Below are positions 1 to 64,000 of a DNA stretch of 64,000 nt, in pieces (the first letter of the stretch is position 1; every line of letters begins with the position of its first letter). The translations under genes were made by a program, and so were the position numbers. The notes below the pieces were generated by a model, which worked only from the letters and a program-made list of their open reading frames with translations, was not told the origin of the DNA and made no database searches. Source of the stretch: Eledone cirrhosa (taxonomy: Eukaryota); NCBI GenBank assembly GCA_964016885.1, contig OZ024740.1, positions 284,828,001 through 284,892,000 of the forward strand. The letters run 5' to 3'.

Positions 1-110
1 AATTGAAGATAGCGAGTTTGGCTTTTACGCCTACCTCCCTTCTGATTACCAAATGCTGAAGTTGGTGCATTACTGTACCAGCTCCTGCAATTCTTGCATT
101 TAATTCAGCC
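1..110 (-). mobile_element. RTE-type LINE (family 2) RT C-terminal fragment
   Basis: Reverse strand reads ELNARIAGAGTVMHQLQHLVIRREVGVKAKLAIFN and matches 40615-40695 of the longer family-2 copy. Confidence 0.75.
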
Positions 111-1000
111 TCTTCCTTTTCTATGCTTATTCTTTATTCTTCTTATATCTTTTAATGTTTTATAATTAAGTCCAAAGTATTTTTTTTTATATTTTGAGCC
201 TTGTTTCATTTAGGATGCTTCTTAGATGTTCTGAAAACATCACGTCTTGTCCTGGAAGTATTCTCACATCTTTTACTGTCTAAATCTTCTTTCTCTGTGT
301 GAGTGTATCAGAGGGAGGGGTTCATTTATTTTTTACTTCATCTCAAATAACTTCTATTATTTCTTTCATTGTTCAGGTGTTGCATACATCCCTCATCTCT
401 GACACTGTTTTGTCTATCATTATATTCTATGATTCTGATGCAATAACAACAAAAAAACTATTTTTGTCTTTAATGTAAGCTGAACTATCAGGCAAAAAGT
501 TGATGTTGATAGAAGTCTTCTTTTACAGACTCCTTCTATCTGCTTTCTTTTAGTCTCTTATTGCTTCTGACAGATCATATAACAGTAAACTATCTTGAAA
601 AATACATTTCACTCTTGAGAATTACTTGTGTTCTTGTGCATTTACTTCCTAGCAATCTGAATTTCAATACCCCTTCAATGATATATCATTGCTTTTCTGA
701 AGTTTGTGTGACCACTGTATATCATTTACAACACAGAACCATTTGTTCTCCCAGAATTTCAATCAGAATTCTTGATAGAGTAAATACCCAGATGCTCAGA
801 CAACTAATATAACCATTGAATTTTCCAACTCTAATAATAATGGCTCTGCTGTGTTTCTTTTTGTTTTATTTTTTCAAGTTATCCTCAGTAACATAAACCT
901 TAGAACATTTTGAATGCTTAATAGTAAACTCTTCTTGTAAAGCATAAACAGACATCATAGATCCAGATTCGGTATCATTCTCTATCTCACCAAGATTAAT
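111..1000 (-). mobile_element. Heavily decayed LINE endonuclease region
   Basis: Minus-strand remnants MMSVYALQ (cf. SVYAPQ) and VGKFNGYI (cf. GDFNGH) of an APE endonuclease, with many stops and frameshifts. Confidence 0.4.
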
Positions 1001-1474
1001 TTAATTAAGTTTTCTATAAGACATGACAACCTCTCCTGTGCACTCAATAGAATATGAAACCATACGTGAGTTAACAAACCACTATCCTGTCTGAGAGGTC
1101 AGTAGCTCTGGTTCAGTACTGACCCATCCAACCCTTCCTAACAGGGAAAGCTAACATTAAAATGACAATGATGATGCTGATTATTATAATGATGATACTA
1201 ATTTCATTTGTAAGCAAGCATGGTTTTATTATTGGTTACAGTATGTTCCCTTAATTGTTGCTATTTAACTCCAAATTAGCTGTGATCAAGCAAGCATATG
1301 ATAAAAGACATTCTAACTGTGACCATCCTGTCTTTTTGTATATCAGTGACTACATTCTACAATGTGATTTTTCCCTTTTTAAGGCTTTAGTGTGAGATGT
1401 GTGAGTGATTTGACTATTATTTCTTCTTCTTCAAGCGACTGCTAAGACCTTCTTACAATAGCATGACACACATG

Positions 1475-1643
<169 letters not shown>

Positions 1644-1969
1644 GAAGGCACATGGCTTAGTGGTTAGAGCATTGGCCTTGCAATCGAAAGGTTGTGAGTT
1701 AAATTCTCAGACCGGGTGATATGTTGTTTCCTTGAGCAAGACACTTTATTTCACATTGCTCCAGTTTACTCAGCTGTAGAAATGAGATGATAGGGACTGG
1801 GGTCCCTATTATTCCACTGCAAAGTGGTCGTGGAGGTGCCACGGCAAAAAAGCACCCAGCACTCACTGTAAAAGAGGTTGGTGTTAGGAAGGGCATCCAG
1901 CTGTAGAAATCAAGCCATAACCAGTTCGTGTCCCACCCTTGCAAGCAGGGAAAAGCAGACGTAAAATGA

Positions 1970-1973
<4 letters not shown>
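1644..1973 (+). mobile_element. tRNA-derived SINE (family A) with RTE-derived 3' tail
   Basis: A box TGGCTTAGTGG, B box GTGAGTTAAATTC, central CCTTGAGCAAGACACTTT (CORE-like), and tail GGTGTTAGGAAGGGCATCCAGC...GACGTAAAATGATGAT shared with RTE family 1. Near-identical copy at 28553-28890. Confidence 0.9.
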
Positions 1974-2028
<55 letters not shown>

Positions 2029-2029
<1 letters not shown>

Positions 2030-2639
2030 GAGGGGGCTTCAAAAATGTTGTGCAAAAAGTACATAGTTAAAAATCATATGCAAGAATTTTGATCTCAATG
2101 CATTTGTACTTTCTCGTAATAACATGTCATAACATGTTCTAACATGAACCCTTAAATGCATGTTGCAACAACGGGATACGCTAGTCGAAAGCCAGCACCC
2201 ACTCAAGCAACATGGCCTCCTTCAAAACATTAAATTCATGGTAAAGCTAGGGAGGAAGAGCAGCCAAATTATTGATGCTCCTAACCCATGCTAACGTGGA
2301 AGATAGACGTTAAATGATGATGATGATGATGATGATGATGGTGGAGCAAGTTTATGGCGACAATGTCCCAAAGAAATCAACAACTACAAATGGATAAGTC
2401 ATTTTAGATGTGGAAGTGATGAGGTTGAAGATGATCCCCAGTTGAAGATGTAAAAAAAGCTGCTTTGACATGGTTTAAATTGCATGGCCCTCAGTTTTAC
2501 ACAGATGGACTTAAAGGCTGGCATCAACGCTTGCAGAAGTGTATTGACCTTCATGGGGCATATGTTGAAAAATAAACATCATAACTTAAACCGTTTTTTC
2601 AAACTGTTCTTTTTCCACGAACGTTTTAAAGCCCCCTCG
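2029..2639 (+). mobile_element. Internally deleted mariner (irritans subfamily, Hsmar2-like)
   Basis: TIRs CGAGGGGGCTTCAAAA / TTTTAAAGCCCCCTCG, left TIR preceded by TA. Transposase remnants IKFMVKLGRKSSQIIDA..EQVYGDNVPKKST.YKWISHFRCGSDEVEDD and VEDVKKAALTWFKLHGPQFYTDGLKGWHQRLQKCIDLHGAYVEK* (stop 2573-2575). An RTE tail is inserted at 2281-2340. Confidence 0.9.
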
Positions 2640-2690
2640 TGTGTATATATATATATATATACACAAGGGGGCTTTAAAACGTGATGATGA

Positions 2691-2758
<68 letters not shown>

Positions 2759-3549
2759 TCATCATCATCATCATCATCTTTCAACGTCTATTTTTCCACA
2801 CTTGCATGGGTTAAATGAATCGTCCACATTACGATACAAGTCTGACCAGTTGACTGAGCAATACCTTGCTCAAACAGAACTGTATTTTGGCTAGTTTTTT
2901 TTTTCACTGTTGGATGTCCTTCCTAACACCAATCATGTTTACAGTGCAGAACTGAGTTTGACCAGTTGGCCATGCCATACCTTGCTCATAACAAGACCGC
3001 ATTTAGGCTGACTTTTTACAGTTGTTGGAACTAGCTGGTCTTGTTATGAGACAAGTCTGACCAATTGACTGTGCCAGACTCTACTAAGACCTTACAATAG
3101 CATGACACACACATGTATATATACATATATATATAATATTGAAATTATTGTGTACAGTGCTCAGGTGCACTACAACTCATCAAAGGTGCATGTATAGTAC
3201 ATAGAATAATGTACAAATGTCAGGAAAGTGAACAGTGTATGAGTCATGATATACACACAGATATATGTATATATATCCTTCTATCAATACATAGAGCCTG
3301 TACTTCTAATGGTATAGTAGAGACATCATCTTGGGCCTCTCTTTCCAGTTGATATCTTGTAGAGAAAGAGAAAGAGAGAAAGATAAAGAATTGACTTCAG
3401 CACTGGATCAGTACTTTATATATCAACCTCGAAAGGATGAAAGCCAACATTGACCTCAGTAGAATATGAACTCAGAGCACAAGAGCTGGAACAAATACTA
3501 TAATGTATTCTATCAGATGTTTTAACAACTCTACAATTTACCACCAACA

Positions 3550-4100
3550 TGTGCATGCTCCGATGGATGTGTAAAAGAGGAATCAAATGCTGTATGCATG
3601 GAAAGGAGATTACGTTGGTATGGAGCGCTCAAAGTCAATGGAAACCTTGGAGTGGGGAGACCCAGGAAGACTTGGGATGAGGTGATAGAAGCTGACCTTG
3701 CCCAATTGCACCTCAAAGGTGATGACACAGGACTGAAACCTCTGATGTTACGCAGTAATACAGAAGACCTGACTTCCCATGGGTACAGGCAGAAGCTGAA
3801 GCATATATATACAGTATGCCCTTCCATCTTGCACATGCACCCCACCCTCCCACTGTAAAGTGGTCGTGTAGGTGTCATGACAAAAAGCACCCAGTCTACA
3901 CTGTAAAATGGTCGTGTAGGCGACATGGCAAAAAGCACCCAGTACTCACTGTTATTGAATTTGGCCTTAGGAAGGGCATCCAGCCGTAGAAACCAAGCCA
4001 AAATCAGTTCTGTATGAACAAGACATGGTCACCTGACCTAGCATTGCCCACAGCAAGACAACTCGTCAAGCCCATGCTAGTGTGGAAAAATGGACATAAA
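3550..4100 (+). mobile_element. RTE family 1 LINE 3' fragment
   Basis: ERRLRWYG...GRPRKTWDEVI motifs followed by the family 3' UTR with ~45-bp tandem units. Confidence 0.85.
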
Positions 4101-4176
4101 ACATACATTTATCTTTGTAACAATGAAGGACAGCACAAACAATAAATAAAATTAAATATTTAATCTACACAAATCT

Positions 4177-4355
4177 TCAAGTTCGTGTAATACGGAATTC
4201 ATCCATTACAGCACTGTCTTTACTTCTTATGTACTGAAAGTGAAGAGCTTTTGGGAAAACTTCCATAATAACATGTCCAGTATCTTTGCCTTTAACATAA
4301 AATGCTCTCCATTTGGCTTTATTATAGAAAGATTCATCATTTGGCTCAGGGTTAC
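4177..4355 (-). CDS. Purple acid phosphatase, last coding exon (C-terminal domain)
   Basis: Acceptor TTATACTTCCAG ends at 4356, phase 1 matching the upstream exon. Translates (G)NPEPNDESFYNKAKWRAFYVKGKDTGHVIMEVFPKALHFQYIRSKDSAVMDEFRITRT-TGA, a typical PAP C-terminus. Missed by the ORF track. Confidence 0.9.
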
Positions 4356-5519
4356 CTGGAAGTATAACAAATAAATTATTATGAGAGTTTTAACTTTACT
4401 TCTACAAAATTATTATAATACACTCTTGTGAACGCAAATAAAATATCAAGAGAACATCAAATAAACTGAAAAATGAAATAATTAACGTTATAGTAAAATT
4501 TATTTAATTTTCATTGAAATTTAGTAATTACCATAAAGAGAAATGGTTTTGAGAGGCAGATAAATATTATTCACACACACACATACACACATGCATATAG
4601 CATAGCATATATAACTAAGTTCATGTAGTATTTGACAAACAATTAAGAGATGAAAAAGCCTCAATGCAGTCACCCAATTACTAGAAATAGCAGCCAAAAT
4701 CTCTCTCAAATCATAACCTATCATTTCAAAAAGGAAAGGATATATTGGATAATGTAATGTTGGATACACTATGATTATTTTAAAAATGATTTTAAAATTC
4801 TAGGCATCGATGTATAATGTTAGTGTACATGAATTATGGGAGCACAAAGGAACTGAGAGGAAAACTATGTATAAGAGGAATTAGATGAGACATGCATGTG
4901 AGTAGTTTAAGCTGGGTGGACATGTGGTGTGTATATAGGGTGACTATTGGGGTAGGAAGTGCCAAGCAATTCAAAAGGTTGAAACTTATGAAGAAGGTGA
5001 CAAAGGATGGCAACAAATGGTGAGATACTGCTAGATAAAACTCATCCAACCCATGCAAGCATGGAAAAAACACGCGCACACACACACACACAAACATATA
5101 TAGACCAGCTTGGAAAAATAAAACATAAGAATGATGTTGATTATGATGATATATATTGGTGATCTACATGATAAACGCACCCAGTACATGTTGTAAAGAG
5201 GTTGGTGATAGGAAGGGCATCCAGCCATAGGAATCTTACTAAACAAAGAGTTGGGAAGACGCTCAGTGGTGTCAAAGACATGACAACCTCTCCTATGCAC
5301 TCAGTGAAGCATTGACGTACATAAGTGAAACACAGATCCCTGGCCTGCCTGGGAAAACAGTATCTCCGCTTCAGTGCTGACATGGTCTATGTAGACCTGT
5401 CCAGCCCTTGCTAGCAGGGAAAGTAGATATTAAAATAATGATGATGATGATGAATATAACTCTCAAATGAAAATCAGCACTTTATATATTGTAGCATTAT
5501 AAAAATTTTACTTTCTTAC

Positions 5520-6774
5520 CTCCAGCTCCATTAATTAAATGTGTTGGTGCCCTTGGATTGTGGTAGTTCCAGCTACTAACCACATTATTTGCGACTGGAT
5601 AACTCCGTTCATAATGATGTACATGTCCACTCACATAAACATCAACATTTTTTTTCACTAGGAGATTTTCCAATGCAGCTCTCAGCTTTGTAGACAGAGA
5701 TTTGCAACTTATATTAGCGTTGTGTGAGCTACAGTACAAAGGTCGATGTGCAAGGGCAATAACCCAAGGTACTTTGTCTCTGTTTAGATTAGCTTTCTCC
5801 AGATCATTTTCAAGCCATTGATATTGCAGTGAACTTTGGTTTACATCATGTTCGGTGGAAAACATGCTGAAGTGAACACCCATATAATCAAAAGAATACC
5901 AAAACGGAGAGTCAGAGTCACTTTCTGCATAGGGCATCCGAAACCAGTTTAAATATGCACCAAAGTCAAATTGAACTTCATGGTTTCCTGGTAAAACCAT
6001 ATAAGGAATTCGACTTGTTATTCTTTTTATTTTATTCATATACTCTGTCCATATGTAAGAATTGTTTCCTTCTCGTTTACTGAAGTTGTCTGCATAGCTG
6101 ATATCACCAATATGTATAAGAATTTTCATTTCTAAAGAACGAGTAAAATTCCAAATTGATTCAATAGTTTCATCGCTATTTGTGACACCAAGATCACCAA
6201 CTATTCCAATTAGATTACGCTTCTTTGACTGACAACTTTTAATTTGCATTCTCTCAATGTATGCATTTTCTGACTTTGAGATTGTGCAACTAGTTTCTTC
6301 ATTTGAAACTACCATATTTGGTAATTGTAAACTGAAGCTTTGAATTGTACTCCAACCATAAGCAGGGTCACCACAGATATAGTAGACAACATCATATATA
6401 TTTTCAAAACTCTCCAATTTTAACTCAGCTTTGTTTAATGTTAACTGGAACATTCCAGCTGTGTATGTATATGATTCCCCTTGTACTCTACTGGGAGTCT
6501 TAGAATGAATATTGCTATAGAGACATGCTGGAAAAAATGTATTATTTTGAAAAGGAAGAGGAGTCAGCCATATTGCAACCATTTTGTTGTGCCCTTTTAG
6601 TGCTAAATGTAATCCTTGAACAGGTTCTGAACTTAAAATAATTGGTTCTTTTAAAGGATTAACAACTTTAGGTGACATATCAGCAAATATTCTGTTTAAT
6701 TCCTCATTATCAGAAACAAATGCAGTGTAACATAGGGAATAAAATAAGCTTACAGTGCCAAGTGAGAACAACAT
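5520..6774 (-). CDS. Purple acid phosphatase (secreted metallophosphoesterase, FN3-like N-domain plus catalytic domain), main coding exon
   Basis: Motifs GDLG, GDISY, GNHE, IALAH and GHVH supply all seven PAP metal ligands. ATG at 6774 starts a hydrophobic signal-like segment. The exon opens at 6796 after TTTCCTTTATTTTTAAG and closes at GGAG|GTAAGA (donor 5519). Confidence 0.93.
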
Positions 6775-7419
6775 TTTTCTATAACTGACTTCCAATCTTA
6801 AAAATAAAGGAAAAGCACAAAATTAGACATCTATAAATAATGGACAATATAAAAATATTAATGAATTTTTAATCTAGAAGCAATATTTTTGTTTTAGTAG
6901 TAATAATCAGTGCAGTAAAATGTTTCTTTGGTTATTGGAATTATGTGTGAACTAAATTCAATGTTTTACTCAAGAGAATAACATATATTGTAATTAAATT
7001 CCTAGTTTGTAAATTAGATGCCTATAAGTAAATCATAAAGGAAAGATAAATCTCTATAAATGCAAACATTTAGTAGCTACAACCAATCTTTGAGCAAGTG
7101 TAATGCTTGTTTATATATATTTCCCTTTACATAAAATACATCATAGAAACTAACATTTCAAGATAACGAAGTATATATGAATTTTTGAAACATTTATGGC
7201 CTTACAGAGTTTTGAAATAGTTAACAGCAAATGCTAGAACACAGTGTATATTTGAAGATTTTAAGGTAAACTTCTTGCACAAATATGGATTATTTATTTA
7301 ATTGCATTATTAAATGCATGTATGGTATGTAAATTAGACTGACCACTTCAAGTATTTTCTATATTCAGTATCATATATATAGAATTGCTCTAGTAATATT
7401 TCTCTGTACTCAGAAACAT

Positions 7420-7470
7420 AATTATTATCTGATGAGGACACAAGAATGTCTAAAATGCATAAGAATAATT
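7420..7470 (+). ncRNA. Decayed type I hammerhead ribozyme (fossil)
   Basis: AATTATTAT-CTGATGA-GGACA(CAAGAA)TGTCT-AAAA-TGCA-TA-AGAATAATT. Stems I and II persist; the core CGAAA and stem III show CpG-type decay. Confidence 0.6.
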
Positions 7471-7599
7471 TCTTATGTTTTTTTCTGTGCATGCAGATAT
7501 AGTTGAAAGTGCTTGCACTTCACTCTTCATTCTTTCCACAGAAAATACATCTAACTAAAAAAAAACAGTAGTCTTTGGAATAATGTTACTCGATAAAGT

Positions 7600-7905
7600 G
7601 TGTAGCTTGGAGTTCAGAAAGTCACTCCAGGTACAATCACTACTTCTCCAAATTGAGAGATCACAGCTCTAATACTCTGAGCATGTGATTAGAATGTCTC
7701 AGGAAAGAATCACTGGATAGATTTTACAGGCAAAACCAACTGGCAAGAGACCCAGGGGTAGACCCCAAGCAAGATGGTTGAATAACATCCATGAGGTTGG
7801 CTGGTCACGCTTGGGGATCCAGTCAGATCCAGCATCAACTAGAAGGAGTATTTGAGGACTCTGCCCCCATGACCCTCGCAGGAATAACTGGGTCAAGAAG
7901 AAGTA
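7600..7905 (+). mobile_element. RTE family 2 LINE 3' fragment; other fragments at 19725-20070 (-), 48860-49030 (-), 50390-50915 (+)
   Basis: Matches the 40770-41105 3' end (GRPQARWLNNI, GAA tail). The 50.4-50.9 kb fragment carries RT motifs (DFEMAYD, LFIIFMN, FADNMVL). Confidence 0.85.
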
Positions 7906-8091
7906 GTTACAACTACCTTCAGTTTACCCTAAAATCTTCACATACAAACATACATATATGCATGCATGCATGCATACATACACACACGCACATACATACA
8001 TTCAAAGTGAAAGTGAGTGAGTTGCTCATTTAATCAAAAACCATACAAATGGGATATGGAAATTCAAGATACAATCTGTTCAGATGACAAC

Positions 8092-8149
<58 letters not shown>

Positions 8150-9000
8150 AAAATTTGAAAGATAAAAGAATTTTGAATTTCATTCAAATGAAATTAAGAT
8201 AAACATGTGAATTGATTTAAAACTGAAAATTTAAAAAAATAAGGAAACATTAAACTAAATTTAACTTGCTTAATAAGAAAGTAAAAAATTAAAAAATATA
8301 TATATAGAAAATATATACACCCAAGTCTAAGAAATTCTTGTAGATATAAAATTCAGACACATGAAAGTATCATCATCATCATTGTTTTACGTCCATTTCT
8401 TCATGTGAGTTAGACGAGTTGTCCTGTTGTGGGCAATGTTATCAGGTGACCATGTCTTGCTCATACATATACATACTCTTTATGCAAAAGTTGTTAGGCA
8501 TGAATTTTCAGATAATCTGATAGAATTCGCAATAACTTCACTCATATGTAAAGATAAAATCCTTTAGTTTTTTCTGTATTTTATTAAGGAGAAAGAGACT
8601 GGGCACACACCTATTGCAGGCTTTCTGACATCTGGAAAAAGTAAGTTTGTGTGTGTCAGTCTTGTGGGTTGACACTCGGTGAGGGGATGGGGATATGAAA
8701 GTGACAAGAGGAGAGATGGATGTGTTGGATGGAGATAATATGCAACTAGCTAGTTTAGAAAAACAGATTGCTGAAGAAGTTATAGACGAGACAGAGAAAT
8801 TACTGTCTGTAGATCTAAGGTGTTGATAAGTGAATTTTTGTCAATCGGGCATATGGCATTTTTGGGGATGCAGTCAAGGATATTTGTGTGGATAACACAG
8901 TACCATATCAAAAATGAAAACTGTAACATCATGGGTCTTACATCAGCTTTGTAGAATTACTGCAACAGTTAAGAGTTAAAGTATTTTCTGGCTCTGAAAA

Positions 9001-10345
9001 TAATAATAATAATAATAATGAAATTATTGTGTACAGTGCTCAGGTGCACTACAACTCATCAAAGGTGCATGTATAGTACATAGAATAATGTACAAATGTC
9101 AGGAAAATGAACAGTGTATGAGTCATGATATAATAACAATAATGAAATATTGTGTACAGTGCCCAGGTGCACCACAACTCATCAAAAAAGTGCATGTACA
9201 GTACATAGGGCAATGCACAAACATCAGTAAAATGAACAGTGCACGAGTCATGATACACACATGTGTGCATGTGTATGGAAGGGGTACATCAGGTGTAGTT
9301 TTGGCGTATTTCGGGAAGCATGAGTGTCTTAAAGGATGCAGTGTCTCGGCAGCTAACAATTGACGCAGGCAGTTTGTTCCATGCTTCAGCAACTCTGAGC
9401 GTGAAAAAATGTCTGCGAAAGTCATGGGAGCTGTGCTGTTTTCTTATCTTGTAGGCATGTCCACGTGTGTTAGACACATGGAGATCAAAGAGGCGCTCAG
9501 GGTTGCAATTGGCGAGATGGTTAAAAACTTTGTGGGTATTCACCAAGTCCATTGCCAGACGTCGGAGCTTCAATGAATCCATGCCCAGGGAAGCAAGGCG
9601 TTCAGAGTATGGTAGGTGTCTGATGGAGGGTATGCGCTTGGTTGCACGTCTCTGAACAGTTTCCAGGAGGTCAATGTTCCGAGCAAGATAGGGGTTCCAG
9701 ACTGATGATGCGAATTCCAAGTGTGGTCGCACCATAGCTGTATACAGTTTTAAATAGATGGCTGGAGAGCAGCTAACAAAGGTCTTGCTGAGTGATGCCA
9801 AGACACCCTCGGCCTTCTTGACAATCTTAGAGACATGCTTTGTCCAACGCAAATCGTTGCTGATAGTAATGCCCAGGTCACGTTCACAAGAGGACTTTTT
9901 GATGTCAGTGTTGTGGAGGGAGTATGTGGACGCTGGATTTTTCCTTCCAAAATGCATGGTGGTACACTTGTCCACAGCCAGCTTCAGTTGCCAGTCTGTG
10001 ATCCATTGCTGCATTGTGTCCAGGTCTGATTGTAGGAAAGAGTTGTAAATTTCAGTATCAGTCCTTTTGATTTCAAGGTACAGCTTGATGTCATCTGCAT
10101 ATTTTAGTACCATGGCATTCTGTAAGTTGGCATCTATGTCATTAATATATGCCACAAACAAAAGAGGACCAAGAACAGATCCCTGTGGTACACCAGATGA
10201 CATCTCATATGGTGAAGAATGCTGTCCTAGAACCGTGACTACTTCCTTTCGGCTGAGAATGAAGGATTTCAGCCAGTCGAAAAGATCATCCCTCACACCC
10301 ATTGCAGAGAGTTTTGGCATAAGTCTTTTGTGTGGCACAGAATTA
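9001..10345 (-). mobile_element. CR1-type LINE, 5'-truncated, with open RT ORF (9289-10338)
   Basis: SGVPQGSVLGPLLF, YADD, ERDLG, RPHLEFASSVWNP, LETVQRRATK, NTRGH and WNKLP motifs; 3' UTR ends in (ATT)n. Confidence 0.95.
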
Positions 10346-10721
10346 AATTAAATTAAATTAATGCTAACCTTCATGATTTAGTTTTAACTATGCTATATAT
10401 GTGGGTACACCATGAGAGATCATCAAATATTGTGAGGTCAATAATTTGCAGCTGCTTGTTAATGGTTAGAGAAGGTAAGATACATAAAACACTGTTCACT
10501 TGATATGAGCACTGGCTGTGTCTTTGTGACAGTGAAAAAGACTAGAATGTCATATCTTCATTGAAGACTGTTTTTGAGGTTTTTGTTCATAGAGACTGAG
10601 GTTTAGCAGAAGGCATCTCAGTTACATTCAGTAGACACCTATGGGTAGAAAGTGAAGAAGTAAAGGGTGGTATCATCTGTCTGCAAAGGAGTGACGATTA
10701 TTAGTGATAGCAATCAGGTCA

Positions 10722-10903
10722 ATAATATTGTATTTTCACAGTAAAGGCTTTATCTCACATAATATTGAATCTATGAGATTTTGATGTTATTTATGTTGAG
10801 AATAATACCTTAACATCAGTATGAGCAGCTGGCTACAATCAATTTGAACAGAAAGAGTTGAGAGAATTCTGGCCAGATACAGCCAATTTAAATGCTAAAG
10901 GGT
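10722..10903. mobile_element. piggyBac-type MITE, partial copy (same family as 21577-21771)
   Basis: Reverse-complement similarity to 21577-21771; ends in TAAATGCTAAAGGGTT. Confidence 0.75.
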
Positions 10904-11254
10904 TCGTATTATGTTTCAAACGTCATACACTTATACACACTTGGCAAATCTCACATTTTACATTCTCCACTATTAGAGATCAAAGTTGGGGAAGACATAC
11001 AACACATTTGCTTCAATGTAAAACATTATCAACTAATGCAGGAACTTTAATGTTCAGTTGTGGCCCACCATCAGTATTAACAACAAAACAACAATTATGA
11101 TGAGAGCATTTCTCAAATGAACTATTTTCATCTTCACATTCTAAGCTTTCTTGTAATTCATCATTGTTATAAATTTTAAGAGGGCAAGCTAAAAGGCTTC
11201 TATAATTTACAGTATCTTCTTATTTTCCATTAAATCTAATTAGTGCATAATTTA

Positions 11255-11452
11255 TGAGGATAGGCTGAAAAGTTCATATGCTGATAATGAAGGAGTGATA
11301 CTAGTGGTGTGAAATGTTGCATGCATTAATTTCGACTCTTTTAATTAATAACCACAGTGTCTCTTTCCAGAGACTATGTTCAAGAATAATCCTCATTTGA
11401 TCATTCCATGAGAGTATCTTGGCCAGCCTATGAACTTTTCAGCTGACCCTTG
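11255..11452. mobile_element. Mariner-type MITE
   Basis: TA-flanked ~29-bp TIRs TGAGGATAGGCTGAAAAGTTCATATGCTG / CAGCCTATGAACTTTTCAGCTGACCCTTG. Confidence 0.8.
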
Positions 11453-11604
11453 TAGACTGGTATCAACCAACCAGAACGGACCTCCATCAGTTTCGACAAT
11501 GAATGTTTCAGTTGTTCAATCAATAGGGCAGCCTGCTTCTGAAATTAATGTGTAAGTGCCTGAGCATTTCACAGATATGTGTACCTTTAACATAATTCTC
11601 AGGA

Positions 11605-11940
11605 AGCAAGCATGCTTTGATGGATGTGCAATGTTAATGTGTGAGAATGACAGAGCTTGGATGAATTGAGATAAAAACTGTGTATAAGAGGAATCGAAAG
11701 TAGGGTGCAAGAGAGAAGACTGTGTTGGTATGGATATGTAATGCACATGGATGATGATTGCTGGGTGAAGAAGTGCCAGAAAATTTCAGTGCAAGGAAGC
11801 CACAGTAGAGGAAGACCAAGGACGATCTGGGAAAAAATGGTGAAAGATGACCTCAAAATGCTGAAACTCAGAAGAGATGACAAAAGAATATGTAGAGAGA
11901 TGCTGTGCTGAAAAGAACCCATCCAACCTATGCAAGAATT
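11605..11940 (+). mobile_element. RTE family 1-related LINE fragment, apparently nested in an older repeat (11455-11600 and 11945-11990)
   Basis: QERRLCWYGYVMHM...GRPRTIWEKMVKDD motifs. Confidence 0.75.
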
Positions 11941-12404
11941 CAAAGTCTCATGGTGTGCGATAAGGCTGGCCCTTTGAGTTACAGATACAGTCCATCTAAC
12001 ATGTTTTCAAACAGTTTCTATTTACCCAATTTCACTCACAAGGTTGACCAGAGTCTATGGTAAATGACAGTTGTCTAGTATGCTACACAGTGGGATCAAA
12101 CCCAGAACCAAATAACTGCAAAGAAAACTTCTTAACCATTCAGTATATTCACATCCACCAACTAGACTTCAATTAGAGGATCTGGTTTTGATTGACAAAC
12201 ATGCTTCCTCGAGAAAACATTTCTATCAGGCATCTTCAAAACACATTTAATTTCACGATTTGTTATCATCATCATCATTTCTGTTTATATGGGTTAGACG
12301 AATCATTCTGGCCAGTGTTGCACCTTATTCCAGCAAGGACTGTAAATTTGGCTAGGAATTTTACAGCTGGATGCCCTTCCTTACACCAACCATGTTTACA
12401 GTGT

Positions 12405-13105
12405 GGAACTGGATGGCTATGTTATGAGGAGGGACAAGCCAGTTGGCCGCACCGAACCCATCTCACAATAGAACCATGTTTTTTGAGCCCATCACACAGT
12501 GAAACCATAGTTTTGGAGCTCAGTTCTGGATGGTCCCGATACGAGGAGCGTAACCCATCTCACAGCATAGCCACAGTTTTGGGTCCTGGTACTGGGTGGC
12601 ACCGCTATGAGGAGGGGTGGTCAGTCAGCCACCCCTCCTCATAGTAGTTTTGGGGCCTGGTACGGGATGACACCACTATGCAAAGGGACCAGTGATACCA
12701 CTATGAGGAGGGACAGGCCAGTTGGCCATGGCAAACCCTTCTCACAGCAACAACCCAGTTTCAAAGCCAGGCACTCTCCATGCGATGGACACTTCTCAGT
12801 ACAAAACCAGACTGGATGGCACCGCTATGAGAAGGGACAGGCTAGTTGGCCACACCAAACCCTTCACACAGCAGACCCTCAGTTCAGGTATTGGATGCCG
12901 TGTGACTCCACTATGAGGAAGGACAGGCCAGTTGGCCGTGCCTAACCCATCTCACAGCAGAACCACAGTTTCAGAGCCCGGCACTGGTGACACCACTATG
13001 AGAAGGGACAGGCCAGTGGACCGTGCTGAACTCCTCTCACAGTGGCACACCAGTTTTGGAGCCAGGCACTCTCCATGCGACAGACACTTCTCAATACAAA
13101 ACCAG
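12405..13105. repeat. Degenerate GC-rich minisatellite (~75-80 bp unit, roughly 8 units)
   Basis: Recurrent CTATGAGGAGGGACAGGCCAGTTGGCC...CCCATCTCACAGCA core, attached to a minus-strand RTE-like tail at 12265-12405. Confidence 0.85.
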
Positions 13106-13784
13106 ATAACCACATGTGAATCCATCACGCAACGAACCCTTATACATCTTGAAAAAAGAAAATATCTTTCATGAGGTGTGCAATTACTTGTTGTCAATAA
13201 ATGTGATCTCACTGAGTAAGAAACTTTCACATCCACATCCTCCAAACACATTTAATTTCACCATTTGTTTTACATTTTAACAAAAGAAAATATCTTTTAT
13301 GAGTTGTGCAATTATGTGTTGTCAATAAATGTGATCTCACTGAGTATAAAACTTCCAGAACTATTTCCTACTTCATATATTGAGATCTGCAGTCGTCAAG
13401 GTTGATTGCATTGTTTTCCAGAATATACCAATGTGTCATTTGGCTATTCTCCTGTTAATTGTGTGGAGTACTGAAGCTATGATTTATTCCCAGGTTTGAT
13501 ATTTTGAAGTGCAATACCAATATGATGATGTTGTCTGAGCTTACAAATCACACGAACCAATACCAAATAATTTTGGCTGTAAACATGTATTCATTATGTT
13601 TTCTCTTTTATAATAATGAAATTATTGTGTACAGTGCTCAGGTGCATTACAACTCATCAATTAGCTTGCAATTAGCTGAAAGAGTTTAACTGTCTCAGTT
13701 CATTTATATTTCTCTTATACAAGTTGCTTTACTTTTCTATGCAAGACAAGTTGTGGAAGTCAAGAAGAATAACTCTTGTAATAA

Positions 13785-14000
13785 TGATTTCTACTATAGG
13801 CACAAGGCCAGCAATTTGGGGAGCGGAGAAAGTCAAATTAGATCGACCCCCAGTGCATTACAGGTGCTTTATTCTATTGACCCTGTAAGGATGAAAGGCA
13901 AAGCTAGCCTCAGCATGATTTGAACTCAGATCGTAAAGGGGTGTAACTATATGCCAAAACGTATAGGGTCCGATGCTCAACTGATACAGCCAATCCACCA
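13785..14000 (-). mobile_element. tRNA-derived SINE family B; further copies at ~3390-3540, 17410-17560, 18660-19070, 23033-23220, 26212-26580, 29755-29835, 33650-33752, 38893-39060, 51492-51985, 52975-53090, 53850-53950, 60345-60500, 62742-62935
   Basis: Shared GGTGGATTGGCAGTATCGGTAGAG head, B box GAGTTCAAATCC, central TTTGCCTTTCATCCTTACGGGGTCGATAAAATAAAGTACCAG and tail GGCCTTGTGCCAAAAGTAGAAACAATTAT. Confidence 0.9.
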
Positions 14001-16050
14001 TGCTACTTTGTTCTATATTGATTGTCATAAATAATGTTTTCCAATCCTGAGTAGTACAAATAGTAACAACAATGACAGCTATAATAGTAACAAAAGCAGT
14101 TTTAACAGTTACAGTAATAACAACAGTAGCTATCTCACATGAATCCATCAGAAAATCAAAGAAATCGCTGAATAAATTATATAGACAATAAATATTCCCA
14201 TAACTTTTATTCTGTGGTTTGAATCTGCAGTTATTCTTGTTATTTGACTGTCAGGGCAACATATATGCACATAACAAATTTCAAGTGTTTATTTTTCTTG
14301 TATTTTATTGTCATAATATTAGTTAGATTTCCTCCTTCTCAAATTGCTCTAGTGACCTAGACACCTGCAAGCACGTAAGGAGATTTTATACTAACCAACT
14401 GGAATTCCAATAATCCTACTCACATCTTTTACATTTTAAAATGAAACATTTTTATGACATGATTTAGACAAAAGTGTGACCTGTTTAGTTTGATCCCATT
14501 TTTGGGAGAGCAAGAAAAAATGTTCTCTAATTAGGAGGTCTTGGTGCACCCAATTACCACATCTTAAGGTGAGAATTTGTTTATCTTTTAAGTTCTCTTC
14601 AGAAGCATAACTTTACTCAGAATAGTATTTGAACCCCTGTTACTGGTTTTTCTTTAGTAAAGCCAGTGAATAACTAACTGTTTACAAGCTCAATAAAATA
14701 ATAATTTTTTTACTATTAACCTCAGTTTTAGATGATATTTTTTTTAATATGAAAAAACTTTCATCTCTAAATTAATTGTCTGAAAACATTATTCTTATAA
14801 ATAACTTATGACACATCATAAACTTTGCTTAAACCAAATTCCATGTTTAGCTAAATATTTCTGTCACTTTAAAATGTAAATATAATTAACTGTATTTCAC
14901 ATTTTAAACATGGTTTAAAACCAATAGCAAAGTATGAGTTCTGTGTTTACAAGATCTGTTGAAAGTAACTCCTTTGCTGGAACAATAACTGGGACACTAT
15001 GTTGTAATATAATTTTCCTATTTGAATGAAAGAAGCTATAATATAAAATAGGAATGCCTTCAACTGTTTGTGCTGAGACCACTCGCTGCAGGTCTGCCTA
15101 AATTGAGGTCTATCGATTAATCCATTTGCCTATTTATGATATCAGCACCAGGTATTTTCTTTGACATGCGCCTCTTAAAAATATAATCAAATGTGGTTTG
15201 AACACGGATGGAATTAGGAATTAGAGGGGTTTCACAATCTTCTCATTTTGAAGTGATCTCCCTAAAATAGGATGTAACCAGCAGCAAAACTTTCTCCAAC
15301 AGTAACCTGGTGAAATTGGTATCATACTCAGACTGCTTTGCCTGACAGGTTGAAGATCCCGAACTGACAAAATACCAGCTGCACTCTGATAGGTTTCTTG
15401 TTGAATGTATTGTGGTAGAAATATCAGGCATCCTGGGCACATGAACAACCACCCTAATCACTTTAATCAGGAAAGAGATTGCCATCCACAAGAACAAACC
15501 TCACATGGCAAACTGCCAGGACAAATCATTGCATGACACACTGATTTCTTTTGTTTATTGTATTCAATCAATATATTAATAGTAAGAAAAAAGTAGCAGC
15601 TGCTGATAGAAATAACATCCCATATAATGAGTTAGAAGTGACATACTAATTGATACAAATTGCTAAACAACCATATAAAAAAACTATTAACATTAACATT
15701 TAGTATATAGTATATTTGATAATGAATTAAGTCTGATTGCAAAGATAAAATACTTTGTTTTGAAAAAGTCTCTTCATTTAGTTTGTTTGCTGATGTTATT
15801 TCTACTGTTTGTCTGTGAACAAACATTTATATTTTTAATGTAAATCTATTATGGCTGTAAGCCATAATGGATTTCAAGAGGCTATAAGTGCATCCTGTCT
15901 CAGGAATGGAAGAATGCATAATTTCTACAAATACTGACATGTATTGGCTATATAATGCTTTCATTTAATAGAACTTCCAATTTATGCAGGAAAGCAAGAT
16001 AAAAAAATAGTGACATTCCTGACGGATATTAGCAACATAAATGAAGAACC

Positions 16051-16871
16051 ATGTATACTCAAATATAAGCTGAGGAATTTGTGACCAAAAAAATCGATAG
16101 TAAAATTCAGAATTTTGACAATTTTTACCAACTTCAAATTCTAGGTAAATAAGGTGCTAAAATATCTGGAATGATTATTTTACAGTGAAACACTGTTTTC
16201 CTACATTTAATACATCGTCATTAGTGCTAACACATGCATTCCCTTGAAATTATTTCCAACAAATTTTTGTAATTGAACTTTTTAATAAATATTCCATATA
16301 CATACATGCATATACACGTATGCATACACACACAAGTACATGAACACCGACTGTTTTTCTCTGACTTAATATTTTTCTTTCAATCTTACTTGCGTTTTAT
16401 TGCTCTCACTCTCTATCCTTCTCTCATTCTTGCCCTCTTTTTCTTGCTCTGCCCCCCCCCCCCTCTCTCTCACTTGCTGTCTCTCTCTCCCTCTTCTACT
16501 CTATAAATCCCTATACAAAGTTCTTTTATTTGATCTCTTGCTTTTAACTACCCCCAGTATGTGAGTAGCCAGAAGTAAACAAAAATTTGAGAAACTTGTT
16601 GAAATTATAAGACAGATGAAATGGTAAAAAAATCATTACTTAATGGAGTTGTGAAACAAAAATTGTACTCTAAACGACACTTAAAACATTTTAAACATCA
16701 AAATATCAAACTTCATAAATATATTCTATACTCATGAGAATTTCAAAACCACGTCATCTCAACATAATGTATTGATTAGCTGCCTCAGCTTATAAATGGG
16801 GTTGGGATTTTTGCCAATTTTTCAGACATAAAAAAAAAGGGGGGTCAGCTTATATTCAAATATATACAGTA
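16051..16871. mobile_element. pogo/Tigger-like non-autonomous DNA transposon
   Basis: Imperfect TIRs TGTATACTCAAATATAAGCTGA / TCAGCTTATATTCAAATATATACAGTA. 16490-16870 recurs in inverted orientation at ~49820-50205. Confidence 0.7.
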
Positions 16872-19800
16872 ATTATATTTGTATCATCAGTTTGATTCAC
16901 CTAAAGCTCACAACAGCACCCTTTATATTACTGAATATATGACAACTTACTCAAAGTGCACATGAATCAAATGTTTCAGAAAAAAATCAGATAATCCAAC
17001 AAATAATGGACCCTCTAACTAATTCAATATTCTTGCCAAAACCCTACCTCAACTCAGATATGGAATCACTATAAAGGGACCATTCTTCACAGGTTAAATT
17101 CTTATCGAATCTATATAAGAGAGGTGTCAAGTTTATAACAACACTAAAGAAACTGTTATATGACATTTAAATTTTGGTACTTAAGGTCAAATGGCATGAC
17201 GATCTTCCCATTCTACAGGAGTAGACTGGGGTGCTGCATGCTGTGACACCATCTTTAGTGGCAACCTGGTGCATTTGGCTACCAGCCTAGGCTCTCTCAT
17301 GTAGAATTCATACTAACTGTAAGTCACTCAAAAACATCTGATTGTATCACTTTTTGATTTGATGAAAGTTCTACTATTTGAAATATATTTCTAAACTATG
17401 TGAGCAGTTATAGGATTGAATTGTCAGTCATTAAAACATTGGAGAGAGTGCTTTGAGGTATTTGTTCTGGCTCTCTACTCTTTCAGTTCAAATCCTGCTG
17501 AGGTCAACTTTGCCTTTCATCCATTCGAGGTTGATAAAAAAGTACCAGTCTAGTACTGGGCTAGATTCTTCCTCTATATCTTTCTCACACTCTCTGGAAT
17601 AAATCTGCTGTACTCTGGCCTAGCGAGGGGATGGGCTCCACCATGTTTAAAGAATGGCGTAAGAAATGCCATATATCAATATCGCACCCCTACGACTCCC
17701 TCATGACTTATGAGTCCATATCATATCATGAGCAGTTATATATGATGCCATAAGATAGCATAGTACTTGTAAATTCATTTGAATAAAAGTTATATTTAAT
17801 AATAGCAAGTAATGAAAATTACATCATTAAAAACTTATTTTTCTCTAATTAAAAATTAATACTCTGCAGCACTCTAGAAATATTAATCAGCTTGTGACAT
17901 TAAAAAAAAAACATACATTTACATTTCACTCATGTAAAACCAGAAATTCAGGTTACTTTCACCAGAGTTTGTTATTATAAATCAAACCAATTTTACTGAC
18001 AACAATACCAGTCTTTAAGTATTTAGGAAGCAATTTTCACAAGAAATATAAATGTTTTTCTATTGAGAGGCTTATGAATATGTACAAATATTTTCTGGGC
18101 AATTTCAAAAGCCAACATCATGTATTTTTTATATAATCATTAATTTGTTTGTCTTTTCTTTGATGTTTGATGTTTTTTTTCCCCCTCCTATTTAGAGCAT
18201 TTTAATGGTGTTAGTAATGTTGATGCTTAATTATAGTGGTGATGATGATGGTGACTTTGAATTCCTATCTTTCATCAAACATAAATAAAGCATGATCACT
18301 ATATTTTACTATAACTTATTCTCCACATGCTTTAGATCAACTAGGTTTTCGAATTTAAATTACTTTCTACACATGAAGATAGTTTTCTGCAATTACAACC
18401 CATATGCAAAAGTGAAAAATGTTCTTTAGAAGTCTTTCAGAAACATCCAATCCTAGATAATTATTAACTTCTTCAAGGTATCTATCAAAACCATTTTTTT
18501 TTTTAATTTTAGATTCATATTTAATATTTTGATAATTGTAAAATCTGCTCTGTACCCATTGATTGCCCTAATTAACTAATATTGACGTTCTCTCATCTAC
18601 ATTCTTACCAGCCTGCATATAATTGATTTTTTTAAAGAGGTGACTCATCTATTTATTATTAAGTGGTTGATGGCAGAATCAGTAGAACTGTGAATAAAAT
18701 GCTTTGCTGTACTTAGTTTATTGTTTTATGTTGAAATCTTGCCAAGGTTAACTTTGTCTTTCTTCAAGGGTCAATAAAATAAGTACTAGTTAAATACTAG
18801 AATCTATTCACTTGAATATTCCCTCTCCCAAAATTTGTGACCTTGTGTATCTACTAGAAACCATTATTATTACGGTGGATTGGCAGTATCGGTAGAGGGT
18901 TGGACGCCATGTTTTGACGCATAGAGTTACGGCCGTTACCATTCTGAGTTCAAATCCCACAGGGGTTAACTTTGCCTTTCATACTTACGGGGTCGATAAA
19001 AAAATAAAGTACCAGTAATGCACTGGGTAATTGCTGGCCTTGTGCCAAACGTAGAAACAATTATTATTACAAAATTACTCATGTTTTTAACAGTTTCATG
19101 AAAGTTTCTACATCTCTTTGTTCCTAAGTTATAAGCTGCATTGTCTTTTAAGGATGTGGGATGGTGTTACATCTAATTTGCTGTGTGAATTGTGTTAGTT
19201 TATTGCATAGAAAAATTGAATTGCTAGTCTCTTGCATATGATGTGGGCTATGCCTAATAAAACTATTTTTAGAACTGTGTGTAAAGTTGTTGTTTAGATC
19301 CAGGACAACACTGATTAAATATACCAAAAGTAATCAAACCATGTCTATCTCATCTTTTTAGGAGCATGTAGAATTACATTATCTAATGTGTCCTTGTATT
19401 TGAAACAGCAGAGTGCAATCCGAGACAATTGAATGCTATTTGTAGTAGAAACGGGCAGCCATACAGGTTTCCTTATGATTCTATTTGTAAAGCCTTGATA
19501 TGATTTTTTATGCTCTTCTTTATCATACTCAGTGCAGATTATTATTTGTACTGTTTTTATTCTCTTACTTTCAAGGTGTTCATAGTTTGATAATTTTTTG
19601 GCTTCTTTTGTGATATTTTGGTTACATACAAGTGAATGTACATACATCAGAGTAAGCTTTTCATTCATATCTTTTATTATGGTATAAGGATAGCTTTCTT
19701 TATCTCTTTGTTAGTCTGGACAGGCATCTTCTTCCTCACCCACTTATTCCTGAGAGGGTCGTGGGGACAGAGTCCTCAAACACTCCATCCAGCGGGTCCT

Positions 19801-20399
19801 GGCAGAAGCAACCGTCTCCAATTGAACTGACTGGATCCCCAAGTGTGACCAGCCAGGCTCATAGATGTTATCCAACAGTCTTGTTTGGGGTTTACCCCTG
19901 GGTCTCTTGTCTGTTGGTTTTGCTCGTAAAATTTATCCAGCAACTCTTTCCTGTTACATTCTAACCACATGCCTATAGTATTGGAGCTGTGATCTCTCAA
20001 TTCGGAGAAGTAGCTGCTCTACCTGGAGTGACTCTCTGATCTCCAAGCTATGTACTTTATCAGGCATGTCTCAGATTATTGTAACCAGAGCCTTTTCACC
20101 AGATTTGGTGCATGTTTGTACCATTTATTCTTAGATATATTTATTATCTAACAGATGTAACAGCATACCTAGGTATGTCGTCTGTAAATATAGTCTGTCT
20201 TGTCAAAGACTGAGCAAATAAAAATGATGTAATCAATTATTTCTCAGTGCTAGCTGACTGCAGAGTCTGCCATTCATTATTTCATTACTTTATTTTTGTG
20301 TTTGTGTGTGTGTGACTAGACATTGATTATGTGCAGCTCAAATCAGGTCTTTCATTTTTGTTTTTAGCCCAGAGCTTTTGAGTCATTGTTGGTTTTCAT

Positions 20400-21560
20400 G
20401 TTGACTTACTTCCTCTCTATTTAGTATTTCCTGAATGTGATTTGTGACTCACTGCAAAATTAGTGTGACAATCAATACCATTATGGTGCATGTGCTTTGT
20501 GTTTTCATGGATAAGGTGGAGTGATACTGTTTTTTGTTTTTGCTATTGTTTTTAAAACACTTTTGTAAAACAATTCAGGAGTGTTGTTGTTAATTCTATT
20601 TGCAGTTGTAGGGGCTATGTGAGTTGGATACAACTACCATGAAATCCCCTCCACCTTTTTTTTTTTAATTAAATTATGTTTTTGATTGTTTAAGGTGCAT
20701 GTATGTGTGAAGCCTATCAAGATAAGAGAGGGAATTGTTTCAAAATATGTGAATTTTTTGAGATTTGCAGCAAATAAAAATTGTTGTGTAGTGTTCATGA
20801 TAAATCTTATGCATTGATGTAGCTTCCTTACTCTGTCTGAATATTGTGCCAGTAGATGATCAGTTTAATTATAGCTTTGCTTTAACTATTATGTTGTTAA
20901 TGTAATTTGTTACCAAAAATTTTCAATGAAATGTATTAGTCTGTTGGTTTTATTAACAGAGACATAATTTAGAAAACAAATATAGAGTTGTTGGGGAGTA
21001 TAATAGCAGTTGATTTGTATGGCACTATTGTTTATGTGGCTATCAGAGGAAGTAATTGATATGTTGTCGATATAGGATGCTATACATACACTCTAAGAAA
21101 ACCCAAGGAAGGCTGTATATATCTAGGTTGAAGAGGAAAAGTAATAGGACAGAACCTTGCAGCATTCCATTTCAAAAGTCAATCAGTTTCTTGAGGATTT
21201 TGTTGTTTATTTAATTCAGGTTCCGTTTTCTGGACAGTAATAAGCCAGCCAACATTTAATGCTATCACCATTTAAAGTTTATTCTCTGTTTCATTTTTTT
21301 AGTTATTTTACGAGGATATTTTTTTTAATGAATCAAAGAAGGTGCACAATGGAGGTTTTTATATATTGCTGAAGCAATCTAGTATTAATTGTGAGAGATT
21401 ATAAATAGCAATGAAGTGGAGTGTAAAGGTTAGAAAATACAATGCATGTTGAAAAGAAATCTGTGATATCACAAATCTTGAGGGTATACATAGAAAATGT
21501 TGGGCTAATAGGATGTAGTATTGAATAGTGTAAAAATTAGTAGAGATAACAATTATTGAA
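20400..21560 (-). mobile_element. Ancient decayed Jockey/I-like LINE RT region
   Basis: Minus strand near 21050-21175 reads NGMLQGSVLLLFLFNL...SYIDNISITSS (cf. GVPQGSVLSP.LFN...YADD). Boundaries uncertain. Confidence 0.5.
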
Positions 21561-21576
21561 ACAATAGCAGATTTAA

Positions 21577-21771
21577 CCCTTTAGCATTTAAACCAGCTGT
21601 ATCTGGCCGGAATTCTTTCACTTCTTTCTGTTCAAACCGGCTTCTCATACTTATGTTATGGTATTATACTCAAAATAAATAATATCAAAATCTCGTAGAT
21701 TCACTATTATGTGAAATAATTATGTAAAATAAAGCCTTTACCATGAAAATATAATAGTAAATGCTAAAGGG
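21577..21771. mobile_element. piggyBac-type MITE, complete; partial copy at ~29050-29225
   Basis: TTAA target duplication on both sides and perfect 14-bp TIRs CCCTTTAGCATTTA / TAAATGCTAAAGGG. Confidence 0.9.
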
Positions 21772-23414
21772 TTAAACTCATTAAATTCAAAAGGGAAATT
21801 TCTAGAGCTTAATATATTAATATCAAAAATGGAAAAATTTCAGAAGTTGAATGTTATATAAAGATTTTCTGGGGCATAATTTAATTAATGAGGAAGTGTA
21901 TAATCCATGACCTTTATAAAGCCTCCAACGCTAGTGTAAAAAGAGAGGAATCCTCAAATTAGAGAACTGGCTTGAATCTTTCTAACAGGATGGCATGGAC
22001 TCTGCTAAATACACTCAAGAGACAGGTTATAGGTTATATCTACCACCCAAAAACAAGAATGGCCCCTCTGATGGGCTTCCACAGATTCCCTCTACCAAAT
22101 TTGACTCACAAGGTTTTGTCCAATCAGATACTATGGTAAAAGACAAATGCTTAAGGTGCAACACAGTAGGGTTTAATCTGAAACCAAGTAGTTGCAAAGT
22201 GAACTTCTTAACTACATATTCTTGCTTGTATCCACCACTAAGAAAAAAAGTTAAACATACTTTGTGGAAATTTGGTGGAATGTTGTTCGTTTACAGCATT
22301 TTAAAACTGAGTCCCATGAAAATACTTCTTTCAATATTTATATTGCTTGTGTAACTGAGAATTATGTAATTTGGTACATATATTGTAGATATTTGTTTTG
22401 CTTTCATGTTTCACAAGAATTTAATAGCTATTCTCATTTTCAGAGTCATCAGTTTAAGTGAATTTTTTAGTTTCAAATTACTGAGATTCTATTATTAATT
22501 CTATACTGGTAGCCACTCTCAATGCCAGCCTTCAGAATTTAAAACTATCATACATAAAGTCGGGTCTTCTGTATTACTGTGTAATAAATATATATATTTA
22601 TGAAGACCCTTCAGTCATATCAAGGACATGACAACCTCCCTAGTGTTTGTGATTCACAAAATAAGTAGATACTTTAAATGAAATTTTTCACTTGACCAAC
22701 ATGTCTTTAATCCTGAACATTCCAAACCACTACATAAAATATTCAGTGTACTAATTTACTGGTCAATATTTACTTGTGTTGTGTTTATATATATATATAT
22801 AAATTAGCAGTAGCCAATTAATACCAGCCAAGTCAAGCATGCACTATAGGCAAATGAACTTCTGCAATAGATGTTTTATATACATACAGTATAGAAGCTA
22901 TAGATCATTCTAGTCTCAGTACCGAGTTAATAAACATCACTAATGAGAGATTGAAAAATCTCTAAACACTAGTGTCTGGCTTTCTCACACCTCTACTGAA
23001 ATAGCTGTGATATGATCACAGCTTAAAAGTTATAATTGTTTCTACATTTGGCACAAGGCCAGCAATTATCCCAGTGTATTACTGGTACTTTATTTTATCG
23101 ACCCCGTAAGGATGAAAGGCAAAGTTAACCTCAGCGGGATTAGAACTCAGACCATAAAGGGACATAACTCTTTGCTGCAAAGCATGGCGTCCGACCCTCT
23201 ACCAATACTGCCAATCCACAAATGTTTTTAATGGCAACACGACCTACTCAAAATATAGCTTCCTCTCTCTCTCTCTATATATATATATATTATATTAAGT
23301 ATGAATCAAGGTAGTAGCTGCCATATAGCAGGTACTAATTGAATTAAGGAAATCACAAAGTACTGGATAGAGTGGTATGTTAATACATTACCATCTAGAG
23401 TAAACACAGAATAT

Positions 23415-23715
23415 ATCATCATCACCGTTGTACGTCCATTCTTCCACGCTAGCATGGGTTAGACGGGTTGTCCTGTTGTGGGAAATGCTAGGTCAGGTCA
23501 GCATATCTTGCTCATACAGAACTGATTTTGGCTTGATTTCTAGTTGGATGCCCTTCCTAACACCAACCTCAATAATAGTGAGTACTGGGTGCTTTTTGAT
23601 GTGACACCTACATGACCACTTTACAGTGGGAGAGGGGTGGTGGCATACTGTCTATATACTTCAGCTTCGGCTTGTGCCCGTGGGAAGTCGGGTCTTCTGT
23701 ATTACTGTGTAATAA
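23415..23715 (-). mobile_element. RTE family 1 LINE 3' UTR fragment
   Basis: (ATC)n tail plus the family 3' UTR in reverse orientation, matching 36520-36880. Confidence 0.8.
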
Positions 23716-24097
23716 ATATATATATTTATGAAGACCCTTCAGTCATATCAAGGACATGACAACCTCCCTAGTGTTTGTGATTCACAAAATAAAAATGCAC
23801 ACAGTACATGATATAAAGTGGTTGGTGATAGGAAGGGTATCCAGCCATAGAAATATTGCCAAATAAAGGATTGGGAGGACTCACAGTTGTGTCAAAGACA
23901 TGACAACCTCTCCTGAGTACTCGGTGGAATGTAAGACTGTACATAAGTGAGACACTGATCCCTAGCCTGCCTGGGAGATCAGTGGCTCAACATCAGTACT
24001 GATTTGGTCTGTATGGACCAGTCCAACCCTTGCTAACAGGGAAAGTGGACATTAAAACAACTATTATGATGATGATACATATATATATATAATTTAT

Positions 24098-26050
24098 AGA
24101 TATGAAGACAGGCAAGACAGCTGGGCCTTCAGAGATAGTTGCTGAGATGTTGAAGGCATCTGGTATGATGGGACACACTATGGTTACCCGTATAGTTAAC
24201 CAAGTAATACAGAATGGGGTCATACCAAAAGACTGGCGTAGCAGCATCATCATTAACTGCTACAAGGGTAAAGGGGAAACTATAGAAGCATTAAGTTAGT
24301 TGACCAGGTCATGAAGGTCACAGAAAGAGTTATAGCGCAACTAATCAGAGAGTGAATTGATCTAGATGAAATGCAGTTTGGGTTTGTGTCAGGTAAAAGT
24401 ACCACAGATGCTCTTTTCCTTGTACGACTACTACAAGAGAAGTACCTAGCTAAAAGTAAACCCCTCTACTTAGCTTTTGTAAACCTGGAGAAAGCCTTTG
24501 ACAGAGTCCCCCCGCTCCATTATCAAAACTAGGTGTAGATGAATGGCTTGTGAGAGCTATACAAGCTATGTATAATGAAACAGTTAGTAAGGTTAGAATT
24601 AACAATGAATATTGTTAAGAATTTAGTGTAAAAGTTGGCGTTCATCAAGGCTCTGTCCTTAGCCCCCTCCTATTTATTATTGCCCTTCAGGCTATAACAG
24701 AGGAGTTCAAGACCGGCTGCCCATGGGAACTCCTATACGCAGATGATCTAACGCTCATAGCTGAATCAATGGCTGAACTAGAGAAGAAATTCCAAACATG
24801 GAAACATGGCCTAGAATAAAAAGGCCTTAAAGTTAACTTGTCTAAGACTAAAGTTCTAGTTTGTAGGAAGGAAAATAGGGCACAGGTGCTCTCAGGGAAA
24901 TGGCCATGCTCAGTGTGTAGGAAAGGAGTAGACAGAAATTCCATTTTATGTCCCAAATGCAAAGTATGAGTACATAAAAAATGTAGTGGGATCACAGGTA
25001 AACTATCTAAGAACGTAGACTTTATGTGACCAATGCTCAGGTGCAATAAGTAACAGGTGTCCACAGGACACTAGCTCCTTCTATTGCCCAGATGGTTCTA
25101 TAGAAATAGTAGACACTTGCCGTTACCTGGGTGACGAAATCAGCAGTGGTGGAGGGTGTTCTGAAAGTACGGTAGCTAGAGTCAGAACAGGATGGAAAAA
25201 GTTAAGAGAGCTTATACTGCTGTTGGCCACAAAAGGTTTCTCTCTAAAAATGAAAGGCAGATTGTATGATGCCTGTATACGAACAGCAATTCTACATGGC
25301 AGTGAGACATGGGCATTGCGTGCAGAGGACCTGCGCAGACTGGAAAGGAACGAAGCATGCATGCTCCGTTGGATGTGTAATAGTAATATACGTGAACGGC
25401 AAAGCATAAATGAACTAAGTGAGAAATTAGGAATAAGAGGGATCAGATGCTGTTTACTTGAGAGAAGACTACGTTTGTATGGTCACGTGATGCGCATGAA
25501 AGACGACAGCTGCATAAAAAAGTGCAGGGCGATCAAAATTGATGGTAACCTGGGACGATCTGATAAATTCCGACCTTACACACTTGCACCTCTCTAAGAC
25601 AATGTCACTGGACCGGGATCTTTGGGGCGGTATGCAGTAATACAAAAGACCCGCCTTGCTTATGTACAAAGCAAAACCTACAGTCAGTAGGCACCTCTTA
25701 ACCAAATATACACCCCAATCCACTACCCCTACCCTATCCTCCCACTCCCACCAACACCACCCTCTCTCTGTAAAGTTGGTACAACAACATCCAGTCCAAA
25801 TAAATGAGATAATGAGATCGAGATCGTGTAGGTGTCACGACAAATGTGGCCGTGTAGGTAACACGGTAAAAAGTTCCCAGTTCCACACTGTAAATTTGGT
25901 TGGTGTTAGGAAGGGCATCCAGTCGTAGAAAGCCTGCCAGATAGTCCTATACGAGCGAGACATGGTCACCTGACCAACCTTGCCTCAAGTGGCACAACTC
26001 CCGTCTAATCCATGCTAGCGTGGAAGATGGACGTTAAACGATGATGATGA
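24098..26050 (+). mobile_element. RTE-type LINE family 1, 5'-truncated and inactivated (RT, PHD-like finger, thumb, 3' UTR)
   Basis: MKTGKTAGPSEI, LEKAFDRVP, GVHQGSVLSPLLF, LYADDL, RYLGD, LHGSETW, RRLRLYGHV motifs with stops and frameshifts; ends in (GAT)n. Confidence 0.95.
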
Positions 26051-28552
26051 AAATATACATATGTATTTGTGCATACTGCTCTGTCTTATAAATTGTGTAG
26101 ACTGTGCATTCTCTGCACATATTAACAATATTAACAATGTATAGATTGAATATATTATGCTGCTTCATGTGTAGTTCCCACAGATAGTTTATGTTCACTA
26201 TTCTATTTTCATGGCAGTATCAGTAGAGAGTCGGATGCCATGCTTTCCAGCATAGTTACGTCCCTTTACGGTCTGAGTTCAAATCCCGCCGAGGTTAACT
26301 TTGCCTTTCATCCTTACGGGGTCGATAAAATAAAGTACCAGTAATGTACTGGGTAATTGCTGGCCTTGTGCCAAAAGTAGAAACAATTATTTCAACTTTC
26401 TATAGGTTACAGGGCACTGGAGATTTATGTGTTCGGTTAGGATAGTCTAACAGAACAGGTCAGATTTAGAAGAGTTAACTTTACCTTTCATCCTTACGGG
26501 GTCGATAAAATAAAGTACCAGTAATGTACTGGGTAATTGCTGGCCTTGTGCCTAAAGTAGAAACAATTATTTCAACTTTCACCGCCAAACATGACTACCA
26601 TCTCTCTCTATACATTTCTTTTCTTTATATCCTTACTACTCGTTAATGTTTAGGACAATGGTCTTTGAGAGAAAAAAAAAAACATTACATAATTGTGTGT
26701 AGTCTGTTTTATTCTGTAATGTTCTTTTGTCTATTACCCAGCATTAACAGTTTTTATTTAATTCACTTGACCTGACTCTTGGGACCACTCTCACATTCCA
26801 ACGGAGAATACATCTCACAAAACTTCTTTAGTGAAGAGAAGCGGTGCATACATAGTATATACATCACTGAATCCAAGTACAACAAAATTATAAGAAAGAA
26901 TCCTCAGTCACTGCTACCCCAATGTTATGGGTCAAACAGTATGGTAGAATGTTCTCTAGAGTGCCGAACCCCAGGCACAAGCCACTTTATGGTCCCAATG
27001 AATAGAATGGAGAAAGAGTTGCCCCACTTTAACTAACCTGGCTCTTACTACAAACTTTCACCACTCCCTCCCCTTCCTATTTCATCCCACATCACTCAAT
27101 TTCTACACTACTTAGTTTTAACCCAATATCCACCAATTCACCTCTTTATTTTCACATTTACCTTTACTCAACCATAGTATTAGTTTTATGGGTTTTTTTC
27201 TCTCAAAGACCATTGTCCTAAAGATTGGACACTCATCACTGAAAATCAACTCCCTGTAATTTTTTTTTCTGTGAACTTTTTGGGGGATTAGTTTTTGCCA
27301 CTGCAGACCATTAACCATTCACCAAGCTATTACTTGTGGATGGTATGAGAAACAAGTGAAGCAAAACATCTCAAGTTAATATTAAACCTATACTGAATAT
27401 GTAGCTTACCGGAAACTTACCTTCTTTTCGAGGTGTTTATACTTATTAAAAATATATTAAATTCAATAATGCTGGTGCAACAATAAATGTACTCAGTACA
27501 ACACTGAAAGGTAGTTGATGGCAGGAAGGGTATCAAAGCCATAGAAAACATGCCAAACAAAAGGTCAGGAGGAGGACTCTTCAGCTGTGTCAAAGACATG
27601 ACAACTTCCCTAGTGCTGGTGCAATGATAAAATATATTCTGTAGAGTGCAAGAATGTATGTAAGTGAGATGCAAAACCCCCAGCCTGAGACAACCCATCC
27701 AACCCTTGCTCGCAGGAAAATCAAACATTAAATGATGATGATGATAATGAAGATATAATTGAAAATATGTATGTAATTTAAAATTACAAAGACTTTCATT
27801 AGAATTTTGGTGTTTCAGATTAATATAGTTGATATTGATATTCCGGCTTCTTCAAATATAAATCTTAACTGTTCTCTTTCTTTCAACAGAGCTAATATCA
27901 AACTGCTTAACCTTACAAAAGAGATGACAAAAGAATGCAACAATGGATGGATAATGGTGATCTTTTTATGGTGATAACATAAAATTCTGCTCAATGAAAA
28001 TTTACCATAATTGAGTGTTTTCAGCAGAGTAACCTGTTGCAAACACTTGGACCGAATGTTTAGATGTGAAATCCCTTAAAAGGTTATAAGTAGTGATCCC
28101 TCTTTTAGGACTATCAAATAGACATATACTTCTGATATATAAGCAATTAACCCATTTACAATTTAAGGGAAGTAATATTATGTACTATATAGATGAATGT
28201 ATAAAGTACGAACAAGAGAAGAAAGATTCTTCTATATAGTTTCTTGCCTTGCTGGATATAGCAGCCGACTCTTTCTCAACATAACATATTTTTAAAAGCT
28301 TTATCAAATGATTGGCTATATCACTGCCATTAGATTACTTTTCTCCTTTCATCTTGAGTCATCCCTCTTTTTCTAATAGCTAGAATATTTGTGGCTCGCC
28401 ACACCTGTATACTTGTAGATTTCTCTAACTGAAGTAGTTGTACCAACCCATTGTCAAATTAATAGTCAATCATCTGCAAAGCCACTGGTGTTCATGATGC
28501 CGAGGTCATCTATTTAAACTGATCATCATCACTTACTATGAGACAAGCAGAT

Positions 28553-28890
28553 GGAGGCACATGGCTTAGTGGTTAGAGCATTGGCCTTGCAATCGAAAGG
28601 TTGTGAGTTCAATTCTCAGACCGGGTGATGTGTTGTTTCCTTGAGCAAGACACTTTATTTCACATTGCTCCAGTTTACTCAGCTGTAGAAATGAGATGAT
28701 AGGGACTGGGGTCCCTATCATTCCACTGCAAAGTGGTCGTGGAGGTGCCATGGCAAAAAAGCACCCAGCACTCACTGTAAATGAGGTTAGCGTTAGGAAG
28801 GGCATCCAGCTGTAGAAATCAAGCCAGAATCAGTTCCTGTCCCACCCTTGCAAGCAGTGTAAAAGCGGACGTAAAATGAAATGAAATGAA
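28553..28890 (+). mobile_element. tRNA-derived SINE family A
   Basis: Near-identical to 1644-1973; (AAATG)n tail; possible AAGCAG target duplication. Confidence 0.9.
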
Positions 28891-30626
28891 GCAGGTTTTT
28901 TTTTATTGAGGCTTACTCTTCTAAATCTGACCTGTTCTGTTAGACTATCCTAACCGAACACATAAATCTCCAGTGCCCTGTAACCTATAGAATTAACAAA
29001 AAGAATAGGTTACATACCACAGAAAACTTTATTTACATTACTCTATATTTATTATTATATTTTCATGGTAAAGGTTTTACCTCACATAATATCGAATCTA
29101 TGAGATTTTGATATTTATTTTGAGAACAATATCTCAGTATGAGCAGCCCGCTTACAGCAGGTTTGAACAGAAAAAGGTGAGAGAATTCTGGCTGGATACT
29201 GTTGGTTTAAATGCTAAAGGGTTAAGCAATACAAATGTCCTATGGTGGAAGAAGAGCTGGTTGCACCAACTTTGAGATCCATAGTTTTAGTTCATTTGGA
29301 GAGTAGGAGTTCTGGCTATATTGGATTATCACCACAAAAGATCCCCAAAACAACACAACTAAAGCATCAATCTTGATACTTCTTGCATGTTAATCAAATG
29401 CATTGCTATTTTAGCTAAGTTTCCTTACATTTATTATATCTCAGATTACAACAACCAAATTCAACAATTTTTTGTAATGCATTTCTGAAATGCCTAGAAA
29501 CTGAATCAGTGATTTTTATATTCCAAGCTGGTAACATGAAAAAAAGTACTCAGTACACCCAGTAAAGTGGTGGTGCTGGTGACACAACAAAAAACACCCA
29601 ATCCACCCTGTTAGATGGTCATTTTGGTGCCATGATAAAAAAACACCCAGTCCACACTATAGGTCTGTATGAGCAAAATGCAGCTTCCCGACCCGATTTG
29701 CATCATAACGCGACAACCCGTCTAAATCATGCAAGCGTAGTAAATGGACGTTAAATAATTGTTTCTACTTTAGGCACAAGGCCAGCAATTACCCAGTGCA
29801 TTACTGGTACTTTATTTTATCGACCCCGTAAGGACGTTAAATGGACGTTAAATAATGATGATGACGATGATGAGACATGTATAACCTATGATAGATAAGC
29901 TAAATTATTGTTCCCACCAACTTTTTTTTTAATCTGCCATAATTTTAAGTTGGAATCACCAAGCTCAGATTGTCCTCTCTTCTTTTATTCTTGGGACCAA
30001 ACAGCCAATAAGCTCATCACTTCCATCAATGTTTTCTATACAAAAAAAAAGAAAAATGAAATAAATGGAATAAAAATAAATGAAAATCTGTTTTAAATGT
30101 TTGTTTAAAGTAAACAAATTTTTTGGTTGTTTTCTTATAAAACAAGTCAGGTTAAAAGTATAAGTATTTACCATCTTAAAAGTGTTACTTAATTATTTTT
30201 TCAATATTCTACAATTAAGTTAAACACATTAAAATGATACCAGTAAAAATATTTTATAGTTTGGCTGATAAAGATAACTAGTGTCTATAAATTTTCTCAT
30301 ATCCACCATAGAAATGAATTTCAGAAGGGTGATAAAAGATTGAGAAAACTGATTAGTAGAGCAGGGATCACTATGAAGTGAGATAGAACAGGTATCACAA
30401 AAGGAATGGAGAATGAAACAAGCAAGTTTTAATGGATATAGTGTGCAATTAGAATGTTCAGATGAGCAAGAAAGAAAGCACAGCGTAGTGGTGAACAAAT
30501 GCTCATAGTATGTTGGATGTAGACAGATTTATCAGGCGGGTGAGTTGGCTTGTTTGTTATGAATAGGTATTTAGCATTGTCTGGGTTAATGTTAAAATCA
30601 CAAACTTAAACACAATCCACGGCAAG

Positions 30627-30854
30627 ACACTGAGCACAACTCTCAGGACAACTCCAAGATAAACAGGCAAACAAGGTCACAGTTTCTTTTGCTGAAATAT
30701 CCACACTGAGCACAACTCTCAGGACAACTCCAAGATAAACAGGCAAACAAGGTCACAGTTTCTTTTGTTGAAATATCGACACTGAGCACAACTCTCAGGA
30801 CAACTCCAAGATAAACAGGCAAACAAGGTCACAGTTTCTTTTGTTGAAATATCC
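30627..30854. repeat. Tandem triplication, 3 x 76 bp
   Basis: Unit starts ACACTGAGCACAACTCTCAGG at 30627, 30703 and 30779; copies differ at only a few positions. Confidence 0.97.
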
Positions 30855-32836
30855 GTGATATTTAGGATCTTTAAGCTTTCTCAGAATTGGGGCTCAAACT
30901 TACTTGAAGATTTTTATTTATTTTTATGATTTCACTTTTAAAACTGATGAATTCATTTTTCAAAACAAAGCTTTGTAAAATGGAACAAAAACAATACTGC
31001 ATCTTCAACAAAATATTCATATATAAGCCAGATGTCATAAGATTTCTTCTATTGGTGATCTATGTTGTAATATTTGGTCTGAAAGTAGTGTTTTCGGTCA
31101 AAATTATTTCAAGATTCGTTCCTCAAAAAAGCTTTTATCAGTTGAGAGATCAGTATTAAGACTTCAAATTTTAAATCAGATTGATTGAATTGTTTTAAGT
31201 TTACGAAGTTGATCGATATCGTTTGGAAAATATTAGTTTTCATTAACAGCTTGCTGAGTAGAAAGGGGGATAGTGTTTAAAAATATATACTATTTCCAGC
31301 ACATGACTAAGTGCAGAGTCAAAACTAAACTTAAACCATCTAGTTATAGAGTATATTTATAGAGAGGTAGAAGCAACAAATGCAAGCAGCGAAAAACTGG
31401 TGTTTTAATCTTTCCATTGTAAAAATCTGAAAAAAGACTGGGTTTCTTTCTATGGTTGAAGTATCTCTCAACTGCCTTATGCTAAAAAAAAGCAGTAATA
31501 AGTTCAAGATTACTCCCAACATATCGTGGTAATTAGTTGCAAGGGAAAACGGAAAAGAAAAAAAGTAATCATAGCAACAACAACAAAAAAAGTCAATAGC
31601 CCCAATCCTTTGATACAATCATTTATAATGTTATCTAAGCATTTGTAATGTTATTTATGTATATATTTAAAACATATTTGTTATGTTATTCTACTGTAAA
31701 TTTATTTATATGCTTTGTATAATAAATCAACAAGTGTGTTATATTAAGTACTCTTAATATTTAGAAATAGAACTCCTTTCAATATAACATTGGACAATAT
31801 AGTTTTAAATTTAAAACAGATAAGAGGATGCGTCGGGAAGTTTCATAAAAGAGATATAACGGTGAAAAAGAAAGAGAAGTTTCGGCATTACATAACAGTT
31901 TTACTAATTACATAAAGTATCAAATCAATGTCAACACGACATGAAACACAATTTTAAACAAAAATTTAAAAGGATAAAATAAATGAAAATAACTTTTAAG
32001 TTTTGTCTACAAAACTTTCGAAACTTTTCACGCAACTAAATAGTTGAAATATATTTCGTTTTTCTTGTTGAAAAAATAAATTTGTTTGTAAGTAAATTAC
32101 ATAATTCTTAAGTTTTTGCATAAAAAAGAGATTATCAGGAGATGGAGGTGGGGGGAGGGGGGTCTGCTCGCCTAAATGATTGAAAAATACTCTTTGTATA
32201 TAACTTAATGTTGAAAAAAAAAGAATTATCAGAATATTTTCGCTTTAACAACAGGTATTTTTAAGCAAAAAGCTCCACTTTTAAGTTTAATAAACGAAAC
32301 TTAACAACAATGAACAAAAATAATTATAATCACATGAAATAAATTAAAATACATCTAATTCTATATCAGAATCGAATTTCTTACACTTTATCTAAGCGTG
32401 TCCGACCACTACAATAAAAAAATAAACGAAGTATTGCTGCGTGGGTGACAATGTGTTACAGACTAAAGTGATGCGTAATATCAGACAACTACTACAAGGC
32501 TTGTAACCGCAAAAAATAAGAATAATAAGCCGAAAAGTATATTATAAGAAAGGCTTTTGTTTTGTTTTATCACATGATAAGAAGTCGAAAATAAATTGAG
32601 AGGAATTTTCTATTTTTCTGTGTAAGTTGTAAAAACAATACTGATTTTGTAGCAAATCAGCAACCCCCCAAAATGCTATATATCTCCCGTTCTACAATGT
32701 TTTCAAACTAATATTTCTAACTTACTTAACAAATAATTATAATGAATGCAACAGTGCAACAACTATTTTTTAAATATTATTATTAATATTATTTTATCGT
32801 TAACAAAGATGGACAAAAGAAAAAAAGATAACTTAC

Positions 32837-32970
32837 CTAACTTGATTATAAACTTAAGGGAAGACGTCTCGAGTTTCTTGATGTTGGGACATGTGTACTT
32901 TTGTAGATTTATTTGCATCACTAGGATGGCAGTTTGCCAACTAGCTTGTTATAGGTAGGTCGTTTATTCC
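32837..32970 (-). promoter_or_regulatory. Candidate first (probably non-coding) exon/promoter of the phosphatase gene
   Basis: Consensus donor TTAG|GTAAGT at 32836 inside a locally CpG-retaining island (~31.8-33.5 kb); NFI-like palindrome TGGC-N5-GCCAA at 32927-32940. The link to the gene is inferred. Confidence 0.35.
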
Positions 32971-33769
32971 TATGTAGTTAATATACATATCTGATAATTT
33001 ATTCAATTGCTTGAAGACTATATAGATAACCAAAAATGGTACCCAACTGTGACCTAAAGATTAACTTATACATGGTAAGATGCATAAAAAATAAAAATCT
33101 ATCTATTTATTTATTGAAGAAAATGGATAGATTGAACATTATAATGGTGATAAAAATCAATATGTATACCATTTCCTTCTAGTTTATTTTTTTATCAAGA
33201 CCCCAGAATGAATTAAAGTCAGAAAAATATTTACAGTAATCTTTTTAATTATATATTATAATCATTCACCTGGTAAGATGACCGTCCTCAAAAAGATTGG
33301 TCTTTTCTATGTCTTAGCGGCAAGTTGTAGAACAACGCATTTTATCGAAATAACATCATTAACGACTATTTAATCCATCGATATCATGAATCATAATATA
33401 TATTAACTGCTCACGCGTGTGTTAAGTGCAATGATCAGTAAAATGATTCAGTTTTCGATATAAAAACAGGGATTTCATTACAGTGTAGGTATTACATAGC
33501 TCTTTTGCACATAAAAGGTAACTAGACTTCCATGCAAATCATTCCTACTCTTAAGTGTAAAAAATTAATTCGATAGCAAGAGACTGAACAAGAATAGTTA
33601 ACTATAATATAATATGAATTCAAGAGATGGAGAATTCAATATTGTTATAATAATTGTTTCTATTTTTGGCACAAGACCAGCAATTACTTAGTACATTACT
33701 GGTACTTTATTTTATCGACCCCGTAAGGATGAAAGGCAAAGTTAACCTCGATAATAATGTGACACATAT

Positions 33770-34640
33770 ATACATGTTATATATATGTAGATCCCAAGTA
33801 AAATTGGGGGTAAGCACAATTAGAAAAGGTACTCATCACATTAGCAGAGTGTAAGCATCATTATTTAATATAGAAATGGTTCATACAGAAATAGAACTGT
33901 TTCATTCGTGAAACAGTTCTAGTTTTATGTTAATCATATACACACCCTAACTGTATATAATTAACATATGCTCATATTTGAGGAATTAAAGTAAGGTCAG
34001 AAGGAAATTTATATTGGTAGATAAGGTTGATGATATGGAGAGAAAAATCACATAAGCAATATAGTTATAAGTGGTTAGTTGAGATTGCATAATCAAAAAA
34101 TTGATTTGTTCTTAAAAAGTTATGTTTGGGGTTTTTGGATGGTAGATTCTTATACTAGAGTTGTTAAAAGCTTAGGAACATGGGGATCTATAAAGTTAAG
34201 GTCACGATTACATGCTCGCTGTAGCTAAATGAACATGTAGTGGAAAGGTTTATAGGAAATATGAGATTGTAGTGTAAGTGTAAAGATGTATTTTTTTAAA
34301 TCATGAACATAATGTAGTTATATGTCTATAGCGTTATCATATCAACAAGTGTAATTGGGTTTAAGTTGAAAATATGAGAGGGTGAAATTGAATATTAGTG
34401 AAAGACAGTGAGTAAAAAGTAAAAATTAGGCATAAGTCAGGTAGTTCTAATACCTAAATAGATGGTTACTGTTAAAATAGATTGTTAGGATATACTATGG
34501 TAAAAAAAAAAGGTGTAAATTTAATGAGAAAAATGCGCGGTACTAATGGGGAAAAATAAAACAAAAAGGGAGAAGATATTTGACGTCAGTATTAAGAGGT
34601 GCAAGTAAAAAAGTATATAAGACAAGTGACGTCAAAGAGA
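33770..34640 (-). mobile_element. Possible decayed Penelope-like element
   Basis: Strand-biased composition, weak RT-thumb-like remnants (HP.HIF) and a fold-back junction at 33892-33921. Confidence 0.3.
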
Positions 34641-34651
34641 GCACATATGGC

Positions 34652-34702
<51 letters not shown>

Positions 34703-34745
34703 GGAATACTGTTGGCTTCTTGCTACAATAATTTCTATACTTTTC

Positions 34746-34808
<63 letters not shown>

Positions 34809-34929
34809 AATATATATATATCAAGATTAATGAATGATATATAGTTACATAATACAAATACACAGGTATGCAAACATAAAAGCCCAGCCAATAATATATA
34901 TATGTATGTGTATATATATAATACTCTTG

Positions 34930-35003
<74 letters not shown>

Positions 35004-35389
35004 GAGGAAGGGGGAGATGGAGAGAGAATTTATTAGTATTTCCCTTCAGGGTTGTTAAAAATAGTAAGCAAGGGAGGTAACTTCAAAAATATCTCCTAAC
35101 CCAAGAAACAAAGACAATGCAATAAGGAATATATCTTGCTTTATAAGCCAACTAATGACAGCAACAGTATAATAATAATAATGAAATTATTTGTAAAGTG
35201 CTCAGGTGCACTACAACTCGTCAAAGGTGTATGTATAGTATATGTTTTGATCTTGTTAGATCTCCTCAGCATGGAAGCTTCATTTCAGTTGGTTTGACTT
35301 AGAATGATCAAATACCTTCCCTGCTTGCCGTTTTTAGATTTTCATACCCCATGCCGTAAAACAGTACTTATCTTCAAATGGCAGGGATC

Positions 35390-36500
35390 GGGGCATACTG
35401 TATATATGCTTCAGCTTGTGCTCGTGGGAAGCCAGGTCTTCTATATTACTGTGTATAACAAGAGATCTCAGTCCTGTGTCATCGCCTATGAGAGGTGGCT
35501 TTGGGCAAGGTCAGCTTTTATCACCTCATCCCAAGTCTTCCTGGGTCTCCCCACTTCAAGGCTTCCTTCGAATTTGAGGGCTCTGCACCTTTTTATGCAG
35601 CTGTCATCCTTTATTCGCATCACATGTCTATACCAACATAATCTCCTCTCCTGTACACAGCATTTGATTCCTCTTATGCCTAGTTTTTCTCTCAGTTCAT
35701 TTATGCTTCGCTGTTCTCGTATATTACTATTACACATCCATCAGAGCATGTAAGCTTCATTTCTTTCTAGTCTACACAATTCTTTTGCACACAACACCCA
35801 GGTCTCACTACCATGCAACATTGTCGTTCGTATGCATCATACAGTCTGCCTTTTATTTTGAGAGAAAAGCCTTTTGTAGCCAGCAGTGGTAAAAGGTCCC
35901 TGAATTTCTTCCATCCCATTCTTACTCTGGCTAATGTACTTTCTGAACACACGCCACTGCTGCTAATTCCGTCACCTAGGTAGCAGAAGCTGTCTACTGT
36001 TTCTACAGAACCCTCCCAGAGTTCGGTAGTGCTTGTTCTCTGTGGTCGTTTGCTACTTACTGTCCTGGTGCAACTGCTACATGTACAGCCCACATTCTTA
36101 GCTAAACTTCCTGAGATCAGATCCCCCCCCCCCCCCACACACACACATCTCTTGTGTACCCATAGTTTGCATATGGGGAAGAGGATGGAGTTTCTACCTA
36201 CACCTTTCCAACATACTGAACAAGGCCAGTTCCGCAAGGGGATCTGGGTTCAACTTGTACGCTAAATTCCTCGCTATGGTCATTGTTAACCTTAACTTTG
36301 CTGACTGCTCCCCTATACATGGCTTATACAGCCTTTACAAGCAACTCGTCTATTCTTAGTTTTCTAAGAGCCCACCAGATTATGGCACGAAGGCACTCTG
36401 TTGAAAGCTTTCTCCAGATCAACAAATACCAGGTAAAGCAGCTTGCGTTTAGCTAGGTTCTTTTCCTATAACTGCCTCAAAAGGAAGAGGTGGTGTTTTT
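35390..36500 (-). mobile_element. RTE family 1 LINE fragment
   Basis: ORFs 35486-35737 and 35767-36237 give WPCSVC...VHKRC, VDSFCYLGD and GRPRKTWDEVI. Confidence 0.92.
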
Positions 36501-36521
36501 CCTGGTATATATATATATATA

Positions 36522-37520
36522 TCATCATCATCATCATCATCACCGTTTTACATCCGTTCTTCCACGCTAGCATGGGTTAGACGGGTTATCCTGTTGTGGG
36601 CAGTAGCCGGTCGGCTGACCATGTCTTGCTCATACGGGAACTGATTCTAGCTTGATTTCTACAGCTGGATGCTCTTCCTAACACCAACCTCATTTACAGT
36701 GAGTGCTGGGTGCTTTTTTCCGTGTAGCCTACACGTCCACTTTACAGTATGGGCTGGGTGCTTTTTTGCCGTGGCACCTCCACAACCACTTTGCAGTGGG
36801 AGGATGTGGGGGCATATTGTCTATATGCTTCAGCTTCGGCTTGTACCCATGGGGGATCAGGTCTTCTGTATTACTGCGTGACGCCAGATGTCACAGTCGT
36901 GTGTCATCGCCTTTGAGAGATGTAATTGGGTAAGGTCGGCTGTTATCACCTCATCCCAGGTTTTCTTGGGTCTCCCCACTCTGCGGCTTCCATCAACTTT
37001 TAGTGCTCTGCACCTTTTTATGTAACTGTCATCCTTCATACGCATTACATGTCCATACCAACGCAATCTCCTCTCCTGCACACAGCATTTGATTCCTCTT
37101 ATGCTCAGTCTCTCTCTCAATTTGTTTATGCTTTGCCGTTCGCGTATATTACTATTACACATCCATCGGAGCATGCAGGTTTCGTTTCTTTCTAATCTAC
37201 GCAAGTCTTCTATAGACAGCGCCCAGGTCTCACTACCATGTAACATTGCTGTTCGTATACACGCATCATACAGTCTGCCCTTTTGCAGCAGCAGTGGCAG
37301 TAGTTCCCTGAACTTCTTCCATCCCGTTCTTACCCTAGTTATTGTACTTTCTGAACACCCACCTCCGCTGCTAATTCGGTCACCTAGGTAGCAGAAGCTG
37401 TCTACTGTTTCTACAGAGCCCATCCAGAGTTTGGTGGTATTGTTTCCTGTGGGTGTTTGCTGCTACATGTGAAACCTACATTCTTAGTTAAGCTTCCTGA
37501 GATCCCACTACATCTCTTGT
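36522..37520 (-). mobile_element. RTE family 1 LINE 3' part with tail
   Basis: ORF 36857-37423 (VDSFCYLGD...RRLRWYGHV...GRPKKTW), 3' UTR and (ATC)n tail. Confidence 0.93.
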
Positions 37521-37549
37521 CTATATATATATATATATATATATATTAA

Positions 37550-38885
37550 TTAAAGGTTAATTAGTCTCTAATACTTAAGCATCTCAATGAGAATAATCTC
37601 TCAGAGAAGCAATATTATATATTAAAATTAAGTGAGAAAAAAAACTATTTATGGGAGTACAAACAAGATAGACAAAAGGAATATCCTATCTAAACTCGCC
37701 TATAAATAGATCTCCCTACCATGGTTTCATATGGGGAAAAATGTTTATTGGGACCACCAGTAATTGAAGAATCCACCATACTCTTCAGGGGAGTCTAATT
37801 CTTCAAAAGCTAAGAAAAATTTACCGAGAAATCCTATATACTATTTCATTTGCTGAGGTACAATGCTGGAATAAAAACATGCATAGTGTTGTATGATCAA
37901 AATAGTACTCTATTTCATAGTTTGGTGTGAAGATATTGAAGTTCTCCTAAAACTGGCATAATCCATGAGGGCTTTAATATATTATTATTGAACACTAATG
38001 TTATTTTCTATGTGTTGGATAAATGTGATGACTGTAAGTGTTGAAGTGTGTTTGTGCACCACATTGCTTTCTTTACAGTCTTCTATGTGCAATTCTACTA
38101 CACATAGAAGATAGTGTTGTAGAGGTTTTGTAAGTAATTCTTAGTATTTTGCCCTATGTCTTTATATGTGTCTGAGTTGTGGAAAAATAAAAAATAAAAG
38201 ATTTTGGAAGGGGTTTATTATAATTAGCTTGGTTTTGTAGTAGAGTATGTTGTATGGATTGAAATATCTCCTAATGAGGATGGTTGGTAGTGTACTAGTC
38301 AGGGTGCATACACTGATGGTGATATGTATATACATACTTATGTTAATGATTTGTATTACTGCTGATTTTTTATCTTGAATGATTGTATTCTTAGGATTAT
38401 TTGAGTTCAAGTATTGTCTGTATGTACTGGGTGTAAAGCTGTATGTATGTTATGAGGCTTCTAGTGTAGTTTGGCCTAGAGAAAAATAGTTATAGCAGAT
38501 GAACTATGTAGAAGAATATAGAGTGTAATTGTCATTTGAGTAGAGTAGAACAGAATATATGTCACCTAATATAGCTCTTGTCTTCTCTCCACCACCACCA
38601 ACCCCACCTCAACAAAAGAAACAGGGCAATAGTTGAGTTTTATTAATAAATTACCACAGACCCAACTATAGTTATTTGGGAGCTTAAGGCAGCAGTTTAT
38701 TGTGCTAATTCTGAAGGAATTCAATGAAAAAGGTATGTGAATCATATTCAAATATGGTTCAGAGTGCATGTGATTCCATAGTATACATGTAGATCTACAG
38801 TCCATATTATGTAAGGTTATTTTGGTAGAATAAGACTCCAAAGTAAAAGATGGTGACATGAGCAAAGGTTAATCAGAATCATTAT
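37550..38885 (-). mobile_element. Decayed Penelope-like element with terminal hammerhead
   Basis: GIY-YIG-like remnant KTSTTLSS...H near 38080-38145, upstream (on the minus strand) of a complete hammerhead at 37712-37793. Confidence 0.5.
37712..37793 (-). ncRNA. Type I hammerhead ribozyme
   Basis: Minus strand: CTCCC-CTGAAGA-GTATGG...CCATAT-GAAA-CC(AT)GG-TA-GGGAG. Stems I, II and III and the GUA cleavage triplet are all present. Confidence 0.85.
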
Positions 38886-39064
38886 TTTGAAGGGTGGTGG
38901 ATTGGCAGTATCGGTAGAGGGTCGGACGCCATGCTTTCCAGCATAGTTACGTCCCTTTATGATCTGAGTTCAAATCCCACCGAGGTTAACTTTGCCTTTC
39001 ATCCTTACGGGGGTCGATAAAATAAAGTACCAGTAATGCACTGGGATAATTGCTGGCTAGAAAT

Positions 39065-41105
39065 TAAATTATGGAATGAGACTAAGAAAAGATTGCATAT
39101 CCCGAGCAAACCGGCTAGATATAGTTGGGATTTCCTCAACAAAATTCTGTGGCTTTAATACTGTAGATTTGGATGGAGGATAGAAACTCCACTATTGGGA
39201 TGTGGAGCCAGAAATGGGTGCACTGGTGGGAGTGATGATACTCATAAGTCCCTGGCTTATGGACTGGATTCTGTTAGAAGGGAGAATTTGCCTCTTGAAG
39301 CTTAGGCTGAAAAATATACAAGTTTATGCACCATACAAGGTATCGTAATACAGGTTAGATGTAGTTAAGTCTGAGTCATATATCCTGATGGGAGACTTCA
39401 ATGTACATGTTGGCACTGACCACCTGACATGGAAAGGTGTGATTGGAAGGAATGTGACCCCAATCTAAATATGGAGAGGCCTTACATAGACTAAATAAGG
39501 AGAGGCCTTACATAGACTCTCTATTATGAACATCTTCCAGCACAGAGACATCCATAAATATACATGGTATAATGGGAATCAGGGATAGAGATCAATAATT
39601 GATTTTTTTTTATTGTCTCTGATTTCTTTGATTCTGTGCTGGATGTTTGTGTTAAGAGAGGGGCTGAGCTGTCAACTGATCACCATCTAGTTATCTACAA
39701 CTTGAGACTACCTAAAGCCAAAGAAGCCCACAAAACTGGCAGGTCCAGGGTGACCTACAGGACAAAGTGGTGGATAAGGTAGTCAGGACAATGTATGCAG
39801 AGACTATTGCTTCCAAATTTAGAGAACTCCCTGAGGACATTGAGACAGAGTGAAGATTGTTCAGCGCAGCAGTTTCTGCTTCAGCTGTCCAATGCTGCGG
39901 GCGGAAGAGGCTTGGTGTGGCGCCGGATGGCAGGAGGACCCCTTGTTTCAATCAAGAGATTAAAGATGCTATCTGAGCAAAGAAGGAGGCTTATAAACTT
40001 GGCTTGAAAATAAGTCCTGTCTTGTACTTGCAGTACAAGCAGGCATGATGAATTGCAGCAGAGACAGTAAAGGCATCCAAAGTTAAGATATGGGAGGATT
40101 TGGGGGTTAAGCTGGAATCCGACTTCAGATCAGCAAATAAAGTGTTCTGGCAGACCACCTGCCGACTTCATAAGAAGCCCTCCTCAACACTCACTATCAA
40201 GAACGCATCAGGGGTTCTTTTCTTCAGAGAGATGCATCCTCACGAGGTGGAGAGAATACATTGTTGATCTCCTAAACCTGATCACAACAGCATCTTCGGA
40301 TGTACACGAAGTGCTTCTGGGAGCAGTGACTAATCTCTCAGAGGTTAAGGTCACAAGAGCAATTAAAGAGCTCAAATGTGGCAAGGCTGCTGGGGACGAT
40401 GAAATCTGGAATTTGCAGATGACATGGTGTTACTTAACTTGAGAGGTGATCTCTGACATTAATAAGTTTGATGCCAAGTACTGCATGGATGGAATGAAAA
40501 TCAGTGCTGCAAACACTGAGACACTCATCCTCGCAAGGAAGCCCGTGCAGTGCACTCTACATGTGAATGGAGTTCCACTGAAGCAGGTAGAGAAGTTCAA
40601 GTATCTCAGGGCCATGCAGTAATGCACCAACTTCAGCATTCAGTAATCAGAAGAAGGGAGGTAGGTATAAAAGCTAAACTCACTATCATCAATTCAGTAT
40701 TCATGCCAAAAGTATATGATCGCAAATACAAGCTGCCAAAATGGGGTTCCTCTGAAGGGTCTTTGGAGTAACGTTACTCAATAGAGTATGTAGCTCGGAG
40801 ATCAGAGTCACTCCAGGTAGAGCCGCTACTTCTCCGAATTGAGAGATCACAGCTCCGATACTATGGACATGTAGTTAAAATGTCTCAGGAAAGAATCGTT
40901 GGACAGATTTTATGGGCAAAACCAACTCGCAGGAGACCTAGGAGTAGACCCCTAGCAAGATGGTTGGATAACATCCATGAGCTTGGCTGGTCTCACTTGG
41001 GGATCCAGCTGGATCAGTTGCTTCTGGCAGGACCTGCTGGAAGAAGTGTTTGAGGACTCTGCTCTCACCACAACCTTCTCAAGAATAAGTGGGTGAAGAA
41101 GAAGA
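39065..41105 (+). mobile_element. RTE-type LINE family 2, internally deleted and decayed
   Basis: Endonuclease (LDIVGISST, MGDFNVHVG, ELSTDHHLV), GKAAGDDEI, FADDMVL, VEKFKYL, QLRYYGHV motifs; (GAA)n tail. Confidence 0.92.
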
Positions 41106-42196
41106 CTAAAAATGGCAGGTTAGATTTGGGTCAATAGGTTGTCTTTTGACTGCAGCAGTGAAAGAAATGGCCCAGAGCCAAGAACAGTAGGTGAATAAAA
41201 ACATATTGCAGAAACTGTAGAATACAGAGTCAATACATTTATTCAATTCATACATTACATATAGAGAAATCAATGAATTTTATATGAAGATCAAATGGTA
41301 AAGTGTATTAAAAAACAAATAACTTACAAACTTAAATGGCTAATAACATTCACATCGAAATTTACTCACAAGATAATAAGGAACAAACTTAATAAATGAA
41401 AAATTTTGAAAGTCTTTTTTAAATTTTTTTCATGAATTTATTCTTTTTCTGGAAATCTTTCAACATCCATAGGAGAAAATGTTAGAAATTGAGAGCAGGG
41501 GAAACAAAAGATATGCAGCTATATTAACTCAAATATTAACAGCCACATTTTAGTCATCATGCAGTGAAATATTTTATATAAAACATGAGGACCATTTTAA
41601 TGACTTTCACCCACTGAGAATTTGTCAACATTTAATTTTACCAAACAAAATACAGGTTGCAAATGCAAATGATAAAATTTTCAAAATAAACTACATATCT
41701 AAATTTTTATTTATCATCATTTGTTTTTCTTTTAATACATTTAGATAGAATCTAAAATATTTTAAAAATAACAAACATATCATTCTAGTAATATTTAGGA
41801 TAGTCCTATTTCATTATCTTATTTTTTATAATAATTTAAATTATTTCACTGTTTAAATTAATGTTTAAATGTTAAATATTAGAAGGAACCATAAGCAATT
41901 TTTATGAAAAATTAAAAATGATTTGTTTTCACTTACACAAATCTGAAAAGGTATTGTTCTATTAACACATAAGAGCAGAACATTTTAAAAAATTATTTGA
42001 TGTAACAAAATTGAAATGGAAATAAAATCATAAAATCATTAACATTGGAACCAGTGCAAATATAAAAGAGATAAAATTTACATTTGATAAGTTTTTTTTT
42101 TCCACTATAAAGTCATTAGCTATAAATAGGAATAGCTAATATTTTTTTAATTTGTAAATATTCTATTTAAAAGACAAGTTTTTAAAAAAATATTCT

Positions 42197-43234
42197 TTAT
42201 ATCACTTGACATACTTCGAGCCGATGTTTATGTAAGTAGCGCTTTTGAGCAAAAGCTCGTCCACATTTTTCACAAAGAAAATTCTTGCTTTTAACAGTGT
42301 GAATTAACATATGTGAGCGCAAATTAGATTTGTCTGCAAAAGCTCGATTACATCCATTATGTGTGCATTGAAATGGCCTCTCACCTGTATGTGTACGCAT
42401 GTGACCTTTTAAAAGCCAGGAACGAGTAAAAATCTTTCCACAAATACCGCACTTGTTTTTTTGGTCTGAATGAGACCGGGCATGAGCAGCAAGAGCTGAA
42501 AAGTTATTGAATGAGCGCTTGCATTTTAGACAATTGTGGCAGGATACATTAGTGTTCAATTCAAATGAATTATAAGGATATATTAATTCATTCACAGAAA
42601 ATCGAGAGTAATCTGTTGAAACTTTTTGATCTGAATCTGAATTTTGCTTCCCTCCTTTAGATGAATGACTAATCAAAAATGAGTGATTAGTAGAAACATA
42701 TCTGTCACAGAGTAACATATTGAAAGGCTCATAAGTATAATGTTCCCTTAATTTCATTCCTCCAGCTTTAGAATTATCTTCTAAACAAAATGTATTCTCT
42801 CCAAGAGGCATATTATTTAGATATCGAGTTGTAATGGGCAAAGACTCAGCAAAATAATTTGTAGTCCTGGACATGTTTGATAAATTACTGAAGTTTTTAT
42901 TAATTTTATACGGGATCTCAGAGCAGTGAAACTTTAATTTTCGATTAGCAGTTGAAATCTTCTTGTTTAAAACATAATTGTAATTTTGTTTGCAAATCAT
43001 GTTTTCCAAAGGTAAAACAGATGTATAGAAATCCGGAACATTGCTATTGATATGAAAACGTGTCACAAAGGACATATTACTCAAAGAAGTCTTTACTAAA
43101 GTATGGTTGCTGGATGTTGAAGTCTGTTCTTGGTATGAAGAATCATGGCAATTTAAAGTATTCTGACAATATGCCAACTGATTGGAGTGATGACCTTGCC
43201 TTTTAGTTATTACACGCCCTGATCTGGTAACCAT
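42197..43234 (-). CDS. Snail/Scratch-superfamily C2H2 zinc-finger transcription factor (4 fingers, the last C2HC)
   Basis: CGKIFTRSWLLKGHMRTHTGERPF..C.RAFADKSNLRSHM and terminal CEKCGRAFAQKRYLHKHRLEVC match the Snail/Scratch finger array. The exon opens at 43251 after TATTTTTCAG. First in-exon ATG is 43234; upstream coding exons cannot be excluded. Confidence 0.88.
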   Translation of the reverse strand: MVTRSGRVITKRQGHHSNQLAYCQNTLNCHDSSYQEQTSTSSNHTLVKTSLSNMSFVTRFHINSNVPDFYTSVLPLENMICKQNYNYVLNKKISTANRKLKFHCSEIPYKINKNFSNLSNMSRTTNYFAESLPITTRYLNNMPLGENTFCLEDNSKAGGMKLREHYTYEPFNMLLCDRYVSTNHSFLISHSSKGGKQNSDSDQKVSTDYSRFSVNELIYPYNSFELNTNVSCHNCLKCKRSFNNFSALAAHARSHSDQKNKCGICGKIFTRSWLLKGHMRTHTGERPFQCTHNGCNRAFADKSNLRSHMLIHTVKSKNFLCEKCGRAFAQKRYLHKHRLEVCQVI

Positions 43235-45169
43235 CACACTGGGATCAAAAGCTGAAAAATATAAATAGAAATTCAATTATTAGAAAACTATAACTATAAT
43301 GTGTGTATGTATCTGTGATTACATATCATGATTGTTTATGTTACATAACTTAGTGGGTCAACAAACAGAATAATAAAATGGGCTCAGCATGATCAACTAG
43401 AATCTCTTAAAGGCAGTGCTGCAGCATGGATGTAGTATAATGACTGAAATCAGTAAAAGAATATAACTAAAACTAAATGCAATTATTCCTGACAAGAAAT
43501 AGAATAACAATTTTTAACAAACTTAAAAAGCAAAATACTCCTGATAAAACCCTCCAGATAACAAGCCAAGTGGATTGGTTTGTGAGTTCATAGTTTTCTG
43601 CTGATATTTTTTTTTATTTTTTTAGGCAGGCATATTATTCTATGTGCTCACTTAGCTGTTTTTTCAGAATCTTTGAAATTGATAGAACAGGGTGGACATG
43701 GCTTGAATGTTTATAACAGTGATAATGCCACTAAAATCATCCAAGAACTTAGAACACAGAGAGCACTCCACTCCTAAATAAGCATAATCAAGATACTAGA
43801 TATTCAGATTCAGGTCAGCCATGAGTGGGTTGCCTTGTTGTCTTAAACTTGTTTATGAGTTTGTACCACAAAATAAATAAAAGCAATACTAGAAATTTCA
43901 CATTGCCTTGCTGATGCTCACAAGTAATAACAGAAAGTGGACGGTAATAAAAAAAATAATAATAAAGATATAGAGGATTCTGAGAAAATTCAAATATTTT
44001 GTTCTTCTTATCCAGCATGAAGAAATTTTCTTTCAATATTTAAAAAAGTGCATTTAAATTTCTAACACGCAGCAAATGGGGATCTCTTAATTTTTCTATT
44101 TCTATTTCTTGAGAATATTTTCAGAACCAAAATTAAAATTTGAAATTTATTGAGATTTACAACACTGGAATATTTATTTCCAAATTACATAAGCAATATG
44201 AGTATACCAAAAATGTTAACAATAACGACAGCAAATTTATTCAGTAACAACACCAATTGAATTTGAATCATATTGTTTAAACATCAAAAGCTAAAATATA
44301 TATAAATGCTACTGTTAGCAGTCTGAGTTAATTGAAAGTGAGGAAATAATGGAACAATACGAAATTAATTAACAATGAAACCTATTTCTATACAATGCTT
44401 TTTGTTGTGTTTAAATCTAATTACATACACTAAACCTTAATTAATTAAGCAACTCGAATTGGCAGCAAAGAATTCCTCCAAAATTAACACAAACCAATGA
44501 GATAATTAAACAAAAATACAATTCTGTAAGTTTTATGCCTTTTATTATTATGATTTCATTTTTGAAAGTCAAACATTCATTCACCAATTCGAATTCGACA
44601 AATTTAAAAAATAAATCCAATATTTTGAAGACCAAAGCAGCCATCTTGCAAAATATAACCATACCAATGGTCGTGTACAATGTGTGTGTGAGTATATATA
44701 TATATATAAATGAATGTTTGACAATCTCTCTGTACACCACAGATGCTACAGCAGAAACAAAGAATATCAAACAATCTTTGTTTTGCTAACAAATATATAA
44801 AAGCAGCCAGCTTACTATTCCTAAAATACAGATTTTAAAAGGACTGTACTTTATGAGAAATATATTTCAAACATTTCACTACATAAAAAGTTTCCTTTGG
44901 CTTTTCTGAGGTTTGAAAGAGGAAATACACACACAAGTATATATAGACCAAGCCAATATACAGTTCTATAAGAGCAAGATGCTGGTCACCTGACCTGACT
45001 TGTCTCAGAACATGACAACCTGTTTAACCCATGCAAGCATGAAAAAATAGATGTTAGATGGTGATGATGATTATATGATGGCAACATGAATGGACCTGTT
45101 ATTTTTCTCTAAAAATATTTTTTTCAAATTCCACCCCACCCGTCGCTTCAATCTTTCTATTTTCTCATT

Positions 45170-45210
45170 CTTTCTTCTGATGAAAGACTAGCATCCGAAA
45201 CGTTAAGACC
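45170..45210 (+). ncRNA. Degenerate minimal hammerhead motif (Penelope-type)
   Basis: CTGATGA-AAGACTAGCATCC-GAAACGTTAAGAC with palindromic AACGTT stem III; stem II is imperfect. Confidence 0.5.
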
Positions 45211-45301
45211 TTCTTCCTGCTATTTCAAGCGTTAACCTAATATATTCCTTCCATATACTGTACCAATTGTGTTATTATTTCTGTTTACCTTTTACATATA
45301 T

Positions 45302-46135
45302 ATCATCATCACCGTTTTACATTGATTCTTCCACGATAGCATGGGTTAGACAGGTTGTCCTATTGTGGACAATGTTAGGTTGGCTGACCTTGTCTTACTC
45401 ATACGGGAACTGATTTAGGTTTGATTTCTACAGCTGGGTGCCTTTCCTAACACCAACCTCATTTACAGTGAGTGCTGGGTGCTTTTTTTCCGTGTCACCT
45501 ACATGTCCACTTTACAGTATGGTCTGGGTGCTTTTTTTGTCGTGACACCTCCACAACCACTTTGCTGTGGGAGGGGATGGGGGCATATTGCCTATATGCT
45601 TCAGCTTGTACCCGTGGGAAGTCGGGTCTTCAGTATTACTGCATGACGCCAGAGGTCTTGGTCCTGTGTCATCACCGTTGAGAGGTGCAATTTGGCAAGG
45701 TCCGCTTTTATCACCTCATCCCAGGTTTTCTTGGGTCTCCCCACTCCACGGCTTCCATCAACTTTTAGTGCTCTGCACCTTTTTATACAGCTGTCATCCT
45801 TCATACGCATCACATGTTGATACCAATCCAACTTCCTCTCCTGTACACAGCATTTGATTCCTCTTATGCTCAGCCTTTCTCTCAGTTCGTTTATGCTTTG
45901 CTGTTCGCGTATATTACTATTACACATCCATCAGAGCATGCAAGCTTCATTTCTTTCTAATCTACACAAGTCTTCTACGCACAGCGCTCAGGTCTCACTA
46001 CCATGTAACATTGCTGTTCGAATGCATGCATCATACAGTCTGCCTTTCATTTTGAGGGAAAAGCCTTTTGCAGCTAGCAGTGGCAGTAGCTCCCTGAACT
46101 TCTTCCATCCCGTTCTTACCCTGGATACTGTACTT
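45302..46135 (-). mobile_element. RTE family 1 LINE 3' part
   Basis: ORF 45601-45927 plus the family 3' UTR and tail. Confidence 0.92.
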
Positions 46136-46344
46136 TATATATATATATATAATTATTAAAATAACAGATTAAAGTTTAAGCAAAGAATCGCTGCTTTCAC
46201 CCTTACCGAGCCCTCTTTGGGTTTTAGTCTTCACATTTATTATTATTACTATATATATATATATAATGATAAATGAAATAAAACAAATACAGGGATGCAA
46301 AAATATAAAGCTTTATTAGGTTCACACATAGGGGAAGTGAAGGA

Positions 46345-46385
46345 GGGTTCTAGTTTCAAACAGAAGTCCTTCATCAGGAAAGTTC
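46345..46385 (-). ncRNA. Degenerate hammerhead motif in a probable Penelope-like remnant (~46290-46760)
   Basis: Minus strand CTGATGA-AGGACTTCTGTTT-GAAACTAG, consistent with CpG decay of ...GTCCGAAAC. Confidence 0.45.
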
Positions 46386-46774
46386 AGATAAGAAGAGAAC
46401 AGGTGATGTGTATGAAAATTAGGAAAGGAAGTAAAGAAAAGTTCAGGGAGCTACTGCCACTGCATTTGGGAGTGGAGGTTGAAGTGGAGGGTTTAGGTGT
46501 GTCGCGGGTGTGGTTGTGTGTGTACCAAAGGGATGAAATTAGTAGGTGTGCATTATTGCTTCAGTCTGTGTGTGTGTGTATGAACACGTGGGTGTCTCAG
46601 AGTCTTATATTGTTGGTGTGCACACTGGTGTGTGAGTATTATTCATGAATAAATGGTAAAAAGTAAGGAGTATGAACCAGTTTCACACCAGAGAAACATT
46701 CATCTGACAAGGAAAATATTTGTGGTTGCTTGACCTGCAAAATGTAGCATTTATTAGAAAGACATGTTGGACAT

Positions 46775-47401
46775 GTCAGACACCTACCATACTCTGAAGC
46801 CTTGCTTCCCTGGGCATGGATTCATTGAAGCTCCGACGTCTGGCAATGGACTTGGTGAATACCCACAAAGTTATTAACCATCTCGCCAATTGCAACCCTG
46901 AGCACCTTTTTGATCTCCATGTGACTAACACATGTGGACATGCCTACAAAATCAGAAAACAGCACAGCTCCCATGACTTTCGTAGACATTTTTTCACGCT
47001 CAGAGTTGCTGAAGCATGGAACAAACTGCCTGCGTCAGTTGTTAGCTGCCGAGACACTGCATCCTTTAAAACACTCATGCTTCCCGAAATATGCCAAAAC
47101 TACACCTGATGTACTCCTTCCATACACATGTACACATGTGTGTATCATGACTCGTGCACTGTTCATTTTACTGATGTTTGTGCATTGCCCTATGTACTGT
47201 ACATGCACTTTTTGATGAGTTGTGGTGCACCTGGGCACTGTACACAATATTTCATTATTATTATTATTATTATTATTATATCATGACTCATACACTGTTC
47301 ATTTTCCTGACATTTGTACATTATTCTATGTACTATACATGCACCTTTGATGAGTTGTAGTGCACCTGAGCACTGTACACAATAATTTCATTATTATTAT
47401 A
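46775..47401 (+). mobile_element. CR1-type LINE 3' end (same family as 9001-10345)
   Basis: ORF 46816-47109 is nearly identical to the C-terminus of 9289-10338; same duplicated 3' UTR and (ATT)n tail. Confidence 0.95.
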
Positions 47402-47719
47402 ACGTTCCCTGAGTGCATACCGTCCTTGAGGGGGAAAAGTAATGGCCATAGCTGGAATACCTTTCATCATAGGTTTGCTCTATCAGGGATGACCTAAAAC
47501 TAAATATCAAGACTATTTGAAAAAAAAAAGGTTTCAATAGATAAACGTGCAGAATGCGATGTTCAAATTTGATATGTTGCTTTTGTTGGGAGATGGGTAT
47601 GTATTGAAGGAAGAAAGGTTACAAAAATTGACATTTTTAGATGCAAGAAAAAAGCAACTTCTACATGGTCGTTTGACCCACAAGAAATAACAGCTAAATT
47701 TCATTCACTTCCTACCAAC

Positions 47720-48070
47720 ATAAATGGGAAGGACATATGCCCCCCCCCCCCCCATCCCCACTGTAAAGTGGACGTGTAGGTGTCACGACAAAAAGCACCC
47801 AGCCCATGCTGTAAAGTGGTTGTGTAGGTGTCATGACAAAAAACACCCAATCCACACTGTAAAGTGGTCGTGTAGGCATCACAATAAAAAAACCACCCAG
47901 TACTCACTGTAAATGAGGTTGGTATTAGGAAGGGCACCCAGCTGTAGAAAAGAAGCCAAAATCAGTTCTGTATGAGCAAGACATGGTCACCTGACCTAGC
48001 ATTGCCCACAACAGGACAACTCGTCTAACCTATGCTAGTGTGGAAAAATGGACGTAAAACGGTGATGATG
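47720..48070 (+). mobile_element. RTE family 1 3' UTR with expanded ~47-bp tandem units
   Basis: Four CTGTAAA(G/T)...-initiated units followed by the family tail. Confidence 0.85.
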
Positions 48071-51000
48071 GTATTGGATAATTAAATCTTAGACAGACTA
48101 TGTCTGGACTAAAAAAAACAGATAGTCCTGGCCTATATGCCTTTGATCTTAGGTCTACTTGACCAAAGCTGACCGGGGACTAATCAATAACAACAACAAA
48201 GAAATTAATTACACTGAGAAACAATAACCACTTATAGAAATTACTACTTGACTTGTGTTATATGTATGAGTTGTGGTGCTTATCAATCAATAATATAAAG
48301 CAATGGCCTTAGATGGTAATTGTGTGTCGATGAACTTAATGTACATAAGTGTGTGTGCATTTATGTTATATGTAACTGTTATAAAAATGTGAAATGTATT
48401 ATGATTTAGCTCCAAGGCGACCTTGATTATGCAGGCCTATGATAAAAAAACGTTCCAGGAATGACCATCCTGTGTAGTTTAAGAAACAATCTTTTTTTTA
48501 ATTGCAAAGTATAATTTAGGGGAAATTTGGTTGCTATTTTTCACAAGTTGCTTACTGACTTGTGAATGCTTCATTTGATTACATACATATATTGTATTTA
48601 CACAGACATATTCATTTAAAACTGATGATCAACTCCATTACTACTCTGTGTGTCTCACGTTTTTATATTTGTTCAGGCAACAAACAGACAAATCAACTTC
48701 AAACGAATAAATAAAATCTATTGCATGTATTGTGTACTTCCTCTCCAATTTGTATGCCTAAACTTTGGTATTGAGAGCTACAACAATCCCCGAATAGGAT
48801 GCCATTGTATAATGCCAAAAGTCCCATCCTTCCTATCTAGAATGACAAATATTACAATAGCTTCTTTTTTTTGCCCACTTATTCCTGGGGGTATTGTGGG
48901 GGCAAAGTTCTCGAGCACACCTTCCAGCTAATCCTGTCAAAAACAACTGTTTCCAAGTGATCTGGCTGGATTCCCAAATGAAACCATCTTGCTTGAGATC
49001 TACCCTTCGGCCTCCTACCGGTTAGTTGAGCCCATAACATTTGTGTATGTATTTACATGTATATGTTTGTTTATATACACATTCACATGTGTATGTGTAT
49101 GTAACAAAGAAAATTACCACCCTTCAACTTAAATTATATAGGGTGGTGCCCCAGCATGGCCTCAGCCGGATGGCTGAAACAGGTAAAAGAATAAAAGAGT
49201 ATTAACCCTTTATAGAACACCTATTCTCTTGAAACACTTACCCACCATTTATCTTACATTAACCTGATAAATTCCACAAATGGACTTTTGCAATTTAATA
49301 GCAACTATAAATACTACACCACCTAAAATATTATTGTTTCTGAGTTGAATATCAGTTAACCTTTATCAGTAGTACTAACATAGCATGATTCTTAATAGGG
49401 GCATATCATCATCATCATCGTTTTTACATCTTCTTTTTGTGCTTGCATGGGTTGGACTTATTCTTTTCAGCACAACATCTCCTTCATTATCTCCTGTGAG
49501 TCTCAGCGATTTGAGGTAAACTCTCACCACCTCCACCTAGGTCTTCCTTGGTCTACCCCCACTGTGACTTCTTTCCACTAGGATTTCCTAGCACTTCTTC
49601 ACCCAGCGATCATCATCCATGCATATATATGTTTATGTATGATAAAAATACATAAGTTTCACTATGAGTATTTTAAGCTGTGATCATGCCAGGCATTCTT
49701 ATTCAGCTATTGAACTAAAACAAGTAATCACAAAATACTGTACCTATCACACACACACACACAAAAGAAAAGATACTGTTAGAGTATTTATGCAAAATGT
49801 ATAAACAGCTTTGAAAAACTTACTATATATACTTCAATATAAGTCAATCCAAATATAAGCTGACCCCTGAGAAATGGGGAAAACCCTATTTATAGTCAAG
49901 GCAGGTAATTAACACATTATGTTTAGATGACTTGGTTTTGAAATTCTCATAAGTATAGAATACATTTATGAAGTTTTAATATTTTGATGTTTAAAATGTT
50001 TAAAATGTTTAAAATGTTGTTCAAAATATAGTTTTTGTTTCACAACTCCATTATGTAATGATTTTTTACCATTTCATCTGATTTATAGTTTCAACAAGTT
50101 TCTTGAATTCTTGTTTACTTCTGGCCACTCACATATTGGGAGTAATTGAAAGAAAGAGATTAACTAAGAGAACATTGTATAGGAATTCATAAAGTAGAAG
50201 AGTATACACGATAGATTTATTGAAATCTGAAATATTTCCTTCATTGAATAAGCTGTTAATTGCAGATATAATTATAATTCTACAAAAAATATCCATACAA
50301 CAGATTATTTTCTTTATCTTTTACATCTTTTCTTACAAGACATTTCGTTCAAAATGGCATCTAATTTAATAAACTTAGTTTTCTCAAGAAACGAATGCAA
50401 TTCACTGTCTAATTCATGTCTTGGATTTCTGGAAAGGCATGTCAGCAATGGCAATCAGGAATGATAATTCCAATTTTCAAAAAAATGTTTCATAGACTTC
50501 GAAATGGCATATGACTACATTCCACAGGATCTATTGTGGAAGGGTCTGCAGGAGTATGGGATCCATGGAGAGCTTCTTGTTGCCTTCATGTCTCTATATG
50601 AATGACCTAGTATTTGTGTTTGGATAAATGGTGCTAAGTCAAAACTATTCAATGTAAGTTACGTCAGACTCTGCCATGGGTGCGTATTGTTACCTCCCCT
50701 GTTCATAATCTTCATGAACAGGAATGACATGCATAGCTGGGCTGGAAGTAATATCAAGACTGGTGGGTGTATGATCAGTGGGCTTGAATTTGCAGATAAC
50801 ATGGTGTTACTTAACTCATCAGAAGGTGATCTCTGACATGAACTTGGTAGGTTTGCTGCCGAGTGCTGCACGGCAGGAATGAAATCAGTGCTGTGAAAAC
50901 TGAGACACACTGAAGACTAAGGTGTGAACCATTTATTTCAAACTACACATATAAGACAATACACTAAATATCATCTTCATAAATTTATGATGGCTAACCT

Positions 51001-51491
51001 ACTAGTCTTTATTATGCTAGGATATTTTATTAATCAAATGGCTTCTAATTTTAATTGGGAGATCTATGTTTCAAATAACTGCTCTCAGATTTAACAAAGA
51101 TAGAAATCAATGAGGATGTCTTTATGTTGTTGCTTGACCTCCTACAATCTTCAAAATATGTGTCATTGAATAATATAGTTTTAGGTATACAATAGTTGAA
51201 TAATGATGTGACGGCCACAGATGAAATGTCTTTTGACTATAGATCTGCTTGATTGCGACTGACCTGGTATTAAGCGACCACAAGTCAAGAGGTGAACCTC
51301 TAAGTGGTCACTAAACTTGTTAGAAATAGTAACCAAAATCTCAAATTGCAGCCTGTTATTGTAAAACAAATAACAGATAAATGTAGTTGATGATTATAGA
51401 ATGTTTTGAAAAGAAAAGAAAAGACCAGTCAATCATAGTTGGAACGCTTTTGATCATAGATTTGCAGTCAGGGCTGACCTGGGACTAAATA

Positions 51492-51985
51492 ACTAAATAA
51501 TTGTTTCTACTTTTGGCACAAGACTAGCAATTACCTCAGTGCATTACTGGTGCTTTATTTTATCGACCCTGTAAGGATGAAAGGCAAAGTTAACCTCAAC
51601 AGGATTTGAACTCAGAACGTAAAGGACCATAACTCTATGCTGCAAAGCATGTTGTCTGATGCTCTACTGGACTAAATAATAGTTTCTACTTTTGGCACAA
51701 GGCCAGCAATTACCCCAATGCATTACTGGTGCTTTATTTTATCGACCCTGTAAGGATGAAAGGCAAAGTTAACCTCGGAGGAATTTGAACTCAGAACGCA
51801 AAAGGCCATAACTCTATGCTGCAAAGCATGTTGTCTGATGCTCTACCAGACTAAATAATTGTTTCTACTTTTGGCACAGGGTCAGCAATTACCTCAGTAT
51901 ATTACTGGTACTTTATTTTATCGACCCCGTAAGGATGAAAGGCAAACCTAACCTCGGTGGGATAAATAATTGTTTCTACTTTTTT
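51492..51985 (-). repeat. Tandem array of SINE family B (179-bp unit)
   Basis: Units start ACTAAATAAT(T/A)GTTTCTACTTTTGGCACA at 51492, 51671 and 51850, with a stub at ~51963. Confidence 0.93.
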
Positions 51986-53726
51986 TTTTTTAATAACAAA
52001 TTACAAAGATGTCAAATATTGCGTTTCACTGAAAACTGAGTGTATAAAAGAAAATGTATTTAGGCGTTTGTGTATGTTAGTATCTATTTAATACTAGATA
52101 CATAATACAATAATATAGATATTATAATCAGTTAAGGTGAATGAACTGCATCTCATCCAGCTATCCGCCCTCCCCCTCTATATATATACATAGAGAGGGG
52201 GGAATGAATAGACGAGATGTAGTTAATTCACCTGAATTGATAATAAATATAGGTATTTATTCCTCGAAACCAAATATTTATAATATATAGGGTAAAAAAA
52301 AAAAAAATAACAATGACAGTTTGATACATTTTAAAATATTTTTTTCTTTTGCTACACTTCTACCAAAAACATTTTTTTAAATGTCAATTTTTTTTCATTT
52401 CTTCCCCTCACCCGCCCTGATTTTATTCTTTTCTTAATTTTTTGGCGTTCTTTCATTTTAAGTAGACATCCCGTAACACTAAATTTTGGCAATCTCTGAC
52501 TTAATTTCATTTTGTATTCATTTAAATCAATTACAATTATATTCTTTCGTCATTATTAATTTAATTTTAAACATTTTCTCTTGCGGCAATCCTTCGTTTG
52601 AAGATTACAGACAATTTCTGATCATCGTACTAATAAATCATTCTGAATTTACTTATACAAACATATTTGCAACGTAAATGTATACAACTGTAATAAAAGA
52701 TTTAAAATTAAAAAAATAATAAAGTGATGTCTCATGCATGTTGTGATATCTCCTTTTCTTTTACTAATAAATCATTCGGAATTTACATATACAGAACAAT
52801 CAGGTACCGTTTATTTTCATTTTATTGCCCTATTGCCTTCATTTTCATTCTATTCATTTCAAAGCCCGACTATGTACAGAGCCTGTCAATAATGTCTACT
52901 TAAAACGAAATGGCGCCTCATGAACAAAATATTGATTTATAACAGAGACAGAATGCCACAAGTTTGAGAAGAGTCAGTACTTTTGTTGACTCCAGAAGGA
53001 TGAATGCAAAGTTGACCTCGGCAACATTTAAACTCAGAACACAATGGGTTGTAAATAAATACTCAAAGGCATTTTGATCGACACAATTCTATGAGAATGA
53101 TGGATTGGTTACAATCTATACTCACAATATTGAGTCAATGTGGGACACAGGAAGAGCTGTTTGAGACATACATACATATTTGTTTTTACATATCCTATAT
53201 TACATTGTTTTGGGAAGTTTCCCTATTTGGATATCTAACTTTTATTAATTATGATTTTATTACCCCAAAATTGTTTGTTATATATATGCCAAAGTTAATA
53301 TCTCGATTTTTGAGGCAATTGGATAATCTAAAGTCGATGTGAAGAGACCCGATGGACTTATCCTTTACCCTTGGGGTAGAAGTTGATACCTCATATAGGA
53401 CGCCACTTTTAATGACGATAAAACGAAAAAAAAAAAAAAAAAGAAAGAAAAAAATTTCGCCGAACGGTTTTTAATCTGATGGCAACGCACAGAACCTATT
53501 TCGAAAATCGGTACGTACCTAGGTGCGAGCCAAGTATCTGACGAATAGAAACAGCATCGACAAAGAACTATTAGAAGCAAGTAGGCATTCAGATTGAAAT
53601 GTTCCATTAAATGTTTGTTTTGTTTTGTTTTTCTGTGTTTAAATATATAGCTAAAGTGAAATGCTGGATAATTGTTAGAAAGGTTTTGGCCATATCGATT
53701 GAATCTGAAGATTTCAAACGTCAAGT

Positions 53727-53758
<32 letters not shown>

Positions 53759-55133
53759 GTGCATGTATGCATGTCTTGACCATAAGTCTGCTGGATCCGA
53801 TCAGCCCTGATTCAGTAAGAAAATGATAAAAATCCTGTTTTATTCAGATATAATTGTTTCTACTTTTGGCACAAGGCCAGCAATTACCTAGTGCATTACT
53901 GGTACTTTATTTTATCGACCCCGTAAGGATGAAAGGCAAAGTTAACCTTGTTAATGTAATACAGAACTATGTTATCCAATGTGTGTTTCCTCATTTAACG
54001 TAGCCGGATGTAATTTGAAGATTCGGCTGGTATTTTTAACAGGTCGAATGGCCTGTTTTTCTTTTGATGAGGCGCAGAGACATTTAATGTTGAGCTTGAA
54101 ATATAGTAGAATGCATGACTTGCACATATATTACTGGTTTGTGTTCTATCGAATGTAGGAGACATGAAAGCCAACGTTGATCCTGACAAGGTTTCTATAA
54201 TATATGTGTATGCATGCACTCAGGGCCGGCGCTACCATTAGGTTAATTAAGCAAAGCTTATGACGCAGACCTCAAGAGATGCATTACTGAACATTAAAGC
54301 ATCTTTGCCGCGTCGTAGCGTTGTGAAAATATATCCAAAGCCGTGGAGAGGGTCATATGCTGTGATGATTTTGCGTGGGTGTATGCGAACGGTGTAGTAA
54401 AAAATACAGGTTTGGTATTTTTCTTAGCGTGGTCAGTGCAAGAATTTCGAAAACTAGGTTCGTTAGCTTACCAAACTATTTTCCTTGGGAGAACCGGGTG
54501 CACATTGTAGAGCTTGGCGAAAGCGCTAAATAACTAGGCAGCGATTCTCCGCGTATGTGTATACTTAAATTAACTTGCAAAATATTTTATAAATACGAAG
54601 TAGTGCCTTTTGTGACATATAAGCAGAAACAGACTGCCATATGTGTATTTTGGCCATGTTCGCTGAGTCCAAGGCTGGGTTAAAAAAAAAATAAAATAAA
54701 AAACGACCACACCTTTTCCTCTGATTTATGACATTTATAATTCTTTCCAATACTGTTTGCTTTTTCAGTACACTTTATTGAACAATGTATTTCTAACTGA
54801 AAAATGTCACGGAAAACTGAAGTCATATCTGCTGCTGACGGATATCCGGATCGGTTTTAAGACGGACTCAGCTTCCGTGTAATTTACAAATCAATACACT
54901 TTTAAAACCGGGATTTTTCGCCGTTATTACTCCGAGTTTTGCGTGACCGTTTTTCAACACGACGGAAATCTTTATTCAAATTACAGACTTATTTTGAACA
55001 AATATCTATCAACTATTCAAACTTGCGATTTAAATAAACATTTCAATCATTTCGAAAATCAGTGACACGAAACTTGGAGTAGCAACGTTAAAAAATCGGG
55101 CCTTTACGTTCTGATTTCAAATCCCAATAAGTA

Positions 55134-56000
55134 TTTTTTTTTATAAAATAATATATCTATACATAAATAACATTACAATTTGCTCACAATTCATTCAGAA
55201 TAACATTACAAATATAATGTCGTTGATAAACACAAATATAAACGCATATAACAAATACAATTAACCATTGCTAGGAACCTCACAAAAGCAACGCCCAAAA
55301 ATATATGACCAGAGCTATAGAAAAAAGGGAGTGGGGGGTAACAACAACAATGATTAATTCACTACCAAGTGTAACAGTCGGCAACACATCACAAGGGTCA
55401 ACGGAATATTTTGAGACAAGCCAACACGATCGCAGCATTACCACGGGTGATGGCAAGGTTAAGGCGCTGAAACAACCAGGCACCCTCACGAGCACCACCC
55501 GCCACCTCAGTAAGGCGAGCCGCCAGCCATGACAAGAACTTCACTGTTAGCGGCCCAACTCTACCGAACGTCTCGAACGCCACAGGCTGGAAAACAATTA
55601 CTGGATAAAACCAGGTATTTCTGAATTTTATTCCGTTCGGCAACGGAAGCAGTGACCCCCACATTCACTGCGGCGTTCATGATGTGGGAGGGAGCAAAAG
55701 GGTCACTGACTGTGACGTCCCAGATGAGATACCGACCTCTTACCCAGGAACAAAAGGTAAAGCTGTTTGGTCTCTTGCCATCACTTATGGATAATCCAAC
55801 CGGCTCCAGAACTGAGGGGATATTTACCCGAGCTATGGCTCGTTTAATGACCAGGTTTAGCTAGGTGTGGCGGGCGAAACGACCATGCAGGCCTGTAAAT
55901 CGAGGGCCCTATCACAATTACATCTTAGATCCCAACAGACATCAGCTCCCATTCAAAGTGCAATGGAGATGCAGAGCTCGTCCTGACTGAGAAGACCACC
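55134..56000 (-). mobile_element. CRE-clade (RLE-encoding) non-LTR retrotransposon, 3' fragment
   Basis: Minus strand: ISIAL*MGADVC..RCNCD...[38 protein letters not shown]...LIWDVTVSDPFAPSH and FQPVAFETFGRVG...FQRLNLAITRGNAAIVL, i.e. a zinc knuckle plus restriction-like endonuclease. Confidence 0.85.
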
Positions 56001-56966
56001 AATGTTGGCCATTAACTTTGCTTTTCTTCCTTCCATGGTTGATAAAATAAAGTACCAGCCAATTACTGGGATAGATATAATCGACTATACCCTTTTATAC
56101 TATGCTTATGTAGGAAATTGCTATTATTCACTATATACATTGAAAACTTTTCCTTGTTTATATATATATATATGCACACACACGGGCACGTGCATATGTA
56201 TGTGTATCTGTGTGTGTGTGCGTACACATATATATATATACAGAGAGAAAAAGATTAATGGTTGAGGAGCTTTATTACTCTTGATTTTCCCCTGCGTGTT
56301 ACAGATTTCAGACATGTATGTATGCTATGTGTGTTTTATCACAAAACAACTCTGCGACTAAAGAGAACATAAAGTACTCAATACAAAATGTCGTGTTATA
56401 TTTATTAGTAACTGAGAACTTCACAAATAAATTAATGAATACATAGATGGCAGGTAATATGTAATATTCGAGCAATGGGGGTCAAGGTTGAACACAAATG
56501 AATAAAATGCATACATTGTTGTGCTTTTAAATAAATACTTCACGAACACAGACGTGCATTATGTAGCTCTGTTAACTTTTGTCTGATGTATGCATAATCA
56601 CATATTTTAATATAACGTAAATGTATTTATGTTTGATTAATACATTTATTTTTTTAATTCAACTATATTACATAGCAATGATTGAATTCTACGTAATTAC
56701 GTAATGTGCATAAATCCTGCATATATAATATGGTGCGCATACATATGTATATCTATATATATATAGAGAGCGAGAGAGACCACTAATCATGGGAGTACTC
56801 AATGCATGGGGAGATGCAGAGTGGGTGTTTATAAATATATATATATGTGTGTTAAGTATTTCCGTGGTAAAGGAAAGAAGAGTGCTCTATGTAACGTAGA
56901 GAACTATTTAATTACATAATAAACAACACTATAATTATTCCATTACCAAAGGTTTCAGTAGTTAAC

Positions 56967-57040
56967 TATTTCATCTGATGAACGAGCTGGACGTTTCTGT
57001 AAGGATCGTCTAGTCTCCTGAAACCTCTGGTAATGGAATA
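56967..57040 (+). ncRNA. Type I hammerhead ribozyme
   Basis: TATTTCAT-CTGATGA-[GAGCTGGACG/CGTCTAGTCTC stem II]-GAAA-CC(TCT)GG-TA-ATGGAATA; predicted cleavage after A57032. Confidence 0.85.
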
Positions 57041-57071
57041 ATTATATTGTGTGTATATATATATATATATA

Positions 57072-57225
57072 TCTAGGGCGGGTAAAATTCCCGAGATCCA
57101 TGGACGAGTTCTCTCCAGCGGTCTCTGTCCCTCATTATCGCTGCCATGTCCTGCGTCTCCAACAGACCAGTGTCTGTCCTTAGGGCATCAACATACGTTA
57201 ACCTTGGTCTTCCTCTTCCAGTTGA
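57072..57225 (-). mobile_element. 3' end of a third RTE-type LINE family
   Basis: Minus strand GRGRPRLTYVDALRTDTGLLETQDMAAIMRDRDRWRELVHGSREFYPP*, running directly into (TA)n. Confidence 0.8.
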
Positions 57226-57617
57226 AAAGGGAGTAAGGTTCTATATAAAACAGGTTATAGAAAAAAGTAAGAATAGAAACAGCACAGAAATATATTTAAA
57301 GAATCTGTTTTTCAGATATTTCTTTGATTCGTCAAAGTGCCATTATTGAAAAAAGGAGAAGAACAATTAAAAAAAAAAGGAGTTTTATAAAGTATATAAA
57401 ATATACTTTATTAAGGCTAAATAGTTTTCGCCTGCTTATTACAGGGTCAGACGAGAACTGTTCTCGTTTGATGACTCTGTGATGTGATAAGCAGGCGAAA
57501 CTCCAGAGTAACACATCTCACTGTTTAGCCTTAATAAAATGAATATGTAAACTCTACTTTGGTATTGAGTACTCTCTTCTCTCTACCGTCAACCACACAA
57601 ATATATATACACACACA

Positions 57618-58103
57618 TTTAAACTATAATAAAGTAAGGAGTGCGGGACTGCGTCCAGAATATATTTGTTTATCCCGTTTGTAAAATAAGTTGGATTACT
57701 TTGAATAAATAATAAATGAATATTACATAATTTATCTACTAAATTTCTTTATTCTTGATTAAATATAAATAATTGCGTTACTTATTTTAAGATTCACTTC
57801 TATAAAATTTTCAAATGTCAACACTTCCGGTTAGCGATCGCTTAAATAAACATTCATATATTTCCGTCACTAATTTTCTCCTAATGCAGTTTTTATATAT
57901 CGCCTTTTTTTTTATGTATCATGGATTACGTTACTGATTACAGAAGACAGTATAACACAGTCTTCGTTCAATTTCTGTGTATATTGTCAATTACGATTTT
58001 ATTTGATATATCATATCTACATGCATATCTACTTGCGTATAATATCAATATACACACTACACATGCTCGCAGAAAACCACCCGAAGGGTGGTTTTTCTGC
58101 TAG
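57618..58103 (+). mobile_element. Probable non-autonomous Helitron
   Basis: 3' hairpin CCACCC-GAA-GGGTGG lies 8 nt before CTAG|T. The 5' end A|TTTAAACTATAATAAAG resembles the TCTATACTAATAAA-type terminus. No TSD. Confidence 0.6.
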
Positions 58104-58619
58104 TATATATAAAATGTAGCTTTCCATCTATGAATACATCTCCTTTCCCATTCGGGGTTGCTTTTATGAGATCATTGGTTATAATTAATACCTCTGAAGA
58201 TATACTGCAGTCACTGATACTTAGCTATATTCAATATATATTTTTTCCATTTATTTAAATGTGTATTCTATTGTTCTGGCAATAGTAGAATTTGACTGTT
58301 GTATTGAAACAGTTGTAAGGTCATGGGTTTTTTTTTAATCTACCATTTGAATTGGTTTATATATGTGTGCGTGTGTGTGTCATCATCATCATCATCGTTT
58401 AACGTCCATCTTCCACGCTAGCATGGGTTAGACGGTTTTGTTCCATTTGATGCGGGAATGGTCGGGAAATGTCTTGCTTGCACGGAAGCGTCTCTGGCAG
58501 GTTTTTTTTACAGCTGGATGCCCTTCCTAACACCAACCACATTTACAATGTGAACTGGGAGCCTTTTCACCGTGTCTCCTACACGGCCACCTTACAATGT
58601 GGACTGTTGTATGTGTGTG

Positions 58620-58714
<95 letters not shown>

Positions 58715-58936
58715 TCATCATCATTTTACGTTTGCTTTTCCCTGCTTGCATTAATATAGGCATTTTATATATAGTTATATTTAAAAGCAGTCAATCATTG
58801 GCCGAAGAAGCACTTAATAACATATGATTTATTTTTCAAAGGAAAAGGTGGCCGTGGTTTCGAAGTTTCAGTTTTAATAAGGTTCATTACAGCTGAAGCT
58901 TGGAAGTCATTGCCACTTTTCGTTTGAAAAATAATA

Positions 58937-58988
<52 letters not shown>

Positions 58989-58989
58989 T

Positions 58990-59072
<83 letters not shown>

Positions 59073-59073
59073 T

Positions 59074-59105
<32 letters not shown>

Positions 59106-59271
59106 ATATATATAATATATATATATATATAATATATATAATATATAATATATATAAAATATATATATATATAAAGTATTTCCGTAGGAAGGGTAAAGGA
59201 AAGGAGAGTGCTCTATGTAAGCTACAGAGCTATTTAGTTATGTAATAAACAACATAAGACAATTAAATAAA

Positions 59272-59346
59272 ATTTCATTCTGATGAGCGTTTTCAGACGT
59301 CTATGTCGAGCTCGTCTGTCTTCGTGAAACCTTTGGTAAATGGAAT
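59272..59346 (+). ncRNA. Type I hammerhead ribozyme (same family as 56967-57040)
   Basis: ATTTCATT-CTGATGA-GCG..CAGACG/CGTCTG..CGT-GAAA-CC(TTT)GG-TA-AATGGAAT; predicted cleavage after A59338. Confidence 0.85.
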
Positions 59347-59366
59347 AATTGTCTTACGTTGTTTAT

Positions 59367-59404
<38 letters not shown>

Positions 59405-59440
59405 TTATATAGAGTTAGAAATTCACAGTAAATCCCCTAG

Positions 59441-59641
59441 GATCAAGGGAGTTCAAGAAAGAGAGACCGAGCTCTTTATAAATCATATCAATGAGAGAAG
59501 GCTCAATAAATTGTCAGATAATAGGGGATAAAGTAGTTTTTGTGTTTTACCAGGGTAGAACTTTATCCCCTATTATCTAACAATTTATTATGTGCCTTCT
59601 GTCATTGCTATGATATATATAGTCCTGAGTTACCCTTGATT
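59441..59641. repeat. Long imperfect inverted repeat
   Basis: AATAAATTGTCAGATAATAGGGGATAAAGT pairs with ACTTTATCCCCTATTATCTAACAATTTATT; arms extend outward to ATCAAGGG / CCCTTGAT. Confidence 0.85.
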
Positions 59642-61589
59642 GAGCGGGCTTAATGATCAAAGGTGTTCCAGTCATAACCATCCCATCGTTTTGTATATGA
59701 AGGATTACATTGTCCAAAATATCCTATGTGCTTTAAAAGATTGTGATTTGTTTTTGTTTTTTTTTGTGGTGGTCGCATGACCGTGTAAGGATCCATCGTT
59801 GATTCCTGCCGTTGTAAACAGCATGTATATTAATGTTTTAATATATGTGCATGTCGTCTGTTTCTATGCATTAGTTTATAATTGTGTTCGATATATATAG
59901 CTCTCTATAATCGAGTCTTTCTTTATGTGCAATATTTGCAATATACTATTTGCACTCATCATCATGAACAGTTCAGTTTAAGCCGTTTAATTACGCTATT
60001 TAGAACAGGATTTTAAGCCATACGAAGAAATGGTAGTTTTCAAGAGTTGGCAACTGAATTTTAAAAAATGTCTTCCACTACACACTATAGAGTAACAAAA
60101 GTGAAAATTTCTTGAATTTTATTTTTTCAAATTCAATAAATTAAAATTGAATTCATTGAACACTGTTCTCTCAGCTGTATGTACACACACACACAATATA
60201 CCCTATTGTGTCGTAGGGCACTTTATATCTATTTGGTGGAGCTCATCCCTCTCCATGTCTGAACATAGCCGATTTCTTCCAGAGGAGAGAGATGGTGATA
60301 GAGAAATAAATGAAAATGAGATATAAAGAAAGAACGGATCTTAGTACTGGACTGGTACTTTTTTTTATTATTATCGATATCGAAAGGATGAAAGACAAAG
60401 TTAACCTCGGCAGGATTTGAACTCAGAGGGCAGAGAAAGAGAACGAATACCATCAAGTATTCACTCGCACGTCCTAACAATTGTGCCAGTTCGCCGCTTT
60501 TAGCCAGACAGGCAGATAAATAAATAGTTAGATAGCATTTATATTATATATAAATCACATTAATTAAACAAAACAACAAAAGACATAGCTTTAAACTGCA
60601 ACTAATTGTAACTAAAATGTTATAAGGGCGATATGGATTTATAAGTAGATTTCAACGATTGATTGAGACTGACGTTTGGTAAGCTTCATGATCAACTGGA
60701 AATCACAAATATATGGATAAATAACAAAAACTGAATAAATAATATTGATTTTTATAACAGGAAAAAGGACACACAAAATAATCACAATGCTTGATGCATA
60801 AAGAATAGTAGGATATATTGACCCCAGTAATCGACAGGTCTTTACATTATCTATATCGGAAGGGTGAAAGACTTCGGTGGGGTCAGAACGGGAAAATGGA
60901 ACGAAATACCACAAAGCATTTTCTCTGGCGCTCTTCCGATCTTTCCACCTATTATTGAATAATATTGAAACCATTAAGGAAGCATTAATTTAATGGTATT
61001 TGTTATAAAATTAAACTATTTTATGGAAGGTTTTACTTGGTTTGGCTGCTGAAATTTGAGATAAGCAATGAAATTAACTTTGAATAAAATTTGATATCCG
61101 TTAAATGATCGATTAACTAAGTCGTCAGTCAAAAAGCGACTGATATTAATAATAAAAAAATCCCCAAAAAGTGAAGTGAGAGCACCTGCGATTAGTAACT
61201 TTTATTTGAGTACTTTTTCAAAATATAGTCACAAAGTGGTTAGATTTTCTAAATATGTTTCATGAATATTCTTATGATCAGTACCAAATAAGATAACTCC
61301 AATCGGTATTGTCTAATTATCTGATAGAATAAATAATAAGGTAACGAAATTGAGAAAACAAAAATGTCAATTTGAAATAAAATTAAAGAATTGACTCACC
61401 AACTCCACCGCGGTACTTTCCATTCTTATATCCCCTTATGGCATCAAGGAAACACCTAGGCATCGTAGTCTATATGAGCAAAAGTAATTCAATGAAAATG
61501 TATACTGAATGTTAACATTTAAAAATAATCAAGCAACTATTAGTAGATTGTTTGAACGCAACCACAAGTGAGTGTCCGCGTCCATGGTT

Positions 61590-61620
61590 CAAATTGGCGC
61601 CCGTGCTCTCTGACGTAAGA
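61590..61620. promoter_or_regulatory. Promoter-like motif cluster (CCAAT, E2F-like, CRE/ATF-like)
   Basis: ATTGG (61593-61597) overlaps TTGGCGC, with TGACGTAA at 61611-61618, in unique CpG-rich sequence. Confidence 0.35.
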
Positions 61621-64000
61621 CGCACTTGCTTGTCGATACGATGAAGATAATATCTATTTGAATTCGATTGTATTTCTGAAAAACACAAGGCAAAATGAAG
61701 GAAGAACAAAAAAATAAGTTCACAGAAGTGCTTTTCAAGAAGTTTCTCACACAAAACTCAACACAGCAGCAACCATGATCATTGTTATTGTTGTTTCATC
61801 ATTATCGTCCCCTAATCATTGGAGATGGGGGCGGGTAATTGAGAGCCAATACAAATGCACTATTGAATTTAGTTTAGTGTTTCAAAGTTCAAATCCTACC
61901 AATTCTGATCCAAACTCACTTTTCAGAACCTTCAAAGTCGATAAAATATGTGTCAGTGAAACATAGCTAAGTTGATTGAATTGAACTCCTCGCAAATTGG
62001 GCTTAGTGCTTAGGTGATATCAACATCGTCGTCATCGTCATCAGCATTCCCACCACCACCACCACCATCTTTATCATCATCATTGTTATTGTCCTCCATG
62101 TCATCTTTGCCGAGTTGTATGATTACCAATATATTAAATAATCTTTGGGCGTCTCCTCACATTGATGCGATAACTTTCTGGTACATAGTGAATTGAATTA
62201 AGCGAATTTTGAGATGAAATTCCTTTCCACTTGTCATTTCCGAAAAATTATATCAAGATAATTTTCTCATTCGCGAATCAGAACTAGAAAATATTCAAGG
62301 ATTTATGATTCGAAGTTCAAAAACAGGCTTAGTGGCTTCATTCTTCTGCAATGTTACTAAGAGTCTTCACAAAATAATGAATAAAATAAAATAAAACTGA
62401 CGTTAGTATTCACTTTATCGAGTCCAATGTTGACTATGTCTATCGACGGCATGTAGGTACCCGACTGCGGACGGGACACCTTGTCACTCTTAGATCTTTG
62501 TTTATGAGTGGCGCTATCTTTCATTTATTCTGATAGTTGATTATGGAAGTAACTTTATTTTGCTGCCATTGTTAATCGACAACAACAACACACACCATGT
62601 ACAACAACTCTATCGGTGAACTTTTCCCTGACCTCTTTACATGTTGTTCCAGCGTTTCTCCGTAATAAATTAAATGATCGTATGATTTAAATTGTAGGCA
62701 TCGTAGAGAAAAATGTAAAATTCGCAGTTGTAACTAGGTTTATAATTTGTTTCTACTTTTGGCACAAGGCCAGCAATTATCCCAGTGCATTACTGGTACT
62801 TTATTTTATCAACACCATAAGGATGAAGGGCAAAGTTCACTTCGGCGGGATTTGAACTCAGACCGTAAAGGGCCGTAACTCTATGCTGAAAAGCATGGCG
62901 TCCGAGCCTCTACCGATACTGCCAATCCACCGCCCTAGCTTTATAAAATAAGGCCCTTAAAAATGATATTAATGTAGTAACTCTTGTTCCGACCTTTATA
63001 TCTAAAATAGACTACCTGTAGAACCCATCATACTACTATTATATCATTTATAATTAGTTTTGAGTGAGAGTAAGTCAGTCTGCCAATTTTTCATAAAGTC
63101 CATAGTTAAGGCACTGTTCTGTTAATGCCCCATATCTTTATGTCCCATGAGTAGGTATACTACACTTCTATAAGTATCAGAGAAACTAAGTTTGACTAGT
63201 GCAATGTTTCTCAAAAGGGGTAACCAAAAATTCTAGAGTTCTGCAAAAAATCTCTGGAGTTCTGTGTGATAAGATATCTTTTAATAATTTTTTTTAAATT
63301 ATAATTTTTCTTATAAGTATAAATTCTCGCTGAAATAATTTGTTTTGCTAATGTCTTATTAAAATTAGGATGGTAAACATGTTCTATAAAGTATAGGCTG
63401 GATTCTACAATTTTCAGAAAATAGCATTAGGATTTCATGAAAAAATAAGTTAGAAAGCCATATTTAATCAGTTTGTATCACTGAATCCAAAATTAGCAAC
63501 GCTTGCTATTTAGAGAGGGATGGGATCTGCTATACAAATTTTAAGTAATTTTCTGTAGTGACTATAGGATTCATACACAAATTAATTATTTTCCCGCTTT
63601 TATAAACATTTTTACATTAAAAACAGTTTCCAAATTGGAAAGCTTGTCAGTTGTGAAACTGAGGGCTCCGCTGCTCCTTTTTGAACTAAATAATTTGGTT
63701 TTAACTGTGGTAGAAAACATTAACTAGTAAAAATATATATCTAAATAATCTACCTGCTCATACAGAACTGTTTCTGGCTTGGTTTCAACAGTTAGATGCT
63801 CTTCCTAAAGCAAACCACATTACAGTATGGACTGGGTGCTCTATATCATGGCACCAAAATGACCCGCTAACAGCAGGGTGGACTTGATGTTTTTTTATCA
63901 TGTTACCAGCACAAACACCTTACAGGATGCACTGGGATCTTTTTACTGGATGGACTGAATGTTTTTTTTGTTTTTTTTTGTCATGTCACCAGCATGACCA

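Follow-up and report, generated by a model that had tools for sequence, protein, structure and literature searches.

Head-to-head fragments of a hammerhead-bearing terminal repeat, probably from Hydra-clade Penelope-like elements, in (TA)n tracts of the Eledone cirrhosa genome

The window analysed here, a 64,000-nt stretch of the Eledone cirrhosa genome (GCA_964016885.1, contig OZ024740.1, positions 284,828,001 to 284,892,000 of the forward strand), holds two short fold-back repeats whose arms match a terminal repeat (pLTR) of Penelope-like elements (PLEs) and whose parts are numbered below from a predicted ribozyme cut site. Copy 1 is composed of an inverted arm on the reverse strand (56850-56958), a subfamily A pLTR piece running from about -15/-18 to about +103 that includes a ~60-nt 3′ tail and lacks CUGAUGA, and a sense arm on the forward strand (56963-57052), which covers about -70 to +20 of the same subfamily, is 91% identical to locus L189 and has its short end inside (TA)n; the (TA)n tract at this 3′ end (57053-57073) is the likely insertion target. 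Copy 2 is built from subfamily B pLTR pieces: its inverted arm (59174-59265, reverse strand) extends from about +7 to about +103, tail included, and falls short of the catalytic core (L031), while its sense arm (59265-59368, forward strand) spans about -74 to +30, again with the short end inside (TA)n, and is 94% identical to L034 and 90% identical to the 3′ pLTR of a full-length element at L164. A long (TA)n tract lies upstream of copy 2 (58941-59173) and a second one downstream (59370-59411); (TA)n also dominated an inverted-repeat scan.

Contrary to the sequence-only reading, the two are not copies of one type, with 78-87% identity across subfamily references versus 86-94% to the reference of their own subfamily. 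An arrangement in which they form the ends of a single 2.3-kb element was rejected, because they belong to different subfamilies, have two arms each and are separated by unrelated repeats.

The sense arm of each copy carries a complete type I hammerhead motif, as had been proposed from the letters, with the core CUGANGA, GAAA and UH, stems I-III and an open end at stem I, and with cuts predicted by computation from the sequence after 57032 and 59338. In copy 1 (56967-57040, forward strand), CUGAUGA occupies 56975-56981 and GAAA 57020-57023, next to a GUA site; stem I pairs 56967-56974 with 57033-57040, and stem III comprises one A-U and two C-G pairs with a 3-nt loop. The copy 2 motif (59272-59346, forward strand) has CUGAUGA at 59280-59286, GAAA at 59326-59329 and a stem I formed by 59272-59279 and 59339-59346. 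All 12 core bases are present in both, and the common head, the stem II pairings and the A-U and G-U closing pairs match their earlier description, with a mean column identity of 82%. The non-canonical stem II closing pair, raised earlier as a caveat, is no defect, since in the published hammerheads of the Hydra clade this pair is often A-U, G-U or a mismatch (PMC8557442, supplement table). Copy 1 folds far more stably than its shuffles (z = -9.0, 0 of 200 as good) and copy 2 more modestly so (z = -2.4, 2 of 200), and the minimum-energy fold of the copy 1 sense arm by itself has the hammerhead shape. The search with hammerhead covariance models that had been suggested as a check gave no match: Rfam returned no family at the gathering score over the whole 64-kb window, and at E≤10 its 15 matches across 56800-59450 included no hammerhead model, so the assignment rests on motif, conservation and covariation. 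Among the sub-threshold Rfam matches at E≤10 was one to mir-3003 on copy 1.

Both subfamilies are abundant in the 3.0-Gb assembly (1796 contigs). Exact 27-mers diagnostic of the copy 1 and copy 2 types gave 508 and 819 genome matches, respectively, and none for either reversed control, and DNA searches produced 1788 and 1377 first-look candidates, 40 of which were scored in each. Reading 60 loci revealed that the shared head of the window copies is the reverse complement of a ~60-nt extension that lies downstream of the hammerhead in other copies, and that two complete hammerheads stand back to back at some loci (L035/L036 and L039/L053). Some subfamily B copies (L073, L082) are preceded by an extra hammerhead, which was assigned to another family because in L092 a continuation of its own is present on the opposite arm. 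The genome offers more than a thousand short insertions for study, and at least five subfamilies with rewritten stem II.

The extension connects the repeats to coding elements. At L091 it leads into a 5′ UTR and then a broken open reading frame (ORF); the sequence of the copy 1 inverted arm likewise runs on into 5′ UTR and ORF at L165 (the same locus as L104), where a copy-1 type hammerhead (96.5% identity over 86 nt) precedes a decayed ORF, the one locus at which a complete hammerhead of this type was seen in that position. By eye, about 23 of 30 loci that match the 5′ UTR and ORF start have the family tail or hammerhead directly upstream, 10 of them with a full core, and the remaining seven end within or at the start of the 5′ UTR/ORF query. 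At L164, copy-2 type repeats flank a decayed ORF, with cut sites 4816 nt apart. L160 contains a 1126-nt direct repeat (96.7% identity) with a sister-subfamily hammerhead in each unit, cut sites 4440 nt apart, an intact 710-aa frame between the repeats and an inverted copy upstream. Both L160 and L164 thus have the partial tandem arrangement that characterizes pLTRs, with a hammerhead in each repeat. Open frames of 714 aa hold 15 of the 150 scored protein matches. We saw no intact ORF of subfamilies A or B themselves; the intact frames belong to the sister subfamily, ORF DNA identity between subfamilies being 73-78%.

The protein encoded by these frames (P0001, ~710 aa) contains DKT at 114-116, YRDD at 346-349, a CxCX5C linker at 555-563 and an endonuclease core VVY..YVG with no cysteines between. 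Motifs and homologues together indicate a single ORF with a reverse transcriptase (RT) followed by a C-terminal GIY-YIG domain, adjoining the repeat, as in EN+ PLEs. Of 8000 homologues scored, 1328 pass E≤1e-20, nearly all of them without a name, and among the matches listed one has PF01541; Pfam searches of P0001 and of the decayed pieces returned no RT or GIY-YIG family, and a PDB sequence search with P0001 returned nothing. In the definition of Craig et al., Hydra-clade elements are marked by DKT, CxCX5C and the loss of CCHH, by hammerheads and by (TA)n targets (PMC8557442; bioRxiv 10.1101/2021.04.23.441226). P0001 and L091 both carry DKT where other elements have DKG, at this position the decayed subfamily A copy, L165, has DKA, and the CxCX5C linker without CCHH is common to P0001, L161 and L091. 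By eye, P0001 is also co-linear with Hydra-1_Obim of Octopus bimaculoides (PMC8557442), with 24 of the first 44 residues identical. On the basis of motifs, this by-eye comparison and the one PF01541 homologue, the domain and clade assignments are likely.

The resemblance to published Hydra elements extends to the order of RT and GIY-YIG in one ORF, (TA)n targets, a hammerhead near the 3′ end with an often non-G-C stem II closing pair, and inverted 5′-truncated copies with a tail on one end. Hydra-1_Obim has another hammerhead sequence and only ~55% identity to P0001 over those 44 residues, so the Eledone cirrhosa elements form a different family, most likely a new one within the Hydra clade. 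They are also longer, with 4.4-4.8 kb between cut sites and a ~2-kb microsatellite-rich 3′ UTR, where Hydra elements are generally below 3 kb, a tendency rather than a diagnostic motif (PMC8557442), and they differ in their ~60-nt tail, long interrupted stem II and non-palindromic 3-bp stem III. An annotation of Octopus vulgaris repeats lists Penelope-like families and, in the part available, makes no mention of a hammerhead.

Taken together, we consider it very probable that both window copies are 5′-truncated pieces of the hammerhead-bearing terminal repeat of PLEs, likely of the Hydra clade, placed head to head inside (TA)n, that their fold-back form is likely a by-product of insertion and that the copies are likely dead. 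The sequence-only reading of a mobile family with a conserved, covarying type I hammerhead tied to PLEs is borne out; its description of the family as non-coding is not, since coding PLEs have this repeat unit as their pLTR, continuous with their 5′ UTR and ORF.

How general the fold-back form is was determined by mapping arms at the first 100 of 584 listed places of a downstream 27-mer, on contigs C1 and C2 only, which gave 91 insertions once second arms were merged and one duplicate locus was dropped. A second arm had to be at least 24 nt long and reach a 3′ end, references were trimmed of flanking microsatellite, and boundaries are BLAST ends with a precision of ~5 nt; a first-pass count of 72 two-armed insertions in 92 included spurious matches to flanking microsatellite and was replaced. 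By these rules, which impose the head-to-head orientation, 52 of the 91 insertions are two-armed and 39 lack the inverted arm. Arms end 3′ in two groups, at about +34 to +49 and at about +95 to +101 (where the reference stops), and 50 of the 52 two-armed insertions combine one tail end with one short end (p = 6e-13 versus 50:50). The same combination occurs in 13 of 16 two-armed insertions of subfamily B, from 28 picked by BLAST. Junctions are distinct in 51 of the 52, and for 13 of the 52 there is another insertion with both arm starts within 2 nt, so slight re-copying of fold-back units is possible. Downstream of 85 of the 91 insertions there is a TA, CA or TG tract, against a background of 10.6%, in keeping with the (TA)n insertion of Hydra elements.

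Inverted 5′-truncated copies and a tail at one end are known traits of PLEs, and both recur here, with a tail of ~60 nt versus the published 30-40. Frangieh et al. report a PLE protein that cleaves the two strands of its target and extends them, with reverse transcription beginning at two internal sites that define the tail (PMC11167929). By analogy, the element protein would nick both strands of AT-rich DNA, each nick would prime reverse transcription from one of two internal RNA start sites, at about +40 and about +101, and both cDNAs would stop early and have their truncated ends joined, each arm being one such cDNA. The element of that study, Poseidon PAc of Anolis carolinensis, is alike in its two fixed 3′ ends that define the tail, its pLTR hammerhead, its AT-rich targets and its apparently uncleaved templates. 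PAc belongs to another clade, and its start codon falls within the hammerhead and its RT start sites within the ORF, whereas here the ATG stands 227 nt past the cut (L160) and both 3′ ends fall in the 5′ UTR.

The 5′ ends of the arms carry a further signal. Among 91 arm starts, 14 lie at -5 to +8, 22 at -57 to -6 (0.42 per nt), 38 at -82 to -58 (1.52 per nt) and 17 further upstream, the pile-up sitting just 5′ of hammerhead stem I. One-armed insertions also start there, 12 of 39 of them from -81 to -60, and in subfamily B the start lies at -85 to -73 in 15 of 28 arms, from a sample skewed toward arms that extend so far. In the literature covered, mostly open-access and with Repbase and Dfam outside its scope, we found no description of the pile-up or of this family. 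Only 4 of 92 arms start within 3 nt of the cut, where stem I complementarity gives microhomology. The templates would mostly have been uncleaved RNA, because most of the cDNAs represented by the arms read through the cut site. The pile-up may reflect a transcription start, RT stalling past a structure, microhomology to (TA)n or divergence from the references; in Penelope, transcription is reported to start in its own pLTR. We raise as a tentative possibility that the thousands of tiny head-to-head copies are a record of PLE insertion in which both strands prime on uncleaved RNA, at +40 and +101 of the 5′ pLTR, and the cDNAs run off the RNA 5′ end upstream of stem I, the pile-up at -82 to -58 then being the transcription start. 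If true, a single step would account for both the inverted structure and the tail on one side, and the conserved ribozyme would not define the template.

The same pile-up, together with the very large number of short copies and the better conservation of the core than of its surroundings among them, could instead be produced by a non-autonomous element of ~200 nt, SINE-like or retrozyme-like, that is transcribed, cleaves itself and is re-inserted as a unit by PLE proteins. Animal non-LTR retrozymes are similarly short and non-coding, have type I hammerheads and derive from pLTRs (bioRxiv 10.64898/2026.07.22.740005; see also PMC7229834). Active retrozymes are, however, defined by head-to-tail tandem units with complete hammerheads, and the copies here are head to head or single with variable ends, any same-strand neighbour being present at just 4 of 91 insertions. 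A unit that spreads as such is further at odds with the nearly always different junctions, with the scarcity of arms beginning at the cut, where a cleaved unit would start, with the continuity between repeat and coding elements, and with the retention of all 12 core bases in just 26 of 53 complete arms; both window copies keep all 12. We therefore regard such a unit as unlikely and retain the reading of the copies as truncated pieces of PLE terminal repeats.

Losses of core bases are expected because copies decay. Across the 53 arms that span the motif, whose core had no part in the search pattern, departures from the column majority affect 39 of 636 core cells (6.1%), compared with 13.2% for the tail and, CpG set aside, 16.6% for stem II, and the difference between core and tail persists at A/T and G/C positions separately (base-matched p = 9e-4 and 2e-5). 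The free position N7 is variant in 28% of arms. Within subfamily A, stem I pairing is kept in 39 of 56 changed cells; stem I was counted there and excluded from the cross-subfamily pair count (A2), where MAFFT misregistered it. When 104 motifs were clustered, the stem II variants were unlike in sequence and still folded as hairpins. In 10 subfamily representatives, 8 of 13 stem II pairs are altered on both sides, which 4 of 500 shuffles equal, and no shuffle of 500 reaches the stem II covariation score; since the representatives are related, these fractions are not probabilities. Slid controls drop to 24-43% paired. Eleven of the 12 core columns do not vary among the 10, and the twelfth, the cut-site A, is shifted by an alignment gap. 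A core no better kept than its flanks and without covariation had been named beforehand as the outcome that would count against the ribozyme; the data came out the other way, and sequence comparison indicates that selection acts on the putative ribozyme in the master elements.

It nonetheless probably cleaves weakly, or only with a protein or a second copy helping. Metazoan PLE hammerheads are reported to cleave poorly alone (PMC4209133), and one PLE hammerhead to need its protein (PMC11167929). That the motif only resembles a hammerhead, by chance or through decay, and never cleaves, even in master elements, could be argued from the missing Rfam match, from a hammerhead fold that is minor at equilibrium in its natural pLTR context, lying 5.7-9.5 kcal/mol above the ensemble by secondary-structure energies that take no account of tertiary contacts or Mg, and from ribozyme mutants of another PLE that left in vitro insertion unaffected (PMC11167929), yet core columns that stay invariant across 10 representatives while stem II is rewritten with compensation, next to a free N7 that does vary, make this highly improbable. 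The minimal metazoan PLE hammerheads of Cervera and de la Pena (2014, PMC4209133) offer a close parallel, being type I motifs in pLTRs with a long stem II, thousands of them solitary and some 100-700 bp apart on opposite strands, which those authors read as truncated PLEs. They differ in their conserved G10.1-C11.1 pair and palindromic helix III, where stem III here has 3 bp and a triloop and the closing pair is A-U, G-U, U-A or mismatched.

As a ribozyme finding the locus is ordinary, since hammerheads have been published from PLE terminal repeats, as have inverted truncated copies and tails on one side. Its value is as material for open questions, namely the origin of PLE inverted insertions and the role of their hammerheads (PMC8557442, PMC11167929), for which the family provides a near-perfect one-tail, one-short rule, a 5′-end hot spot at the ribozyme foot and a rewritten stem II. 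The intact 710-aa frames of the sister subfamily could be expressed.

The sequence-only reading had further described an upstream arm that pairs across the catalytic core and might act as a conformational switch. The pairing holds in copy 1, where a long hairpin crosses GAAA, stem III and stem I and covers the cut site, and fails in copy 2, whose arm starts at about +7, clear of the core. In secondary-structure energies, without tertiary contacts or Mg, forming the hammerhead costs copy 1 30.8 kcal/mol as a whole versus 0.9 for the sense arm alone, and copy 2 3.3 kcal/mol with the arm versus 4.7 without. Of the two-armed insertions, 28 have a complete hammerhead: in 19 of these the inverted arm extends to GAAA or past it, in two it gets no further than the cut site or stem I, and in seven it falls short, a spread from which we conclude that burial of the core is common but accidental. 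The arm is an inverted 5′-truncated second copy whose length varies with each insertion, and the pLTR unit itself lacks it, as seen at the L164 3′ end and at L165. An evolved switch turning the ribozyme on and off, for which the real alternative hairpin of copy 1 and the 19 buried cores might speak, is thus largely refuted and merits next to no credence, given an arm that is missing in 39 of 91 insertions, starts over a span of more than 150 nt and lies outside the pLTR unit, an energy gap in copy 1 that amounts to a lock, and a copy 2 arm that does not lower the hammerhead fold. Fold-backs of this kind can be mistaken for riboswitch-like RNAs, MITEs or microRNA hairpins.

Between the two hammerhead-bearing pLTR pieces of a Penelope-like element (copy 1, of subfamily A, and copy 2, of subfamily B) lies a third hammerhead fold-back family, unrelated to both, which occupies positions 57404–57600 and in which a short inverted arm is combined with a sense arm bearing a tail. 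Its hammerhead has a stem III of ACUC/GAGU and a predicted cut after position 57510; the copy in the window carries a C3-to-U change and a damaged stem I. A first look across the genome returned 1494 candidates for this family, and the hammerhead motif could be parsed in 12 of 15 loci.

Additionally, a fourth hammerhead-like motif is found on the minus strand (37788–37717), with a palindromic stem III and a 5-bp stem I; a (TA)n tract begins approximately 170 nt after it, and similar motifs are carried by two loci taken from the same genome (L089 and L146). The flanks of the fetched loci (for example, L092:8144–8191, L060, L073 and L011) incidentally contain many further families of hammerheads whose stem III loops are palindromic, and all fetched loci together yielded 118 distinct hammerhead motif strings. 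In L073, L076 and L082, one of these families adjoins copies of subfamily B, probably because both share (TA)n targets.

On the far side of its own (TA)n tract, copy 1 borders on an apparent LINE 3′ end, and the same LINE-like neighbour recurs at locus L190. This LINE fragment (57076–57235) is one of four LINE reverse transcriptase fragments in the window, the others lying at 9289–10347, 25019–25597 and 35767–37462. Just upstream of copy 1, deep coverage and loose ends mark positions 56770–56830 as the end of another high-copy repeat. A perfect, GC-richer short hairpin followed by a TA tract (58066–58101), whose sequence recurs beside locus L302 and, partially, beside L068, is possibly the terminus of another mobile element.

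Two open frames lie on the minus strand: one of 441 amino acids (5497–6822), which by its motifs resembles a purple acid phosphatase/metallophosphoesterase, and one of 359 amino acids (42197–43276), ending in four C2H2 zinc fingers that resemble those of Snail/Scratch-type factors.
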